A stretch of 64,000 nucleotides of DNA from a virus (taxonomy: Duplodnaviria > Caudoviricetes): the IMG/VR virus record IMGVR_UViG_3300016476_000578, positions 5,191-69,190 of that record; one strand, given 5' to 3'. A program made the translations under genes and the position numbers. The notes under the pieces were generated by a model that saw nothing but the letters and a program-made list of their open reading frames with translations, had not been told where the DNA came from and did not search any database. Shown one piece after another: positions 1-64,000 of the stretch; the stretch's first letter is position 1; each line of letters begins with the position of its first letter.

Positions 1-499
1 GAATGTCATAAGTTTCATTAACTAACTCTCGATGTGCATTAGTTGCAACCCAGTTATGATTATAACATTCTTTCATTGATATCTCAGCATGACGAATCCA
101 CGGTTTTCCTCCTATGAGACGACCTAAAAAATCATTTGGATCATATGACCCCGCGTGCCATAGTCCATGCAGTACAACCGGAATATTAAGCAATTCGCTC
201 ATGTATTTTACATTGATAACACCAGGATGCCATGCATCTGTAAAAATAATGTGATCGCCTGATTCGATAAGGCCTCGCGTAAACAACTCTGCTAACTTAT
301 GTACTTGTGTTGCTTTGTACATATTAGTGCCGCCGAAGTTTAAAAAAGCTCCTGGTGTCGTTGCTTCTGGAATTGTTAAATCTCCCTCTACAACTACAAC
401 ATCAAACCCGTTATCTCGTAATAATTTTGGAATATGTGTCTTCCACTCACAAGTATACCGAGTTGGTACTGATTCTATGTCTACTAAAAATATCTTCAT
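1..499 (-). CDS. Phage GT-B-type glycosyltransferase-like protein (partial, runs off left edge; absent from ORF track)
   Basis: Manual translation from ATG at 499: MKIFLVDIESVPTRYTCEWKTHIPKLL...IIFTDAWHPGVINVKYMSELL...GLWHAGSYDPNDFLGR, open to base 1. Resembles phage glycosyltransferases seen in DNA-modification loci (recalled similarity). Confidence 0.6.
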   Translation of the reverse strand, partial: MKIFLVDIESVPTRYTCEWKTHIPKLLRDNGFDVVVVEGDLTIPEATTPGAFLNFGGTNMYKATQVHKLAELFTRGLIESGDHIIFTDAWHPGVINVKYMSELLNIPVVLHGLWHAGSYDPNDFLGRLIGGKPWIRHAEISMKECYNHNWVATNAHRELVNETYDI

Positions 500-500
500 C

Positions 501-851
501 TTATCTTTCAATTAGTGCTCCATTTTCCCAATCTTCCCAAACTTCTACTTTGTACAATTCTGGAAATTGATCTAATAACCATTCGCCAATAGCTTCGCAA
601 GACATTGCACCAAACTCTAATACATTTGCAAAGCCTTTTTCAAAGTTCAATTGTAATGTTCTTTTTATTTCTCGATTCAACAAAATAAATTCCTTATCTC
701 GGTCTGTATGTGTTACTGTTGCATAACATCGGAATCCGAACATATGTCTATGTCTATCCGATAAGAATGCTACTGGTGGAAATACTTCTTTTGCTGCAGG
801 CCAACAATGAAACCCTTCCATACTAAATGTTACTACTACGCTGTACTTCAT
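501..851 (-). CDS. QueD-like T-fold protein, DpdL-like (putative 7-carboxy-7-deazaguanine decarboxylase)
   Basis: FHCW, LSDRHRHMF (LxxxHRHxF), SCE and C-terminal WEDWENGA. T-fold QueD paralog lacking the CxxxHGH catalytic Cys motif. Confidence 0.6.
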   Translation of the reverse strand: MKYSVVVTFSMEGFHCWPAAKEVFPPVAFLSDRHRHMFGFRCYATVTHTDRDKEFILLNREIKRTLQLNFEKGFANVLEFGAMSCEAIGEWLLDQFPELYKVEVWEDWENGALIER

Positions 852-1239
852 TTGCTATTAATTGTTTGTATTTTGTTGTTGACCACCCATGGTCTCTGTT
901 TATAAAATGAATATCGATACCTAAATCCTTTCCGGTAAAGTCTTTTCCGATGTAATCATCTCCTAAGAATCTAATATCTGGATCGATTCCTTTAAGGAAC
1001 TCATATAGTATTTCTTCGGTAGAATATGTTATAACTTCATCAACCATTTCTAATGAATATAACATTTCTTTTCGTTCATCTAAAGATAATATTGGTTTTG
1101 ACTTTTCAGGTCGCTCAATACTAGGATCTGCATGTAATAATACTATTAACCAAGAACAGTGTTTTTTACATTCTTTAAACATTTTGATATAACCCGGATG
1201 AATTACATCGAAGTTACCTGCAATTACACCATGTTTCAT
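823..1239 (-). CDS. TagD/RfaE-like cytidylyltransferase (HIGH superfamily)
   Basis: GNFDVIHPGY (HxGH variant), ERKEML, LGDDY, and C-terminal WSTT motif. Confidence 0.8.
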   Translation of the reverse strand: MKHGVIAGNFDVIHPGYIKMFKECKKHCSWLIVLLHADPSIERPEKSKPILSLDERKEMLYSLEMVDEVITYSTEEILYEFLKGIDPDIRFLGDDYIGKDFTGKDLGIDIHFINRDHGWSTTKYKQLIANEVQRSSNI

Positions 1240-1661
1240 TGTCTATCAAATTTATAATCATCAGGTGTTACTTGTTGCATATTGTGCACTGTCGTACAAA
1301 ATAACGAATAATCTGCATACACAACCTTAATGCTATCAGTCTTTTTCAGTAAGCCAGCATCTGCACAATTTAACATTAATAAGATATGTGCGCGGATTCT
1401 GATCATCGGAGGAACCTTTTCTAACATTCCTGGAGTTACTTCAATTGTAACAAATGTTGAATCTGTCATCATTTGGAATACTAAATCCCATGCTTCTGAT
1501 TTGATCAATTGCTCAGTTGTTGGAGAACATAAATATATGTGTGGAACTTTTGCTTGTTTAACTTGATCAAATGCTTTTGTGTCAGCAATAAACAAAGTTT
1601 CGATATCGCTATAACGACCTTCAACTTCTTTGCCGAACCAATGTGTTCTATAACCAATCAT
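1236..1661 (-). CDS. Hypothetical protein, first gene of the modification operon
   Basis: 141 aa ORF directly behind a promoter-like element; 4-nt overlap with next gene. Confidence 0.6.
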   Translation of the reverse strand: MIGYRTHWFGKEVEGRYSDIETLFIADTKAFDQVKQAKVPHIYLCSPTTEQLIKSEAWDLVFQMMTDSTFVTIEVTPGMLEKVPPMIRIRAHILLMLNCADAGLLKKTDSIKVVYADYSLFCTTVHNMQQVTPDDYKFDRQ

Positions 1662-1666
1662 ACTAT

Positions 1667-1696
1667 ATTATAATAAATTTATTCTTATTTACCAAA
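1667..1696 (-). promoter_or_regulatory. Class I (sigma70-like) promoter, near-leaderless
   Basis: TTGGTA-N18-TATAAT, 5 nt before ATG at 1661. Confidence 0.55.
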
Positions 1697-4198
1697 TGAA
1701 AAGAATTTTTTTGCATTATTATTTTCAGGAAGCTGTCCCCAACCCATTGCAGAATAAAAATCATCAAACTTATTACTTAGATCTGAAGTAAACATTTTGT
1801 TTCTATCAATATACTGTTCAACAAATTTTACAATCTCTGGCGGATCTTGATATCCTCGTAATGCTATTGTTTCAAATCCGTACGGATTGTTTAACAAATA
1901 TCCCCACTTTACTTTTTCTCCATCAGATATAGGTAACACATCGGTAGTTAGTTGTGTTAACATATCATTGAAGTTAATTGCAGCTTTTACGTGTGCAGTG
2001 GATCCTTTCATATAACCACTAAATGGCTTTCGTTTCTTGATATATTTTGATAATTCTTTGACACTAGAATTTTTCATAATATTCAATACTTCAGAAGTTT
2101 TAATATTACTTTTAAAATTATGTATCAATGTTGAGGTTTCTTGTTTATCTTTTCCTTTAAGAATATACCACAATGTTTCCTTCATGATTTTTTTGAAATC
2201 TGTCGGGAAACTTGACCTTACAACATCTAATCCTTTTATATCCAATTTATCTGTTGGTTTACCTTCTTTAAAAATAACCCATTGTGCGTATCGCTTTTTT
2301 GCAATCCATAGTCCTGACTTAGCAATATACTCTTGTTTAATTTGAAACCTATGTGTATCAGTATTATGAAATACTTTTGCATACTGATTATACATTAAGT
2401 TTACAATTTTTTGAATCTCCGATGCAATTACATTTGTCTGTTCAATCATAAATTGTTCATCATCAGTATTACAATTCGGATAACGATGTTTGATTAAAGG
2501 TTCGCTACTACAAAATGTTGAATCTGTATCGGTATAAAATGCAAACTCTGCTTTATCTCCGGATGCATTAATAAAATGGTCTACACCTAATTCTTTTGTA
2601 TAATAATTGTTAATAACCTTTGCTGAGAATTTGATAATACTTTGCCCTACTGCTGTAATTGCTCCGGCATTATCTAAATCATAGAATCTAAAAGTTTTAA
2701 GTCCTAATACTCCGTAAAATGAATTAAGCAATACTTTTTGTGTTAACTGCAACGCGTCATAAAACTTATATTCCTCAGTTCCAACTTCATATGTATCTCG
2801 TTTGTCTTTGTAAATAACACGTTCATCAAACCATTTTTCTAGAATAGTTGGAAGGAATCCTCGCTGATCGTTTCTATATACTGCGCCGTTGCTAGCAACC
2901 GAGTAATTATTATCAAGTAACCATTGTTTAACATCTTGCACATATGTACCATCAGTTATCATAACTTGCTGAGGCTCTTGTTTTAATAAACATTCTTGAT
3001 TCCAATTAGAAATTACACATACTTTGGTTTCTGGAGATATGTTTGCTGTCATGATAATACTAGGATATAGTGACGTTAAATCTAAGTCATATATCCACTT
3101 GTATAAACCTGGTACTGGTGCTTTTACATATGCTCCTGCAAGTGCGTCTGCTAATGTTTCTTCTTCAATAAATCTAAATTGTTTATTTGGTGCTACATAT
3201 CCATTACGTTTTAAATCTACAATGGCAGCTCCATCGAGATATTTAGATGCATAGTATACATCTTCATATGGTACGTGTCCTTTGTGACATATAGTACGTG
3301 CTAAATTTAAAAGTTGAAGTTTTTCATCTAATTCATAAACTAGATCAACGTCTGTCATGTTGTAAAAAGCAAACTTATGAATATCTTGTGTAAATAATAC
3401 ATCTAAGTCACCATCATATTCAACTTTACCTCGTCCTAATTCTGTCTTTGCAACTGTATCTAATCGATAATTAGGTAATTCAGTGTATGTAAAATTCTTA
3501 TACAATTTAATGTAGTCTAAACTAGAGACTCCAAATATTTTCCATTTTCCTGACTTAGTTTGTTCAACGATTCCTGCGGGGCTAAATTTCTTGATTGCTT
3601 GTGCGCCTAATACCTTTTTGCATCGACCCATAAGATATGGAATATCATATCCGTCAGTGTTCCAACCAGTAATTACTGTTGGTTGTATTTCTGCAAATTT
3701 ATTGATAAATCTAGTTAATAAATCTCGTTCATCTCGAAATATTTCTAGAACATACCCGTCGCCTTGTATCTCACGATCCTTTATACGATTTTGTTCGTCT
3801 AATATTAGTACCCGACGATCCTTCCCTGCTTTATCATAATATGCAATAGATGTAATAGATGTGCGTACGTCTTCAATTGTACTATATCCATTTTCATCTT
3901 TTGCAGTTTCAATATCAAAAAAGAAGTCTCGGTGGCTTTTTGAAGGTTCATCTGATTCATAATATAAATCAATCAATGTTCGAACTTCTTCATTTAAGTC
4001 AGATTCGTATGATTTGGGATTGTCTCGATGATTTCCTGGAACTTTGTCTAATCTAGTTCCGTCTAATGATTGATACTGTCCATCTGGGTTAGGTAAATAT
4101 CCGTATGGTTGGAATGCGAATTTATTATGTCCTAATTCATCATCCCACACGTGCATAATGCCGTTTTTCTTGTCGTAACCTATTGCTTGATATGCCAT
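1685..4198 (-). CDS. Family B DNA polymerase (T4 gp43-like)
   Basis: Exo I FDIET, Exo II GWNTDGYDIPY, motif A DLTSLYPSII, motif B KVLLNSFYG, motif C YTDTDS, KKRYA. Confidence 0.97.
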   Translation of the reverse strand: MAYQAIGYDKKNGIMHVWDDELGHNKFAFQPYGYLPNPDGQYQSLDGTRLDKVPGNHRDNPKSYESDLNEEVRTLIDLYYESDEPSKSHRDFFFDIETAKDENGYSTIEDVRTSITSIAYYDKAGKDRRVLILDEQNRIKDREIQGDGYVLEIFRDERDLLTRFINKFAEIQPTVITGWNTDGYDIPYLMGRCKKVLGAQAIKKFSPAGIVEQTKSGKWKIFGVSSLDYIKLYKNFTYTELPNYRLDTVAKTELGRGKVEYDGDLDVLFTQDIHKFAFYNMTDVDLVYELDEKLQLLNLARTICHKGHVPYEDVYYASKYLDGAAIVDLKRNGYVAPNKQFRFIEEETLADALAGAYVKAPVPGLYKWIYDLDLTSLYPSIIMTANISPETKVCVISNWNQECLLKQEPQQVMITDGTYVQDVKQWLLDNNYSVASNGAVYRNDQRGFLPTILEKWFDERVIYKDKRDTYEVGTEEYKFYDALQLTQKVLLNSFYGVLGLKTFRFYDLDNAGAITAVGQSIIKFSAKVINNYYTKELGVDHFINASGDKAEFAFYTDTDSTFCSSEPLIKHRYPNCNTDDEQFMIEQTNVIASEIQKIVNLMYNQYAKVFHNTDTHRFQIKQEYIAKSGLWIAKKRYAQWVIFKEGKPTDKLDIKGLDVVRSSFPTDFKKIMKETLWYILKGKDKQETSTLIHNFKSNIKTSEVLNIMKNSSVKELSKYIKKRKPFSGYMKGSTAHVKAAINFNDMLTQLTTDVLPISDGEKVKWGYLLNNPYGFETIALRGYQDPPEIVKFVEQYIDRNKMFTSDLSNKFDDFYSAMGWGQLPENNNAKKFFSFGK

Positions 4199-4707
4199 TA
4201 ATTTATTTTGTATATATGCGGTTCATGTCTTTTTAGACCATAGTCGTCTAAACCATATCCTAGTACCCACTCATCGCCAATTTCGAATCCGTAAAAGTCT
4301 GGAGTCATTGTACCTGACTCTCGTTTCAATAATGTTACAACCTTTACTTCTTCTGCTAGACGATTGTTTGCTAATATTATTGCTTCAATCATCGTGGCGC
4401 CGGTATCTAAAATATCGTCGACAATATAAACCCGTTTTCCTTTTAAATCTAATTCTAATCCTTTGAGTACAGATACTCCATGAGAATTATCTTGTCCGTC
4501 ATATGATTTTAGTCGTATAAAATCTACTTCGCAATCGATTGACATCATTCTAGTTAAATCCGAAAAGAAGTGAAATGACCCATTCAATATACATATTAAT
4601 ACTGGTGGAAGTATATTGTTGTTAGTCATCATATGATCGACTGATATTGCTTCTGCTAACTCTTTTACTCGTTTAGCAATGTCTTCTTGCTTGATGATGA
4701 TTTCCAT
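4198..4707 (-). CDS. hpt: Hypoxanthine-guanine phosphoribosyltransferase
   Basis: ILNGSFHFFSDL, PRPP-binding VYIVDDILDTGAT, VLGYGLD. Confidence 0.9.
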   Translation of the reverse strand: MEIIIKQEDIAKRVKELAEAISVDHMMTNNNILPPVLICILNGSFHFFSDLTRMMSIDCEVDFIRLKSYDGQDNSHGVSVLKGLELDLKGKRVYIVDDILDTGATMIEAIILANNRLAEEVKVVTLLKRESGTMTPDFYGFEIGDEWVLGYGLDDYGLKRHEPHIYKIN

Positions 4708-4913
4708 AACCGATAAATACCATATAAATTAATAAAAATTATAACTAAACTTAATACCATATGACTGATATTATGTATGAAAATATCATAAACAATCCAA
4801 CCACAATCTCCGAGTATCCATGAAATCATTGCAGTACGAGTTAGTCCACGAGCGTTGGTAAGATACCCAATCAATACCAACGCAGTGCTTATCCAGCCTA
4901 ATATTTCAATCAT
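4665..4913 (-). CDS. Small three-helix membrane protein (PnuC/YgjV-like half transporter)
   Basis: Three hydrophobic segments; LGW start, W..GD.GWI.Y and NLYGIYRLW patterns. Confidence 0.45.
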   Translation of the reverse strand: MIEILGWISTALVLIGYLTNARGLTRTAMISWILGDCGWIVYDIFIHNISHMVLSLVIIFINLYGIYRLWKSSSSKKTLLNE

Positions 4914-5209
4914 GATTTTGAATTTATCATTGCAATATCAGACTCTCGGATCAAAATGTATTCTTCATTGTCAATATTGATTTTTTTCTGAGACCCTAAG
5001 TTGCCAGAATAAATTTTTACTTGCATTCCTGGCTTTGTTGACATCGGGATTCGATCCCCAGTTTGTGTAAATAATCCATCGCCGGTTGCAATAACATCGC
5101 ACGTAACATAATCATCCATGCCTGTCATAACGATAATTCCACTTTTAGTTTTTTCTTGTTTTACTTGTTCTTTAACAAGTACTTGATCACCAATTGGTTT
5201 CCATTCCAT
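4910..5209 (-). CDS. groES: Co-chaperonin GroES (T4 gp31-like role in capsid folding)
   Basis: KPIGDQVLV, KTKSGII mobile loop, V.ATGDG, YILIRESDI. Confidence 0.92.
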   Translation of the reverse strand: MEWKPIGDQVLVKEQVKQEKTKSGIIVMTGMDDYVTCDVIATGDGLFTQTGDRIPMSTKPGMQVKIYSGNLGSQKKINIDNEEYILIRESDIAMINSKS

Positions 5210-5221
5210 AACCTATTCCTT

Positions 5222-5470
5222 TTATTTATTGTATAAATTAATAACTGATTCTTTTGTAATTGACTGCCCAACTAAGCGTCCTAGTTCCATGCCGTTTTTT
5301 ATAACTAAAACTGTTGGGACGTTTCTTACATTCCACGTTTTACATGTTTCTGGACTAGCATCAGCATCAATATAAGTAATTGACATTTGCGATTGCAATT
5401 GTTGAATTTGCGGTTTGATTACTTTACATGGTCCGCACCATTCTGCGCTAAAATATAATACTTGTTTCAT
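5222..5470 (-). CDS. trxA: Thioredoxin
   Basis: WCGPC active site; VPT cis-Pro motif. Confidence 0.93.
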   Translation of the reverse strand: MKQVLYFSAEWCGPCKVIKPQIQQLQSQMSITYIDADASPETCKTWNVRNVPTVLVIKNGMELGRLVGQSITKESVINLYNK

Positions 5471-5526
5471 TTTGTTAAAATATAATTAATTTGGTAATTT
5501 CCGAATGTCGTTGTTGTCGTCCACAT
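5467..5526 (-). CDS. 19-aa mini-ORF MWTTTTTFGNYQINYILTK bridging queE and thioredoxin
   Basis: ATG 1 nt after the queE stop; its TGA overlaps the thioredoxin ATG (ATGA). Confidence 0.3.
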   Translation of the reverse strand: MWTTTTTFGNYQINYILTK

Positions 5527-5527
5527 A

Positions 5528-6304
5528 TTAAACTCCCCTTTTAGTATCATATGCAATGATATGATCTCGGCCTGTCATATTGTACCCATGTTCCGCGCAC
5601 AATTCAAAAACTATTGGATACATTTTAATTAATTCTTCTCGCGTGTCACCTGCTGGCATGATATAAGTTTTATCCTTTGGGATATCGAGAAACTGTCTGA
5701 ATTCTTCAATTTCTCGAAGATTATCCTCTGTTCCGTCCCAGACTGGTTTATAATGATAATCTGTATGGTAGGATATCATTGCGTTAATCGCTGTATAGTT
5801 TAATCGAAATTTATTGTGCTGATCGACCATCTTTTGATCCGTGATCGCACCCTGCGGCGTAGCAACACCCAAAATGGGAATGCTATTGTTAAACTTAGGA
5901 CTAAGAGAGATAAGCCCAATAGGATAATCAGTTTCAATAAAATGTGAACCTTCAGTTTCAATAGTAATAAGAATACCTCTTTCATTTGCAAAGTGTGTCA
6001 GTTCATTTACTAATGCCGGATGCATTGTCGGAGAACCTCCCGTTAGCATCATTTCTTTGATATGCGGATTTTTATCATAAATATCGATGATATCATTAAA
6101 TGTAAAAGTACCTTTTTCTGGATGTATTGAAGTATACCAACTATCGCACCAACCGCCCTCTCCAAAATAACATCGATGTGTACAACCGGTTGTGCGTACT
6201 GCAATTGTAGGTCGACCGAATCGGCTTCCTTCGGATTGAACGCATCTATATAATTCAACAATTGGTAAGACTTTGTTGTAGTCTGTAATTCTTCCTGGTT
6301 TCAT
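5528..6304 (-). CDS. queE: 7-carboxy-7-deazaguanine synthase (radical SAM)
   Basis: QSEG..GRP, GCTHRC-x7-CDS cluster motif, LTGGSP, IETEGS, LSPK. Start moved to ATG 6304 (MKPGRI). Confidence 0.88.
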   Translation of the reverse strand: MKPGRITDYNKVLPIVELYRCVQSEGSRFGRPTIAVRTTGCTHRCYFGEGGWCDSWYTSIHPEKGTFTFNDIIDIYDKNPHIKEMMLTGGSPTMHPALVNELTHFANERGILITIETEGSHFIETDYPIGLISLSPKFNNSIPILGVATPQGAITDQKMVDQHNKFRLNYTAINAMISYHTDYHYKPVWDGTEDNLREIEEFRQFLDIPKDKTYIMPAGDTREELIKMYPIVFELCAEHGYNMTGRDHIIAYDTKRGV

Positions 6305-6311
6305 AAACTCC

Positions 6312-6656
6312 TTAAAATGGTAAGTCGTCATCGACTGACTCAATAGTATTGGTAACATTTAATGATTGAATAAGATTATTGAACTTTTCTTCTAATGCAA
6401 TCAATCTATTTGAGATTTCAGCAATATCTAATTCAACTGGGGTAGTAGTTTTACCAAAATATTCATCTAGAAATGATTTCGGATATGTTGCTACGCGATT
6501 GTATTCTGGGGTTGACCGTTCTTCTGGTAAATCAGTATATATAACATGAATGCCTTTTTCTTTAGCAGCTTCATATACTTTTTTGCCAATGCCGGTAAGC
6601 CTAGTTGCATTACCGCTATAGTCATATAATGATATGTATTGTTCGTTACTCTTCAT
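6312..6656 (-). CDS. Hypothetical protein
   Basis: 114 aa ORF packed in the operon; acidic DDDLPF C-terminal tail. Confidence 0.6.
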   Translation of the reverse strand: MKSNEQYISLYDYSGNATRLTGIGKKVYEAAKEKGIHVIYTDLPEERSTPEYNRVATYPKSFLDEYFGKTTTPVELDIAEISNRLIALEEKFNNLIQSLNVTNTIESVDDDLPF

Positions 6657-7122
6657 ATATACTCGAATTATTATCGTTTTCGAAACATTCTACTTTAATA
6701 CACTTGCAACGGCCTGCATCTGTTTTTGAAAGTACTTCATTAAATTTATCATAAACTAATTTAGCACATGATTCAGCACCCATTTTATCCATAACTCGTA
6801 AAGAACAAATACCTTCCATTGCCATAGTTTCAAATAAATCTAAATATGGATCATCTTTTTCTATTAACAAGGTATGATCCCACATATGATTCATCCAATC
6901 TTTTAGGCCGTTGCCTTTTGGCGGAGTCTTGAAACCACCATAATCAACAATCCAATTCATATCATCTAATTGTTTGTCAATATCAGGTTCATTTGAAGCA
7001 AACCATACTTTAAATTTTAAAGCATATCCATGTAACAATTCGCAGTGCGAATGTGATGCTTTCCACTGTCTTAATGCTACTGAATAGTTTTCAAATAATT
7101 TTGTTGAAATATATCTAGCCAT
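6646..7122 (-). CDS. queD: 6-carboxy-5,6,7,8-tetrahydropterin synthase
   Basis: HCELLHGY (CxxxHG motif), DYGGFK, WDHTLL, AES, VECFENDNNS. Start moved to ATG 7122 (MARYIS). Confidence 0.88.
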   Translation of the reverse strand: MARYISTKLFENYSVALRQWKASHSHCELLHGYALKFKVWFASNEPDIDKQLDDMNWIVDYGGFKTPPKGNGLKDWMNHMWDHTLLIEKDDPYLDLFETMAMEGICSLRVMDKMGAESCAKLVYDKFNEVLSKTDAGRCKCIKVECFENDNNSSIYEE

Positions 7123-7246
7123 TTTTTTTTGGAGTTTTTGGGGTTGTAGTTTTTTTAACTGGTGGAATTTCAATAGTAACATATTCTGGGAAGAACATAT
7201 TCATTCCAATACCTGTACAAACTGTTATTGTTTTTTTCTTAGCCAT
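7115..7246 (-). CDS. 43-aa basic small protein between folE and queD (not in ORF track)
   Basis: MAKKKTITVCTGIGMNMFFPEYVTIEIPPVKKTTTPKTPKKNG. Start overlaps folE stop; stop overlaps queD start. Confidence 0.5.
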   Translation of the reverse strand: MAKKKTITVCTGIGMNMFFPEYVTIEIPPVKKTTTPKTPKKNG

Positions 7247-7946
7247 GAGTGTAACCTTTTACAAATTGATAGAATTCAGAACGAGCATTACCATCTTCTA
7301 GAAATGCGCCCGATAACTTTGCTGTCTTCATTGAAGCACCTCGATGCTTAACTCCTCTACAAGAAACACAATTATGTGTTGCTTCAATCATTACAGCAAC
7401 GCCTTTATTATTTGTAATAAGTTCATTAACTGCATGTTGAATTGCAACTGTTAATTGCTCTTGAATTGCACCTCTTCGGCCGAAATGTTCTACTACTCGA
7501 TTTAATTTACTTAAACCAACTACATTACCATTCTCTGCAGGAATATATGCAATATGAACTAATCCTTCGATTGTTTGGTGATGATGACTACACATTGATG
7601 TTAAAGGAATACCTCCTTCAAATACGATGCCATCATATCCATCACTAGGAAATGATGTAATATCTGACATAGGTTCATAACGGCCACGCCATAAATCATT
7701 AACATATGCTTTTGCTACACGCTTAGGTGTATTATCTGAATTAGGATCTGATTTCCATGCTACGCCTAATGCTCGAAGAAATTCGCCATAATGATATGCA
7801 GCATCATTAATAATCTCTTGTTTTTCTTCATCTGTTAGTCTAGCATCAGGTCCAAACATTGCTTGTTTTGTTGCTAATTGGGTTGAAATGCCGTTAGCAA
7901 AACCTGCATTGACTAATTCTAGATTTTTTCTTTGTTCGTCTGTCAT
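7239..7946 (-). CDS. folE: GTP cyclohydrolase I
   Basis: TPKRVAK, SMCSHH, GLSKLNR, QEQLT, HNCVSCRGV. Confidence 0.95.
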   Translation of the reverse strand: MTDEQRKNLELVNAGFANGISTQLATKQAMFGPDARLTDEEKQEIINDAAYHYGEFLRALGVAWKSDPNSDNTPKRVAKAYVNDLWRGRYEPMSDITSFPSDGYDGIVFEGGIPLTSMCSHHHQTIEGLVHIAYIPAENGNVVGLSKLNRVVEHFGRRGAIQEQLTVAIQHAVNELITNNKGVAVMIEATHNCVSCRGVKHRGASMKTAKLSGAFLEDGNARSEFYQFVKGYTHG

Positions 7947-7965
7947 ATAACTTGTTTCTTTTTAT

Positions 7966-10050
<2,085 letters not shown>

Positions 10051-10092
10051 TGTTTGTAATCTCCTTGTTGTTAATATAAATGTTTATTAGAT

Positions 10093-10123
10093 AAAAAAAG
10101 GCCGGGCATTACATCCCGGACCT
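10093..10123 (-). terminator. Intrinsic terminator after helicase
   Basis: GGTCCGGG/CCCGGCC stem followed by T7 on minus strand. Confidence 0.7.
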
Positions 10124-10143
10124 CAATTTTAAATAAATATGGT

Positions 10144-11511
10144 TTATCCTAAAGTTCCGCCCAAGTCTTTGAACTTTTGTGCTAAATTTTTCTTCATTAT
10201 GTTTTCGCCGGTTTTCATTGTTTGTGTTGTCTGTTTTCCTTGAGTTGTTTGTGGTTCAAAGAATTGAAACTGACCATTGTTTGTATTAATTTTACTAGGT
10301 AATGTTATTCCGTCTGGGCCGAAACGATTTTTAATTACGTGACCTCTTCCAGTGCCTGACATTTTATCTTCTACCTTTCTAGATAAAGACATTAAGAAGT
10401 CAGCAACCATCACTTTTCCATATGAAGATGCAATCTTATCTGCTTCAATAACATCTTCTTCTAATGCCGATCTCCCTGCTTGTGATGCGGTCCAAACTGG
10501 AATGTTATATTCCCCTGCCATTCCTCGTAACTCCTCGTAAAGTTCTTCTAAGGCTTCGTGTTTGTCCTTTTTTGCATTGATCTTCAACAAGTCACCATAA
10601 TCTACAATAACTAATGCAGGAGTATTACCTAACATGATTGTTTTTTCTAAATGTGCCTTCAATCCCATTACTCCAACTGATTTAGTTGGAAAATATTTAA
10701 CAATCAAATCACCGCGCAACGATTTCATTTTTTCTTCAACTGTATCCTGATGATGCTTTAATGTCTGTGCGTTAATACCCGTTAATACTGAATCATAACG
10801 CTGACCTACATAATTTTCATTAAGTTCTAATGTATAATGTATTACAGTATGGCCAGCTTTAATTGCATTTGCTCCAATATTAATAAGCATCCAAGATTTA
10901 CCAATGCCGGCAGGTGCCATTACGACTCCCAATTCGCCAGGAGCTAATCCGCCATCCATTAAATCATCAATTACATCCCACCCGGTTGTGATAGTATGTC
11001 TAGATGCTTCTGCATATCGAGCTGAAATATTTCGTTTATATTCTAACCCAATATTGGTATCAGCACCAGCTTTCATTGCTGTATCTATCTTTGTTTTAAT
11101 TTCATCGTAATTTCCTCGTTGTAGCAAATTAACCGAATCCATTATCGCACGTTTAATTTCCTGATTTTTACAAAAATTAAGAATTTCATCTTTAACAAAA
11201 GATAAATCATCAGATTCCATAAATCGAAATACATCTTTAAGTTGCTCTAATATAGCAGCTTTTAGAATCGATTCAGGTCCTTCATCACTTAATTCAGTTA
11301 ATTTAACTTTTAATACATCTTTTGATGGAGGTGTCTTATATTCTTGAAAATGTGATATAACTACATCCAATAACCAACTATTTGCATCTGACTCAAAATA
11401 ATCAGCTCTAATAATATCGGCAATCTGTTGTAAGAATACTCTATCAGTAAACATAGCCGCTATTACTTTCACTTGAAAGCCCCAACCGTATTCACTTAAT
11501 TTGTCTGTCAT
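10144..11511 (-). CDS. Replicative DnaB-like helicase (T4 gp41-like)
   Basis: Walker A APAGIGKS, YTLEL, IVDYGDLL, WTASQ, KNRFG. Confidence 0.93.
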   Translation of the reverse strand: MTDKLSEYGWGFQVKVIAAMFTDRVFLQQIADIIRADYFESDANSWLLDVVISHFQEYKTPPSKDVLKVKLTELSDEGPESILKAAILEQLKDVFRFMESDDLSFVKDEILNFCKNQEIKRAIMDSVNLLQRGNYDEIKTKIDTAMKAGADTNIGLEYKRNISARYAEASRHTITTGWDVIDDLMDGGLAPGELGVVMAPAGIGKSWMLINIGANAIKAGHTVIHYTLELNENYVGQRYDSVLTGINAQTLKHHQDTVEEKMKSLRGDLIVKYFPTKSVGVMGLKAHLEKTIMLGNTPALVIVDYGDLLKINAKKDKHEALEELYEELRGMAGEYNIPVWTASQAGRSALEEDVIEADKIASSYGKVMVADFLMSLSRKVEDKMSGTGRGHVIKNRFGPDGITLPSKINTNNGQFQFFEPQTTQGKQTTQTMKTGENIMKKNLAQKFKDLGGTLG

Positions 11512-11517
11512 GTAATA

Positions 11518-11546
11518 ATAATATTAAATAGGAATGTAATATCCAA
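11518..11546 (-). promoter_or_regulatory. Class I promoter, leaderless helicase mRNA
   Basis: TTGGAT-N17-TATTAT, 6 nt before ATG at 11511. Confidence 0.6.
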
Positions 11547-11547
11547 A

Positions 11548-12609
11548 TTATTTTTTGTGGGTTTGTTGTGCGTATGCATTTAGTGATAGCCAAGTGTTGT
11601 TTAACCAATCTGGAGCATTTTTCATTACCGCCCACATTTTATCTTCCATGAACAATCTTTGAAATTCCACTTTGTTTAACGCGGATATAGGTTCATTTAT
11701 TAAACCTCTGATTAAACTTGCACTTTGTGCTGGAATATCCAATAACTTGATGTTCATCAATCTATAATTTTTATCAATTATATCTGATGAGTCTAACATT
11801 TTAGCATATGATTTAGATTCATTCAATTTCAATTTGCATTTATTAAATAAATCATCCAATGTAAATTCTTCTGCAGATGCTAGTTCCGGTAATGATTTCA
11901 ATATTGTTTTCGGGCCGATGCCATCGACTCCAGGAATATTGTCTGATGCGTCACCTGTAAATGTTCTATAGACAACATAATTGTTCGGATGAACTCCAAA
12001 TTCTTCAATTAATGCTGCCTCGTCATACATTTTCTTTTTAATAGGAGACCATACTTGCAATTTTGGACTAATCAATTGATAAAAGTCTCGATCGGTTGAA
12101 ACGATTGTTATCTTTTTGCTACGTTCACTGTACATGTCTGCAATATACGCAATCGTATCGTCGGCTTCAATGCCGTCAATTGATAATAATGTAATTGGTA
12201 GATTATCTAGATATGATATCAATCGTCCAAACTGCCAACGCATTGCTTCTTGTTCATCTTCTAAAGTAGCAAACTGTTGATGGTCATGTCGACGCAATCT
12301 AGTTTTATTAGCACGGTTACCTTTATAGTCGCCGTAAATCTTTTTTCTCTTAGCAGAACCACCTCTGCCATCAAATACAATTATACATCTGCTAGGACGA
12401 AAATCTCGAACTACTTTACCTACTGAATATAAAAATCCAGTAATACCTCCGATGTGCTCCCCATCTTCGTTAGTTGATGGGGTTGCACCGAAGGCTCTAA
12501 TAAAAGTATTAGTTCCATCCATAATCATGATATGATCATCAACATGAGATGGATTTTCTACCTTTTGATTCTGTAACTGTTTGAAGAGTTGTTGATACTT
12601 ATTTGTCAT
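11548..12609 (-). CDS. 5'-3' exonuclease / flap endonuclease (T4 RNase H / Pol I N-terminal-like)
   Basis: MDGTN, VFDG, YKGNR, EADD, STDRD, GDASDNIPGVDGIGPKT. Confidence 0.92.
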   Translation of the reverse strand: MTNKYQQLFKQLQNQKVENPSHVDDHIMIMDGTNTFIRAFGATPSTNEDGEHIGGITGFLYSVGKVVRDFRPSRCIIVFDGRGGSAKRKKIYGDYKGNRANKTRLRRHDHQQFATLEDEQEAMRWQFGRLISYLDNLPITLLSIDGIEADDTIAYIADMYSERSKKITIVSTDRDFYQLISPKLQVWSPIKKKMYDEAALIEEFGVHPNNYVVYRTFTGDASDNIPGVDGIGPKTILKSLPELASAEEFTLDDLFNKCKLKLNESKSYAKMLDSSDIIDKNYRLMNIKLLDIPAQSASLIRGLINEPISALNKVEFQRLFMEDKMWAVMKNAPDWLNNTWLSLNAYAQQTHKK

Positions 12610-13769
12610 CCTTCTTCGTCTATAACCTCGTCTGTAATTACAACGTCATCTATGCCGCCATCAACACCTGCTTGGTATTTGAATATGTATGCGTCACAGA
12701 TTCGTTTATACAAACGTTCTTTAATTGCTGGGTGATCAATCACTTTTTCTACAAAGTTCTTCGATTGGAATTTAACCTCTCCGAAAACTTCTCCGGTTTC
12801 ATGATCAATATCTTCCAATGTATAATGAGCTCCAGCTTGTTTAACAATGTCAAAGTTTTTCATGATTGCTAACCAACCACCATAGTTATCTATCCCCGAA
12901 TCGAAATAAATTTCATAATCTACTTTTCGATGCGGAGGACCCATTCTATTTTTAACCACTTGCACATTAGTCTTACTTCCTACCACTTGCTCAACGCCAT
13001 TAATTTTAGCCTTGATCATACCAGTATTCTTTAATCTAAGACGAACTGATGCATGGAATGGAATAGCTTTACCGCCAGATGTAGTCCATTGGTCTCCGAA
13101 AGATACACCTAATTTAGTTCTAAGCTGATTAGTGAAAATCAAACAAATTCTTTCTCGTGCAATCCAATTGGTAACCTTTCGCATTGCTTTTGATAAGATA
13201 ATTGATTTTGAAGTTGCATAACCATCTTTGTCATATTCAGCCGACATCTCAATTTTTGTAGATGCACCCATGATTGAGTCTACAATGATTGTAACTAAAC
13301 GATCTTTATTTGACTTTCTAACGCCCTCAACAATTGTTTCAATGGTTTCAAATATTTCTTCAATTGTTTCTAATGGAACATATAACATAGTCTTTAAGTC
13401 AACTCCGATTGCTTCTAAAAACTCAGAACTAGTTGCTGCTTCAGTATCAATATAAACTGCCAAGCCACCTTTCTTTTGTGTTTCTGCTAAAGTATGTGCT
13501 GCTAACAAAGATTTCCCAGATGCTTCTAATCCAGTAATTTCAGTAATCCGACCCACAGGAAATCCTCCATGGGGTCGGTTTGAAATGGCTAAATCAAGCA
13601 TAGAGCAACCAGATGATATCCATTCTTTAACATTAGCAGGAGAATCATCATCACCATCTAAAAAATAAGCAGACTTTAATGCTTGTCCTTTAAACTGTTT
13701 ATTGATACTATCAGCTAATGTATTTGCTAAACTGTCTTCCAGTTCTTGCTTAGTTTTGCTTTTTGCCAT
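12606..13769 (-). CDS. recA: RecA/UvsX recombinase
   Basis: GLEASGKS Walker A, YIDTE, IVDS, NQLR, GGKAIPF, KNRMGPP. Confidence 0.93.
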   Translation of the reverse strand: MAKSKTKQELEDSLANTLADSINKQFKGQALKSAYFLDGDDDSPANVKEWISSGCSMLDLAISNRPHGGFPVGRITEITGLEASGKSLLAAHTLAETQKKGGLAVYIDTEAATSSEFLEAIGVDLKTMLYVPLETIEEIFETIETIVEGVRKSNKDRLVTIIVDSIMGASTKIEMSAEYDKDGYATSKSIILSKAMRKVTNWIARERICLIFTNQLRTKLGVSFGDQWTTSGGKAIPFHASVRLRLKNTGMIKAKINGVEQVVGSKTNVQVVKNRMGPPHRKVDYEIYFDSGIDNYGGWLAIMKNFDIVKQAGAHYTLEDIDHETGEVFGEVKFQSKNFVEKVIDHPAIKERLYKRICDAYIFKYQAGVDGGIDDVVITDEVIDEEG

Positions 13770-13779
13770 CTACTTTTCC

Positions 13780-14559
13780 TTAATTAAAAAGGTCATTAAA
13801 TGCTGATGCAACGTCGTCTACTTTTGGAGCAATTGGTGTTGATTTTGCTGCTTTAGGAGCTTCTTCCTCATTTGAAGTTTGCGATGCTGCTGCAGGTACA
13901 TCTGCATCTGCATTTTCTGGATTCATCCAATCGGATAATGCTTGCTCTAATTCTTCGTACGTTGGCTCAGGGAATAAATCAGTGATTTCTGGTTGATTCA
14001 TGATTTTCTCAGCAATTGATTTATCTTCTGTTGCTGGTTGAGTGTTAGGTTTAACACGGATTGATGTCTTTGGATAATTAGCTCCTTCCGCTGGAGTGAA
14101 TTCTACATCAATATCACGACCATTCATTAGATCTGTAATATCTCCATAATCTGGATCTGAAATGATTGATAAAAGTTCTGTGTAAATTTGTTTTCCAAAT
14201 CCCCAGAATTTAACTCCCTCTGCTTCTTTACCACGGATAATTACAGGAACATATGTTCTCATTTTTGGTTCGATCTTACGACCCATCATCCATTCATCTT
14301 TGTCTCCAGTTTTCTTAAGTTTTTCTGCAAACTCTACAATTGGATCAGCATTGCCGAATGTGATCGGGGAAAGCATTGAACGCTTACCGATATCATAATG
14401 GAAATACAATTCTAAGAATGGATTGTCTTTGCGATGTACATACGGTACAATTCGAATTCTTGTTTTGCCAGATTCAGGCTTCCACAAATTTTGTTTTTTG
14501 TCATCAGCTTTGTTCAACTGATTAAGTTTTGCTTTAATTGCATCTAAATTAAGTGCCAT
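13780..14559 (-). CDS. Single-stranded DNA-binding protein (T4 gp32-like)
   Basis: Aromatic-rich OB-like core (FHY, FWGFG, YGDITD) and acidic tail AFNDLFN; located beside recA. Confidence 0.8.
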   Translation of the reverse strand: MALNLDAIKAKLNQLNKADDKKQNLWKPESGKTRIRIVPYVHRKDNPFLELYFHYDIGKRSMLSPITFGNADPIVEFAEKLKKTGDKDEWMMGRKIEPKMRTYVPVIIRGKEAEGVKFWGFGKQIYTELLSIISDPDYGDITDLMNGRDIDVEFTPAEGANYPKTSIRVKPNTQPATEDKSIAEKIMNQPEITDLFPEPTYEELEQALSDWMNPENADADVPAAASQTSNEEEAPKAAKSTPIAPKVDDVASAFNDLFN

Positions 14560-14611
14560 TAGTTAACTCCTTTTGGTTAATTGATTAATAAAAATATAAA
14601 ATATTAATTAC

Positions 14612-14640
14612 AATATAAGTAATTAATTCGTTAAGTCCAA
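14612..14640 (-). promoter_or_regulatory. Class I promoter upstream of ssb
   Basis: TTGGAC-N17-TATATT; AAGGAG at 14567-14572. Confidence 0.6.
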
Positions 14641-14653
14641 GTAATTAGTTAAA

Positions 14654-14863
14654 TTATTTTAAGTCAATGTTATAATATTTTTTCATAACACTTTTAATGT
14701 ATCTAGGATTAATTCTAGAATCAGTATCCATCATAATTGTATATGCAATACCAGCGGCCGTAAAAGTTTGTTTAGCATCTTCTAAATAACTTTTATAAAT
14801 GTAGTCAGCAAATCTTTTATCAGATTCTTCATTTTCTGCTAATATGCTTTTCAATTTAATCAT
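14654..14863 (-). CDS. Small hypothetical protein, putative internal head protein
   Basis: N-terminus MIKLKSILAE (L/I-x-E); preceded by the ATATTTAT motif. Confidence 0.5.
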   Translation of the reverse strand: MIKLKSILAENEESDKRFADYIYKSYLEDAKQTFTAAGIAYTIMMDTDSRINPRYIKSVMKKYYNIDLK

Positions 14864-14888
14864 TATAATTTCCTTCCTTATATAAATA

Positions 14889-15275
14889 TCAGTACCAAGA
14901 AAACTTCTTGTAAAATATCAAGTCAATTACTCGATATCCAGCATCATCTGTAAGTATAAATGAATTTTCATACTGATACCAATCAAGTTGATATGTTTTA
15001 TCTAATACTCCATTATTAAGTTTTCGTATTACTTCATTAAGTGCATTTACTGTGTATAAAGTGTTAGTTTCTTTTTTTCTATGAATACTAATAGTATTTT
15101 GACCTCTTCGGCCCGAATCTATAGCATTATAAGTGCAATACAAATTATCAGACGAAGCTGCGTTTGAAAATACGAAAATACGATGCTCTGGTATTTCGTA
15201 GTTATGTTGAATGTATTCGGATACAATATTTAAATCCGAACGATGTGCAAACGTACAAAGTAGTTGTGTTTTCAA
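14889..15275 (-). CDS. Hypothetical protein
   Basis: 128 aa ORF, in operon. Confidence 0.65.
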   Translation of the reverse strand: MKTQLLCTFAHRSDLNIVSEYIQHNYEIPEHRIFVFSNAASSDNLYCTYNAIDSGRRGQNTISIHRKKETNTLYTVNALNEVIRKLNNGVLDKTYQLDWYQYENSFILTDDAGYRVIDLIFYKKFSWY

Positions 15276-15279
15276 TTCA

Positions 15280-16392
15280 TTAATCCTGTGGTTTTGTTGT
15301 TACCTGTGTTGACATTTGGCTACCTAGAACAAATAAATGGTTTTGATGGAAATTTGCTAAGCCGGCTGATAATCTGTGGTTATCCGTACATTTAAGTACA
15401 TTATACAAATCGGCTGATGATTCTAAGAACAATGTTTTGTTTGGTTTGATGATCATGCCCCACCAATTAACAGAATTTATCTTTCTTGCTAGCAATGTAT
15501 CAATATTACGACAAAATGATTGTATGATTGAATCAATATCTTCTGCAGAATTTAATAGATCATTCAATTTGTCTCCGATACGTTGAATCATTTTAATATG
15601 TGTTGTAGTTCGCATATCAATTAATTCTTGTATTTCTCGTTCTACTGTAGGATCATCTATTAAATCTAATAATGCATTGATCTGATCGCGACCTTTTGAT
15701 TTGCTAATATCTTGTCCGGTTAATAACTTTGCAAGTTCAATAAATGAATTCAATTGCTCTGTTGATTCTGGGTCTAATGACCCGAAGTCAAATGTAGTTT
15801 TATTATAGTTTTTAAGCGATATTGTTTGATCACCAACTTCAATGTCAGCCTCAATACCCGTGTCTCCAGCTACTGCGCCTTTTACTTTTCCATCATATAC
15901 TATAGCAAACCATAATTCCGATTCATCTCCATTTGGTATTTTAATAGTATCTCGAATTATATCATACAATGTTTCATATGACCCTCGTATTGGAGTAACT
16001 CCGGTCTTCAATTGAAGTTGACTAGGTTTTTGTATAATATTTAATACTTGTTGTCTTGTATTAGTATCTAATTGTAGAATAGCATCATACATTCCGCGCA
16101 ATCCAATGATTTGTTGTCCCGGTACACTATATGTACGAATTATGAATGATTCAAACTCATCAACATCTAAAAATGCTCGGCTGTTACTTACTTTTTGATC
16201 GGGAGTATTTTGATTAGTTGTTTGTTCTGAAATAACGCCTACCATCGCACGACGTACAATTTGCTCAGCCTCTGATAAATCAATATCAGTCATTTCTAAT
16301 ATAACATCTTTAAGTATAGCAAAATCATCTACTGTTTTCGGATATCCGTGAGGTAGACGGTAACGCCATTCTACTAAAATTGAATTGATCAT
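15280..16392 (-). CDS. Hypothetical protein, possible PD-(D/E)xK-like fold
   Basis: GDESE...ADIEVGDQTISLK pattern; N-terminal EWRYRLPHGYP segment. Confidence 0.35.
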   Translation of the reverse strand: MINSILVEWRYRLPHGYPKTVDDFAILKDVILEMTDIDLSEAEQIVRRAMVGVISEQTTNQNTPDQKVSNSRAFLDVDEFESFIIRTYSVPGQQIIGLRGMYDAILQLDTNTRQQVLNIIQKPSQLQLKTGVTPIRGSYETLYDIIRDTIKIPNGDESELWFAIVYDGKVKGAVAGDTGIEADIEVGDQTISLKNYNKTTFDFGSLDPESTEQLNSFIELAKLLTGQDISKSKGRDQINALLDLIDDPTVEREIQELIDMRTTTHIKMIQRIGDKLNDLLNSAEDIDSIIQSFCRNIDTLLARKINSVNWWGMIIKPNKTLFLESSADLYNVLKCTDNHRLSAGLANFHQNHLFVLGSQMSTQVTTKPQD

Positions 16393-17720
16393 AATGATAT
16401 AGTTTTCATTTTATTATAAATATTACCTACCTGTGTTTTGACCGGAAAATTTCCTTGTTCTAAAATTTCATTGATTTTAGGTAATACTTCTTGAGCTTCA
16501 TTGAATGGAACATCAAATAGAACCGAGTCATATGTATATAGAATCATGCAAGTTTTATATGATGTTAACATGTTTTGTATTTTATGCAGTTTCTGTACAG
16601 ATACTTCGGTTTCAGTTGCTTGTAGATAGTAGTTGAATATTTTATTAGCAGTAGCATTTGTTATCATATCATGCGTAATTTTACGTCGCAATATTGGAGT
16701 TTCAATATATTTTTTAGTTTTCCATTGATTCCATAACGAATAAATAAAATCGTTTACTTTAGAGAAAAATGGTATTGATAAAAATTCTCGATCAATTCCT
16801 CCATATAATAATCGGAATGTTATTTGTTTGCTTTGTTCATACTCCTCAACAGTTAATTCATCTTTTCCGAAATATTGTTTTCCGAAGTATTCATGCACTG
16901 ATCCTGCAGGTAAATCATAACTAATTAATCTAGCAATCAATCTAACGTGATATGCATCAAAGTCCATTTCTACTAAAGCACCTCGGTCGAACCTACTACA
17001 AAAAGCTGCACGCGTGCCATCTTCTTTATTCATAGCTGCAAAATTGAAGCCTCGATATGCATTACTTGGACGGCCGGTTGAAGTATGATAATTGTAGTTT
17101 GAATAAACTAAGTTGTTTCGTACTAATTCTGGCATACGAAATGTTTCATTAACACATAATCCATTACGTTCAATTGTTGCAAAAACCTTTGGATATGTTT
17201 CATTGAACTGTAAATATGATTTTGATAACTCTGCATTGATACACATCGGCCAAGCATATTTCCTAATCTTTTGACACATTTGCAAATGTTGCATTAATGG
17301 GACAATTGTATTGATATATGGTAGCGTAGTATGTCTGCGCCAATAAAATGAATGAGCTGTTGTCGGATAATGAGATTCATCATACGATTCGTTATATGTA
17401 TACCACCACAATGTCTTAACATCCCATACAGCTTCATTTCCTCCTATTTGAAGCCATTGCTTTTTATCATATACAAAGATATTATCTAATTCAAGAAACC
17501 GTTGTACATGTTCAGAAAAGCCCCTTAGTTGTTCAGTATGTTTAATTGGAACTAATCGTTCGATATCATCTTCAGTATACACGTATATACAAGAAATTTC
17601 ATTAGTAGAAACATGTAATTGCGAATCGGCTAATATTGGTATTACTAATGATTTTTTATCTTGTATGTAGTTGAATAATGCTAATACATCGGTTTCATCG
17701 TCCACTATCATATATGACAT
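16389..17720 (-). CDS. Compact family A DNA polymerase-like protein
   Basis: TSTGRPS, motif A EMDFDAYHVRLIA, motif B SKQITFRLLYG, motif C YTYDSVLF. Confidence 0.8.
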   Translation of the reverse strand: MSYMIVDDETDVLALFNYIQDKKSLVIPILADSQLHVSTNEISCIYVYTEDDIERLVPIKHTEQLRGFSEHVQRFLELDNIFVYDKKQWLQIGGNEAVWDVKTLWWYTYNESYDESHYPTTAHSFYWRRHTTLPYINTIVPLMQHLQMCQKIRKYAWPMCINAELSKSYLQFNETYPKVFATIERNGLCVNETFRMPELVRNNLVYSNYNYHTSTGRPSNAYRGFNFAAMNKEDGTRAAFCSRFDRGALVEMDFDAYHVRLIARLISYDLPAGSVHEYFGKQYFGKDELTVEEYEQSKQITFRLLYGGIDREFLSIPFFSKVNDFIYSLWNQWKTKKYIETPILRRKITHDMITNATANKIFNYYLQATETEVSVQKLHKIQNMLTSYKTCMILYTYDSVLFDVPFNEAQEVLPKINEILEQGNFPVKTQVGNIYNKMKTISL

Positions 17721-17749
17721 ATAATATGAAAAATAAGTGACATTTCCAA
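17721..17749 (-). promoter_or_regulatory. Class I promoter upstream of polA-like gene
   Basis: TTGGAA-N17-TATTAT. Second in-frame ATG (17711) is 9 nt downstream and may be the true start. Confidence 0.6.
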
Positions 17750-18358
17750 TTATTGATTGATGTCATTAGGAACGATGTAGTCTGTATCAGAATATAATTC
17801 TATGTAATTATTTAACTTTTTAGATATCCCTGGCATTGTTTTTTCTAAAACACTAACACGTTGAGCATTTATTGTTGCAACAGATGGTATCGTTATTCCA
17901 TTGGTAATTTGCATTGATAATTGACCTGCAATTTGCCATTGTATTGATACCGCAGTATATAAATTAGGATCAATCTTTTTATTAGTCCAATCTTTAAACT
18001 GAGTTTCATCGATCTCCGTTATTGCAGATTCATTTATTTTCTTTATAAAATATCTAGTAATAAACTTAGCTGCTTTATCTTTTTCAGTTACAGACGGATA
18101 AAATGATTGTATTGGTTTGTATTTAGTAGTTACTGACTTTAATTTTTTATATTCAGTTACAACTTTAGATGGACGTTCAAATTTGATCAACTTAACCGAT
18201 TTATCGGGCCTCCAAGTTGATTCAGTAAAAGTTTCCCCCGTAGTATAAGAATGATATGCACCTTTATACTCAACTAAATCTTCTGTCATCCATTCCTGGC
18301 CAGTAGTATACAAATTATAAAATGTTTCTTCTACTGTATAATATGCTTTCTGTCTCAT
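17750..18358 (-). CDS. Putative baseplate/virion protein
   Basis: Last gene of the baseplate operon; start moved to ATG 18358 (ATGA overlap). Confidence 0.45.
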   Translation of the reverse strand: MRQKAYYTVEETFYNLYTTGQEWMTEDLVEYKGAYHSYTTGETFTESTWRPDKSVKLIKFERPSKVVTEYKKLKSVTTKYKPIQSFYPSVTEKDKAAKFITRYFIKKINESAITEIDETQFKDWTNKKIDPNLYTAVSIQWQIAGQLSMQITNGITIPSVATINAQRVSVLEKTMPGISKKLNNYIELYSDTDYIVPNDINQ

Positions 18359-20637
18359 TCTTGTACATCGATATTTGGTCGCATAATGCATCTAATAGTA
18401 GTTGTCCATTGACCATCAGTTGCAACGGTGTGTGCAATACTCATAATACTAAATACTGCGTTTTGTTTATATCTAGTTGGTAATCCATCAAATGTTAATA
18501 CGTCACCATATCTGAATCCGTTAATACCATCAATTGTAAACTCAACTTCAAATGGAATTACTGGAGCTGTTAATTGATTTGATTCAACAATTGAAGGGGT
18601 TGGATATTGCACATACTTTTGCAATGCTTGGGCTAATGCAGCGCGCTTTTCTGGATTTGTTAAATCATTTCCGTATGCAATTCTTGCTTGTTTTAGTTTT
18701 TCTACAAAATTTTCGTGTGCTAATTTATACTTATTTTTTATTTCAAGTAATTCTTCAGGCGTAATTAAATTTCCTACAACTTCATGTGGTCCAGATCTTG
18801 TTACGGTATTTGCAGCGTACATGTATGCAACATATGGTGCTATATCAGATTCAGCAATTTCTGAAGGATCTTGATTAACAACATATGCTAAATTAGATGC
18901 ATCTGCTGGCAACTTGCCTGAGAATTTAAAATCTCGTACAACCGTGCCGTATTTGTGATTTGAAAACATCGGAACTGAGTACGGTACAACTGGTTTTTGA
19001 TTCTTTCCTAATGAAATTGCTTTAGCATCATAGTACAATAAAAATTCTGGAAGTTCTGGATGCGTTATTAATTTCATATCAATTGCGCCACCCGTAGCAT
19101 CATAAATTTCATATGATACTTGAGATAATAATGATGCTACAGTAAAATTATTACTTTTTTCTAACGAAGCTACGATTTCTTGTATCACCTCCATATTAAT
19201 AAATATTCTAGTTGGCCAACTGTATTTATATTCTAGAGTTGGCCCGGTTTCTGATAGTTCTTGATATGTCTCAGAAAATACGTATCCTTCGCCACTTGAA
19301 TCTAATTCTGCGTACCATTTTACATTACCATATTGATCAGTAGATCCATCTGCACTAGCAAGCCAAATTCTTTGAGGGTCTGATGAGACCATGTTTTCAT
19401 AATAATTTGATGTACATAATGCATCATTTTCGGTACAAATAATTGTCGCAAATGGATCGGCTGCTTTTCTTTTTGAAATAATTAAACGATTAATAAAATC
19501 AATCAGCCAAGCCAATTGTATATATCGTTGATATGCAATTTTTCCGGCAATCGGTTCTCCCCAAGCTGCCCAATTCGAATATTGTTGTATTTCGGATATG
19601 GATCTGTAAATATCAGTATTTCCTCGTTGATCAGCTGGCGGCCTTGGGTTTCCGTTTTTATCTGATTCAATTAAATCGTTTATTTCTTTATCTAGATTCG
19701 TATAAAATGTGCCTAGTTCTGTTTTATCTAAAATAATCTGTTCCGGAGTTGCTAGCAACGCGGTTGATGGTAACGGCGGTATACTTGCAGCTTCTTCCGT
19801 CAACGGACCGATGAATTCTGCCGGCGGTGTTTCATTAAGTTGCATTTCAGTTGTAGGATCCGTTTTAGGAGTAACTGTATTCATAATCAATGATATATCA
19901 GCATATGTTTGGCTTGTACCAGTCATTGACAATGTTACAGTAACACTCATATCTGGCTGATAATCAATAGTAAAAGATTTAATTAAACCATCAAATACAA
20001 ATGAATTCATTTTTTGATATTCTCGCAATTCAGTTGTTGTTAATGATGGATATAATGTTCTGATTTTTTCTGCAGAAGCCATTGAACTTGTAAGTAGCCC
20101 GCTTGTAGTCTCATATGAAACGACTGCAGAATCTGGATGTGCAATTAATATAGTAACATGACGTCCTGGACGCATATATACTGACTCAATAAAATTTAAA
20201 TCTCGTTCGGGGTTAGGAATTGTAATGTTGATTGTTGCATCATTCAACAAGCCGTTACTGTTATCACCAATTGTAACATCTAATGAAGTAATATATGGCG
20301 GAATTCTTCTAGAAGAATTTGTCATTGGTTGTGCAGTTTTTTCTAGTATCTTTCCGTCTTGTACTAATCGTTCTTGTACAGTATATGTTCTGTCAGATAA
20401 AAATCCATTAGGTCCACTAGGCAAATATTCTCCTGACCGTACGGTCTGTCCTCCTAATATTGCTTCTAGAATCTGTGTTTTTCTATCCGGTTCTTTATAT
20501 GGAATAAGTTGTACATTTGCTACTTTCTCAAGCATAAAACGTAAATCCTTAGTCGATCTTCTCCAGCCCGCTATTCCTCTCGAATTTAATTCTAGCTGCA
20601 AATTTGCATCAACTTCAGTATAAAAAATATCACTCAT
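18355..20637 (-). CDS. Putative baseplate hub/tail protein
   Basis: Follows the LysM-like gene; C-terminal GFRYGDVL...SIAHTV..GQWTTTI is typical of hub (gp27/gpD-like) proteins. Confidence 0.55.
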   Translation of the reverse strand: MSDIFYTEVDANLQLELNSRGIAGWRRSTKDLRFMLEKVANVQLIPYKEPDRKTQILEAILGGQTVRSGEYLPSGPNGFLSDRTYTVQERLVQDGKILEKTAQPMTNSSRRIPPYITSLDVTIGDNSNGLLNDATINITIPNPERDLNFIESVYMRPGRHVTILIAHPDSAVVSYETTSGLLTSSMASAEKIRTLYPSLTTTELREYQKMNSFVFDGLIKSFTIDYQPDMSVTVTLSMTGTSQTYADISLIMNTVTPKTDPTTEMQLNETPPAEFIGPLTEEAASIPPLPSTALLATPEQIILDKTELGTFYTNLDKEINDLIESDKNGNPRPPADQRGNTDIYRSISEIQQYSNWAAWGEPIAGKIAYQRYIQLAWLIDFINRLIISKRKAADPFATIICTENDALCTSNYYENMVSSDPQRIWLASADGSTDQYGNVKWYAELDSSGEGYVFSETYQELSETGPTLEYKYSWPTRIFINMEVIQEIVASLEKSNNFTVASLLSQVSYEIYDATGGAIDMKLITHPELPEFLLYYDAKAISLGKNQKPVVPYSVPMFSNHKYGTVVRDFKFSGKLPADASNLAYVVNQDPSEIAESDIAPYVAYMYAANTVTRSGPHEVVGNLITPEELLEIKNKYKLAHENFVEKLKQARIAYGNDLTNPEKRAALAQALQKYVQYPTPSIVESNQLTAPVIPFEVEFTIDGINGFRYGDVLTFDGLPTRYKQNAVFSIMSIAHTVATDGQWTTTIRCIMRPNIDVQE

Positions 20638-20642
20638 AACTA

Positions 20643-20942
20643 TTATCTAAATCTATTTGTTTGTGTAAGTATATCTTGCATACCAATTTTACTAGGTATG
20701 CGTAATTTAGTATTACTCGGAATAACCAAACTTCCTTTGCCTAATCCATTTGCAGCTGCAATAATCCACCATAATGATTCATCGTCATAGAACGTGTGTG
20801 CTAATTTATCTAAACGTTCTAAACTTGTAGTTTCAATGTATATATCAGATGAAGATGCTGGTATTACTGGAAATATTGTTGTTCCGCGTCTTTTGATATT
20901 TTTAGTATCTCGTATTTCTGGTGTGCTATTATATCTGCTCAT
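20643..20942 (-). CDS. LysM-like baseplate wedge / tail X protein
   Basis: ERLDKLAHTFYDDESLWWIIAAAN...LRIP. Confidence 0.75.
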   Translation of the reverse strand: MSRYNSTPEIRDTKNIKRRGTTIFPVIPASSSDIYIETTSLERLDKLAHTFYDDESLWWIIAAANGLGKGSLVIPSNTKLRIPSKIGMQDILTQTNRFR

Positions 20943-20961
20943 AGTTTTATTAGTTTAATTA

Positions 20962-22428
20962 TTAGAATGATGCTCCCGTAGTATATGGAGATAATCCTAA
21001 AGATTTTGGTTGTTGTCGACGTTCTTTACGTTTAAGTTTAACAACACGCTTTTCTGGATTCTCTGATGTCTGTGCTGCAGCTGCAATCGCTTCTTCTTGC
21101 GTTGGTTCGAAAGCTGGATTAGTTACAGCATCACTTAGCCAATTTCGATTTCCTGCTTTAGGCTGTGCATCGATTCCAAATTCTTTTTCATCAGCTAATG
21201 AATACATTCTTCCGCCTTTTTGTGGCAAGTAATCCATGATTGGTGTTAAGCTCAATGAAACGGAAATTTTGTGTGGTACTTGCATCATTTCTGGATCTTG
21301 TTCAATATTAATTTCCCATGTAGTATCAGAATCTTGGAATGTATAACTCAAACTAGTAATAATAACAGCTTGATGTATAAATAAATCTCCAATTGTAATT
21401 CGCATCCATGGTGCTTTCATTGCAATTGAGTCTGGATCATATTCTGGCGCAGTATATCCTGCTAATGCATTTAATTTGCGATATATGAATTTTACTTCAT
21501 CTCGATCAGATGCATATACCGTAAAATCTAAACTAACATCTCGAGTCACACCAGTATAATGATAATTTTGATCTGCTCGTCCAATCATTGTAACTGGAGT
21601 CCATGTTGGAGAAAAAGTATCACCGAAACTAGTTATAATAGCTCGGAAAACTAATACATCATCGATTTCAGATTCAGGTGCTCCGTTATATAATTTAGGG
21701 CCAGTAAAATAAAACTTAATAAAATCTTGCGTAGTTCCAAATTTGTCTAATAAATCTATTCCTAGAGCGTTTCCTAAACCAGAACGTTTCCATTGATATA
21801 TGTTTTTTCTAGTTCGCTGGCCAAAGTCTATAACATTAACTTTATCTCCTCGGAATGGTGTGGCCATTTCTACTGGATTAACAGTTATACCCCATTCTCC
21901 TGATTTTTTCCATCTTGTTGCTACATGGCTTGCTGCCGTGAAATCATTACGAAATGCATATGGGTTATCATGATCGCCTAAACCAAAACCAGTTTTTCCA
22001 ATACCATCTAAATTAAATACCGAATAAGGTCCTAATGGTGATGCCGAAGCGGCTGCGTAAATCCCTGCAATAATACTCCCTCTCAATGCAGCAGACGCTC
22101 CATCTAATCTAATCATTGGCGGATTATATCCTTTTCTTGCACGAAAATCCGGATACATAACTCCTGGCAAATCTCGGTTTGAACCTAACTCTGCAACAGC
22201 ATATTGATTTTTTACTGAGTAATTATTACTTAACTCTAATAAACTATTTCCTACTTGAGCAACTTGCGGAATCCCAGTAACTGATCCTAGTAAATTAGTT
22301 CCAAACCCAGCAATATTCTGAGCCATATTTCCTAGCTGTATATTAGTTGTTTGAGCTAGTTTTGATTGCCATGATAATGCGGCAGTCTCATATGCATTAT
22401 TTGTAAATCTAGGTATGAACTCAGACAT
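20962..22428 (-). CDS. Baseplate tail-tube initiator-like protein
   Basis: FRAIITSFGDTFSPTW...GRAD..YHY.G..RDVSLDF; position after tape measure. Confidence 0.55.
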   Translation of the reverse strand: MSEFIPRFTNNAYETAALSWQSKLAQTTNIQLGNMAQNIAGFGTNLLGSVTGIPQVAQVGNSLLELSNNYSVKNQYAVAELGSNRDLPGVMYPDFRARKGYNPPMIRLDGASAALRGSIIAGIYAAASASPLGPYSVFNLDGIGKTGFGLGDHDNPYAFRNDFTAASHVATRWKKSGEWGITVNPVEMATPFRGDKVNVIDFGQRTRKNIYQWKRSGLGNALGIDLLDKFGTTQDFIKFYFTGPKLYNGAPESEIDDVLVFRAIITSFGDTFSPTWTPVTMIGRADQNYHYTGVTRDVSLDFTVYASDRDEVKFIYRKLNALAGYTAPEYDPDSIAMKAPWMRITIGDLFIHQAVIITSLSYTFQDSDTTWEINIEQDPEMMQVPHKISVSLSLTPIMDYLPQKGGRMYSLADEKEFGIDAQPKAGNRNWLSDAVTNPAFEPTQEEAIAAAAQTSENPEKRVVKLKRKERRQQPKSLGLSPYTTGASF

Positions 22429-24242
22429 TATGTTCTCCTCCCAATTGGATTAAGTGTGGTCGGAGAATATATATCTCGTTCCATTTTTACCGTTAAATTA
22501 ACGTTGCGCATTGCTGCAGCAATAGATGTTGCTAGTTTATTGTAATCAATTCCAGAGCCGCCACCTTTTAATGTTCTATCAATAACATCTCCGGGTCTAA
22601 ATGCAGCAATTACATCGTTCGGAGCTGGGCGTAGTATCGGCCCTCTATCTGGCATTATTAATGCATCAGTTGTATCTGTAATCGCAGCAGTACCTGGGGT
22701 AGTGTTACCTGTTTGAAGTTGCGGAACTAATCCTGTAATTTTATTTATTGCCGCTGAAATAGTTTCTCCAAATCCAGGTATTTTTGCTATTAGATCGCTT
22801 AAAGGATCTGTAATTGCACCTATAGTTTCCCCGAATATCGTTACAGTTCCAAAGGCTTTCATTGTTGCTGGATCTGAAAATGTTCTCATTACATCTTCAA
22901 ATGATTTTGCGCCGGCTAATGCGGTAGTTCGAGTCGCTCCGACATCTACTCCAGATAGATTGATAATTTTTTCATCTATACTTTTTAAGTAGTCATTTGC
23001 AATTTGCGCTGTACTTCTATTATCAGTTGTCTTAATTAATTCTTGAATTTTTGACTCATCTACTCCGTCTTTTCGCAATTGACTTACAACACTAGTTATG
23101 TCATTTTGATTAAGTCGCATTAGTTTTTCTACTCCTAATTCGGACATAATCTTTTGTTTTTGCAACATTCGAGCTATAGTTGCTTCATCAGTTCCCATTA
23201 ACTCAGCAGCTTTTTTTCTTGCAAATAAATTCTTTTCTAATACCGGTCCCTGATCCTTAAGAAAATCATTCATTAACTCAGCTTGTTTATTTGCATCTCC
23301 TTGCAATGTAGCCATTCGATATGCGTTAGTTAAACTTTTGCCATCTTGGGTTAATAAACGCTTACCTGAAAGTAATTGATATTCTAATTCAGAACCAATC
23401 GATGATTCAATATTTAATAAATTATCGCCTGCAGAATTTAACCCTTCTAATGACGTTCCCAAAGCTTTGGACTTCAGTACAGCTAATTCTAAAGAGCCTG
23501 GTATTCTACTATAACGCATTTGTAAGTCTGCTGTTAATGACCCGATATCTTGAGTTAAATCTTTTTGTAATTGCAATGCATCTATACCAGTAACACTCGA
23601 AAGTGTTTTTGATAATTGTTCATGCATAGTCGCAGCTTCGGCGCCAGAATCAGCAATAGTTGATGCATAATATTCATAACCTTCTGCTGCAGCTGCTGTT
23701 ACTCCTAAATTATTTTGTAAAAACTGTTGCGTTAATAGTAAATTTTTTCGAAAGCCTGTTGATGCATCCCCTGCAAATAACATTCCAGCAGTTAATCCTT
23801 TTAAATTATCAGCATAGCCCATTAATTTATCAGCGCCAATTTCAGTAGAAACAGCTAAAGTACGTAATTGTTTTGCATACTTTGCTGCGGTAATTGATGA
23901 TACACCGTAACTTTTATTTAGTGCTTTATTTCGTTCTTCGAGAAATGTTATATTTTTAACTAAACTATTGACACCGGCTGCATATTGTTCTTGTATTCCA
24001 ATTACTTTTCCAAGGCCCATACTCAGTTGAGTATTGCTATCTGAAATCTTATTTATAATTGTGTCATACTGCTGTAGTATTGCATTTAACGATGGTAATG
24101 TTTCAGTTAAAGTCTTTAATCTAGCTTCTAAATCTCTAGATTTTGCTTCCCATCCAGATGAATCTGCGTTTGGATCAGCCATTCCATGTCTAGGAAAAGA
24201 TTTAAGATGTTTGATTAATATGTACTGGTCGTTTGATTGCAC
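22428..24242 (-). CDS. Tape measure-like protein
   Basis: Ala/Leu/Gln-rich helical protein (GTG start) downstream of tube and chaperone genes. Confidence 0.65.
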   Translation of the reverse strand: MQSNDQYILIKHLKSFPRHGMADPNADSSGWEAKSRDLEARLKTLTETLPSLNAILQQYDTIINKISDSNTQLSMGLGKVIGIQEQYAAGVNSLVKNITFLEERNKALNKSYGVSSITAAKYAKQLRTLAVSTEIGADKLMGYADNLKGLTAGMLFAGDASTGFRKNLLLTQQFLQNNLGVTAAAAEGYEYYASTIADSGAEAATMHEQLSKTLSSVTGIDALQLQKDLTQDIGSLTADLQMRYSRIPGSLELAVLKSKALGTSLEGLNSAGDNLLNIESSIGSELEYQLLSGKRLLTQDGKSLTNAYRMATLQGDANKQAELMNDFLKDQGPVLEKNLFARKKAAELMGTDEATIARMLQKQKIMSELGVEKLMRLNQNDITSVVSQLRKDGVDESKIQELIKTTDNRSTAQIANDYLKSIDEKIINLSGVDVGATRTTALAGAKSFEDVMRTFSDPATMKAFGTVTIFGETIGAITDPLSDLIAKIPGFGETISAAINKITGLVPQLQTGNTTPGTAAITDTTDALIMPDRGPILRPAPNDVIAAFRPGDVIDRTLKGGGSGIDYNKLATSIAAAMRNVNLTVKMERDIYSPTTLNPIGRRT

Positions 24243-24271
24243 AGGGTATCCTATTTATTAATAAATATTTA

Positions 24272-24496
24272 TCATCGAGATTTTGCAACACGTTTAATAG
24301 ATGCTGCATTAGAAGCTTGTTGAGCTAATTTTTCTGCTCGCTCAGCATCTGCAGTGCGCTGCTTGTTGATTTTCGAAATCCAAAATCTTCGTAAATGTAA
24401 TGGTAAATTATAAATAGTATCCCAGTCCCATCGACCATCGCCAGCAACCAACAATTCATATAGTTGATCATGTAGTTGTACTTGATGTTCTGGTTT
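24272..24496 (-). CDS. Tail assembly chaperone C-terminal extension (T-like; gp51-like), probably reached by frameshift
   Basis: KPEHQVQLHDQLYELL...WDWDTIYNLPLHLRRFW; contains no ATG; +1 frame relative to the upstream ORF. Confidence 0.55.
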   Translation of the reverse strand, partial: KPEHQVQLHDQLYELLVAGDGRWDWDTIYNLPLHLRRFWISKINKQRTADAERAEKLAQQASNAASIKRVAKSR

Positions 24497-25280
24497 AAAA
24501 CCAAAAAAGGTCTGGTCCAAGTTGAAACCCGGTTTTGAAGGCGCTCCCGTCTTCGCCTTCGAACTCAACTATGAAATCTAATCCTGGCATATTGTCAGCC
24601 ATATATTGTCTGAATGCTTTAGATGCTACGGCCGGCAATTCATATTTAATATATTCAGCAATATAGTTTTTATCTCGATTGCCGTTAACTTCCATGATAG
24701 TATTTTCTAATAAAATAGAAATTGCGCGGGTTGGATCTAATTTTTTTGAAATATCTCCAGTAATAAACTTGAATTTAATTTTATCATCATTTAGTGTAAC
24801 AGTATAATCAAACTCTCCGTTAGCATCTGAAGTTAAATTGAATGGCTTAAAATTTAATTTTGATAAGTCGATATCTCGTTCTAATTCTTTATTAGTTTTT
24901 GGATCTCTGACCGATACTGGATATTTGCTCCCATATCCGTGAATACGTGCAGCAATTATTAATCCTTCTCTATCTGTCATGGAGATATCATCAACATTGA
25001 CTCCGGGAGTTACTATAAGTGATTCAAGTAATTTATCAAATACAACTCCTGTAGCAATATATGTGGAATTAGATAAAATATCTTCATCATATGCTGTCAT
25101 GTGTCGCATTTCTACAGCCCCGTCACGTAATGGAGATGATTCTGGGTAGATTTTTCCTAAACTAGGAAGCTTAACTATTACGGGTGGAATTCTTAATCTT
25201 TGTTTGTTCTCGTATTGTTGTTTTACTAGATTAACAATGTTAGAATTATCTAAACGGTCTGTCATTTTATTATTACTCAT
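24495..25280 (-). CDS. Tail assembly chaperone / baseplate hub assembly protein (gp26-like)
   Basis: LPSLGKIYP, MTAYDEDIL, DREGLIIAARIHGYG; lies between tube and tape measure. Start moved to ATG 25280 (AAGGA SD, late motif). Confidence 0.65.
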   Translation of the reverse strand: MSNNKMTDRLDNSNIVNLVKQQYENKQRLRIPPVIVKLPSLGKIYPESSPLRDGAVEMRHMTAYDEDILSNSTYIATGVVFDKLLESLIVTPGVNVDDISMTDREGLIIAARIHGYGSKYPVSVRDPKTNKELERDIDLSKLNFKPFNLTSDANGEFDYTVTLNDDKIKFKFITGDISKKLDPTRAISILLENTIMEVNGNRDKNYIAEYIKYELPAVASKAFRQYMADNMPGLDFIVEFEGEDGSAFKTGFQLGPDLFWF

Positions 25281-25320
25281 TATGTTCCTTATAACTTTAT
25301 TATAAATATCAAAGTCCACA

Positions 25321-25350
25321 AAAAATGGGAGTATTTCTACCCCCATTTCT
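25321..25350 (-). terminator. Intrinsic terminator after tail tube gene
   Basis: AAATGGGGGTA-GAAA-TACTCCCATTTTT. Confidence 0.7.
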
Positions 25351-25368
25351 AGAATCTAGATTTATTAA

Positions 25369-25908
25369 TTAGAAGCTTAATAAAGCCCAATCATATCTTA
25401 ATGTTAATTCAACCATTACTACATCTTCCGAACTCCAATCCAATGAACCGAAGTTTGTTTCAGTAATAAATGCGTTCTTCAATGTCCATTTTTCAACAAC
25501 CTCACCTAATGGAGAAAGTTGAAGCAAATCAACTTGTTTTTGGTACATTGATTTATATCCATCTCTACCAGTAGCAGATTCGTGATGTAAACGTACCCAA
25601 TCCATTACTGCTTGTGCTGCTGATGGAACAATAGCGTCATACAATGTAACTGCAATTGTGTTCCATACACTTTTGCCTTTTACATAACGTTGTACATTGA
25701 TATGGTCTAATGCAATTTCTCCGTTTGTCATTGAAGGTTTTGCAGATGTTTTTACTAAATATGCCGGAATACCGTTTGTTTCTAATACAAATTGATGTGC
25801 GCGTTTCGGTTCCCAAGTATATGCCTTATCCCAAAAATTAGATTCAGTTCCATAATCAGCATAATTTGTACCGGGGTTGGCGGTGTTTATTAAATCTTCA
25901 AGTGCCAT
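25369..25908 (-). CDS. Tail tube protein (T4 gp19-like)
   Basis: KSVWNTIAVTLYDAIVPS, VMDW, EKWTLKNAF, LTLRYD; directly after sheath. Confidence 0.88.
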   Translation of the reverse strand: MALEDLINTANPGTNYADYGTESNFWDKAYTWEPKRAHQFVLETNGIPAYLVKTSAKPSMTNGEIALDHINVQRYVKGKSVWNTIAVTLYDAIVPSAAQAVMDWVRLHHESATGRDGYKSMYQKQVDLLQLSPLGEVVEKWTLKNAFITETNFGSLDWSSEDVVMVELTLRYDWALLSF

Positions 25909-25945
25909 TTCACATTCCTATTTTTATTATAAATATCAGCAAAGT

Positions 25946-25974
25946 AAAAAAGGTAGAACCGAAGCCCTACCTTT
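25946..25974 (-). terminator. Intrinsic terminator after sheath gene
   Basis: AGGTAGGGC-TTCG-GTTCTACC-TTTTTT. Confidence 0.8.
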
Positions 25975-25991
25975 TAATTTAAATTAATTTA

Positions 25992-28448
25992 CTATTCCGG
26001 GAAACTTGCTCCTGTCGGTTGAATATTAAAATCTAGGATAATAAATTCTGCCGTTCTTGTTGGCTGAAGGAATATTTGTCCATACATTATATTCATATCA
26101 ATTAAATCTGGAGTGTTGTTTGTTTCATCCATAATAACACGGAATGCATATAAACCTTGATTTGCACGTACTTGTTCTAAATATGGATTCACAATATTCA
26201 AGAATCTATTTCTAGTTGCCGTAGTATTTTGTTCGAATACCAAATAACGAGTTGATGATGCAATATATTTCTTAACTGCAATCAATAAACGACGCACATT
26301 TACGCGGTCTAATGCGCTCGGAAGATCTTGTAAGGTCTTTTGACCCCAAATAACAATTCCTTCGTTAGGGAAGTTTGCTATAGGGTTAACACGAGCTTCA
26401 TACAATGTGTCTCGATCTGATTGAGAAAGATTTTTATATGTACCGACTGCTGTACTTAAACCTCCTCGAGTCAAACCTGCCGGAGCATACCATGGAGCTG
26501 CAATTGCATCATTAAATGCTAACACACCTGGTACTACAACAGATGCTGGAACCCAGATTGGAATATTGCGTCCTGGATTATTGATTCTTACCCAAGGATA
26601 ATATGTTGCTGTATAATTGCTATTCAAACTTTGAACTTGATTTACTACTTCAGTAATTGAATCAGTTAATCCGTTTGAATCCATTACATAGAATGCATCT
26701 TGACGACCTTCTACTAAATTTCTAGCATATGAAGTAACTAACGGATGTATACTGTCGATAATTCCTGGTGTTACTAACATGTTCATATCATATGCATCAG
26801 CATTACTTAGGATAGAAAATGCTTTGTTATATGCTACAGTACCGCCAGAAGTTGTAGTACTACAATTGAATCCGAATGTGTTAGTTGCAGAAATATACTG
26901 TCCTGAATATTTTGGTAAATTAGGACGAGCTCCATCAAATCCACCTTGGAACGGAACAATAAATTTACGAGTTGCTAATGCAACATTTGCATCAAATGTA
27001 TTTGCTGTTAATGCTGCAGTTAATGAACCAGTATATGGAGATGATGCTGGGAAGTTTGCTGCAGCAGCTTGTGTAGCATCTCCTAAATAAAAGTCTACGT
27101 TGCTTCCTGTAGTTGAACCGGATGTTGGAACAGGTGCTAAATAATTCAAGTTATTTAATACCGTAAAGTCAAACCCATGATAATTTTTATTGCTAAATGT
27201 AGTTGCAACTTGTGATGTTCTATATGCAGCCGCTGTAAAGTTTAAACTTCCAGAGGCCATTGGTATTGGACATTCAACTGCACGGAACCCGAATGGAATA
27301 TCTGTTGGTTGTGCAATTGTTGATGCAATTTCAACGCGAATGTAATTAGAAAGATTTGGATAATCACCCGATTCTACAACATTGAATTCATTGTCAACTG
27401 TCTTGTATTTATCTCCAATTACTTTTGCAATATAACGTGATGAATTTGGATTCAAGTTAACATTACGGAATGTTTCTACTACTTCAGGTCTTGCATCTGT
27501 GTCTTGAGATGAATATGGAGAGTTTGGTATATTCGTAGTATTAACTTTACGAACCTCTACCGTAAACTGAGCAAATCCATCTGGATCAGTTACTTCTGTT
27601 GAAGTTTTAATATCACGAATACCAACTTTAACTGAATAGTTTACAGATGTACCATGAGATAATGTATGGAACTTAAACAAGTCTTTAGTAATATTACCAC
27701 TTACTTTTTGTGAAGTAATCCATGGAGTTGCTGCTGTTGAATAATCTGATAAAAATTCATAGTTTGACAACTTAACTAATTCTAAAGTTACTTGCCCAAT
27801 ATTTGCAAATAAACTAGATGCATTTTTATTTTCATATTGTACATATACCGGATAGTCAATTGATTTAGGCGATGATGTAAATACTTTGCTTACATAATCA
27901 TTTGAATTTGAAACAATTGATCCTGAGATTGCAACACCTTCTGTTACTAAGAACGATCCGCCGAATCCGATCGCTGTTGCATCATCACCGGTAGCTACTG
28001 CATATGACCCTGACAATTTAATTGCGAATGATCCAGAACCACCATCTTGCAAAACTGAATCTTCAAACAATGCTGTCGCACCCGTTGTTGTAATAGCTTG
28101 TACTGGATGTAATACGTGTGTTACTGCTTGAACTGAACCTGATTTAGCAACGATTGCTAAAGCTCCATTTGTTAAATAATAACCATCTTCATATAAAAGA
28201 CGAGTTACTGTAATTACATTCCCATTGCGTAAATAATCTTGAACAACGTATGGTACATATGAATCATCTGTATATGATCCAAAAATACTTTCGAATTCTC
28301 CAAAACTTTTAATTTTTGTAGGAATGAGTGCAGGCCCTTTTACGGTTGGACCTACGATTGCTGCACCTATTTGTGCAATCCCTCCAGCTAAAAACGATTG
28401 ATCAACTTCATTCGTGAATACGCCGGGAGATACTACTCTTTCTGCCAT
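25992..28448 (-). CDS. Contractile tail sheath protein (gp18-like)
   Basis: VSPGVFTNEVD start; PWYAPAGLTRG, WGQKTLQ, LDRVNVRRLL, FEQN, PTRTAEFI. Confidence 0.95.
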   Translation of the reverse strand: MAERVVSPGVFTNEVDQSFLAGGIAQIGAAIVGPTVKGPALIPTKIKSFGEFESIFGSYTDDSYVPYVVQDYLRNGNVITVTRLLYEDGYYLTNGALAIVAKSGSVQAVTHVLHPVQAITTTGATALFEDSVLQDGGSGSFAIKLSGSYAVATGDDATAIGFGGSFLVTEGVAISGSIVSNSNDYVSKVFTSSPKSIDYPVYVQYENKNASSLFANIGQVTLELVKLSNYEFLSDYSTAATPWITSQKVSGNITKDLFKFHTLSHGTSVNYSVKVGIRDIKTSTEVTDPDGFAQFTVEVRKVNTTNIPNSPYSSQDTDARPEVVETFRNVNLNPNSSRYIAKVIGDKYKTVDNEFNVVESGDYPNLSNYIRVEIASTIAQPTDIPFGFRAVECPIPMASGSLNFTAAAYRTSQVATTFSNKNYHGFDFTVLNNLNYLAPVPTSGSTTGSNVDFYLGDATQAAAANFPASSPYTGSLTAALTANTFDANVALATRKFIVPFQGGFDGARPNLPKYSGQYISATNTFGFNCSTTTSGGTVAYNKAFSILSNADAYDMNMLVTPGIIDSIHPLVTSYARNLVEGRQDAFYVMDSNGLTDSITEVVNQVQSLNSNYTATYYPWVRINNPGRNIPIWVPASVVVPGVLAFNDAIAAPWYAPAGLTRGGLSTAVGTYKNLSQSDRDTLYEARVNPIANFPNEGIVIWGQKTLQDLPSALDRVNVRRLLIAVKKYIASSTRYLVFEQNTTATRNRFLNIVNPYLEQVRANQGLYAFRVIMDETNNTPDLIDMNIMYGQIFLQPTRTAEFIILDFNIQPTGASFPE

Positions 28449-28501
28449 TAAAATACTCCTTTAAGATTTTATTAATAAATATGGTTTAAACAAGCCAAAC
28501 C

Positions 28502-28771
28502 TTATTCAGTAGGAGTAAATGTACCAGCAACGATATCAATCTGACCTTCGCCATATCGTTCTTTAAGTTTATCTAGCAACTCAGTTTCTTTTGAACGTAA
28601 TTGATCGAATTGATTCATTAGTTCATCATACTGCGATTCTACTTGTTCTAATTGTCTTGAGATTAATTCTCGTTCGATTGAAACGTTGCCGATCCATGAC
28701 GCATTTTTTGCAAATTGTTGTTGTAAATCTTGAATTGCATCTAAATGTTCTTTGTCTAATTTTTTAGTCAT
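28502..28771 (-). CDS. Small coiled-coil hypothetical protein
   Basis: Heptad-rich 89 aa; own class I promoter-like element. Confidence 0.6.
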   Translation of the reverse strand: MTKKLDKEHLDAIQDLQQQFAKNASWIGNVSIERELISRQLEQVESQYDELMNQFDQLRSKETELLDKLKERYGEGQIDIVAGTFTPTE

Positions 28772-28789
28772 ACGTAACCTTTTCTTGAT

Positions 28790-28818
28790 ATTATAAGAAT
28801 AAATAGTTTAAAATCAAA
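28790..28818 (-). promoter_or_regulatory. Class I promoter inside structural region
   Basis: TTTGAT-N17-TATAAT. Confidence 0.45.
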
Positions 28819-28829
28819 ATTCATTTTAA

Positions 28830-30353
28830 TTAATAATCCGATTCTAATGAGAATCGAGATAAATCCCAAGCAACAGCAGCCGCTGTAGCGTTATTGGTTG
28901 CCCAACATGTTCTACCTAATGGGGTTGTTGTTGCCGGTAAGTTTGTCGATAGCGTACCTGAAGTTTGTGCGGCAGTTGATAAATTTGTGATTCGATATGT
29001 TACTGCAGTATCATTTGGTTTTGCAAAAAGTACCATTTCATATAATGAAGTTGTATCTACCGGGTAACTAGCTCCTAATGCAATAACAGTTGGGGCTGTA
29101 CCGGTAATATTATGTACTAAATTCCAGTTACCCGTACTTGCATTAATTGCCATACCTATTTTTCCCGGGGTAGTTGATGTTGTCGGGTCGATGTTGGTTG
29201 GAGCTGTTGTTGCATTATCAGTCAATCCTACAAACATTCTCATACCGGTTTGTGTTGTTGTTAATCCGAATCTCGCGACAACGAAGAATCCTCCAAGTCC
29301 TGATGCGTTTCCTCTCCAACATTCAAAAGATGCCACACGAGTAGAAGCTAATGATCCCGCACCAGCTGCTGATGTATTTACAATTCTTCTTGTTTGGGTT
29401 TTTAAGTTAGTAGTAGTAATATTGGGATTTGATATCGTACCAACGTTAGTTACAGTACATCCAATCACACCTACTGTTGTACCACCACCGGGGCCTATTA
29501 CCGAAACGTTATTGAACATGATGTTTGATTGGAAAGGGGTATCTAAACCACTAGGGCCAATCCATTTTGGCATCTGCCGACCGGCTATATCTTTTGAATA
29601 TACTATAAGATTTCCTTCTGCGGGTGCAGTTGGGTCTGTTGTTGAAACTAATTGCAAGTTACCACTAGCAATTTCTACATTTGATGCTCCTGCAAATGTA
29701 CCTGCATTATTGTATTGTATTTCTCCGGAAGTTCCGCCGGGTGATCCTCCCGATCCCGCAGGGCCGGCTGGTCCTACTACTCCTTCCATTTTAGTAACAC
29801 TTAATACAGCATTATTTACTATACCACCTGATGAAGCAACATATCGGGCTGCTAATGAAACATAATCGCCAGCTGTAAGTATTTCTTGAGTAGTAATACC
29901 TACAGTCATTTTATCGGTACTAGAATTCTTACCTGCAACTAAACTTCCACTTAAAATAGTTAGTGTATTTTTAGCTATAGCAAATTCAAAATCATTTACA
30001 GTTGTGCCTTGTGCGACGTCACAGTGATAATGTATAGAATATAAACCATCTGAATAAACATATATTCTATCTGTGTTTGTATTATCATGTGATATTATAG
30101 AAGGTTGGTTTTCTACATCAGTTGCATTAAATGTTATTAAAGCCGGTATCAATGTTAATGTATATCCGGTAGTTCTTCTTGCTTGAGCTGCAGCTAGATT
30201 GCCGGTTGAATATGGAGCATAGGATGCTGACAATGCATATGATGCTGATATAGCATTTGATATTGAACCGGAATATGCACTAGCAGATACAGCACCTGTT
30301 AATGTTATTGATCCAGATACGACTAATCCGTTTTGTATTAATAAATCATCCAT
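28830..30353 (-). CDS. Tail fibre / virion appendage protein
   Basis: ASYA repeats, short GPAGPAG hinge, Thr/Gly-rich beta domains. Confidence 0.55.
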   Translation of the reverse strand: MDDLLIQNGLVVSGSITLTGAVSASAYSGSISNAISASYALSASYAPYSTGNLAAAQARRTTGYTLTLIPALITFNATDVENQPSIISHDNTNTDRIYVYSDGLYSIHYHCDVAQGTTVNDFEFAIAKNTLTILSGSLVAGKNSSTDKMTVGITTQEILTAGDYVSLAARYVASSGGIVNNAVLSVTKMEGVVGPAGPAGSGGSPGGTSGEIQYNNAGTFAGASNVEIASGNLQLVSTTDPTAPAEGNLIVYSKDIAGRQMPKWIGPSGLDTPFQSNIMFNNVSVIGPGGGTTVGVIGCTVTNVGTISNPNITTTNLKTQTRRIVNTSAAGAGSLASTRVASFECWRGNASGLGGFFVVARFGLTTTQTGMRMFVGLTDNATTAPTNIDPTTSTTPGKIGMAINASTGNWNLVHNITGTAPTVIALGASYPVDTTSLYEMVLFAKPNDTAVTYRITNLSTAAQTSGTLSTNLPATTTPLGRTCWATNNATAAAVAWDLSRFSLESDY

Positions 30354-30377
30354 AATTTTTATAATAAATATTAAGTA

Positions 30378-31106
30378 TTAAATATATCTATCTTTAACTG
30401 CATTGTAATTTTGTAAAACTTCGGCAGCAGTTAAAGCTCTTGTATATATGTGGGCAGCTGCTATTTGACAAGCATTATAATATCCCACCCAATCTAAAGC
30501 TGAACCTAATGATAAACCTCGTGTTGTGCTAGTGCCTAATGCAGTAATTGCTGTTGTACTTGCTGCATTTTGCACACCGTTGACATATATAACTTGTCTG
30601 TCATTAATAGCATCATAAACTGCTGAAATATAATAGAAACTACCAGTACTTGCTGCGTTTAAGAATGCGGTAGAACTTAAAGTACCACCCGTACCAGCTG
30701 GGTCTTGTGCAGCTACTCTCCACTTTAACTGCACTGAGGTGTTATCTTGTTCTATTCCTATTCTAGTAAAGGTATCAGATGATGTTTCTTCATAGAACAT
30801 ACGTTTATCAATACCTGCTGTAATTGAAGATGGTTTCCATAATAGGTTTATAGTAACTTGATTTTGGCCTGCTAGTGTTGCTGCTGAGTTTATTGTTATG
30901 GTTTGATCTGTGCCGTTAAAACTAAAACTTTGACTAGCAGGAATATAAGACGCGTTCATTGTTCCATTCCAGCCATTGCCAGATATATCTTTCCATGTGT
31001 TTGAATTTTCTTCTGGATAATAGGAATTTGGTGAGGCTGCATCAAAGTATAAATGCAATCCATTTGTTACTATATCAGGTCCTCTCCACTTAAATGAGTA
31101 TGCCAT
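30378..31106 (-). CDS. LamG/concanavalin A-like virion protein
   Basis: LHLYFDAA..SY, WKDISGNG, IYVNG, IYTRALTAAEVLQNYNA. Confidence 0.75.
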   Translation of the reverse strand: MAYSFKWRGPDIVTNGLHLYFDAASPNSYYPEENSNTWKDISGNGWNGTMNASYIPASQSFSFNGTDQTITINSAATLAGQNQVTINLLWKPSSITAGIDKRMFYEETSSDTFTRIGIEQDNTSVQLKWRVAAQDPAGTGGTLSSTAFLNAASTGSFYYISAVYDAINDRQVIYVNGVQNAASTTAITALGTSTTRGLSLGSALDWVGYYNACQIAAAHIYTRALTAAEVLQNYNAVKDRYI

Positions 31107-31109
31107 AAC

Positions 31110-31697
31110 TTATATCGATCTTATTATTGTTTTAATATTCCATCCAGATGTAGTAGCGCTACCCGTAAATGCAAAATTACTACCTACTATAAACACACCA
31201 AATTTTAACCCGGAATGATTACCAAATCCTAAAGTTGTTGTTTCAGTGAATGAAACTTGTGATCCTGACCAAACCGCTGTTAATTGTCCCGCTCTCGCGC
31301 TAGAACCAGATTTAGCAACATATTCAAACCACGCGCCGTCATATGATGCTGTTGGAATAGAATACACTGTAAATGCTCCTGATGCTGTTAAAATGTTTGT
31401 AGCAGTTGTAGTTAATGCTCGTTTAGTTGGATTTCCGAATGTAATTTGATTATCAGACGTTACTTCTAATAATGGCTGTCCTGATATATTATTTACATTA
31501 AATAGAGAGCCAGAGAATGAATCTGTTACAGAAAATAATTGGCCTGATCCTCCTTGTATTTTCAATATTGGCGCGGTAGATCCAGAATTGTATATAGTTA
31601 AACTACCTGTAATAATCAAGTCGCCCTGTACAGTTGCACTGCCAGAGATGTTTGCATGATTAAAACTAGCGCTATCGGCAAAAAATGTGTTACTCAT
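31110..31697 (-). CDS. Short tail fibre-related protein
   Basis: C-terminal domain paralogous to that of 34157..38416 (both end KTIIRSI). Confidence 0.55.
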   Translation of the reverse strand: MSNTFFADSASFNHANISGSATVQGDLIITGSLTIYNSGSTAPILKIQGGSGQLFSVTDSFSGSLFNVNNISGQPLLEVTSDNQITFGNPTKRALTTTATNILTASGAFTVYSIPTASYDGAWFEYVAKSGSSARAGQLTAVWSGSQVSFTETTTLGFGNHSGLKFGVFIVGSNFAFTGSATTSGWNIKTIIRSI

Positions 31698-31711
31698 ATT
31701 AAATATATATT

Positions 31712-33796
31712 TTAATTGTTAAATTCGCCATAACTTACAGCTTGCCAAAAAGTGTTTCCTGCTAATGCCGTGCTACTATTAGAATTGACTACAAACCCGC
31801 TTGAAGTTTTGCTTTCTACGGTCCAAACCCTAGCATCCTCTCCTGTAATTACAACAGAATAATTTGTATCTGGAAATGCTGTTGAAAATGATACTGATGC
31901 AGTTAATGGTGTTCCAGCAAATGAAGTATTTGCAATAACGTTATTTTTAGATACCATTCCGTTAACATAACTAGCAGTAGCTGCATTTGTAATACCTGTG
32001 GTAGTTCCGACTACATTCAAACTTCCAGATATAGTAACACTACCGCTTGTAGCTACGAATAAGTTATGTCTATTCGAATCATCAATTCCATCACCTATAA
32101 TAAATGCAGCTGCGTCAAATAATGGCTGATTATATTGACCAATAACTGTTTGGTACCAACCAACTGCTCGTGTATCATTTCCAGCTGTACTAGAAAAACG
32201 TCCAATTGTTTGTGTTAGATTTCCTGCTGCATGGGATGCATCGCCAATATATGTTGAAGTAGCTGGTGGTTGTTGATTTCCATATATTCCGATTGTATAT
32301 TTTGTCTCGGTGCTAGTATCAACTGTAGTATCAACTAAAGTTATTTCAGTATTAGTTCCAGTCCAGGTTGATGATGATACTTCAAACAAGTATGTAGTTT
32401 TTACACCTATGCCTGAGATATTGCCGGTACCATCGTCGATAATTGCAATTGTGCCAGGTGCAAATGTTGAAGTTAAATCCCCATGTGCTGCATCTAAATT
32501 AAATACTCCAGCTGTTATTGGATTGCCATCGTTACTATATCCTAAATAACCAGCATAGTTACCATTTCCTTCAGCGTGTGAGTAAGCAGCTAATGTATAA
32601 TTGCCACTGCCTTCTGCGTGAGATGCATATCCATATGTATAATTGCTGCCACCTTCTGCATGAGAATAATTCCCTATAGTAGTTGAACTAATTCCTTCTG
32701 CATGTGATGCGACACCAAATGCGCTATTAGCTTCTCCTTCTACGTGAGAAAAAGTACCTATAGCAGTAGCGCTAGTACCTTCGGTGTGTGCTGCCAATCC
32801 CCCGAAATATTCTACGCCGGATGCTGGATAATCTATCGAATTAAATATAGCAGTTGTAGTTGTTATGGTATTATCTACTAATTGTACCGTTGTGTTTGTA
32901 CCATCCCATGAAGATCCAGTTATGGTGCCTACTACATTATATCCGTATGAATAATCATATAAACTATCATCAATTACAACCGTATAACCGGGTACAAAAT
33001 TAGTAGTAACATCCCCATATGATGTATCAATAGTAATAAGACCAGCTGTAATAGTACCTACTACGCCATTTGCTATACCGGTATATGTCGACATACCTTC
33101 TGCATGGGAATAGTCAGCTCGAGTTTCTGTGAAAGCGCCTTCGGCATGACCGTATAATCCGTTTTTAGTACTAAGAAAATATCCATTTTCTAAACCACGT
33201 CGATTTTTGTTATATACTAAATCAGATGCCCCATCAAACGCACCACTTGTATTAAATTGAATATATGAATTCAATCCTCCCGGAGTTCCTCCGCCCCCTA
33301 AAACATAAGATGCTGTAACTGCATATGAAGCAGTACCATTTAACGTTCCAGTTTGCCAATCTAGTATTGTGCTGCCCGATGTATCTACTAACCAACGTTT
33401 TCCCCAGTGCATTGATTCGGATGTTGCTGCGTCATATGTACGTAAATTTTCCCAATCTAACGATGTATTGGTTGAGCTTCTAGTTAAGGATCTGTTACCC
33501 CATGTGATAGCTTTGATAGCGCTGGCATCATTTAATGCACGGTTTTTCCAATCTACTGAAGAAAAATTGCTAGTATCATTTAATGTTTGTGTATCCCATC
33601 GCACTACTCTATTACCGCCTGACGATACTAAAAATCGATTTTTCCAATCGATTGATTGAGATGCAAATGTATCTGATAATGTAAGTTGACTAGTATCTAA
33701 TACTACATATCCAGAGACATTATTAATGAATGAGCCAGAAATTATTGATTTCCCAGTAGAAATGAACCCATTCTTTATTTTAAATTCGTTTGCCAT
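31712..33796 (-). CDS. Tail fibre / adhesin with YadA-head-like (SHAEG) repeats
   Basis: 14-aa SHAEG repeats, 16-aa Trp repeats, ASY shaft motif. Confidence 0.7.
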   Translation of the reverse strand: MANEFKIKNGFISTGKSIISGSFINNVSGYVVLDTSQLTLSDTFASQSIDWKNRFLVSSGGNRVVRWDTQTLNDTSNFSSVDWKNRALNDASAIKAITWGNRSLTRSSTNTSLDWENLRTYDAATSESMHWGKRWLVDTSGSTILDWQTGTLNGTASYAVTASYVLGGGGTPGGLNSYIQFNTSGAFDGASDLVYNKNRRGLENGYFLSTKNGLYGHAEGAFTETRADYSHAEGMSTYTGIANGVVGTITAGLITIDTSYGDVTTNFVPGYTVVIDDSLYDYSYGYNVVGTITGSSWDGTNTTVQLVDNTITTTTAIFNSIDYPASGVEYFGGLAAHTEGTSATAIGTFSHVEGEANSAFGVASHAEGISSTTIGNYSHAEGGSNYTYGYASHAEGSGNYTLAAYSHAEGNGNYAGYLGYSNDGNPITAGVFNLDAAHGDLTSTFAPGTIAIIDDGTGNISGIGVKTTYLFEVSSSTWTGTNTEITLVDTTVDTSTETKYTIGIYGNQQPPATSTYIGDASHAAGNLTQTIGRFSSTAGNDTRAVGWYQTVIGQYNQPLFDAAAFIIGDGIDDSNRHNLFVATSGSVTISGSLNVVGTTTGITNAATASYVNGMVSKNNVIANTSFAGTPLTASVSFSTAFPDTNYSVVITGEDARVWTVESKTSSGFVVNSNSSTALAGNTFWQAVSYGEFNN

Positions 33797-33840
33797 TGCT
33801 TTTCCCTATCCAAGCTTGGTTATTTTAATATAAATATAAA

Positions 33841-34155
33841 TCAATTAAGATCTATAGTAACTTGATAACCTTGTTCTTCGTACCATGCTTTTGCAAGTTC
33901 ATGAGCTGCGTGTACACTTTGGATTTGTGTTTGCGTATCAATATCTCGCGTCAAATTTCCGGTTGGTAAATCAGTAGGCAAATAGTTGTTAGCTTGGTAC
34001 CCGACGTGATCTGCATATGTATAAAATGCAATTTCTATTGTTGAGCCATTTGGTCTACATCCAAATTCTATGCGGTTATAAACACTTGATAATTCAATTG
34101 ATGTACCTCGTACAAAAATTTTCTTTTGTTCTGTTGGTGTGATAATTAGTGCCAT
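33841..34155 (-). CDS. Hypothetical protein (possible fibre chaperone)
   Basis: Small ORF between two fibre genes. Confidence 0.45.
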   Translation of the reverse strand: MALIITPTEQKKIFVRGTSIELSSVYNRIEFGCRPNGSTIEIAFYTYADHVGYQANNYLPTDLPTGNLTRDIDTQTQIQSVHAAHELAKAWYEEQGYQVTIDLN

Positions 34156-34156
34156 A

Positions 34157-37100
34157 TTATATACTTCTTATTATTGTTTTTATTGTCCATCCGTTAGTTG
34201 TAGCAGAAGCCGATACAATTATTGCAGATGATGATATATTCATACCTAATGTTAATCCGTCTGTTGATCCGAAATCTGTTGTAGTAGTTTCTGTAAAATT
34301 AACAGATGTGCTATCCCATATACCCATCAACTGGCCAGCTCTTGCATTTGATCCACTACGTGCCGTATAATCTACAAATACGCCATCATAGGATGCTGTA
34401 GCAAATGCGTATAATGTTGTGGTACCAGTATTAACTAAATTCGATACCGCCGTAGAAAGTGCGTTATTTATTATTAAAGACCCGGTTATTTGAGCTGAGC
34501 CCGTATATGGAAATGTAGACGGCGTTACAATTGTCGAACTACCGGTTAATAATCCTAAATTAGTTAATGCATCAGCTAAACCTTGTGATGATGATACGGC
34601 ATTCTGAGTATATAATTTTACTACATTACCAGCTTCTGTTCTGAAGTGAGGAGCAGCATTTCCGGCTACGACGTCGGCTGAATATAAATTAAAACTATCA
34701 GTTGCAGATAAAGTAGGGGCAGTGCCATTAAAGACATACATCGTATTTGTATTTGCCTCATTTGGTTTAATTGTACCACCTAATGGATTTGCTCCTATTG
34801 CAAAAGTTGCTTTTCCGATTAATCCAGCTAAATATTCTCTATTATCTGTCGATGTATATACGTTAAATGCATGGCCTCCGGTATTCTGAGCTACTCTTAA
34901 TGTTGGGTTTCCGTTATTAAATGTAAGTTGTACAGTCGTATTCGCAGTGCCTTGGTAATTCATATTAAACCCGCCGGCGCCATCTGTACGGCCGGATATT
35001 AACCCAACCCCATCTATACTTAATAAATTAAATGAATCAGCGCTATTTCTTACTCTAAATGCTACATCTGTTGATAAGGCTCCTTGTGCTCGAACATCTA
35101 ATCTTGCTGATGGAGTGCTTAAATTACCTACAGATAATGAACTAGCAAATGCTGAATTTCCTCCATAATATAATCGTAATGATGTTCCTGCATTAGGAGT
35201 ATCTACGTCTGTTTGATATGTAATACCTAAATCATTGCTAGCTAACTTTACAAATCCCCAAGATCCATAGCCAGCAGCTGTATTTCTTAAGGTTAACCAG
35301 TAGTTTTGATTACCAGTTCCGTCGGTTATTGCAATAACTGCTTTGGCTGATGATGCAGCCGGAGACTTGCCTATACCTAGCTTTTTATTAGCTAGATCCC
35401 AAAATATCTCAGAGTCTTGTTGTATTACTGAGCCTGATTGTAGTAGCAATCTGCCAGACGTTCCAGAAGTCAATGCTGTAGATCCTATCACTATGGGAGT
35501 ATATGAAGAACTTACTGCTTGTAACACGTAACTTGCCGTTTGAGCTGTTTGCACATAACTTGCTGTCTGTGCATATGATGCACTTGTGGCAGTACTTGCA
35601 TTACCACTTAAATTAGCTGTTAATGCTGATGAATTTTCCCATTTAAGGGAAGATGAATTGTATACTAATGGTTGACCATTTGTTGGTCCCGAAATAGATA
35701 CATCTCCCAATTGAGATAACAAAAGAGATGTGATATTTCCACCTCCGCCAGAACCTCCAACGTTACGAAATATACCTGCAGGTAATAATCTATACGATGT
35801 TGAGTCGGTAAAATTACCGTTATTTCTTATTACTATAGCCCCTAAATAAACAGCATTTTGTTTTGTATTCTCTACTTCTTGAAATAACTCATATGATATG
35901 TTTGCAGCTGCATCAATTTCATTAGCATATGTTTGCGATCCATAATATACAACTATACCTTTAGTTGCACTGTTTGGATACCAAAATACTCTTTGTACTG
36001 ACCATTCTCTATTTATGCCAGTACCTGGTACGGGTTGCAAACTGCCTGATCCACCTGGGTTGTAATTTGCTGGATCAATTACTGTGTATCCTACGCCACC
36101 ATTTGTATCTTGCACAAAAGATGATCCCGATTGATAGTATCTGAAAATTTTTGATATATTAGTTCCAGGATCGGTAATATACGAAGGGTTATCAGGATCA
36201 ACCTGATAATTTCTACCATCAGCAAATGCAGTACCACTACCAACAGTTAATCCTAACGAACTACTTGGGATAATATTCAAACCAGATAATTTTAATGGAC
36301 CAAATGCTTTAATAAAATCGTACGTTCTTTGCTTGTATCCATATGCTACATTCGGATATGTAATTGAACCATTTATTGTACTTTGATTTTGATGCAATAC
36401 AGTACCAAGTAATATTTTAGTATTGTACTCGCCATTAATGTATGGGGTTGTTTGTTGGAGAATATTACCCGAACCATCTATACCTATATATGTTTGAATA
36501 GATGAAGTTAAGTATGTTAGTGTTTGAGCTGTATATGTAGGCCAATTTACATATTGTATGGTTGGATATGGATTATCGTTTAAACTAGCATTTAGATCTA
36601 CTATAATACCACTACCTGAGCCAACGTTAAATGTAGTAGAGCCTGTTGTTGCTGTTATTCGTCCTCCATTTAATAGACCGGTATATAAATTACCTTCTAA
36701 CCAACGTAAACGAGTTGTGTTTGCATATCCGTTGCCATTTTGTGTAAAATATAAATCATTCGTTGAACCAGAAACGTAGATATAAGAAGCTGATATCGAT
36801 GTATCTATGTTTGTTGAAACGGGATTAAAACGAATATACCCGTCGTGAGTAATATCACCATATACTTTAACTGTAGGATTACTAATTCCTTGTGAGCCGG
36901 ATATTATAATACTACCCGATAAAGTTGTGTTTCCTAAAAGTGTATTATTCCCTACTTGAGTAGTCGACCCCGTTACATTTAATGAACCTGTTAATACAAC
37001 AGTTTGTTGTAGAGGTAATATATATGAAGCAGTTTCTGCTGTTGTGGCATATGATGCGGTACCTGTTAAGTTTCCTATGAATGATGCAGAAACTACTGAT

Positions 37101-38416
37101 GCTGTAACGGTGTATAATCTAGTTTGATTGCCTAACCAAAGCAATGTCCCATTCTCTGTACGAATATATGGTATTGTTTGCCCCGCAGATCCAGATGCAT
37201 AAATTTGAAATCCTCCCGATACATATGTTTGTAACGGAGCAGCATTACTCGTTGTATTCCATACTCGAGAACTAGTATAAAATTGTAATGCATTATCTGG
37301 AGTTAATTTCATTTGCAGATTCGGCGCAGTTGCAGAATCTTTAAACCACATAAACCCAGCATCATATATTGGAACCCAGCCAGCTTCTGTATAATCCCAA
37401 TACGTTGATGGGTTCACAAAGTGAAACTTATATGGCTGTACATTTCCATCTGAAAATGAATTATGAGTAAATAAAAATGCATTTGTATTATATGTCGGCG
37501 TTATTCTTCGAGCTACACTGATTGTAGCAGTATCTGTTGAATATGAAGTATCAAGATTTAATACAGATGTATTCGCAGCTGCAATTGTTAATTTACCACC
37601 ACTTGTTGCGTCAGAACCTAGTCGAGCGCTATTATCACCATTAACTGTTAAAATATTAGCAGTATCAGCACTATTCCTTACCCTAAACGCTATATCTGTT
37701 GATAATGCCCCTTGTGCTTTAATATCTAATCTTGCACTAGCAGTAGTAAATCCTAAAGAAATTGCACTCGATGCGGGATGTAAATATATATATTGTCCAG
37801 CGCCACCGCTTTGAGCTAATACTGAAATGCTAGCAACTCCGTAGCTTCTAATAGTATTAAAATATGCATCATTATTAAATTTTGTAGCATATTCATCTAT
37901 GTAAAATACAGATGATCCGTTTCTACGAAAATCAATTGAAGGTGTAAATGCCGTACCACCTGGTCCATTAAATACTAATCCAGATGTAGACAATGAAATT
38001 AAATTTCCAATACTAGAACTTACAATGAATGATCCTGTTACACTTAATGAGCCTGTTATTCGAGCACTTCCTGTATAAGGAAATGTTGTATCTGGTGCAT
38101 ATGAAGCACTTAAAGCTGCTGTCGCATATGATGCTGTTAATGCAAAACTAGAACTCAATACTGTCATTGAACTAGTTTGTGATGCTAATATATAAGAACT
38201 AGTTGCAGCAGTTAATGATGTGATACTACTACTAAACGACGCACTTGTTTGAGCATAACTAGAAGTAAATGAATTAAATGAAGATGTAGTTACAAATGAT
38301 CCGGTATCAATTGTCGTACTAGTATTTACTGCATATGATGCTGTTAACGCAAAACTAGACGTTATATCATACAACGAACCTGTCTGTAATTGTCCTGGTT
38401 TAAATTGTCTACTCAT
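34157..38416 (-). CDS. Large tail fibre protein
   Basis: ~1420 aa Ser/Thr/Gly-rich with ASY repeats and a duplicated module. Start moved to 38416 (TAATG overlap). Confidence 0.7.
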   Translation of the reverse strand: MSRQFKPGQLQTGSLYDITSSFALTASYAVNTSTTIDTGSFVTTSSFNSFTSSYAQTSASFSSSITSLTAATSSYILASQTSSMTVLSSSFALTASYATAALSASYAPDTTFPYTGSARITGSLSVTGSFIVSSSIGNLISLSTSGLVFNGPGGTAFTPSIDFRRNGSSVFYIDEYATKFNNDAYFNTIRSYGVASISVLAQSGGAGQYIYLHPASSAISLGFTTASARLDIKAQGALSTDIAFRVRNSADTANILTVNGDNSARLGSDATSGGKLTIAAANTSVLNLDTSYSTDTATISVARRITPTYNTNAFLFTHNSFSDGNVQPYKFHFVNPSTYWDYTEAGWVPIYDAGFMWFKDSATAPNLQMKLTPDNALQFYTSSRVWNTTSNAAPLQTYVSGGFQIYASGSAGQTIPYIRTENGTLLWLGNQTRLYTVTASVVSASFIGNLTGTASYATTAETASYILPLQQTVVLTGSLNVTGSTTQVGNNTLLGNTTLSGSIIISGSQGISNPTVKVYGDITHDGYIRFNPVSTNIDTSISASYIYVSGSTNDLYFTQNGNGYANTTRLRWLEGNLYTGLLNGGRITATTGSTTFNVGSGSGIIVDLNASLNDNPYPTIQYVNWPTYTAQTLTYLTSSIQTYIGIDGSGNILQQTTPYINGEYNTKILLGTVLHQNQSTINGSITYPNVAYGYKQRTYDFIKAFGPLKLSGLNIIPSSSLGLTVGSGTAFADGRNYQVDPDNPSYITDPGTNISKIFRYYQSGSSFVQDTNGGVGYTVIDPANYNPGGSGSLQPVPGTGINREWSVQRVFWYPNSATKGIVVYYGSQTYANEIDAAANISYELFQEVENTKQNAVYLGAIVIRNNGNFTDSTSYRLLPAGIFRNVGGSGGGGNITSLLLSQLGDVSISGPTNGQPLVYNSSSLKWENSSALTANLSGNASTATSASYAQTASYVQTAQTASYVLQAVSSSYTPIVIGSTALTSGTSGRLLLQSGSVIQQDSEIFWDLANKKLGIGKSPAASSAKAVIAITDGTGNQNYWLTLRNTAAGYGSWGFVKLASNDLGITYQTDVDTPNAGTSLRLYYGGNSAFASSLSVGNLSTPSARLDVRAQGALSTDVAFRVRNSADSFNLLSIDGVGLISGRTDGAGGFNMNYQGTANTTVQLTFNNGNPTLRVAQNTGGHAFNVYTSTDNREYLAGLIGKATFAIGANPLGGTIKPNEANTNTMYVFNGTAPTLSATDSFNLYSADVVAGNAAPHFRTEAGNVVKLYTQNAVSSSQGLADALTNLGLLTGSSTIVTPSTFPYTGSAQITGSLIINNALSTAVSNLVNTGTTTLYAFATASYDGVFVDYTARSGSNARAGQLMGIWDSTSVNFTETTTTDFGSTDGLTLGMNISSSAIIVSASATTNGWTIKTIIRSI

Positions 38417-39642
38417 TATGCCCACCTTCCATTTATAATTATTGTATCAGTGGAATCTATAGTATATCCTAGAACGGTAGTATCGAATATAATTGTCTGT
38501 GATATAACACTACTTGGAGTCCAAGTATATGCTATTTTATCAATATACTGTCCATTAATGTATACATTGAATTCATTTTTAGTTGCAGCTGCCGTTGTAA
38601 CTGGGTTTGTTGCTGCTACTGATGAAACGTTAACTGTATTTGCGGAAACATATGTTGCAAATTTATCTGACAAATTCGTTAAATATGTCATCGTAGCTAA
38701 ATCAATAGTAGCAGTCCCACCTCCGCCATTAACAACAACACTTCCACCACTTACTAAAATATTCTGTGTTCGTATTAATTCTGGCGGAACTACAGTTGTA
38801 CTAAAAATATCAACGTCTACATCAACAACTTGTTCGAATGTTAATTTTTTGACTGAATACATTTTACGCAACGTTGATTTTCTAGCTTCTTGAGCTGATA
38901 ACAATGTACCTTGGACAGTTAATGGAATTGTAGCACGAACTAGGCGATCTTCGCCAATTGTGTTGATCGTTTCAAAATTCACAGTTCCTAATGCTGTTGG
39001 GAATTTATTTCCTTCATTTCCCCAAGAGAATCGACCGTATGGTAAAATTTGGTCAACTAAGCTATTCAGCTGCGACGTAAAATCGCACCACAACATCATA
39101 TCATATTCTACAGTAACGTATTTAGGTATATCTACAACATAAATCTTTTCAGAGTCTGCCGGAGGTGTTGTCGACGGAATTGGAAATAGTTCATCTTCGT
39201 ATTTATTTCTAGAATTGTATTTTGACTTATGTACAAAGTAATTTCCAGCATAACCTCTATTAACATCTAAAGTACGTTGTGTATCTTTTTCTCCAACTGT
39301 ATTTCGTTTTAACATGATCAATGGAGATTGTAGCATTCCTTTTTCATCTCGCAAATATCCTAATCGTCGTACATTGTCCCATTTTTCTCCATTCGAGAAT
39401 ATAACTGGAACTGATATTAATTGTTTATCTGCTTCAACTTGTGGACGTATTTCATTTTCAATATACCACTTTAATGCATAATCAATATCATATACCGTAC
39501 GTTGAGCAGTACGTATAACATCATCATCTCGACGAATTTGTTCACTACGATTTAATATTTCATCTGGTAGTGGACTTTCTGTACGAAACGGTGACGGCTT
39601 ATTTGTCTTGCGATCAATATCTCTTCTATTAATTCTAGGCAT
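38416..39642 (-). CDS. Tail terminator / sheath stabiliser (gp15-like) with C-terminal extension
   Basis: VPVIFSNGEKW, PLIMLKR, YVTVEYDMMLW..FTSQLNSLVDQI. Confidence 0.65.
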   Translation of the reverse strand: MPRINRRDIDRKTNKPSPFRTESPLPDEILNRSEQIRRDDDVIRTAQRTVYDIDYALKWYIENEIRPQVEADKQLISVPVIFSNGEKWDNVRRLGYLRDEKGMLQSPLIMLKRNTVGEKDTQRTLDVNRGYAGNYFVHKSKYNSRNKYEDELFPIPSTTPPADSEKIYVVDIPKYVTVEYDMMLWCDFTSQLNSLVDQILPYGRFSWGNEGNKFPTALGTVNFETINTIGEDRLVRATIPLTVQGTLLSAQEARKSTLRKMYSVKKLTFEQVVDVDVDIFSTTVVPPELIRTQNILVSGGSVVVNGGGGTATIDLATMTYLTNLSDKFATYVSANTVNVSSVAATNPVTTAAATKNEFNVYINGQYIDKIAYTWTPSSVISQTIIFDTTVLGYTIDSTDTIIINGRWA

Positions 39643-40163
39643 TAATGTCCTCTATATGCTGGCGAATTGTTGTTTCCGCCTCTTCTAATATTTTTTATTC
39701 CTAATGGTGTTTGTCTTGTTGCATGTGCATCACATAATACAGAAACACTATATCCATGCATAGATCCATTCGGCCATGTTTCTGGATTTTTACCTGCAAA
39801 ATATTGGTTTGCATCTACGTTGTCGACTTCATAATATTCATTATCCCAAAAGATAATATCTCCTACCTCAGGGAAGAAATCCGCACGCTCTAATATATCT
39901 CTAGAAATTCCAAACTGCGCAGTTCGTGTATATGAATGGCCGTAATCATCCATGTTTGCAGTTTTAGTTTCTTTAGTTATTAAACATGGAATTAAGATTG
40001 AATCAAAATAATTCTTAGATTCTGATTCGCCATATATATTTGATTCTGTATGCTCTACAATTAGTTTGAAAAATTCAATTTCAGTATCTACAATTGCGTT
40101 CAACAGCTCGGAATTGATTGATGCTAAAAATTTTGCATCCCGTTGTCCTCCAAATAGTGCCAT
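39642..40163 (-). CDS. Head closure / neck protein (gp14-like)
   Basis: SNIYGE, FFPEVGDIIFWDNEYYEV; position after adaptor. Confidence 0.65.
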   Translation of the reverse strand: MALFGGQRDAKFLASINSELLNAIVDTEIEFFKLIVEHTESNIYGESESKNYFDSILIPCLITKETKTANMDDYGHSYTRTAQFGISRDILERADFFPEVGDIIFWDNEYYEVDNVDANQYFAGKNPETWPNGSMHGYSVSVLCDAHATRQTPLGIKNIRRGGNNNSPAYRGH

Positions 40164-40175
40164 ATAATTTCTCCT

Positions 40176-41414
40176 TTATCCAACATAAATTTTTAATGGA
40201 ACCTTTGCAAGAATTTCATTCATCTGAGTTGCTTCTGCATTTTGACGAGTTAACATTTGCTCTCTTGTTAATTTATCTAAAAATTCTCGTAATTGTGTAA
40301 TCAATGCATCTTTTTCTGATTGTCCTTGTGATACCAATTCCGATCCATTCAATGTTACTTCTGAATTTGGAATTGGTACTGTTGAATATTTTCCACGTAC
40401 ATAACCTAACATTTCTTTTGCAAGTGCGGCTCCATATTTAATTATCCAAGCACGCCCCATATCATTAATGCTACTGTATGTTTGATATGTATATGGTATA
40501 TTAGATGCGTCGCTTACAACCCCGTTTAAAAGTGCTGTATTACCGAATAAAAGTGCATCCTTACTTTTTTCTTCTTCAAAAATATATTCAACCCATACCT
40601 CTCCGTAAAATATTGTTGACGATGCAGAGCCCGTGCCAGATGTTGGAATCGGCCAGAATTTAATATCATCTCCATGTATCTCAAACGTATAGTGAGACTT
40701 ACGTACTTGATCATTGAATTCAATTGCTTGAAGTCGCATAAGATCTGCATGCACTGGCATCATCATGAAACTAATAGAAGGAGAAAATCCTCCGAAGTTG
40801 AATGAATCTAATAGCTGCTGCGAACCTAATCCTGTACCTACAAATGGATCGAAGTATCTTACAATTGCTGGAGGTGGATTATGTAATACTCGTTTAACCT
40901 CAATTGAACTAGTATTTGATAACGCAATATTATCAACAGCTAATGATGCTGATACAGCATTACGTAAACTATACGTTTGCTGGCCAGGAATCATTTCTAC
41001 TTTTGTTTTTCGCCATTTTACAGTACCACCGGAGTCTGCTTCAGTACCATATGCTTTTGAAAGTTTAGTTATATAGTTAAACGAATTTCCAACTACAGCT
41101 CCTGTGAATCCTGCACCAGTTAAAAAGCTAGATCCGGTCTGTACGCCTAATGTGTTCATCAAGTTGTTAACAATATTAATTTGATTAACTTGATTTGAAT
41201 ACTCCATTACAGCTGCTTCAAATGCAGTATAGAAGTTGATATCTTGTAGTTCAACATCCATTATCGGATAACCAACGTGCTGCGCTGCAAACTTTGCAAA
41301 ACTATCTGCATGTTGTTGAAACATTGGATCAGTATCAAAAAATCCAAATGGTGTAGATCCAGTAGTGAATGAAGAAGAACCGGGCCATATTGGCTTATTT
41401 TGTGAGTAATCCAT
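40176..41414 (-). CDS. Head-tail adaptor / neck protein (gp13-like)
   Basis: GYPIMDVEL, WIIKYGAALAKEMLG.VRGKY, VTLNGSEL. Confidence 0.75.
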   Translation of the reverse strand: MDYSQNKPIWPGSSSFTTGSTPFGFFDTDPMFQQHADSFAKFAAQHVGYPIMDVELQDINFYTAFEAAVMEYSNQVNQINIVNNLMNTLGVQTGSSFLTGAGFTGAVVGNSFNYITKLSKAYGTEADSGGTVKWRKTKVEMIPGQQTYSLRNAVSASLAVDNIALSNTSSIEVKRVLHNPPPAIVRYFDPFVGTGLGSQQLLDSFNFGGFSPSISFMMMPVHADLMRLQAIEFNDQVRKSHYTFEIHGDDIKFWPIPTSGTGSASSTIFYGEVWVEYIFEEEKSKDALLFGNTALLNGVVSDASNIPYTYQTYSSINDMGRAWIIKYGAALAKEMLGYVRGKYSTVPIPNSEVTLNGSELVSQGQSEKDALITQLREFLDKLTREQMLTRQNAEATQMNEILAKVPLKIYVG

Positions 41415-41440
41415 TGTTCATTAATCCTTTAATATAAATA

Positions 41441-42106
41441 TCAATATTTTTCATTTAGTAACGCTAAAATTTCTTCTAACGCTTCATGTCTATGATTGTC
41501 TGTTAAAATAATTTCATTCACAAAACGAGATGGCTTTAATTTAGGAACTTCATGAACTGCTGAGTCATTATTAAATTTCAAGTCAACTTGATAACGATCT
41601 CCAGTTAATATCATGATGCTATCTTTGCCTAAACGTGTTAATACCATCTGTAATTGTTGTTTAGTTAAATTTTGGAACTCATCTACAATACATATTGCAT
41701 TGTCAAATGTTCTACCACGAAAATGTGCTAAAGAAACTAATTCAATATTTTCTTCACGTTCCATTTTCTCTAATATTTCTGGTTTATTATAAACCTTACG
41801 CATATTACTTCGAATTGGAACTAACCATGGCTCCATCTTTTCATTTAATGATCCTGGCAAAAATCCGTTATCTTCATTTGATACTGTAGGCCTTGTTATT
41901 ATAATTTTATTTATTCTGCGTTTGAAAAACATATCTAATGCAATTTGAACTGCTAATAAAGTTTTTCCAGAACCAGCTTTACCTAATATAAAATTAAAAG
42001 GAGTTTCTATAATTTTTGATTTTGCTTCTTTTTGTTCTTCCGATAATGAAATTGAAAACTTAACATCGTTTTTAGGCGGAGTTTTCTCCTTGTTTGTTGT
42101 TGCCAT
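41441..42106 (-). CDS. phoH: PhoH-like ATPase
   Basis: GKAGSGKT, GFLPG, RGRTF, IVDEFQN, TRLG, GD..Q.D. Confidence 0.92.
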   Translation of the reverse strand: MATTNKEKTPPKNDVKFSISLSEEQKEAKSKIIETPFNFILGKAGSGKTLLAVQIALDMFFKRRINKIIITRPTVSNEDNGFLPGSLNEKMEPWLVPIRSNMRKVYNKPEILEKMEREENIELVSLAHFRGRTFDNAICIVDEFQNLTKQQLQMVLTRLGKDSIMILTGDRYQVDLKFNNDSAVHEVPKLKPSRFVNEIILTDNHRHEALEEILALLNEKY

Positions 42107-42135
42107 AATAACCTTTTAATTGTTGATGATGCGTA

Positions 42136-42411
42136 TTAAAATAATTTTGTAAGAGTAGTTTCTCGCAATGTCATATCTTTAAGAGTTTCGATATGTCCAA
42201 TAGATAATCGTCGTATTGCTTGAAATGTATCTCTAGGAGGATATGGAGTCATAACTTTAATTGTAATTAATTCTTTATCTGGACCCAGGTCCTGTTCAAT
42301 GTGAACCATCAATACTAAACGGATAGCGCGTATACGATCTAATACATCAACTAATCTTCCGTCATATCGTATTATAGCTTGCATTGAATATTTGTGTCTG
42401 TCAACTGCCAT
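42136..42411 (-). CDS. Hypothetical protein
   Basis: 91 aa; own late motif and AAGGA SD. Confidence 0.55.
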   Translation of the reverse strand: MAVDRHKYSMQAIIRYDGRLVDVLDRIRAIRLVLMVHIEQDLGPDKELITIKVMTPYPPRDTFQAIRRLSIGHIETLKDMTLRETTLTKLF

Positions 42412-42450
42412 ATATTATAATCCTTTATTTTATATAAATATTCATCCAGT

Positions 42451-42478
42451 AAAAAAGGGTGACCGAAGCCACCCTCTT
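42451..42478 (-). terminator. Intrinsic terminator after major capsid gene
   Basis: AGGGTGGC-TTCG-GTCACCC-TTTTTT. Confidence 0.85.
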
Positions 42479-42526
42479 ATTAAATCTTTAATTCGTTAAA
42501 CGGTTAATGAATTAATCAACTAACTA

Positions 42527-44155
42527 TTAAAGAGTGTTTAACCCGTGTACGTATACTTTTCCGTAGAATTCTGGACGAACTACTTTCTTCGCGTAACGTG
42601 TCATAACACCTTTACGTGGAGTGAAGTTAACTGGATCGTATACTAATGGAGTCATGATAAGTGGAATGTATGGGCTAAATACAGCTCCTGTTTCAAGGAA
42701 TTGTGCTCCACGGAATCCCATAAGGATTACATTCTCTTTCATATATGGGTTTTTGTAAACTGTGTAGCGATTATTGATTGCACCAATTTTTTGTACACCA
42801 GCTGCAAATTCCATTTTAGTTCCATCTGTGTCTGCAGCAAATCCTGGGATTGATTCAAGGATAGTTGCTACTGCAGGAGATGTTACTAAGAAGTTAGCAC
42901 CACCACGCAATGTTTTTTGGTGAATTTTGTTAGATACTTTTTGAAGTTTAGTACCTAAAGTTTGGAACCATCCACCTTGAGTGTTGTAGAATCCATCACC
43001 TGTTGCAGTTTGTTGAGTGAACCCAGTACCGTTCCAGATGTTGTTATTCTTAGCTGACCAATACTCAGTTGTTGGAGCTGCTGCGATCAACATATCTAAG
43101 ATCTCTAAATCAATTTCCATAGAAACGTATTCAGACAACATAGAAGTTAATTCAGCTTCAGCATCAATTGAGTGGTAAGCATTTAAATCTTGAGCAAATT
43201 CAGGTGTCCAAACTGCTTTCAATTTACGTGTTTTAGCCACGATTGGCTCTGATTGCATTTCCAAGTTGATTTCTGGAATGTCGATATCAGCGTTGTATCC
43301 GTTAGCGTATGGAGTTTTGTCTTCAAAATCACCACGAGTGATATCAGTTGGTTGTTTGCTATATGCTACAACATATGCAGCTGTACCATTTAATCCTGCA
43401 GATGCACTTACTACGAATTCAATTTTACCTGTTGATGCATTGAATTTTGTAAATGCTGGCAAGTTCATTGCAGTTGTAATTGCAGAACCTGAAGTTAAAA
43501 TAAATGAACGAACCGCAGTTTGATCAAAATTAGTTAATGAACCAGTTTCAGCATAAACTACTGTGTATCCTGATAAGTTTGCAGTGTAGTCAGAATCAAA
43601 ATTAACTGATCCAGATCCAGCTGATGCTGCAGATGCAGTTGTTGCAGATACAGATGCAGTTGCTTCATTGATTGAATATCCAAAACGACCAGCTCCGTAA
43701 AGACCTCCTGATGGATCTCCAGTTGTTGTAGTAACACCGAACATAGAGTCATCTGCGTTTGGAGAACCAAATGGATCACCTGTTCTGTTCAAGTTGTCAT
43801 TATCGAATCCAGGTTGAGCTGTACCATATTTAAAATCTAAATAGAAAATAAGTCCTGATGGCAAGTTCATTGGTTGAACTGATACGAATTCTTTTGCAGC
43901 AAACTCAGCAAAAATACGACGTACTAATGGAAGAGCAACTCCAGCCCATTCTTCTGAACCTGCTGCGATACCTGTTGCTGATGCTTCTTTTACTAATTGA
44001 CGTGCTTGGTTTTCAAGCAATTGGGCCATACCTGCTTTTTCAGTTTCGCCTTTAAGACCTTCTAACAATCCGGTCTTTTCCCACTTTGATGCTAATGCTT
44101 TTGCTTGATTTCTTTGTACAAAATCATTAGTTTGTAATAAATTTGAAATAGACAT
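42527..44155 (-). CDS. Major capsid protein (T4 gp23-like)
   Basis: LPLVRR, VSVQPMNLPSGLIFYL, TRKLKAVWTPEFAQDL, YIPL, GVMTRYA. Confidence 0.96.
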   Translation of the reverse strand: MSISNLLQTNDFVQRNQAKALASKWEKTGLLEGLKGETEKAGMAQLLENQARQLVKEASATGIAAGSEEWAGVALPLVRRIFAEFAAKEFVSVQPMNLPSGLIFYLDFKYGTAQPGFDNDNLNRTGDPFGSPNADDSMFGVTTTTGDPSGGLYGAGRFGYSINEATASVSATTASAASAGSGSVNFDSDYTANLSGYTVVYAETGSLTNFDQTAVRSFILTSGSAITTAMNLPAFTKFNASTGKIEFVVSASAGLNGTAAYVVAYSKQPTDITRGDFEDKTPYANGYNADIDIPEINLEMQSEPIVAKTRKLKAVWTPEFAQDLNAYHSIDAEAELTSMLSEYVSMEIDLEILDMLIAAAPTTEYWSAKNNNIWNGTGFTQQTATGDGFYNTQGGWFQTLGTKLQKVSNKIHQKTLRGGANFLVTSPAVATILESIPGFAADTDGTKMEFAAGVQKIGAINNRYTVYKNPYMKENVILMGFRGAQFLETGAVFSPYIPLIMTPLVYDPVNFTPRKGVMTRYAKKVVRPEFYGKVYVHGLNTL

Positions 44156-44177
44156 TTCTTTTTCCTTTTTTTAAATG

Positions 44178-45200
44178 TTATAGCAATCCTGCTAATTTTT
44201 TCCAACGGTTAGCTAATTCAAACCCTTCAGATAAAACTTGTGTTGTCTCTTTTTTAGGAGCTGTCGTTGCAACTGGTTTAGATGCATATGACTCTTTAAC
44301 AACACGCTTTTTAGTTGGACGGTTGAATGATTCAGCTAACGTACTAAATACTAATTTTACTTCTCTTGTATTACCTGCACGATCAAAATTTTCAATTACT
44401 TTCATTTTTTGATTTTCAGATAATTCAAAGTTACGGAACAATTTGTTTGTGTAAAGAAGTTTTGCATTTAATAGATTAACCTCGCTTAAGATGTTTTTAA
44501 GTTGTTTAACTGTACGGTATGCTTCTTGAAGTTCTTCTTCTTTTGCTTCTAATTCTGCTTCCATACCCTCTTTCACATCTTCTTCTGGTTCTTCCATCTC
44601 ATCTTCTTCACGAAGAATTGATTCAATGATTTCATCAATATTGAAATCTTCTTCTTCAGACAATTCATTATCAGCTGGCATTTTATATTCGCCTTCTGTA
44701 GCAATACCTTCTTCGTCGCCCATCATCATTTCGTCTTCTGGCATGGATGCTTCTAATTCTCGAATAATTTGTTCAAGATTTAAATCTTCTTCCATTTCAT
44801 CATACTCACCTGATGCTGCAGGCTCTTCTGCTGGCATTTCTTCTTCAGCATCCATGTCTAATTCTTCTTCATCCCCAGACATTCCAACTTCGAAGTCATA
44901 TGTGTTGCCACCTACTTCTGCTGATAGATCACTGTCTATCCAATTAAAATCATCGCCTGCCTCCATGTCAGCTCCAGCTTCAACATCTGCATTCATTTCT
45001 GCATCTGCATCTAATTCTGGCGTAGCTTCCATATCAACATCTTCTTCGCCTTCTACTTCCATTTGAAGTTTGTCTTTCAACATTCTTTCAAGTCTTGGTG
45101 CAAAAGCTTCTTGAAGTGCGATTTTGGCGTTTGCTAATGCAGTTTCTTTAACAGCATTTGCGTCAGCAATCGCTTCTTTTAGCAAATCTGATTTTGCCAT
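44178..45200 (-). CDS. Prohead scaffold/core protein (gp22-like)
   Basis: Very acidic, helical protein immediately upstream of MCP; C-terminal RWKKLAGL. Confidence 0.8.
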   Translation of the reverse strand: MAKSDLLKEAIADANAVKETALANAKIALQEAFAPRLERMLKDKLQMEVEGEEDVDMEATPELDADAEMNADVEAGADMEAGDDFNWIDSDLSAEVGGNTYDFEVGMSGDEEELDMDAEEEMPAEEPAASGEYDEMEEDLNLEQIIRELEASMPEDEMMMGDEEGIATEGEYKMPADNELSEEEDFNIDEIIESILREEDEMEEPEEDVKEGMEAELEAKEEELQEAYRTVKQLKNILSEVNLLNAKLLYTNKLFRNFELSENQKMKVIENFDRAGNTREVKLVFSTLAESFNRPTKKRVVKESYASKPVATTAPKKETTQVLSEGFELANRWKKLAGLL

Positions 45201-45230
45201 GTGTACTCCTTAAATTTTGTTTTTTGGAAA

Positions 45231-45298
45231 TAAGATTATTTGAAATCTTAATAGAATTTTTTTATAAACGGTATAGACGCTATATAAGAAAATAGCGT
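45231..45298 (-). promoter_or_regulatory. Two hairpins in long 5' leader of scaffold-MCP operon
   Basis: TAAGATT/AATCTTA (45231-45250) and ACGCTAT/ATAGCGT (45277-45298) inverted repeats between the late motif (45307-45314) and AAGGAG SD (45206-45211). Confidence 0.4.
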
Positions 45299-45335
45299 AT
45301 TCTAAAATAAATATAAGCAAAAAAGAAAAAACAGT

Positions 45336-45368
45336 AAAAAAGCCCCAACTTTTTTAAGAAGGGGCTTT
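45336..45368 (-). terminator. Intrinsic terminator after bS21
   Basis: AAAGCCCC...GGGGCTTTTTT. Confidence 0.75.
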
Positions 45369-45409
45369 AATTAGGACTTATTTGTAATGTCGTAAAGCTA
45401 CGTTGAACT

Positions 45410-45655
45410 TTATCTAGAATGCGAATCTTTAACCATTTGCATAAATGCAGCTCTTTGTTTTTGCTGTCTTTGTACAACGCTTGGTTTAATAAATTCTTTG
45501 TTATTCTTAGTTTTTTCTAAAATCCCTGAAGATTTTATTTTACGTTTCCATGCTTTAAGTGCGTGACCTAAATCTTCTCTAGTTGTTCCAACTACACTAA
45601 CCGCTAATGCGTTACCTGGAACAATTTGTTGATGTTGTTTTTGTTTTTTGCTCAT
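45410..45655 (-). CDS. rpsU: Phage-encoded ribosomal protein bS21
   Basis: EDLGHALKAWKRKIKSSGIL...EFIKPSVVQRQQKQRAAF matches the bS21 pattern. Confidence 0.85.
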   Translation of the reverse strand: MSKKQKQHQQIVPGNALAVSVVGTTREDLGHALKAWKRKIKSSGILEKTKNNKEFIKPSVVQRQQKQRAAFMQMVKDSHSR

Positions 45656-45669
45656 AACCTATTATTAAT

Positions 45670-46137
45670 TTATTTTCCTAGTACTTTGAATCGAAATTGT
45701 TTGATTTCTGGAGTTTGTGATACATATCCTTGGATTCTTTGTGATTCTTTTGCAGGATCTTCTCCTAAACGAAAATATATGTATCCTACTTTTCCGGACT
45801 TAGATATTTTTTTCGTAATGATTGTAAATCCTTTTTTCTGAGCCCATTCACTAATATCTTGCATTACATGTTTTGCCATAGCTGGGTCATTAAGAACCCA
45901 TTGAACGCCTCCTTGATATTCAGTAATGCTATTATCTAATGTAGCTTCTTCTAAATCTCCCTCTACTTCTTCCGTTGCCATTTTTGACATAAGTTGTTGA
46001 GTTATTGCTAACTGTGCATTATAATCTTTTAAGCGTTTTGCATCTGCAGGGTCTAATCCAGGTACGATTGGATGTTTCTTTACAGTCTGTTCCGTTAGTC
46101 CGAAAAAATCTTTATATGAATTTTTTAACTTACTCAT
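45670..46137 (-). CDS. Hypothetical protein (head region)
   Basis: 155 aa; GLTE and LEE motifs. Confidence 0.55.
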   Translation of the reverse strand: MSKLKNSYKDFFGLTEQTVKKHPIVPGLDPADAKRLKDYNAQLAITQQLMSKMATEEVEGDLEEATLDNSITEYQGGVQWVLNDPAMAKHVMQDISEWAQKKGFTIITKKISKSGKVGYIYFRLGEDPAKESQRIQGYVSQTPEIKQFRFKVLGK

Positions 46138-46150
46138 TATTTATACCTTT

Positions 46151-46179
46151 AATATAAAAATTAAATTTGAAATATCCAA
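46151..46179 (-). promoter_or_regulatory. Class I promoter driving 45670..46137 and bS21
   Basis: TTGGAT-N17-TATATT. Confidence 0.55.
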
Positions 46180-46180
46180 A

Positions 46181-46561
46181 TTAACCTACTTCATAATATT
46201 TGCTTAAATGGCTACCGATATCTTCGTAAGCAGCCTCTAATCTTTGTTGTAATTGATTAACTTCTCTAGCAGTAGACTCAAATACTTTATATGCTTCATT
46301 TAATCCTTTAGCATGACGACTAACTGTTACATTATCAAACCAATCTTTATCTTCAGTCATTATTCTTTGAGCTTTTTCTACAATATCTCGTACTCGTTCG
46401 GATAATTCTTTAAGTTTGCCGCTACCGTAAACTGATTCACCTAATGCTGAGAAGTTTGCAACATCTTGCATAAACTGTCGCTTTTCTTCTTTTGTTAAAG
46501 CAACATTTTCTTCTTCACCAGTCATTATTTCTAATATTCTTCTTAAATTCGGTGTATTCAT
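46181..46561 (-). CDS. Helical hypothetical protein (prohead-associated?)
   Basis: Start moved to ATG 46561, 1 nt after the protease stop. Confidence 0.55.
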   Translation of the reverse strand: MNTPNLRRILEIMTGEEENVALTKEEKRQFMQDVANFSALGESVYGSGKLKELSERVRDIVEKAQRIMTEDKDWFDNVTVSRHAKGLNEAYKVFESTAREVNQLQQRLEAAYEDIGSHLSKYYEVG

Positions 46562-46562
46562 A

Positions 46563-47192
46563 TTATATCCTACATTTTCCATCTTCACATAAAATTGATG
46601 TGATTATGTTATTAACATTTGCGTATTTATTTATTGTGTTATTTTTATTTACTGACTCATTCATATGAGTTGGTCTCATGAATGCTCCGTGTGTTGATGG
46701 ATTTGATACAAAGTCCCAACAAATTAATTCAAAGTCTTCTTGTACTTCTACTGCGCCTTCACTTCTTAATTCTTTTACAGAACCTAATCCGCGCGATGAA
46801 ATTCCTAATGTAATTCCAGCTTTAAATAATTCTTTAAGAATTTTACCTGACGGTGTATCTAAAATTTGTACAGCTCCATGTAAATCATCGCCATTCCACC
46901 AAATTTTCAAAATGTTATGTGATACATTGTTCAAGTTAACTACAGATGATTCTGGGTGATCTAACTCTCCAAGTGCTCTGTGTTGATCAATATATTCTGT
47001 TTGATATCGTCGACATTCTCTTTGTAATATATGTCTTGGATAAACGCGACCATTTTGATTTTTTGATCCAGCTCTTTGTAAAACTCCTTGTACAACCATG
47101 CCGCCTGGTATACCATATGCAGCGCCATTAGACTCTGTTAATGATCCAATTGGTTTAAATGGTATATATTCTACTATAAGTTGTTTTGACAT
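46563..47192 (-). CDS. Prohead protease (T4 gp21-like)
   Basis: KNQNGRVYP, ALGELDHP, GISSRGLGS, WDFVSNPS. Confidence 0.95.
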   Translation of the reverse strand: MSKQLIVEYIPFKPIGSLTESNGAAYGIPGGMVVQGVLQRAGSKNQNGRVYPRHILQRECRRYQTEYIDQHRALGELDHPESSVVNLNNVSHNILKIWWNGDDLHGAVQILDTPSGKILKELFKAGITLGISSRGLGSVKELRSEGAVEVQEDFELICWDFVSNPSTHGAFMRPTHMNESVNKNNTINKYANVNNIITSILCEDGKCRI

Positions 47193-47195
47193 AAT

Positions 47196-47906
47196 TTATT
47201 CCCCTAATGCTCTTACTCGCTCTGCAATTTTTGTTAATCGTTCTGAGATCTTTGTTAATGCTTTTGTTGCTGCTGGTCCGTATTCTGTTGCAGCAACTCC
47301 TGATTCAGTTTTTAAACGTGTTGTGTGTCCTACTATAGTTTCAATCTCTTGAAGTTTTTTGGCAATTTCTCGTATCGAATCTTTTACTTTATGTGACGGT
47401 TTAACATCTCCACGTTTAAAATCTCGATATCCTTCATCAATCAATTGCTCATATTTACGTTCAATTATATCTTCAACTTTTAAAGAAACTTTTTTTGTAG
47501 TATCTTGTATATTTGCAGTTCCATATGGTTGATTAGAAAACTTAACCGGATATTCTTGATCCTTCATTGGCCATTTTTCTAAATTAGATGAAAATGGAAA
47601 TTTGTCTTGAGATGTTTCTTCATCAGACTCTGGCTGTTGATGTCCTGTTTCTTTCCATTTAAATACTGGTGGAGTATTAACAGATTCTTTTACACCGGTT
47701 GCATAACCTAACTTTTTATTTTTCCACTTTCCGGGAGCAGCAAAAGCTGCAGGCGTATTAAATCCAGCAACAGCTGCTGATACATTTTGTTCGTCAATCT
47801 CATCTTCATCACATACGCATTTATCGACTGGTCGATCACATGCATCACAGAATCCAGATTCTATTTCCAGAAACTTTTCTTTCATTTCTTTTAATAACGA
47901 CTTCAT
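47196..47906 (-). CDS. Hypothetical prohead-associated protein
   Basis: MKSLLKE start; GFNTPAAF; between portal and protease. Confidence 0.55.
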   Translation of the reverse strand: MKSLLKEMKEKFLEIESGFCDACDRPVDKCVCDEDEIDEQNVSAAVAGFNTPAAFAAPGKWKNKKLGYATGVKESVNTPPVFKWKETGHQQPESDEETSQDKFPFSSNLEKWPMKDQEYPVKFSNQPYGTANIQDTTKKVSLKVEDIIERKYEQLIDEGYRDFKRGDVKPSHKVKDSIREIAKKLQEIETIVGHTTRLKTESGVAATEYGPAATKALTKISERLTKIAERVRALGE

Positions 47907-48754
47907 TAATGTATATCCTTCAATTCGCGAATTAAATCAAAGTAACGTAACAATGATAATATATGCGATTCCTTAATTGCTTTCATTGATTCAACATTAC
48001 ATAACATTTCAGATAGTTTTGCTACTTTAATTTTAGTTGCAGGATCTGTAATTAGTTTTGCTTGTTTTGCTAAATCTTGTTTAATTGCTGGAATAATTGT
48101 TTGTACATATTCTCGTAATGCTGCAGTGTCATTGACGTGAGTAATATACTTATTCAATAATTGTTTTTGCGATTCATTTAAACCGGAATATTTTTGATTG
48201 AACTTATCAACTAATAATTTATAAGCTAATAATCTTAATTCTTTCGGCTGCGATTCAAATGTTTCTAAAACTGAATCTTTTTTCTCATGAGTTCGTTCTA
48301 CAATAGATCCATGATTAATAATTACATTTTTACATTCCAATAATTGTTTTGGATTATCAGTTTCATCATGCTCAAAAATCATATTGATTGATGCTAAAAC
48401 TTTGTAATTATTAATATGCATTTTAGACATATCATCAAATACAAACTTTTCCGAAATCTCTTTTACTAAATTATATCGTTGGCGTTTTAATGCATTCTGA
48501 TTTAATTTAGAATATGCAGATTTAACCGTACGGATATAATCTAATGCCTGAGCTTCACTTCGAAATTGTTCTTTAATCAATGTATTGTACAATTGTAATT
48601 CTTTTGATAATTCAGTATTCCTACCAAAATATTTTTTAATAATATCAATAGTCACTGACTTATTTGATGACAATGTTTCTGAAGTTAATTTTCTAACTAA
48701 CATTTCAAATAATATACCAGTATTTTTATACTTTGAATGTTTTAATTTCTTCAT
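47906..48754 (-). CDS. Hypothetical prohead-associated protein
   Basis: KHSKYKNTGILFE start; helical; follows portal with its own late motif. Confidence 0.55.
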   Translation of the reverse strand: MKKLKHSKYKNTGILFEMLVRKLTSETLSSNKSVTIDIIKKYFGRNTELSKELQLYNTLIKEQFRSEAQALDYIRTVKSAYSKLNQNALKRQRYNLVKEISEKFVFDDMSKMHINNYKVLASINMIFEHDETDNPKQLLECKNVIINHGSIVERTHEKKDSVLETFESQPKELRLLAYKLLVDKFNQKYSGLNESQKQLLNKYITHVNDTAALREYVQTIIPAIKQDLAKQAKLITDPATKIKVAKLSEMLCNVESMKAIKESHILSLLRYFDLIRELKDIH

Positions 48755-48796
48755 GTTATATACGTTGCCTTATTTTAAATATAAATATGTTTGTAA

Positions 48797-50635
48797 TTAT
48801 AAAATATTGTTTTCGTCTAGTAATGTACCAGCGTCTCTATCTTCACTATTAGATTCTGCAGATTTAAGTGATTCTGTTATAATAGAAACTTGCTTACCGT
48901 TCTTTGACTTAAGTTTTTTAATAAAACTTTCTACAGCAATCGTATTTGTATTTTTAAATTTAGGATCTGGTTGAAATGCATTTCTTTGATTTTCTGGATC
49001 AAATGCTTGTTTCAATTCTTTTTTACCTGTCGGATCCCATCCGAATGCATTCTTGTGTTGTCCGGATTTAATTCCTTCTTTTGGTCTTCCGCCCGGATCT
49101 TTATCTTCAACTTCATTGCTTGACATATGCACTGTTGCTAAATCATGCGGCGTACCAAATGAAACTCCCGTAACTGCTGGGTCATTTCCTTCTTGCTCAA
49201 TTTGATTTTGTCGGAATCGAAGTTTTAAATCTTCAATAACATTTGTACGTTCTTGTAACCACTGTTCTTCTGACATATTGAATATGTACTCATATATGTA
49301 TTTATCTGAAACTAATTTACTGTCTTTCATAGCGTTTGCTAATGTAATTTTTTCATTCATTAACGCTACTTTTTGTTGATCGTAAATAATTGATGGAGCT
49401 GTCAATTCTAACTCAAATCCAACTAAATCTTCGCCTTCAAATCCTTGTGAATATAAATGCACAATTGCAATTTTATGTAACTCAGAAATTACAATTTTTT
49501 GAATACGCTCAATTGTTCTTGCAAATCGAATATCCATTGATGCTAATGTAGTTTTACCTTCTACAGCTTCTGCATATCCTAAAAATGGTTTAGGTATTTT
49601 AAGTGCAGCCATCATTTTATCTTTGATATATTCAATATCATCCATTCCAGTAAATGTCATACCTGGCAATGTATCTATTGTAGTAGATGATTGGCCTCCT
49701 CGCACTGGCAAGTAATAATCTTCTAACATGTTATTAAGATTAAACTTTAAGTTGTAATTTCCAGTTTGTGGATCGATGTGTGGAATCTTTTTCATTTTAT
49801 TGATAATTTGTTCCATGAATGTATCAACTTCATTTGGAGGAATATTACCAATATCAATTTTAAAAATACGTTTTTCTGGTGCGCGCATAATTCTGTGAAT
49901 AAGCATCGCATCTTCCATCATCATTAATTTTTGGAATTCTTTACGAGCTCCTTCTAACATGGATCTACCATATGGTAAGAAATTAGAATCTGATAACATA
50001 CGGAAATGCGCGATTTCAAATGTATCATATGTCATCTGCTCTGATGCAATATTTTTGAATTTAATTTCATATTCGCCGGTAGATTCATTGAATTCTTCCC
50101 AACGTTCCATTTCATAACTAGAAAATGGTCTTGCATTGATTACGCCATATTCCTCTGCAATATCTAATTTAAGGAAGAAATCTCCATACTTTGTCAAGTT
50201 GCGAATCCATGTCCACAAGTTAAATTCAATATTCAATACATCATAAAATAAATTATAAAGTATTTTTTGAATATTAGTTTTATTTGTCTTGATTGTTAAA
50301 ATTTCACTGAACTGATCAGCTAATGTTGATTCATCTGAATAGATATCTAATGCGGAACTAATAATTGGATCTTTATCCATCATTTCGTAGTCAGCATATA
50401 ACTGCATACGATTTTGGTGCATATAATAATTAGAATCATATCCACCCATGCCTCCAACACGATGTTTATTCGCGCCGTGCAATCTTGTATATCTGTCTGC
50501 TACTTTACTTTGAGCTAAATTACCTGAACTTTGTAATCTATTTGTATCTACTACACGTATTTGATCTTTGCCATACGCTCTAACAATTACATTAGTACTA
50601 AATAGATTTTGTAGTCGTTTTCTTAAAGACGCCAT
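48797..50635 (-). CDS. Portal protein (T4 gp20-like)
   Basis: YGDFF, PYGRSMLE, MEDAMLIHRIMRAPEKRIF, EDYYLP, ALKIPK. Confidence 0.95.
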   Translation of the reverse strand: MASLRKRLQNLFSTNVIVRAYGKDQIRVVDTNRLQSSGNLAQSKVADRYTRLHGANKHRVGGMGGYDSNYYMHQNRMQLYADYEMMDKDPIISSALDIYSDESTLADQFSEILTIKTNKTNIQKILYNLFYDVLNIEFNLWTWIRNLTKYGDFFLKLDIAEEYGVINARPFSSYEMERWEEFNESTGEYEIKFKNIASEQMTYDTFEIAHFRMLSDSNFLPYGRSMLEGARKEFQKLMMMEDAMLIHRIMRAPEKRIFKIDIGNIPPNEVDTFMEQIINKMKKIPHIDPQTGNYNLKFNLNNMLEDYYLPVRGGQSSTTIDTLPGMTFTGMDDIEYIKDKMMAALKIPKPFLGYAEAVEGKTTLASMDIRFARTIERIQKIVISELHKIAIVHLYSQGFEGEDLVGFELELTAPSIIYDQQKVALMNEKITLANAMKDSKLVSDKYIYEYIFNMSEEQWLQERTNVIEDLKLRFRQNQIEQEGNDPAVTGVSFGTPHDLATVHMSSNEVEDKDPGGRPKEGIKSGQHKNAFGWDPTGKKELKQAFDPENQRNAFQPDPKFKNTNTIAVESFIKKLKSKNGKQVSIITESLKSAESNSEDRDAGTLLDENNIL

Positions 50636-50682
50636 ATTTTATTTCTTTTTATATAAATATAACAATCTTAAGAACAGGCCTG

Positions 50683-52263
50683 TTAACGTATTAACCAAGT
50701 TAAATCTTGATCTCCATCGCCTGGATTCCAATTCCATCCAGTATCTGTATTATTACGATTACCGGTATATATAACTTGGCTTGTTTTTGTAAATTGAGAT
50801 AAGGCACGTTTATTTAAATCAATACCTTGTTGTCGTAGTTTTAATGCAGTATCTCGTAACCACAATGTAATTGCAAATGACATTACTAAATCGTCATTAT
50901 AGCCTTGTTGTGCTTGTGCTTTACCATTTAACCATACAAATACCAATAGTTCTTGTATTAGTCTCTTACTGCGAATTACGGGAGTTTTTTCTCGCATATA
51001 CATTTCTAATGCTGATATCATTAATGGACGAGTACGTGATGTAGTTGATACTCCCGGAACCATTTGGCTCTTGTCTTTCATATCATATCCCTTTTTCAAT
51101 TGTACCGACGCATCTGTATATCCATCATCTTTATATGTATAATGTAAATTTTGGTAACCTCTATCTAATGCTGGTTGTATCGCAGCCCATCCAATGTTTG
51201 CATTTTCAATTGCTAGCAATGCATTATTCCATTCAGTTGCAACTGTAACTAACATGTTACCAAAATCATTAGGAGCAATTTTTCCTTTATATTCTGCAAC
51301 TTGTCGCACTGACTCTACGTCAAATATTTGGAACGTGGAAAAGTCAGCACCATCACCGCGAGCGACGTCAGCTACTACTACATAATCACGTGCATAGTCT
51401 GGATATTCCCAAACCCAATAATTTCCATCAAAACCTCGTCGTTCGATCGGGTCTTCAGTTTTTGATTCATATTCTAATAATAATGGACCGTCAACTACAG
51501 TATGACCTGAACTTACGAAGTCACAATCACATTCTTGTGCTGCCCCTCGTTCTCCTAGTAATTGTGTTTGTTCATCGCGCCAGGTTTGATCTCGTTCTGG
51601 ATGTACTGTCCAATGTAGTTTAATTGTATGAAATCCATTAATAGCTGCTTCCGCATCAGCCCATGTTTGATGAAACCAGTTACCAACTCCATTAGGTGTT
51701 GACAATACTATTGCTCCACCACCCGTTGATAGTGTTGCCTGTGATGCTATCCATATTTCTTCGATATTGCGAATGAAAGCGGCCTCATCTACGATTAATA
51801 ATGATAATGCTTCTGAACGTGCACCGGTTGTTGCAGATGATACTGCTTTAATTTGTGACCCGTTTTTAAATTTCAATGATAATTTATTATCTGCTTCAAC
51901 TGTACCTTTTAACCAACTTGGTAAATTTTCGTGCATGACACGTACTTTAGTTACTAAGTTTTTAGCAACTTCTTGCGTCGTCGCAATAACTAATACGTTA
52001 AAATCTTCATTGAAAAGCATTGACCATAAAGCAAATCCTGCTGCTAGTGTTGATATACCTAACTGACGTGACTTTAAAATTACATTGTAACGATTATCTC
52101 GTAATTCAGATAATGATTCTTCCTGAAACTTGTAAAGGTTAAATTTAATTTTACCTCGTTTCGGGTGTTGAATGTAACAATAATTACGCATGAAAAATAC
52201 AGGATCTTTAGCACACATCATGTACTGCTGCTGTATTATTTGCTTTATGTTTGGTTGAGACAT
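50683..52263 (-). CDS. Terminase large subunit (gp17-like)
   Basis: KSRQLGIST, IVDEAAF, STPNG, ADVARGDGADFS, NDDLVMS. Confidence 0.96.
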   Translation of the reverse strand: MSQPNIKQIIQQQYMMCAKDPVFFMRNYCYIQHPKRGKIKFNLYKFQEESLSELRDNRYNVILKSRQLGISTLAAGFALWSMLFNEDFNVLVIATTQEVAKNLVTKVRVMHENLPSWLKGTVEADNKLSLKFKNGSQIKAVSSATTGARSEALSLLIVDEAAFIRNIEEIWIASQATLSTGGGAIVLSTPNGVGNWFHQTWADAEAAINGFHTIKLHWTVHPERDQTWRDEQTQLLGERGAAQECDCDFVSSGHTVVDGPLLLEYESKTEDPIERRGFDGNYWVWEYPDYARDYVVVADVARGDGADFSTFQIFDVESVRQVAEYKGKIAPNDFGNMLVTVATEWNNALLAIENANIGWAAIQPALDRGYQNLHYTYKDDGYTDASVQLKKGYDMKDKSQMVPGVSTTSRTRPLMISALEMYMREKTPVIRSKRLIQELLVFVWLNGKAQAQQGYNDDLVMSFAITLWLRDTALKLRQQGIDLNKRALSQFTKTSQVIYTGNRNNTDTGWNWNPGDGDQDLTWLIR

Positions 52264-52264
52264 A

Positions 52265-52633
52265 TTATTTTGCTACCTGAAATATCAATATTGATGTTAA
52301 TATACCGCCTCCGAACCAAATTGCTTTGTTATCATACCATTTCGGTTGTAGACGCTTTTCTCGTTCAACATATAAATTTACGTTTTTTTGCAATAGATCT
52401 ATTTGTTGAGTTTTATATTCAAGCTGAATTGAATCTAATGCAATTAACTTGTTTTGTTTGTTGATTAAGAATTCTTGTTCCAATATAATTTTTTCGTTGA
52501 TATCATTTAACTGATATAGCGAATCTAATGTAAATGAAATATCCTTAACTTGTTGCGCAGTAAAACAAGTGTCAGGAAGTTGCTGCGAAAAACAAAATAA
52601 TGGAAATAATAATATTAATAGTAATAGTTTCAT
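52265..52633 (-). CDS. Exported protein with N-terminal signal peptide and C-terminal TM helix (spanin-like?)
   Basis: MKLLLLILLFPLFCFS-QQ; coiled coil; AIWFGGGILTSILIF. Confidence 0.45.
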   Translation of the reverse strand: MKLLLLILLFPLFCFSQQLPDTCFTAQQVKDISFTLDSLYQLNDINEKIILEQEFLINKQNKLIALDSIQLEYKTQQIDLLQKNVNLYVEREKRLQPKWYDNKAIWFGGGILTSILIFQVAK

Positions 52634-52635
52634 GC

Positions 52636-52980
52636 TTATTTCTTTTTTGGTTTTCTACCTCGTTTTGTTTTGGCAATTATATTTTCTTTTGCTTCTGCTA
52701 CAGTTTTAACTTCTTCAACAACTATATTATTTTTTTGTTCTTGCAAATCGGAAATTACTTCTTCATGTTGTTTAATCTCAATTTTAACTTCATCGCGTTG
52801 TTCTTCAACTACTTCAGTCTTACCTTGCAAAACATCTATTTGTTGTTCATTATTATCAATCTGCGTTTCGATCTTATCTATCTTCTTGTTATTACGTTTT
52901 GTGAATATTGCATATAGTATTCCAAATAATGCAATTATTCCACCCGTAATTATTGCCCAATATTTTTTAATTATTTTCAT
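52636..52980 (-). CDS. Membrane-anchored coiled-coil protein (i-spanin-like?)
   Basis: N-terminal TM WAIITGGIIALFGILYAIF followed by coiled coil. Confidence 0.45.
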   Translation of the reverse strand: MKIIKKYWAIITGGIIALFGILYAIFTKRNNKKIDKIETQIDNNEQQIDVLQGKTEVVEEQRDEVKIEIKQHEEVISDLQEQKNNIVVEEVKTVAEAKENIIAKTKRGRKPKKK

Positions 52981-53614
52981 TTTGTTCTCCGTTTAAGTTA
53001 TTTAAAAATTTTTCTTTGAATTGATCAAATTGTTTTTGTATTGTTGCATCAAATTCTTCAACTGACATTCTTGCAGACCATTTTTCTTTTTCGCCTTCAG
53101 AATTAGTTACAAACTCAGATGCACGCGTATATGTTTCTCGTAATAAGTTAACATCACGTTCTGCAGATTCAAGCCATGCTAATGCATTTTCTCGAATTTT
53201 TTGTTGTTCATATTCTTCGTATTTTCCAGCTTTTTTTAATTCATGTTCCATCTCAATAACACAATCAAAACACATTCCATGTATTTTTCTCATTTTTTCA
53301 TCTAGATGATTTGCAGTTAAACATGTACATGTTTCTTTTCTACATTGCGGAAATGTACGGATATCATCTCTGACAGTTTGTAGAACATCGCTGAATTTTG
53401 TTTTTTTGATTCGGAATCCATCATGTTGCTCGATTACATATGTAATTCCGGAAACACTGTCAGTCTCTTCCCAAATATCGCCGACATTGTGTCGTTGATT
53501 CTTTTGAGCTGATTTTTCTGCGTCAGAAAATCCAATAGCTTTTTTTGTTTGAAACTTGTGGGTGCCATCTAACATTTGTTGAATGGCTTTGACATTTTGT
53601 AACTTTTTAGACAT
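52967..53614 (-). CDS. Hypothetical protein with Cys/His cluster
   Basis: C-x4-C-x-C...HGMCFDC. Confidence 0.55.
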   Translation of the reverse strand: MSKKLQNVKAIQQMLDGTHKFQTKKAIGFSDAEKSAQKNQRHNVGDIWEETDSVSGITYVIEQHDGFRIKKTKFSDVLQTVRDDIRTFPQCRKETCTCLTANHLDEKMRKIHGMCFDCVIEMEHELKKAGKYEEYEQQKIRENALAWLESAERDVNLLRETYTRASEFVTNSEGEKEKWSARMSVEEFDATIQKQFDQFKEKFLNNLNGEQNENN

Positions 53615-53620
53615 ATAACT

Positions 53621-54454
53621 TTATTTTTGTTGTTCAATATCCAATGTGGATAATTTTTTAATTGCTAATTGGCGTAATAGTTTATAAAAATTATGTTTAT
53701 CTTCAGGCTCTGCTTCTTTCATAGTCATATTAAATACTTTAGCTAAAGTTTTAATTCTAGAAATATTGCCTCCGTCTGATTTAAGTTGATTAACAAATTT
53801 TTCTACAGCTAATGCTTCTTTAGATTCGGGAGATAAATCTTGTGCGGTTTCTGGAGCTGGTTCTTCTGATGGAGTTTCGGCTGCAGGTGCTGGAGTAGAA
53901 GCTGCCGGAGTAGCAGGTGCAGTTGTTGCAGGTGTTTCAGTTGCCGGAGCTTGTGTTTCTGCAGCAGGCGTTTCAGTTGCTGGTTCTTCTGCAGGTGTTT
54001 CTTGTGTAGCTTCTGGTGCTGGTTCTTCTGCTGGTGCTTCTTCTGGCTCGTCTTGCTCTAATAATACTTTGTAGATTTTTCTACGAATATATTCTCTAAC
54101 TAGTCGCTCTTGATGTTCTCGAGTTAAATTTTCAATTTTGTCTTTGATATTTTTCTCGTTATCTTTTTCGTCAGCATCTTGTCGTTTTTTCAAAACTTTT
54201 GCTGCATGTTTCGGTTCCCATTCACCATCTTCTAAATCTTTATAAAGACGATCGTCTGCATTGTATTTAACATATAAGTCGCCAGTATCAACTACTTCTT
54301 TATCTGTTTTTCTCAAAACATTAAGTTGTTTTTCGCCAGTTGATTTTGGATTCATTGAACCTTTATCATCCATTGTATAATCTTTTAAATCTTTTCGAGT
54401 TTTATACTTGGTATTTTCAGGTTTTTTATACTTACTTTTATGTTTTTCAGCCAT
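53621..54454 (-). CDS. Hypothetical protein with Pro/Ala/Glu/Thr low-complexity linker
   Basis: EEAPAEEPAPEATQETPAEE...; VLLE motif; late motif upstream. Confidence 0.55.
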   Translation of the reverse strand: MAEKHKSKYKKPENTKYKTRKDLKDYTMDDKGSMNPKSTGEKQLNVLRKTDKEVVDTGDLYVKYNADDRLYKDLEDGEWEPKHAAKVLKKRQDADEKDNEKNIKDKIENLTREHQERLVREYIRRKIYKVLLEQDEPEEAPAEEPAPEATQETPAEEPATETPAAETQAPATETPATTAPATPAASTPAPAAETPSEEPAPETAQDLSPESKEALAVEKFVNQLKSDGGNISRIKTLAKVFNMTMKEAEPEDKHNFYKLLRQLAIKKLSTLDIEQQK

Positions 54455-54482
54455 TTTAGTTATTCCTATTTTATAATAAATA

Positions 54483-56981
54483 TCAGCGTGCGTATTTTAA
54501 CACTCCTAAAATTTGATTTACTGGGGCAAATGCGCCTGTCATTTTATATGTATGCCCTTGATATGTAAATACTATCCCTTCAGTGGGTACAATTGCATCA
54601 AACCCCCCTAACTTCTGAATGCGTTTAAGTTCTAATTCTAACTTTGAAAGCGTTGCTTGGTTTGTTGATGTTTGCAAATCTTTAATTAATTGAGCTAACT
54701 CCGATTTAATTGTTTGCACAGTGTTGCTTGGATTTGCTGCTAAAAAGTTTGATGCATTTTGCAATACATGTACTCCTAATCGTAAAAATATAGATTCAAA
54801 TGGTTCTAAGTTTTGTTTCTTGTATTTTTTAAAATCCGATTTATCAAATTCAGTCATCCAATTCACAAATTCTGGGTTGGTTATCTGCTTTTTAAGTGCA
54901 GATATATTTGTTGATTTATCATAGAATGACCAACGATATATCAATGCATTTAAAATATCTTCTGGGATATCATATCCTAGTTCTTCTGCTTTTGTTTTTA
55001 TTACATCTCTCCACCATGCTTTGTGATATTCGCTAATTAAATCTGTTGGCTTCAAATTATAATGACTTTGTAATTGATCAACTTCATTGAAAAATGCTGC
55101 TTGTTGATCTTCAAAATCATATACTCGTCCTAACTTGATACGTTGCGGCGGAATGAATGAAAATGTATTTTGCATATGTGCGTTTGCATCTTCAATGACT
55201 TTTTGCATTAATGCCCCACCCGTTAAGTCTGTTTCAACTGCATTGCCTTTTTCGTCAAACTCGACTAAATTATGAAATTGTAAGTGTGCTTTATCATATG
55301 CAATAACGTTACGTGTTGCAGGATAAATAATTTCCATGTTTGCAAATACTCGGCCGTTCTTAAAGATACGTTCTAATTCTGCAGGATTAATTGCTGATAA
55401 TGCAGCAGTAATATCTTGTGACATTTCTTTAAATGCATCGACTACTAATTTATATCCAGCTGCCCCCTCAACTCCATTATCCTGTACTGACTTTTGATAT
55501 TTGCTTTCAAAATCTGCAACAAGTTGATCGGGCGTCATTGGATTAATAATTGTGCCTTTATTACGAGCAAACCCTGGTTGTCCATTTTTCCAAGTTATCA
55601 TTATGTTTTGTCCGTCAGTTTTTTCTGTAACTGCTTGTTCAATATCTAAACGTCCAGACAATGCCCTTGAAATAATTTCTTTAATATCATTAAATGTTAA
55701 TCCATGATCATCCCATGGGTGTGCCATGTGTCCCGCAGCGCCTCCTTCAGTTAACATTCCTCCAGTTTTCATACGAGATTCGATTGTATAAATTATATCT
55801 TCCGGATTATTAGATTGCCATCGTTTACGTTGTTTTTTAATTGTGCGCGGAATTAATTCAATCATTTTTTTACGTGGATTCCACTGCAACATGAATGGCA
55901 TATGTATTGGAACATCAAATTGATAATCAGAACCTACACCTGATGGACGTTCTAATTCTAATTGTCTTGCAATTTTATCTCCATATTCATTAGCTAAGTC
56001 TTCGAAGAAGTCTGTAAGTTCATCTGTATAAATTGGAGCTTCGTTTCTAGGATCATTTAACCTATCAATAAAATGCGTAAACTTTCCTTGAAAATCTACA
56101 TCTATATTATATCGTTTAAAAAAACCATCGACTGCATTTTCAATTGAAGCTAATTCTTGTCTTGTTATATAATTTTCTGTAATGATGGATTCTATTAGTT
56201 TAGCTCCATACACTGTTTTTTGAAAATCATCAAAATCATATACAAATGATTCACCTCGATGTGAATTTAAAAACGATCGTAATTTTTGTATTTTATCTGC
56301 ATGGCGTTTTTTTTCTCTAGGAAACATCATTGATTCTAAGAATTGATCAACATCTCCTGACAAATTTTTTAACATCCAATCGGTACTAAATATTTTTGAT
56401 TCTTGTACGCCTTTTAATACTTGCCATGCATTTTTAACTTTAGCTTCTTCAAACTGTGGATATGACGCGCGAAATGTTTCGTAATCATTATCTGCTAAAG
56501 CTGCTCGTACAACAGTTGCAGATATAGGCGTGTTGTTTGAATACATTAATGGATCTACATTGATATTTAATTCTGTAGCATCAATTCCTTTTGATATAGT
56601 ACGTCCTTTTTTATCACCTATAGTAGCATATTTATCTACATTTGGAACAAAATCTTTAGCTCGTACATAATCATCTCCTTTTGCCGAAGCTGCCATAGCA
56701 TAACGTCCTACTGAATCTTGTGGTAATGCAAACAGATATTCATATGCAGCCATTATTGGAGAATTGAACTCTGTAGGCTGTATTTCTATATTAGGATTAT
56801 CATTTAAAATATCAAACATTTCTATAGTTTTATCTCTAGAAATTCCATCTCGTTCTTTAGGGCCTATTAAAAGTATTACGCGATCTACATCTGGGTGTTC
56901 GGCATATCGATTTGCTAATTCTAAATGTGCTCCAGTTAATGGTTTAAATCCGCCAGGAAATAGTACTGTTATCTTATCCAT
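54483..56981 (-). CDS. Multidomain protein: HIGH-family nucleotidyltransferase + small RNase-like domain + ATP-dependent ligase-like domain
   Basis: PGGFKPLTGAH and ISATVVR; HFIDRLNDPRN; TEKTDG, NMEII, EGIVF, YKMTG. Confidence 0.55.
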   Translation of the reverse strand: MDKITVLFPGGFKPLTGAHLELANRYAEHPDVDRVILLIGPKERDGISRDKTIEMFDILNDNPNIEIQPTEFNSPIMAAYEYLFALPQDSVGRYAMAASAKGDDYVRAKDFVPNVDKYATIGDKKGRTISKGIDATELNINVDPLMYSNNTPISATVVRAALADNDYETFRASYPQFEEAKVKNAWQVLKGVQESKIFSTDWMLKNLSGDVDQFLESMMFPREKKRHADKIQKLRSFLNSHRGESFVYDFDDFQKTVYGAKLIESIITENYITRQELASIENAVDGFFKRYNIDVDFQGKFTHFIDRLNDPRNEAPIYTDELTDFFEDLANEYGDKIARQLELERPSGVGSDYQFDVPIHMPFMLQWNPRKKMIELIPRTIKKQRKRWQSNNPEDIIYTIESRMKTGGMLTEGGAAGHMAHPWDDHGLTFNDIKEIISRALSGRLDIEQAVTEKTDGQNIMITWKNGQPGFARNKGTIINPMTPDQLVADFESKYQKSVQDNGVEGAAGYKLVVDAFKEMSQDITAALSAINPAELERIFKNGRVFANMEIIYPATRNVIAYDKAHLQFHNLVEFDEKGNAVETDLTGGALMQKVIEDANAHMQNTFSFIPPQRIKLGRVYDFEDQQAAFFNEVDQLQSHYNLKPTDLISEYHKAWWRDVIKTKAEELGYDIPEDILNALIYRWSFYDKSTNISALKKQITNPEFVNWMTEFDKSDFKKYKKQNLEPFESIFLRLGVHVLQNASNFLAANPSNTVQTIKSELAQLIKDLQTSTNQATLSKLELELKRIQKLGGFDAIVPTEGIVFTYQGHTYKMTGAFAPVNQILGVLKYAR

Positions 56982-57016
56982 GTAAATTTTCTTTTATATA
57001 AATATATGTTTATTTA

Positions 57017-59704
57017 TTATCGTATAGGTGCAGCTGGCGGAGAAGTCGCTCCTCCTGTAATTCTACTAGTTCGATATACAAAGTTCTTCATTTTAAATGT
57101 ATCTGTAAGGTTTCCTGGGCCATTGCGATTCACTATTAAGTAGATTCGAACATAATAACCTTGGTGATCTTCAAATGTAGTAGCACCAGTGCCAGCTGTT
57201 ATAGTCAATGTTCTCGAAGTACCTCGCGTAAATGTTGGACTTACAGCAATTAATGTAGTGCCACCTGCTGGAGATATTAATTGTGGAGTATTCCATATAT
57301 TATATCCGTTACTAGATGGGTTAGATGCAGATACGCTGGCCATTTGTATATACCAATTGCCTTCAATTTGGCCGCCTACTCCGCCTGCATTATAAAATTC
57401 ACAAGTAAATGATGTTTGTAGCCTTGTTTCTCCAGGTAAAATAAATGTTTCAAAAATCGAAGCTGTTTGTGGACTAGCATTTAAGTCTCCGGTATATGAA
57501 TATTCACTACGATCGAAATACACAACACGTCCGATATTCAATCCATCTGCATATTCATTATTTGAATCAAATAATACAGTACTTCCATTTACTGCTAAAA
57601 ATGATGATGCTGTAACATCACCGTCTGCTGTTAAAAAGAATCCACTTGATGAAATTTCTAAATTACCGTTACTTCCGGAAATATATTGATTGTTAGGATC
57701 TCCAAAGAAAAATGTTTCAGTATGTACATCTAATTCAGATGGAATTGTTGAATAACGAAAGTAATTATTTGAATCGCCGAATAATTCTAATCCAACACCT
57801 GTATATGGTACACCTCCTTTAGTTCCAGCACTACCTGATAATGCTGACCCTGACCAAAGTAAAAATCCTGGAAATCCTGCTGCAAACCCTTCGTATCCTA
57901 ATGAACGAACATACCCAGTATTTTTATATCCGGAAATTGCTACGCCACTTTCTAAAGAATCAGCAACATACAATGAACCAGTAAGCATCGAATAATCGCC
58001 ATCAATATAACGATTACCGCCTTGCCATGTTTTATTGTAAATATAATTAATTTGTTTGCTTTTTACTCCAGCAACATTGTAATATTCTATCTTAAATGCT
58101 AATTGATTGTCTGATTTATGTGCAGTTGGCACTAAACTACGAATCCTAGTATAATCAGGTGTATATCCCGCATCATTATCAGTAGTAGTACGTATATCAG
58201 CTATTTGCCAATCTCCTGACTCGACAACTACAAGCAATACTCCATCACCGGTATTATCTGCTTCAAAATTAAATACTCGATCGTCAAAACGTTGTCCAGC
58301 AGATGTAATTTCAATTTCGCCTATACGTTTACCTAATCTAGTATATAATTCTCGATTGAAATAATCAGTAACATCAAAATTAAATGCGCTGCCTGATAAA
58401 TACATTGAAAGCTTTGGATTTGTTGTTCCAGATTTTGTGCCTAATGCATCAAATGTTACTTTATACGATCCACCTTTAATAAAAAATCCTGAATATGAAG
58501 ATTTTATTTGAGCAATGGATACCGTATTAACGTTAGTTAAATCTACTGCGTTAACAATTTGCATTGCATTGCTTAACGATGAAGTTGTCCATGTTAATGT
58601 AGGAGCGGTAGTTTCTGTTAATCCTTGATATGTATGTCCTTCCCAATATGTATTGATTATGCTTTGTGATGTTAATGCACCAATACTTTGATCAGGATAT
58701 AGTGAAGATGTACTAGTAACAAATATTTCAGTTTCAGTTAATTCAACATCATTAATTAATTCCCAGGTACCAACTTGACCATTATTACTCATGAATGTTT
58801 TAATACGAGAAACATCGCCAGTTGCTGGTTGCAATCCTTTAATTTCAATAAAAGCAAATGATTCAGAATTTTCTGTAGGTACATATGTTGGGCTTGCTTC
58901 ATATGTTAATGAATATGCTGAATCTAAAAACGCTGTATATGTATGAGCTGATATACTCTGGCTACTATAAACCGTATACTCAGTATCTAACAATGCTAAG
59001 GTTGGAGATAATATCTTTTTAATCGTAGATTGATATTGAACAGTAGCCGGAGGATAAATAGCCGTAGGAATAGGACTTTGTGGTGTAGATATAGTGATAG
59101 TACCATTATTCATATCAGAATTAAACTCACCACCCGTTAATTCTATTGCAGGGGCTCCATTCTTAAGAAAATATCGTACAGTACCTGTTGAATATGTGGG
59201 AAACTGTATACTTCCTGAGTATATTCTATCAAGCTGTGTAGCTACTTGTTCAGACAATGAAATATCAGGAAGTGTTTCAAATATAATTTCAGAATCATTT
59301 GAAACCGTTGGGTTAACTGGTACTGTTCTTGACCATTTAATATTTGCTCGTCCTTGCCACTCAGTCGGGACATTGATAGCTTCCCCAAGCAATGTTATTG
59401 TACAATCACCAGGAGAAGTATCTTCATAAATATAAATTGCAATTACACGCGATTTATCTTCATCAATATAATTGATTACTTCATGATATATTGGATCACC
59501 ATTATAATCTAAAATTTCAATGTTTAAGTAACTACCTACTTTAAGACTATTAGGATTTCCTCGAAGTTTAAATAAATTTTTACCAGCAGTTAGCCGTAAT
59601 GGAAATTCTGAAATTTGAAAATAATCCGGCGAAGTTAATGAAGAATCTGTAAACCATACATCTATAAATTGTAATCCTTTATATACTGCCTCTTTACGTT
59701 TCAT
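57017..59704 (-). CDS. Large beta-rich virion structural protein
   Basis: 895 aa Ser/Thr/Gly-rich; late motif upstream. Confidence 0.55.
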   Translation of the reverse strand: MKRKEAVYKGLQFIDVWFTDSSLTSPDYFQISEFPLRLTAGKNLFKLRGNPNSLKVGSYLNIEILDYNGDPIYHEVINYIDEDKSRVIAIYIYEDTSPGDCTITLLGEAINVPTEWQGRANIKWSRTVPVNPTVSNDSEIIFETLPDISLSEQVATQLDRIYSGSIQFPTYSTGTVRYFLKNGAPAIELTGGEFNSDMNNGTITISTPQSPIPTAIYPPATVQYQSTIKKILSPTLALLDTEYTVYSSQSISAHTYTAFLDSAYSLTYEASPTYVPTENSESFAFIEIKGLQPATGDVSRIKTFMSNNGQVGTWELINDVELTETEIFVTSTSSLYPDQSIGALTSQSIINTYWEGHTYQGLTETTAPTLTWTTSSLSNAMQIVNAVDLTNVNTVSIAQIKSSYSGFFIKGGSYKVTFDALGTKSGTTNPKLSMYLSGSAFNFDVTDYFNRELYTRLGKRIGEIEITSAGQRFDDRVFNFEADNTGDGVLLVVVESGDWQIADIRTTTDNDAGYTPDYTRIRSLVPTAHKSDNQLAFKIEYYNVAGVKSKQINYIYNKTWQGGNRYIDGDYSMLTGSLYVADSLESGVAISGYKNTGYVRSLGYEGFAAGFPGFLLWSGSALSGSAGTKGGVPYTGVGLELFGDSNNYFRYSTIPSELDVHTETFFFGDPNNQYISGSNGNLEISSSGFFLTADGDVTASSFLAVNGSTVLFDSNNEYADGLNIGRVVYFDRSEYSYTGDLNASPQTASIFETFILPGETRLQTSFTCEFYNAGGVGGQIEGNWYIQMASVSASNPSSNGYNIWNTPQLISPAGGTTLIAVSPTFTRGTSRTLTITAGTGATTFEDHQGYYVRIYLIVNRNGPGNLTDTFKMKNFVYRTSRITGGATSPPAAPIR

Positions 59705-59729
59705 TTGATATTATTCTTTTATATAAATA

Positions 59730-62700
59730 TCAACTGTGCTGAATCTGGCTGTATCCGTTTAGTTTATTAACTTCTATTAAATTGTCAACCATATCTCGCA
59801 TTGAATCTACGTGTGATATGATGATTGAAAAATCAAATTTAGTTCTAAAATATTCAAATAGATTTACAACTGATGAAATATGGTCTGCATCTAAACTTCC
59901 CCATCCTTCATCAATAGCAATGAAATTTGGTCGAGGTAATGCAGACACATTGATAAGTGCAATTCGAATTGCTAACGATGAAATAAATCTTTCCATACCA
60001 CTTGTTAATTCAAGTGGCCAAAAATTATCTTCATCATATATGATATATCCATTGATATTTTTACCATCACTTTGAAGCACCATATTAAAATCAACAACTT
60101 GATTCAATACATTGTTAATTTCAGCTTCAATTTTTGGCATAGCTTTAGCAATCAATTCATATGGAACACCGTCACGCTTCACAGAATCTAAATAATATTC
60201 ATATGCCTTATATTCAATTTCTAGTTGTTTATAAACATCTAATGATTCAATTGCAGATTTTTTTGTAGTTTTAGCAACTTCAATTTTTCCATGTTTGCTG
60301 CGAATTGTTTCTGTAGTTTGTTTGATTTTTTGAGTTAATGATTCAATTTCTTGTTTACATGTTTCAATTTCTAAATCAATAAATTTATTGTGTTTGATTG
60401 CTGTTTTATTGGCTTGAAATAATTCTTGTCGTTCTAAACAAGTTTCTAATTCAGATTCACGAGTTTGCAAATCATTTTCTAGAATTTGAATTAAAAGTTC
60501 TTGTTTTTCAATTGCTGTTTGTTTCAATTGATGTTGTAACTTTAAACGATTTAATTCTGATAATTCTTCTCGTACGTTGCCACATAATGAAATTGATATT
60601 TCCAATTCAATCAATTGTTTTGTTAATTCATTTAATAAATGTTGATCTCCTGCAATCGTATTTTGTGCTTCGATTGCATTTTGAACGAAAACGTTAGATG
60701 TACAGTATTTACAGTTCGGATCATATTCATGGTCGGAAAGGTGATTAATTTTTTCTTGTTTCGCATTGATAACTCCTTGTTGTTTCTTGATGCTAGATTT
60801 AAGTTTTGATACTTCATCTTCAAGTTTTTCTAATTGGTCAAAATCTGCTAACAATTTAGTTTCATCGTAACCACGTTTATCTTTTTTAATAATTAAATAT
60901 TCTGAGGTTAATGTCTCTAAATTGGTTTCAGCGGCTTCTATGTCTGCTTGTAATTGTGTAACTTTTTTTGTAAGATCTGATTCGGTTTTTGCTAATTCTT
61001 CAAAATCGGGGCCGTTATATGTTGTTGGTTGTTTAGTTTCAATTAATTGAAGAATTTTAGTTTGAAGTGTATTTCTAGATTCTTGATACTCATCTTCTAA
61101 AGATTCTAAATCTGTAATATCTTGTTGATTGTTAGTAATAATAGTATCAGCATCATTAATAATGATATCAAAATCTGTTTTCTTATACGTTTTTAATTTC
61201 CCAGCTGTTTCTTTAATTTCATCTGATGCAAGTTGATATAATTGTTCGAACACTGTTATATCTAAAAACTGAGAAAGAAGATCTTTTCGTTCACGTTGAG
61301 ACTTTTCAATAAAATTATTGTTATCAGCTTGTAATGAAAATGCCGTAAGGATAAAATCATCATATGTTCCTAAATATCTACGAATTGCTTTATTAGTATC
61401 ACTTCGCTCTTCTCCATTTAAGTTTTCAGTATCAGTATAAAAATCTACTAATACTTTAACATGACCGTTCTTTTGTTTGATACCAGTACGTTCAATTGTA
61501 TAATTCGTACCATTCATCTCAAATGTAAACTTACCTTTAAATGAAGATTTTTTGTTATTTAAAACTTCATGAGCTTTTCCGGTTTTACTACACTTATCAA
61601 AAATAGTATAAGTGATAGCATCTAATAAAGATGATTTACCGCTTGTATTTGCAGCAAATAATCCGCATACATCTTGCAAGTTTTCAAAATTAATAATATT
61701 TCCTTCTCCATATGAAAACATATTTTCAAATTCAAATTGAATAGGATGCCAGGTCATATGCCGCACTGATTCAACTGCTGGCAATTTCGAATTAATCGTA
61801 CGATTGATATGTCGTATAGCATCTGTTTCGTCAGCTGTTGCTTGTGGGTGATTAATTGAAATATAATCAGTAATCAAAGTATTTTGATATTCAACATCAC
61901 GAACATTTCCAATTGTAAATGATGATGTAGCAGCGCTGTCTGCATTAGTATTACTACGTTGAATTGTAATATCTTGAACATCATACTTTTTACGAATTGT
62001 TGCAATTAGCTTTTTCATATCAGCTGCACTCGTGTCATTAAACTTAATTCTAACACGAGGTTTATTTGGAATACGATGCGGAGACTTAACAATCTTTGTT
62101 CCATCAACTTCCAATGTAACATATCCATAATCATTATGAATTTCTACAAACTCAGCGCTTTTAGATTCAATATCCCATACTAATATGCCATGGTCTAATG
62201 CTTCACCATGATTTTGTTGAATCAATGAACCTGGATATGCAATTGTTTTAGCATCATCTAAAAATTGTGCTGGTTTGTGAATATCTCCTAACAGTGTTAA
62301 ATCATGTCCTTTGAATAACTCTGTAGTTACATGTTCGTTTGAAATTTGATATCCAATATCAGTCTTAGCAGTATTAACAGCTCCATGATGCAACGCAATT
62401 TTATACGTAGCATCAAAATCATTTGCCATGATGTATTCAGTGGGAGCGACATCTACTGCCATATGATTCCATACAATTCCGCCTAATTCAAATAATCCAT
62501 TTTCTTTGATAAATGTAATCATTGGATTTCGTATAACATCTAGTACCGGACTAACAGCATCAATTCGATGCATATTATTCAAGTTCATGTCATGATTCCC
62601 TAGAATAACAATTGTAGGAATTTCAAATCCATTAAAGAAGTCAACTAGCATTTGAACTAGTTCCGGAGACATATCAAGTTTACTATGCACAATATCGCCA

Positions 62701-62870
62701 GTAACTACAGCAATACTATTGTGAGTGCTAGTACGTGCTATGTAGTTAAACATGTTTTCAAAGACTTCTCGATATTCTCGGTGTCGTTTTAATGTTCGAA
62801 TATGTATATCTGAAATGTGGAATATTTTATCAATTTTGTCAATCCCTACATCAATCTTTTTTATGTCCAT
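59730..62870 (-). CDS. Fused SbcD-SbcC (Mre11-Rad50; T4 gp47-gp46) nuclease-ATPase
   Basis: SDIH, GDIVH, GNHD, GDIH; Walker A NTSGKSS; coiled coil with CKYC hook; LTSGME signature; IDEGWGSLD; ISH. Confidence 0.92.
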   Translation of the reverse strand: MDIKKIDVGIDKIDKIFHISDIHIRTLKRHREYREVFENMFNYIARTSTHNSIAVVTGDIVHSKLDMSPELVQMLVDFFNGFEIPTIVILGNHDMNLNNMHRIDAVSPVLDVIRNPMITFIKENGLFELGGIVWNHMAVDVAPTEYIMANDFDATYKIALHHGAVNTAKTDIGYQISNEHVTTELFKGHDLTLLGDIHKPAQFLDDAKTIAYPGSLIQQNHGEALDHGILVWDIESKSAEFVEIHNDYGYVTLEVDGTKIVKSPHRIPNKPRVRIKFNDTSAADMKKLIATIRKKYDVQDITIQRSNTNADSAATSSFTIGNVRDVEYQNTLITDYISINHPQATADETDAIRHINRTINSKLPAVESVRHMTWHPIQFEFENMFSYGEGNIINFENLQDVCGLFAANTSGKSSLLDAITYTIFDKCSKTGKAHEVLNNKKSSFKGKFTFEMNGTNYTIERTGIKQKNGHVKVLVDFYTDTENLNGEERSDTNKAIRRYLGTYDDFILTAFSLQADNNNFIEKSQRERKDLLSQFLDITVFEQLYQLASDEIKETAGKLKTYKKTDFDIIINDADTIITNNQQDITDLESLEDEYQESRNTLQTKILQLIETKQPTTYNGPDFEELAKTESDLTKKVTQLQADIEAAETNLETLTSEYLIIKKDKRGYDETKLLADFDQLEKLEDEVSKLKSSIKKQQGVINAKQEKINHLSDHEYDPNCKYCTSNVFVQNAIEAQNTIAGDQHLLNELTKQLIELEISISLCGNVREELSELNRLKLQHQLKQTAIEKQELLIQILENDLQTRESELETCLERQELFQANKTAIKHNKFIDLEIETCKQEIESLTQKIKQTTETIRSKHGKIEVAKTTKKSAIESLDVYKQLEIEYKAYEYYLDSVKRDGVPYELIAKAMPKIEAEINNVLNQVVDFNMVLQSDGKNINGYIIYDEDNFWPLELTSGMERFISSLAIRIALINVSALPRPNFIAIDEGWGSLDADHISSVVNLFEYFRTKFDFSIIISHVDSMRDMVDNLIEVNKLNGYSQIQHS

Positions 62871-63808
62871 AACATGCCCATTTTTAAGTGCATTAACTGT
62901 TCAAATGTTAATACATCAGTATCTGCTAATATATTTGTAATAGTTTCAAATCCTAGTTCAGATGCATCTTTATCTCGAAGTTTAACAAAATATACATTTA
63001 ATCCTTCAGCTGTAAACTTTTCTGCAATTTGTATTGCATTTTTTAATGCATCTGCATCTAAGCACAAGTAGATATCTCGTACTCGTTGTTCAATTATTTT
63101 CTTTTGTAATGCTGGCTGTATAATTTTGCCGAATAGTGGAATTGCATTTCTTTTAATTGCAATTGCATCGAATGCGCCTTCGCATAATACGATTGGTTCA
63201 GACCAATTAATAAACATTTCAAAACCTATAATATCTTTAGACACTTTTGGATTTTTATGTTTTTGTGAATCTGCTTTATAGAATGCTCTACTAACAAAAT
63301 AATTTAGTTGACCATTACAATCATAACTAGGTATGATTATTTTACCAGCATATTCTCCAGATTCGCAATAACCAATTCGATATCGAATTATATCAAAAAT
63401 AGTAATACCTCTATTCTTAAGATAAAATATTGCATTTTTAAAATCCGGAGTATTTTTGTTTAACCATAACGGTTTGTATTCAGCAGGTAGTTGTACAACT
63501 TGAGTTTGTTTAGTAACATCAATATTGATATTACGATATTTAGTTGATTCAATTACTTTGTTGAGTTGATCAAACAATTGTTTCGATACATTTAATTGTT
63601 TGAATAATGAAGATATTGTTCTACCCTTTTTATCAGATATCCAACAGTGCCATGGATTTTCCCCGTTAGAATTAGTATGAATATCAATTTCTAATTTAGG
63701 TTTATAGTGAGAAACGAATGGAGAAAAGAATGCAATATTATTTCCAGACGTAGCTTTACCTTTGCCTAGAACTGATTCTAATAATTGCAGTAACTTGATA
63801 TTCTTCAT
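62861..63808 (-). CDS. DNA primase (DnaG/gp61-like)
   Basis: YLKNRGI, IIPSY, TOPRIM CEGAFDA and LDAD. Confidence 0.88.
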   Translation of the reverse strand: MKNIKLLQLLESVLGKGKATSGNNIAFFSPFVSHYKPKLEIDIHTNSNGENPWHCWISDKKGRTISSLFKQLNVSKQLFDQLNKVIESTKYRNINIDVTKQTQVVQLPAEYKPLWLNKNTPDFKNAIFYLKNRGITIFDIIRYRIGYCESGEYAGKIIIPSYDCNGQLNYFVSRAFYKADSQKHKNPKVSKDIIGFEMFINWSEPIVLCEGAFDAIAIKRNAIPLFGKIIQPALQKKIIEQRVRDIYLCLDADALKNAIQIAEKFTAEGLNVYFVKLRDKDASELGFETITNILADTDVLTFEQLMHLKMGMLWT

Positions 63809-63815
63809 TATTAAT

Positions 63816-63844
63816 AATATAATTAAATTACTGTATTAATCCAA
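63816..63844 (-). promoter_or_regulatory. Class I promoter, leaderless primase mRNA
   Basis: TTGGAT-N17-TATATT, 7 nt before ATG at 63808. Confidence 0.6.
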
Positions 63845-63964
63845 TTAATTATTAATATAATATATTATTTAATATTAGTTAGACACATACATTACATTCC
63901 TGGTCTAACGATCAATTCAATACTGAATTAATCATTTAATTAATATGAAACATTAATTTACATG

Positions 63965-63993
63965 AATATATTAAAAATTTTTCACATTTCCAA
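63965..63993 (-). promoter_or_regulatory. Second class I promoter upstream of primase
   Basis: TTGGAA-N17-TATATT. Confidence 0.55.
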
Positions 63994-64000
63994 TGTTTAG

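Follow-up and report, generated by a model that had tools for sequence, protein, structure and literature searches.

A GT4-like glycosyltransferase linked to DpdL and a long DpdA in a QueC-less 7-deazaguanine module: a candidate route to a sugar-bearing DNA base

Layout of the module

The window analysed here, a 64,000-nt stretch of DNA, comprises positions 5,191–69,190 of the 69,190-bp record IMGVR_UViG_3300016476_000578. The source is an uncultured T4-like phage, with complete relatives of about 160 kb, and at its left end the window covers a portion of a QueC-less 7-deazaguanine DNA-modification module (Table 1). All genes listed lie on the minus strand. Four of them, at the place given in the original prediction, encode a 141-aa protein, a nucleotidyltransferase, a DpdL-type T-fold protein and a glycosyltransferase truncated by the window edge. 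In this order, the first two neighbouring pairs overlap by 4 and 29 nt, and in the third a stop codon is followed one base on by ATG. The coupled block extends past these four genes. In the record, the full glycosyltransferase gene occupies positions 4658–5689 and overlaps by 17 nt with the gene directly downstream, left of the window, which encodes a 421-aa TGT-like enzyme (long DpdA). Genes for a sliding clamp, a dUTPase and a clamp loader lie beyond it.

Table 1. Features at the left end of the window (window coordinates).
Feature	Position	Strand	Remarks
GT-B (GT4-like) glycosyltransferase, first 166 codons of 343 aa	2–499	−	rest left of window
DpdL-type T-fold protein, 116 aa, LSDRHRHMF	501–851	−	phrog_17812, 2.7e-24
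Cytidylyltransferase-like nucleotidyltransferase, 138 aa, HPGY and GWSTT	823–1239	−	PF01467, 54.9 bits (cut-off 21)
Conserved 141-aa protein	1236–1661	−	about 250 relatives
Sigma-70-like hexamer pair TTGGTA-17-TATAAT	1667–1695	−	upstream of 141-aa gene
Family B DNA polymerase, 837 aa	1685–4198	−	ORF; homologous to annotated phage polymerases; immediately upstream
HPRT-like phosphoribosyltransferase, 169 aa	4198–4707	−	PF00156, 1.9e-25
QueE-like radical SAM enzyme, 276 aa	5528–6358	−	PF04055; TIGR03365 6.8e-14, under its cut-off
Conserved 114-aa protein	6312–6656	−	between QueE and QueD; kept in relatives
QueD/PTPS-family protein, 178 aa	6646–7182	−	PF01242, 43.3 bits
GTP cyclohydrolase I (FolE), 235 aa	7239–7946	−	PF01227, 2.2e-44

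The FolE, QueD and QueE genes are located upstream of the four-gene block. In the QueD/PTPS-family protein, the CxxxHGH motif is replaced by CELLHGY. The HPRT-like gene between the QueE and polymerase genes is kept in relatives, the 114-aa protein had no match in family searches, and the polymerase ends with the C-terminal tail ...KKFFSFGK. Searches for QueC found none in either the source record (completeness 41%) or a 100%-complete relative that has terminal repeats. When the first 8 kb were compared with cultured phages by megablast, 0 matches were returned, and no PADLOC model matched any part of the module.

A single promoter had been proposed to drive the four coupled genes. The tight junctions bear out the coupling, and the promoter part is no better than chance: promoter-like sites in the region number 28, compared with 27.3 expected from shuffled sequences, so the hexamer pair is no evidence of a promoter. 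The gap between the polymerase stop codon and the 141-aa gene is only 23 nt, which makes read-through from the polymerase gene equally possible. In relatives, extra ORFs occur between the polymerase and glycosyltransferase genes. These ORFs were considered as pathway enzymes and rejected, since their N-termini resemble homing endonucleases and small 'MRRFGTKNL' proteins.

Proteins of the coupled block

The T-fold protein is a DpdL homolog, as originally predicted. It shares 42.7% identity with phiST DpdL (CGPG_00067) over 100% of the query length (tblastn, E 4e-17) and carries the published DpdL signature, LxxxHRHxF in place of the QueD motif CxxxHGH (PMC10516641), which is retained in nearly all collected homologs. 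The genome context of DpdL is also present: FolE, QueD, QueE and a DpdA accompany it, and QueC was not found. DpdL is the proposed CDG decarboxylase that gives 7-deazaguanine, a putative activity (PMC10516641).

The ORF at 1–499 belongs to a GT-B enzyme, in agreement with its first description as glycosyltransferase-like. The AF2 model of the glycosyltransferase (pLDDT 96.2, pTM 0.92) contains two Rossmann-like domains in a GT-B fold. Foldseek retrieved at least 500 PDB matches at E ≤ 0.001; the listed ones are GT4/GT5 enzymes with E values of 1e-12 to 1e-8, the best being glycogen synthase, BshA and MshA, and the ACP17 homolog matches the model with a TM score of 0.91. Pfam Glycos_transf_1 (PF00534) scored 24.6 bits in hmmscan against a cut-off of 26.4, and 27.7 bits in a six-frame search with neighbouring pieces counted in. 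Across 53 homologs, down to 29% identity, Arg203, Lys208 and Glu265 are invariant and Glu257 is nearly so. From general knowledge of GT4 enzymes, we take Arg203 and Lys208 to be phosphate-binding and Glu257 and Glu265 to be the EX7E pair. Weaker matches in 227-kb Xanthomonas and Erwinia phages represent a sister subfamily and were left out of the counts below; at the one such locus inspected, in PhiXhv-15, the glycosyltransferase has GlmS and a deacetylase as neighbours, and no annotated deazaguanine genes lie close by.

The long DpdA appears to be a TGT-like member of the TGT superfamily, to judge from profile alignments. PF01702 (TGT) does not match the 421-aa protein of the source lineage or the more distant long DpdAs; it does match the 74% identical ortholog P0438, with 28.5 bits against a cut-off of 26.3. 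Searches of the PDB with single sequences or a narrow profile yielded nothing useful, and only a profile of the diverse family reached TGT: among solved structures, 44 of the 49 distinct matched sequences were TGT (best E 0.008), and the profile aligns over the TGT DSGGFQ and D..MAFD regions. Asp79, Ser80, Gly81, Gly82, Gln84 and Asp115 are invariant among 16 diverse long DpdAs and fall opposite the DSGGFQ and MAFD segments of TGT in these alignments. Similarity to phiST DpdA3 (CGPG_00065) was not detectable by hhalign (probability 0.2%).

The nucleotidyltransferase is a real gene of the predicted TagD-like kind. Its motif GNFDVIHPGY is an HPGY variant that departs from canonical HxGH in the replacement of the second His by Tyr, and both HPGY and GWSTT are kept in 41 of the 42 homologs found. 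The protein scored 56.6 against the TagD equivalog TIGR01518 (glycerol-3-phosphate cytidylyltransferase; cut-off 165.4) and 67.1 against the RfaE-II equivalog TIGR02199 (heptose-1-phosphate adenylyltransferase; cut-off 181.5); with scores so far under both cut-offs, its substrate cannot be named. The suggestion that it supplies the activated donor of the glycosyltransferase is not supported, since the gene is optional: it is present in 36 of 62 close relatives, and the other 26 keep the glycosyltransferase without it. ACP17, PA5oct and Phosso likewise lack it at their glycosyltransferase loci, and 29 of the 30 loci detected in cellular genome assemblies do not have it. Homologs of the nucleotidyltransferase occur commonly in phages that show no evident tie to the module.

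The 141-aa protein, described from the start as of unknown function, is likewise a real conserved gene, with 34 invariant columns in the family alignment. No Pfam, PHROG, NCBIfam or PADLOC family matched it, and its roughly 250 relatives are likewise without a Pfam assignment; tblastn against cultured phages, a sequence search of the PDB and Foldseek each returned 0 matches, its Atlas matches stayed below 0.8, and the loci of ACP17, PA5oct and Phosso gave no match to its profile. The AF2 model (pLDDT 87.5) resembles three QueE chains over residues 3–140 at Z scores of 5.3–5.8, which fall within the stated noise range of the tool, and hhalign aligned only 18 columns with QueE (E 0.08), a sequence link that is not significant. 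The family alignment lacks the radical SAM cysteine triad and has one nearly invariant Cys (Cys45). As a weak lead from the model, the protein is possibly a cysteine-less QueE-like half-barrel. A STAS domain was considered and not adopted because the matches span residues 3–96 only. Neither the nucleotidyltransferase nor the 141-aa protein belongs to the core of the module; both are lineage-specific accessories.

Gene linkage in phages and bacterial islands

Three proteins make up the conserved core: DpdL, the glycosyltransferase and the long DpdA. All 62 IMG/VR relatives covering the interval from the polymerase to the glycosyltransferase encode DpdL, and the three core genes are contiguous wherever flanks exist. 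In cultured phages, no more than 4 kb separates DpdL from the glycosyltransferase in 18 of 18 records with a full-length match to the latter (ACP17, 11 PA5oct-like phages, Phosso, BUDD, X1, BCSR5 and BUCT-ZZ01), and FolE, QueD or QueE surround the pair in the loci inspected. Phages in which this glycosyltransferase accompanies a long DpdA infect Pseudomonas, Acidovorax, Sinorhizobium, Xanthomonas, Burkholderia and Synechococcus, and abundant aquatic T4-like phages carry the pair too.

A profile search of genome contigs with an alignment of nine glycosyltransferase sequences identified 30 loci in cellular genome assemblies, in nearly all of which, where flanks exist, a long DpdA gene stands by the glycosyltransferase gene. 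Ten alphaproteobacterial loci insert a Vut_1/YhhQ-like transporter beside the pair. Bacterial copies of the pair adjoin integrase or resolvase genes and, once, a GmrSD-type nuclease. These islands join the glycosyltransferase with DpdA and a transporter and have no FolE or QueD. Five islands contain the pair without DpdL, which suggests that the acceptor need not be a DpdL product.

Across about 130 loci in unrelated phages and bacteria, all members of the glycosyltransferase family found were close to a DpdL or long DpdA gene. Its partner is a long DpdA of 420–540 aa and never the 260-aa DpdA3. Conversely, jackhmmer searches from DpdA3 found it only in phages without the present glycosyltransferase, and the DpdL phages that lack this enzyme (phiST, MA9V-3, D479, Ahp1 and RHph_I1_18) have the short DpdA3 instead. 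The DNA of phiST contains plain dDG (PMC10516641). The expected co-occurrence of the glycosyltransferase with deazaguanine genes is thus borne out, and the GT-B fold is real. Two of the three findings named beforehand as speaking against the original prediction, a different fold and an occurrence independent of these genes, were therefore not made.

A putative glycosylated 7-deazaguanine and its alternatives

The reading that best explains the whole is that the module makes a glycosylated 7-deazaguanine in phage DNA, to which we assign a probability of about 0.5 on the strength of gene identities, folds and linkage. The prediction derives from the linkage of DpdL, the glycosyltransferase and the long DpdA, together with the use of DpdA3 by DpdL phages that have no glycosyltransferase. 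Our inference on acceptor, donor and sequence of steps is as follows. Judging from the family assignments, FolE, QueD and QueE would produce 7-carboxy-7-deazaguanine (CDG), which the DpdL-type protein would process, by decarboxylation to 7-deazaguanine in the published proposal, and the long DpdA would exchange guanine in DNA for the deazaguanine base. The glycosyltransferase would then use a host nucleotide sugar to glycosylate the deazaguanine, most likely once the base is in DNA, and the product may shield the phage genome from nucleases. Plain 7-deazaguanine has no hydroxyl group, so an unusual attachment of the sugar would be needed, at C7, N2, O6 or the carboxyl group of CDG. The linkage could be a C7 C-glycoside or an acyl glycoside of CDG, either of which would be new chemistry for DNA.

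A broader form of this reading is that the long DpdA and the GT4 enzyme constitute a two-gene unit that writes glycosylated 7-deazaguanine, fed by the DpdL/CDG pathway in many phage lineages and by a YhhQ-like importer in bacterial mobile islands. On the sequence evidence, we hold this to be a tentative proposal with slightly less than an even chance; the product would be the first sugar-bearing purine analogue in any genome. A literature search found no paper describing a glycosylated deazaguanine or a sugar-bearing purine in DNA. PA5oct DNA is reported to resist cleavage at five restriction sites that contain G and to carry a modified G whose structure is unknown; a glycosylated deazaguanine would identify the modified G of this therapeutic jumbo phage. 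It would also account for what some modification-dependent nucleases evolved to sense, and for the fact that DpdL and DpdA of ACP17 yielded no dDG in E. coli. The phiST dpdL and dpdA genes failed likewise in E. coli (PMC10516641), and what was missing in the ACP17 experiment need not therefore be the glycosyltransferase.

The same end product would arise by a different order of steps if the glycosyltransferase acted before insertion, on a free deazapurine (7-deazaguanine, CDG or an imported precursor), and the long DpdA inserted the glycosylated base. The nearest solved relatives of the glycosyltransferase have small molecules or glycans rather than DNA as substrates, and the acceptors of BshA, MshA, LmbT, SenB and a tetrahydrobiopterin glucosyltransferase are small molecules. 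The family is acidic (median pI 5.7), its pairing is strictly with a long DpdA of 420–540 aa, larger than the 260-aa DpdA3, and the bacterial islands join it with a base transporter. Against this order stand the tight fit of TGT-type pockets around the base and the precedent of T4, in which DNA glycosylation is post-replicative; we consider it unlikely. It is still less probable that the glycosyltransferase and the nucleotidyltransferase together glycosylate the host surface or the virion, or make another metabolite such as a pterin glycoside, and that the glycosyltransferase is a mere neighbour of the deazaguanine genes. Relatives do have a separate sugar cluster (NeuB, a CMP-sugar synthetase, two epimerase/dehydratases, a GT2 and two GT4 genes) only 5–15 kb downstream, nucleotidyltransferase homologs are common auxiliary genes of phages, and a pterin glucosyltransferase is found among the solved matches (rank 27). 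A neighbour would not be expected to stay beside DpdL or the long DpdA throughout the roughly 130 loci, nor does its gene overlap with dpdA fit this role; a pterin acceptor is unlikely in the islands, where DpdA and a transporter occur and FolE and QueD are missing. The strict gene pairing could also reflect a non-transferring structural or loading partner of the long DpdA, as bacterial DpdA requires DpdB, in which case the DNA would carry only dDG or dCDG. This role is very improbable, because the (near) invariance of Arg203, Lys208, Glu265 and the EX7E spacing down to 29% identity is rare in inactive scaffolds. The preferred reading remains glycosylation of a deazaguanine base in DNA.

The closest known system is that of phiST, in which DpdL and DpdA3 lead to 2'-deoxy-7-deazaguanosine (dDG) (Cui, Hutinet et al., NAR 2023, PMC10516641). 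The two modules share FolE, QueD, QueE, a DpdL with LxxxHRHxF, a TGT-superfamily DNA transglycosylase and the lack of QueC, and both adjoin replication genes. They differ in that phiST lacks the glycosyltransferase, whose place is taken by a small ATPase-like gene, and uses a 260-aa DpdA3 rather than the 421-aa enzyme. The bacterial Dpd system (DpdA/DpdB/DpdC islands; dPreQ0 and dADG) is likewise a mobile island with a TGT-like DNA transglycosylase, whose partner is DpdB or DpdC, whereas the islands described here join DpdA with a glycosyltransferase and often a YhhQ-like transporter. In fold, the glycosyltransferase is closest to retaining GT4 enzymes of the BshA/MshA type (TM 0.63–0.71, E 1e-10), with which it shares an EX7E-type C-terminal domain at 12–16% identity and in an entirely unlike gene context.

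T-even phages glucosylate 5-hydroxymethylcytosine with alpha- and beta-glucosyltransferases and a host nucleotide sugar, and thereby evade nucleases. The likeness is that a phage GT-B enzyme would place a sugar on a non-canonical base; however, the T-even pyrimidine is made at the nucleotide level and the present purine analogue would arise by base exchange, and none of the T4 enzymes is among the top 50 structural matches of the GT4-like protein. In mannosyl- and galactosyl-queuosine, a sugar is added to a 7-deazaguanine derivative of tRNA after TGT-type insertion. This is an RNA system, in contrast to the present DNA module, and the queuosine sugar sits on a cyclopentenediol hydroxyl, which dDG and dCDG do not have. 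To our knowledge, none of dPreQ0, dPreQ1, dADG, dG+, dDG, dCDG, mdPreQ1 and fdPreQ1 carries a sugar, and the known sugars of phage DNA are on pyrimidines. The association of this glycosyltransferase with a distinct long DpdA, in phages as in bacterial islands, points to a DNA base not described before.

Organization of the gene module

The window corresponds to bases 5191-69190 of a 69,190-bp IMG/VR viral record (CheckV completeness estimate, 41%), and the 5.2 kb to its left were examined as L002. The four tightly coupled genes of the original prediction are real. Their successive junctions, starting from the gene of the 141-aa protein, are overlaps of 4 and 29 nt and then an ATG one base after a stop codon. 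Downstream of the glycosyltransferase gene, and overlapping it by 17 nt, lies the gene of a 421-aa TGT-like protein (the long DpdA), followed by a sliding clamp (phrog_223) and then by dUTPase and clamp loader genes. Upstream of the block, all on the minus strand, are genes for a family B polymerase, an HPRT-like phosphoribosyltransferase, QueE, a 114-aa protein, QueD and FolE. QueC was found neither in this 41% complete record nor in a complete relative (159,586 bp, terminal repeats present). The single promoter proposed for the block is not established, because sigma-70-like sites such as the one upstream of the 141-aa gene are no commoner here (28) than in shuffled sequence (27.3).

Several features of the surrounding genes were also observed. 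The HPRT-like gene keeps its position between the QueE and polymerase genes in relatives; its product may recycle guanine freed by base exchange or activate a deazapurine base. QueD reads CELLHGY compared with the canonical CxxxHGH, and the gene of the 114-aa protein, which is acidic, conserved and without a family, overlaps both the QueE and QueD genes. The long DpdA and the polymerase end in similar tails, which recur in relatives as NFNK[FY]F[KT]F and KFFSFGK, respectively, and are absent from the glycosyltransferase; they look like a shared sliding-clamp docking peptide. In some relatives the module contains homing-endonuclease-like ORFs, one of 194 aa and zinc-finger type, another of 195 aa with an HNH-like N-terminal motif. 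Small proteins starting ...MRRFGTKNL recur between the polymerase and 141-aa genes. Both the inserted ORFs and the small proteins were classed by their N-terminal sequences alone.

Coordinates of the module genes and associated features
Feature	Sequence	Position	Strand	Remark
141-aa protein ORF	window	1236-1661	minus
138-aa nucleotidyltransferase ORF	window	823-1239	minus
116-aa DpdL ORF	window	501-851	minus
Edge-cut open frame	window	2-499/511	minus	N-terminus of 343-aa glycosyltransferase; gene complete in record
Sigma-70-like site	window	1695-1667
Polymerase C-terminus	window	1685-1710		...KKFFSFGK
HPRT-like phosphoribosyltransferase	window	4198-4707	minus
114-aa protein	window	6312-6656	minus
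QueD	window	6646-7182	minus
Long DpdA C-terminus	L002	3409-3432		...NFNKYFKF
Inserted ORFs	L024, L037, L051, L058, L066	between DpdL and glycosyltransferase; L024 5185-5772		Read from N-terminal sequence only
Glycosyltransferase sister subfamily, phage PhiXhv-15	L086	4618-7852
293-aa protein, phage MA9V-3	L088	6452-7333		C-terminal DpdL match
383-aa protein, phage Bakedbeans	L091	5221-6372		C-terminal DpdL match
Ochrobactrum sp. MYb379 island	L114	641-13823
Sugar cluster	L133	1391-10378		27.4-36.4 kb of complete relative G001

Identities of the module proteins

The 116-aa protein contains LSDRHRHMF and is 42.7% identical to phiST DpdL over its full length; DpdL is defined by LxxxHRHxF (Cui et al., PMC10516641). 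The DpdL matches in Chryseobacterium phage MA9V-3 and Vibrio phage Bakedbeans form the C-terminal ends of longer annotated proteins, which may be fusions of DpdL with a further domain.

The 421-aa protein carries FGDSGGYQ. Its own sequence gave no match to PF01702, a domain that is carried by orthologs at 72-77% identity (28.5 bits in one, P0438; cut-off 26.3). A profile of 16 diverse long DpdAs, in which DSGGxQ, D115, H210-x-LG and D243 are invariant, matched almost only tRNA-guanine transglycosylases among solved structures (best E 0.008; the alignment spans DSGGFQ and MAFD). The protein is related to a 424-aa protein encoded beside the glycosyltransferase of phage ACP17 (hhalign probability 89%) and has no detectable relation to phiST DpdA3.

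An AlphaFold2 model of the 343-aa glycosyltransferase, built with 53 homologs (pLDDT 96.2), bears out the GT-B fold anticipated for the left-edge ORF. Foldseek matches are of the GT4/GT5 type, including Pyrococcus glycogen synthase, BshA, MshA and TarM (E 1e-12 to 1e-8), and the top match in the viral structure library is the ACP17 homolog (TM 0.91). R203, K208 and E265 are invariant across these homologs (down to 29% identity) and E257 is nearly so. By analogy with GT4 enzymes in general, we take R203/K208 to be the phosphate-binding pair and E257/E265 the EX7E motif, and on this basis the protein appears to be an active transferase. The family comprises 1157 clusters at 50% identity (E <= 0.001) and gave at least 8000 matches in a 90%-identity search, in which all scored candidates matched. 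A sister subfamily is encoded beside GlmS and a BshB-like deacetylase in the 229-kb jumbo Xanthomonas phage PhiXhv-15, with no deazaguanine genes annotated nearby; it possibly belongs to another sugar pathway, and its context hints that the family may use UDP-GlcNAc.

The 141-aa protein belongs to no family and is lineage-specific (~250 relatives) and strongly conserved (34 invariant columns). Three QueE structures match the full length of its model (pLDDT 87.5) at Z 5.3-5.8, scores that the comparison tool describes as common, and hhalign places its EVEGR...TLFI strand onto QueE QSEG...PTIAVR at an E of only 0.08. A cysteine-less QueE-like binder of CDG (7-carboxy-7-deazaguanine) or CPH4 is a lead, not a finding.

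Linkage of the glycosyltransferase

Of 80 IMG/VR loci from uncultured relatives, 62 span the interval between the polymerase and glycosyltransferase genes. DpdL is present in all 62, and the 141-aa gene lies inside the interval in 57, the remaining five having a paralog near QueD. DpdL also lies <4 kb from the glycosyltransferase in 18/18 cultured-phage records with a full-length glycosyltransferase match (ACP17, 11 PA5oct-like phages, Phosso, BUDD, X1, BCSR5 and BUCT-ZZ01), and QueD, FolE or QueE surrounds the pair in ACP17, PA5oct and Phosso. Among 30 loci from cellular genome assemblies, the long DpdA adjoins the glycosyltransferase in nearly all that have flanks, and DpdL is found in most.

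Ten alphaproteobacterial loci, from genera including Methylobacterium, Ochrobactrum, Pelagibacterium, Aurantimonas and Azospirillum, contain an inserted Vut_1/YhhQ-family membrane protein (28.5 bits; cut-off 27.2), and five of these ten lack DpdL. YhhQ is a preQ0 importer. The Ochrobactrum sp. MYb379 island carries the long DpdA, the transporter and the glycosyltransferase, and on its flanks are a GmrSD-type nuclease, an integrase and two large proteins of no assigned function (853 and 411 aa); it may represent an undescribed self-modification or defence island.

The nucleotidyltransferase does not share this linkage, and its proposed role as supplier of the activated donor gains no support. 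It occurs in only 36 of the 62 relatives (absent from 26), was not found at the glycosyltransferase locus in ACP17, PA5oct or Phosso, and is missing from 29 of the 30 cellular-assembly loci. Homologs occur in 127 cultured-phage records, and none of the 40 matches listed is from a phage carrying this glycosyltransferase. The protein is cytidylyltransferase-like (PF01467, 54.9 bits; phrog_7878), with HPGY at its HxGH motif; this variant and GWSTT are conserved in 41/42 homologs found. No substrate is assignable, because its scores fall well short of the equivalog thresholds set for TagD and RfaE domain II. It could equally serve a separate sugar cluster that lies 5-15 kb downstream of dpdA in relatives and encodes NeuB, a CMP-sugar synthetase, a 2-hydroxyacid dehydrogenase, two epimerase/dehydratases, a GT2 and two GT4 proteins, one matching PF20706 ('GT4-conflict', GT4 in conflict systems). 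The proximal GT genes of this cluster are syntenic in many relatives, with or without the nucleotidyltransferase; the present record stops within a UvdE-like gene, just short of the expected cluster start. Across the loci compared, the glycosyltransferase therefore tracks the long DpdA rather than the nucleotidyltransferase.

Proposed pathway and known DpdL systems

A reading of the module as a putative DNA-hypermodification system is well supported by the conserved linkage of its genes. Whereas the gene identities and their linkage are established here, we infer the acceptor, donor and step order as follows. FolE, QueD and QueE would produce CDG, DpdL would process it, and the long DpdA would exchange guanine in DNA for the resulting base. 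The glycosyltransferase would add a sugar to the deazaguanine, drawing on a nucleotide sugar of the host, probably after the base is in DNA. Three points speak against this scheme: 7-deazaguanine lacks a hydroxyl, the family of the glycosyltransferase is acidic (median pI 5.7), and its structural neighbours use small acceptors. They give real weight to the reverse order, in which the base is glycosylated before exchange.

A literature search found no paper tying a glycosyltransferase to deazaguanine in DNA. For PA5oct, a modified G has been inferred, the base was not identified, and only QueE and PTPS-like genes were cited (PMC12191111). Expression of ACP17 dpdL and dpdA by Cui et al. gave no dDG (2'-deoxy-7-deazaguanosine), and the authors pointed to a possible need for further enzymes (PMC10516641). 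DpdL phages without the glycosyltransferase (phiST, MA9V-3, D479, Ahp1 and RHph_I1_18) have DpdA3 in place of the long DpdA. Judged by gene content, two kinds of DpdL system exist: that of the present module, and that of phiST, which combines DpdL and DpdA3 with no glycosyltransferase of this family and whose DNA contains plain dDG (PMC10516641).
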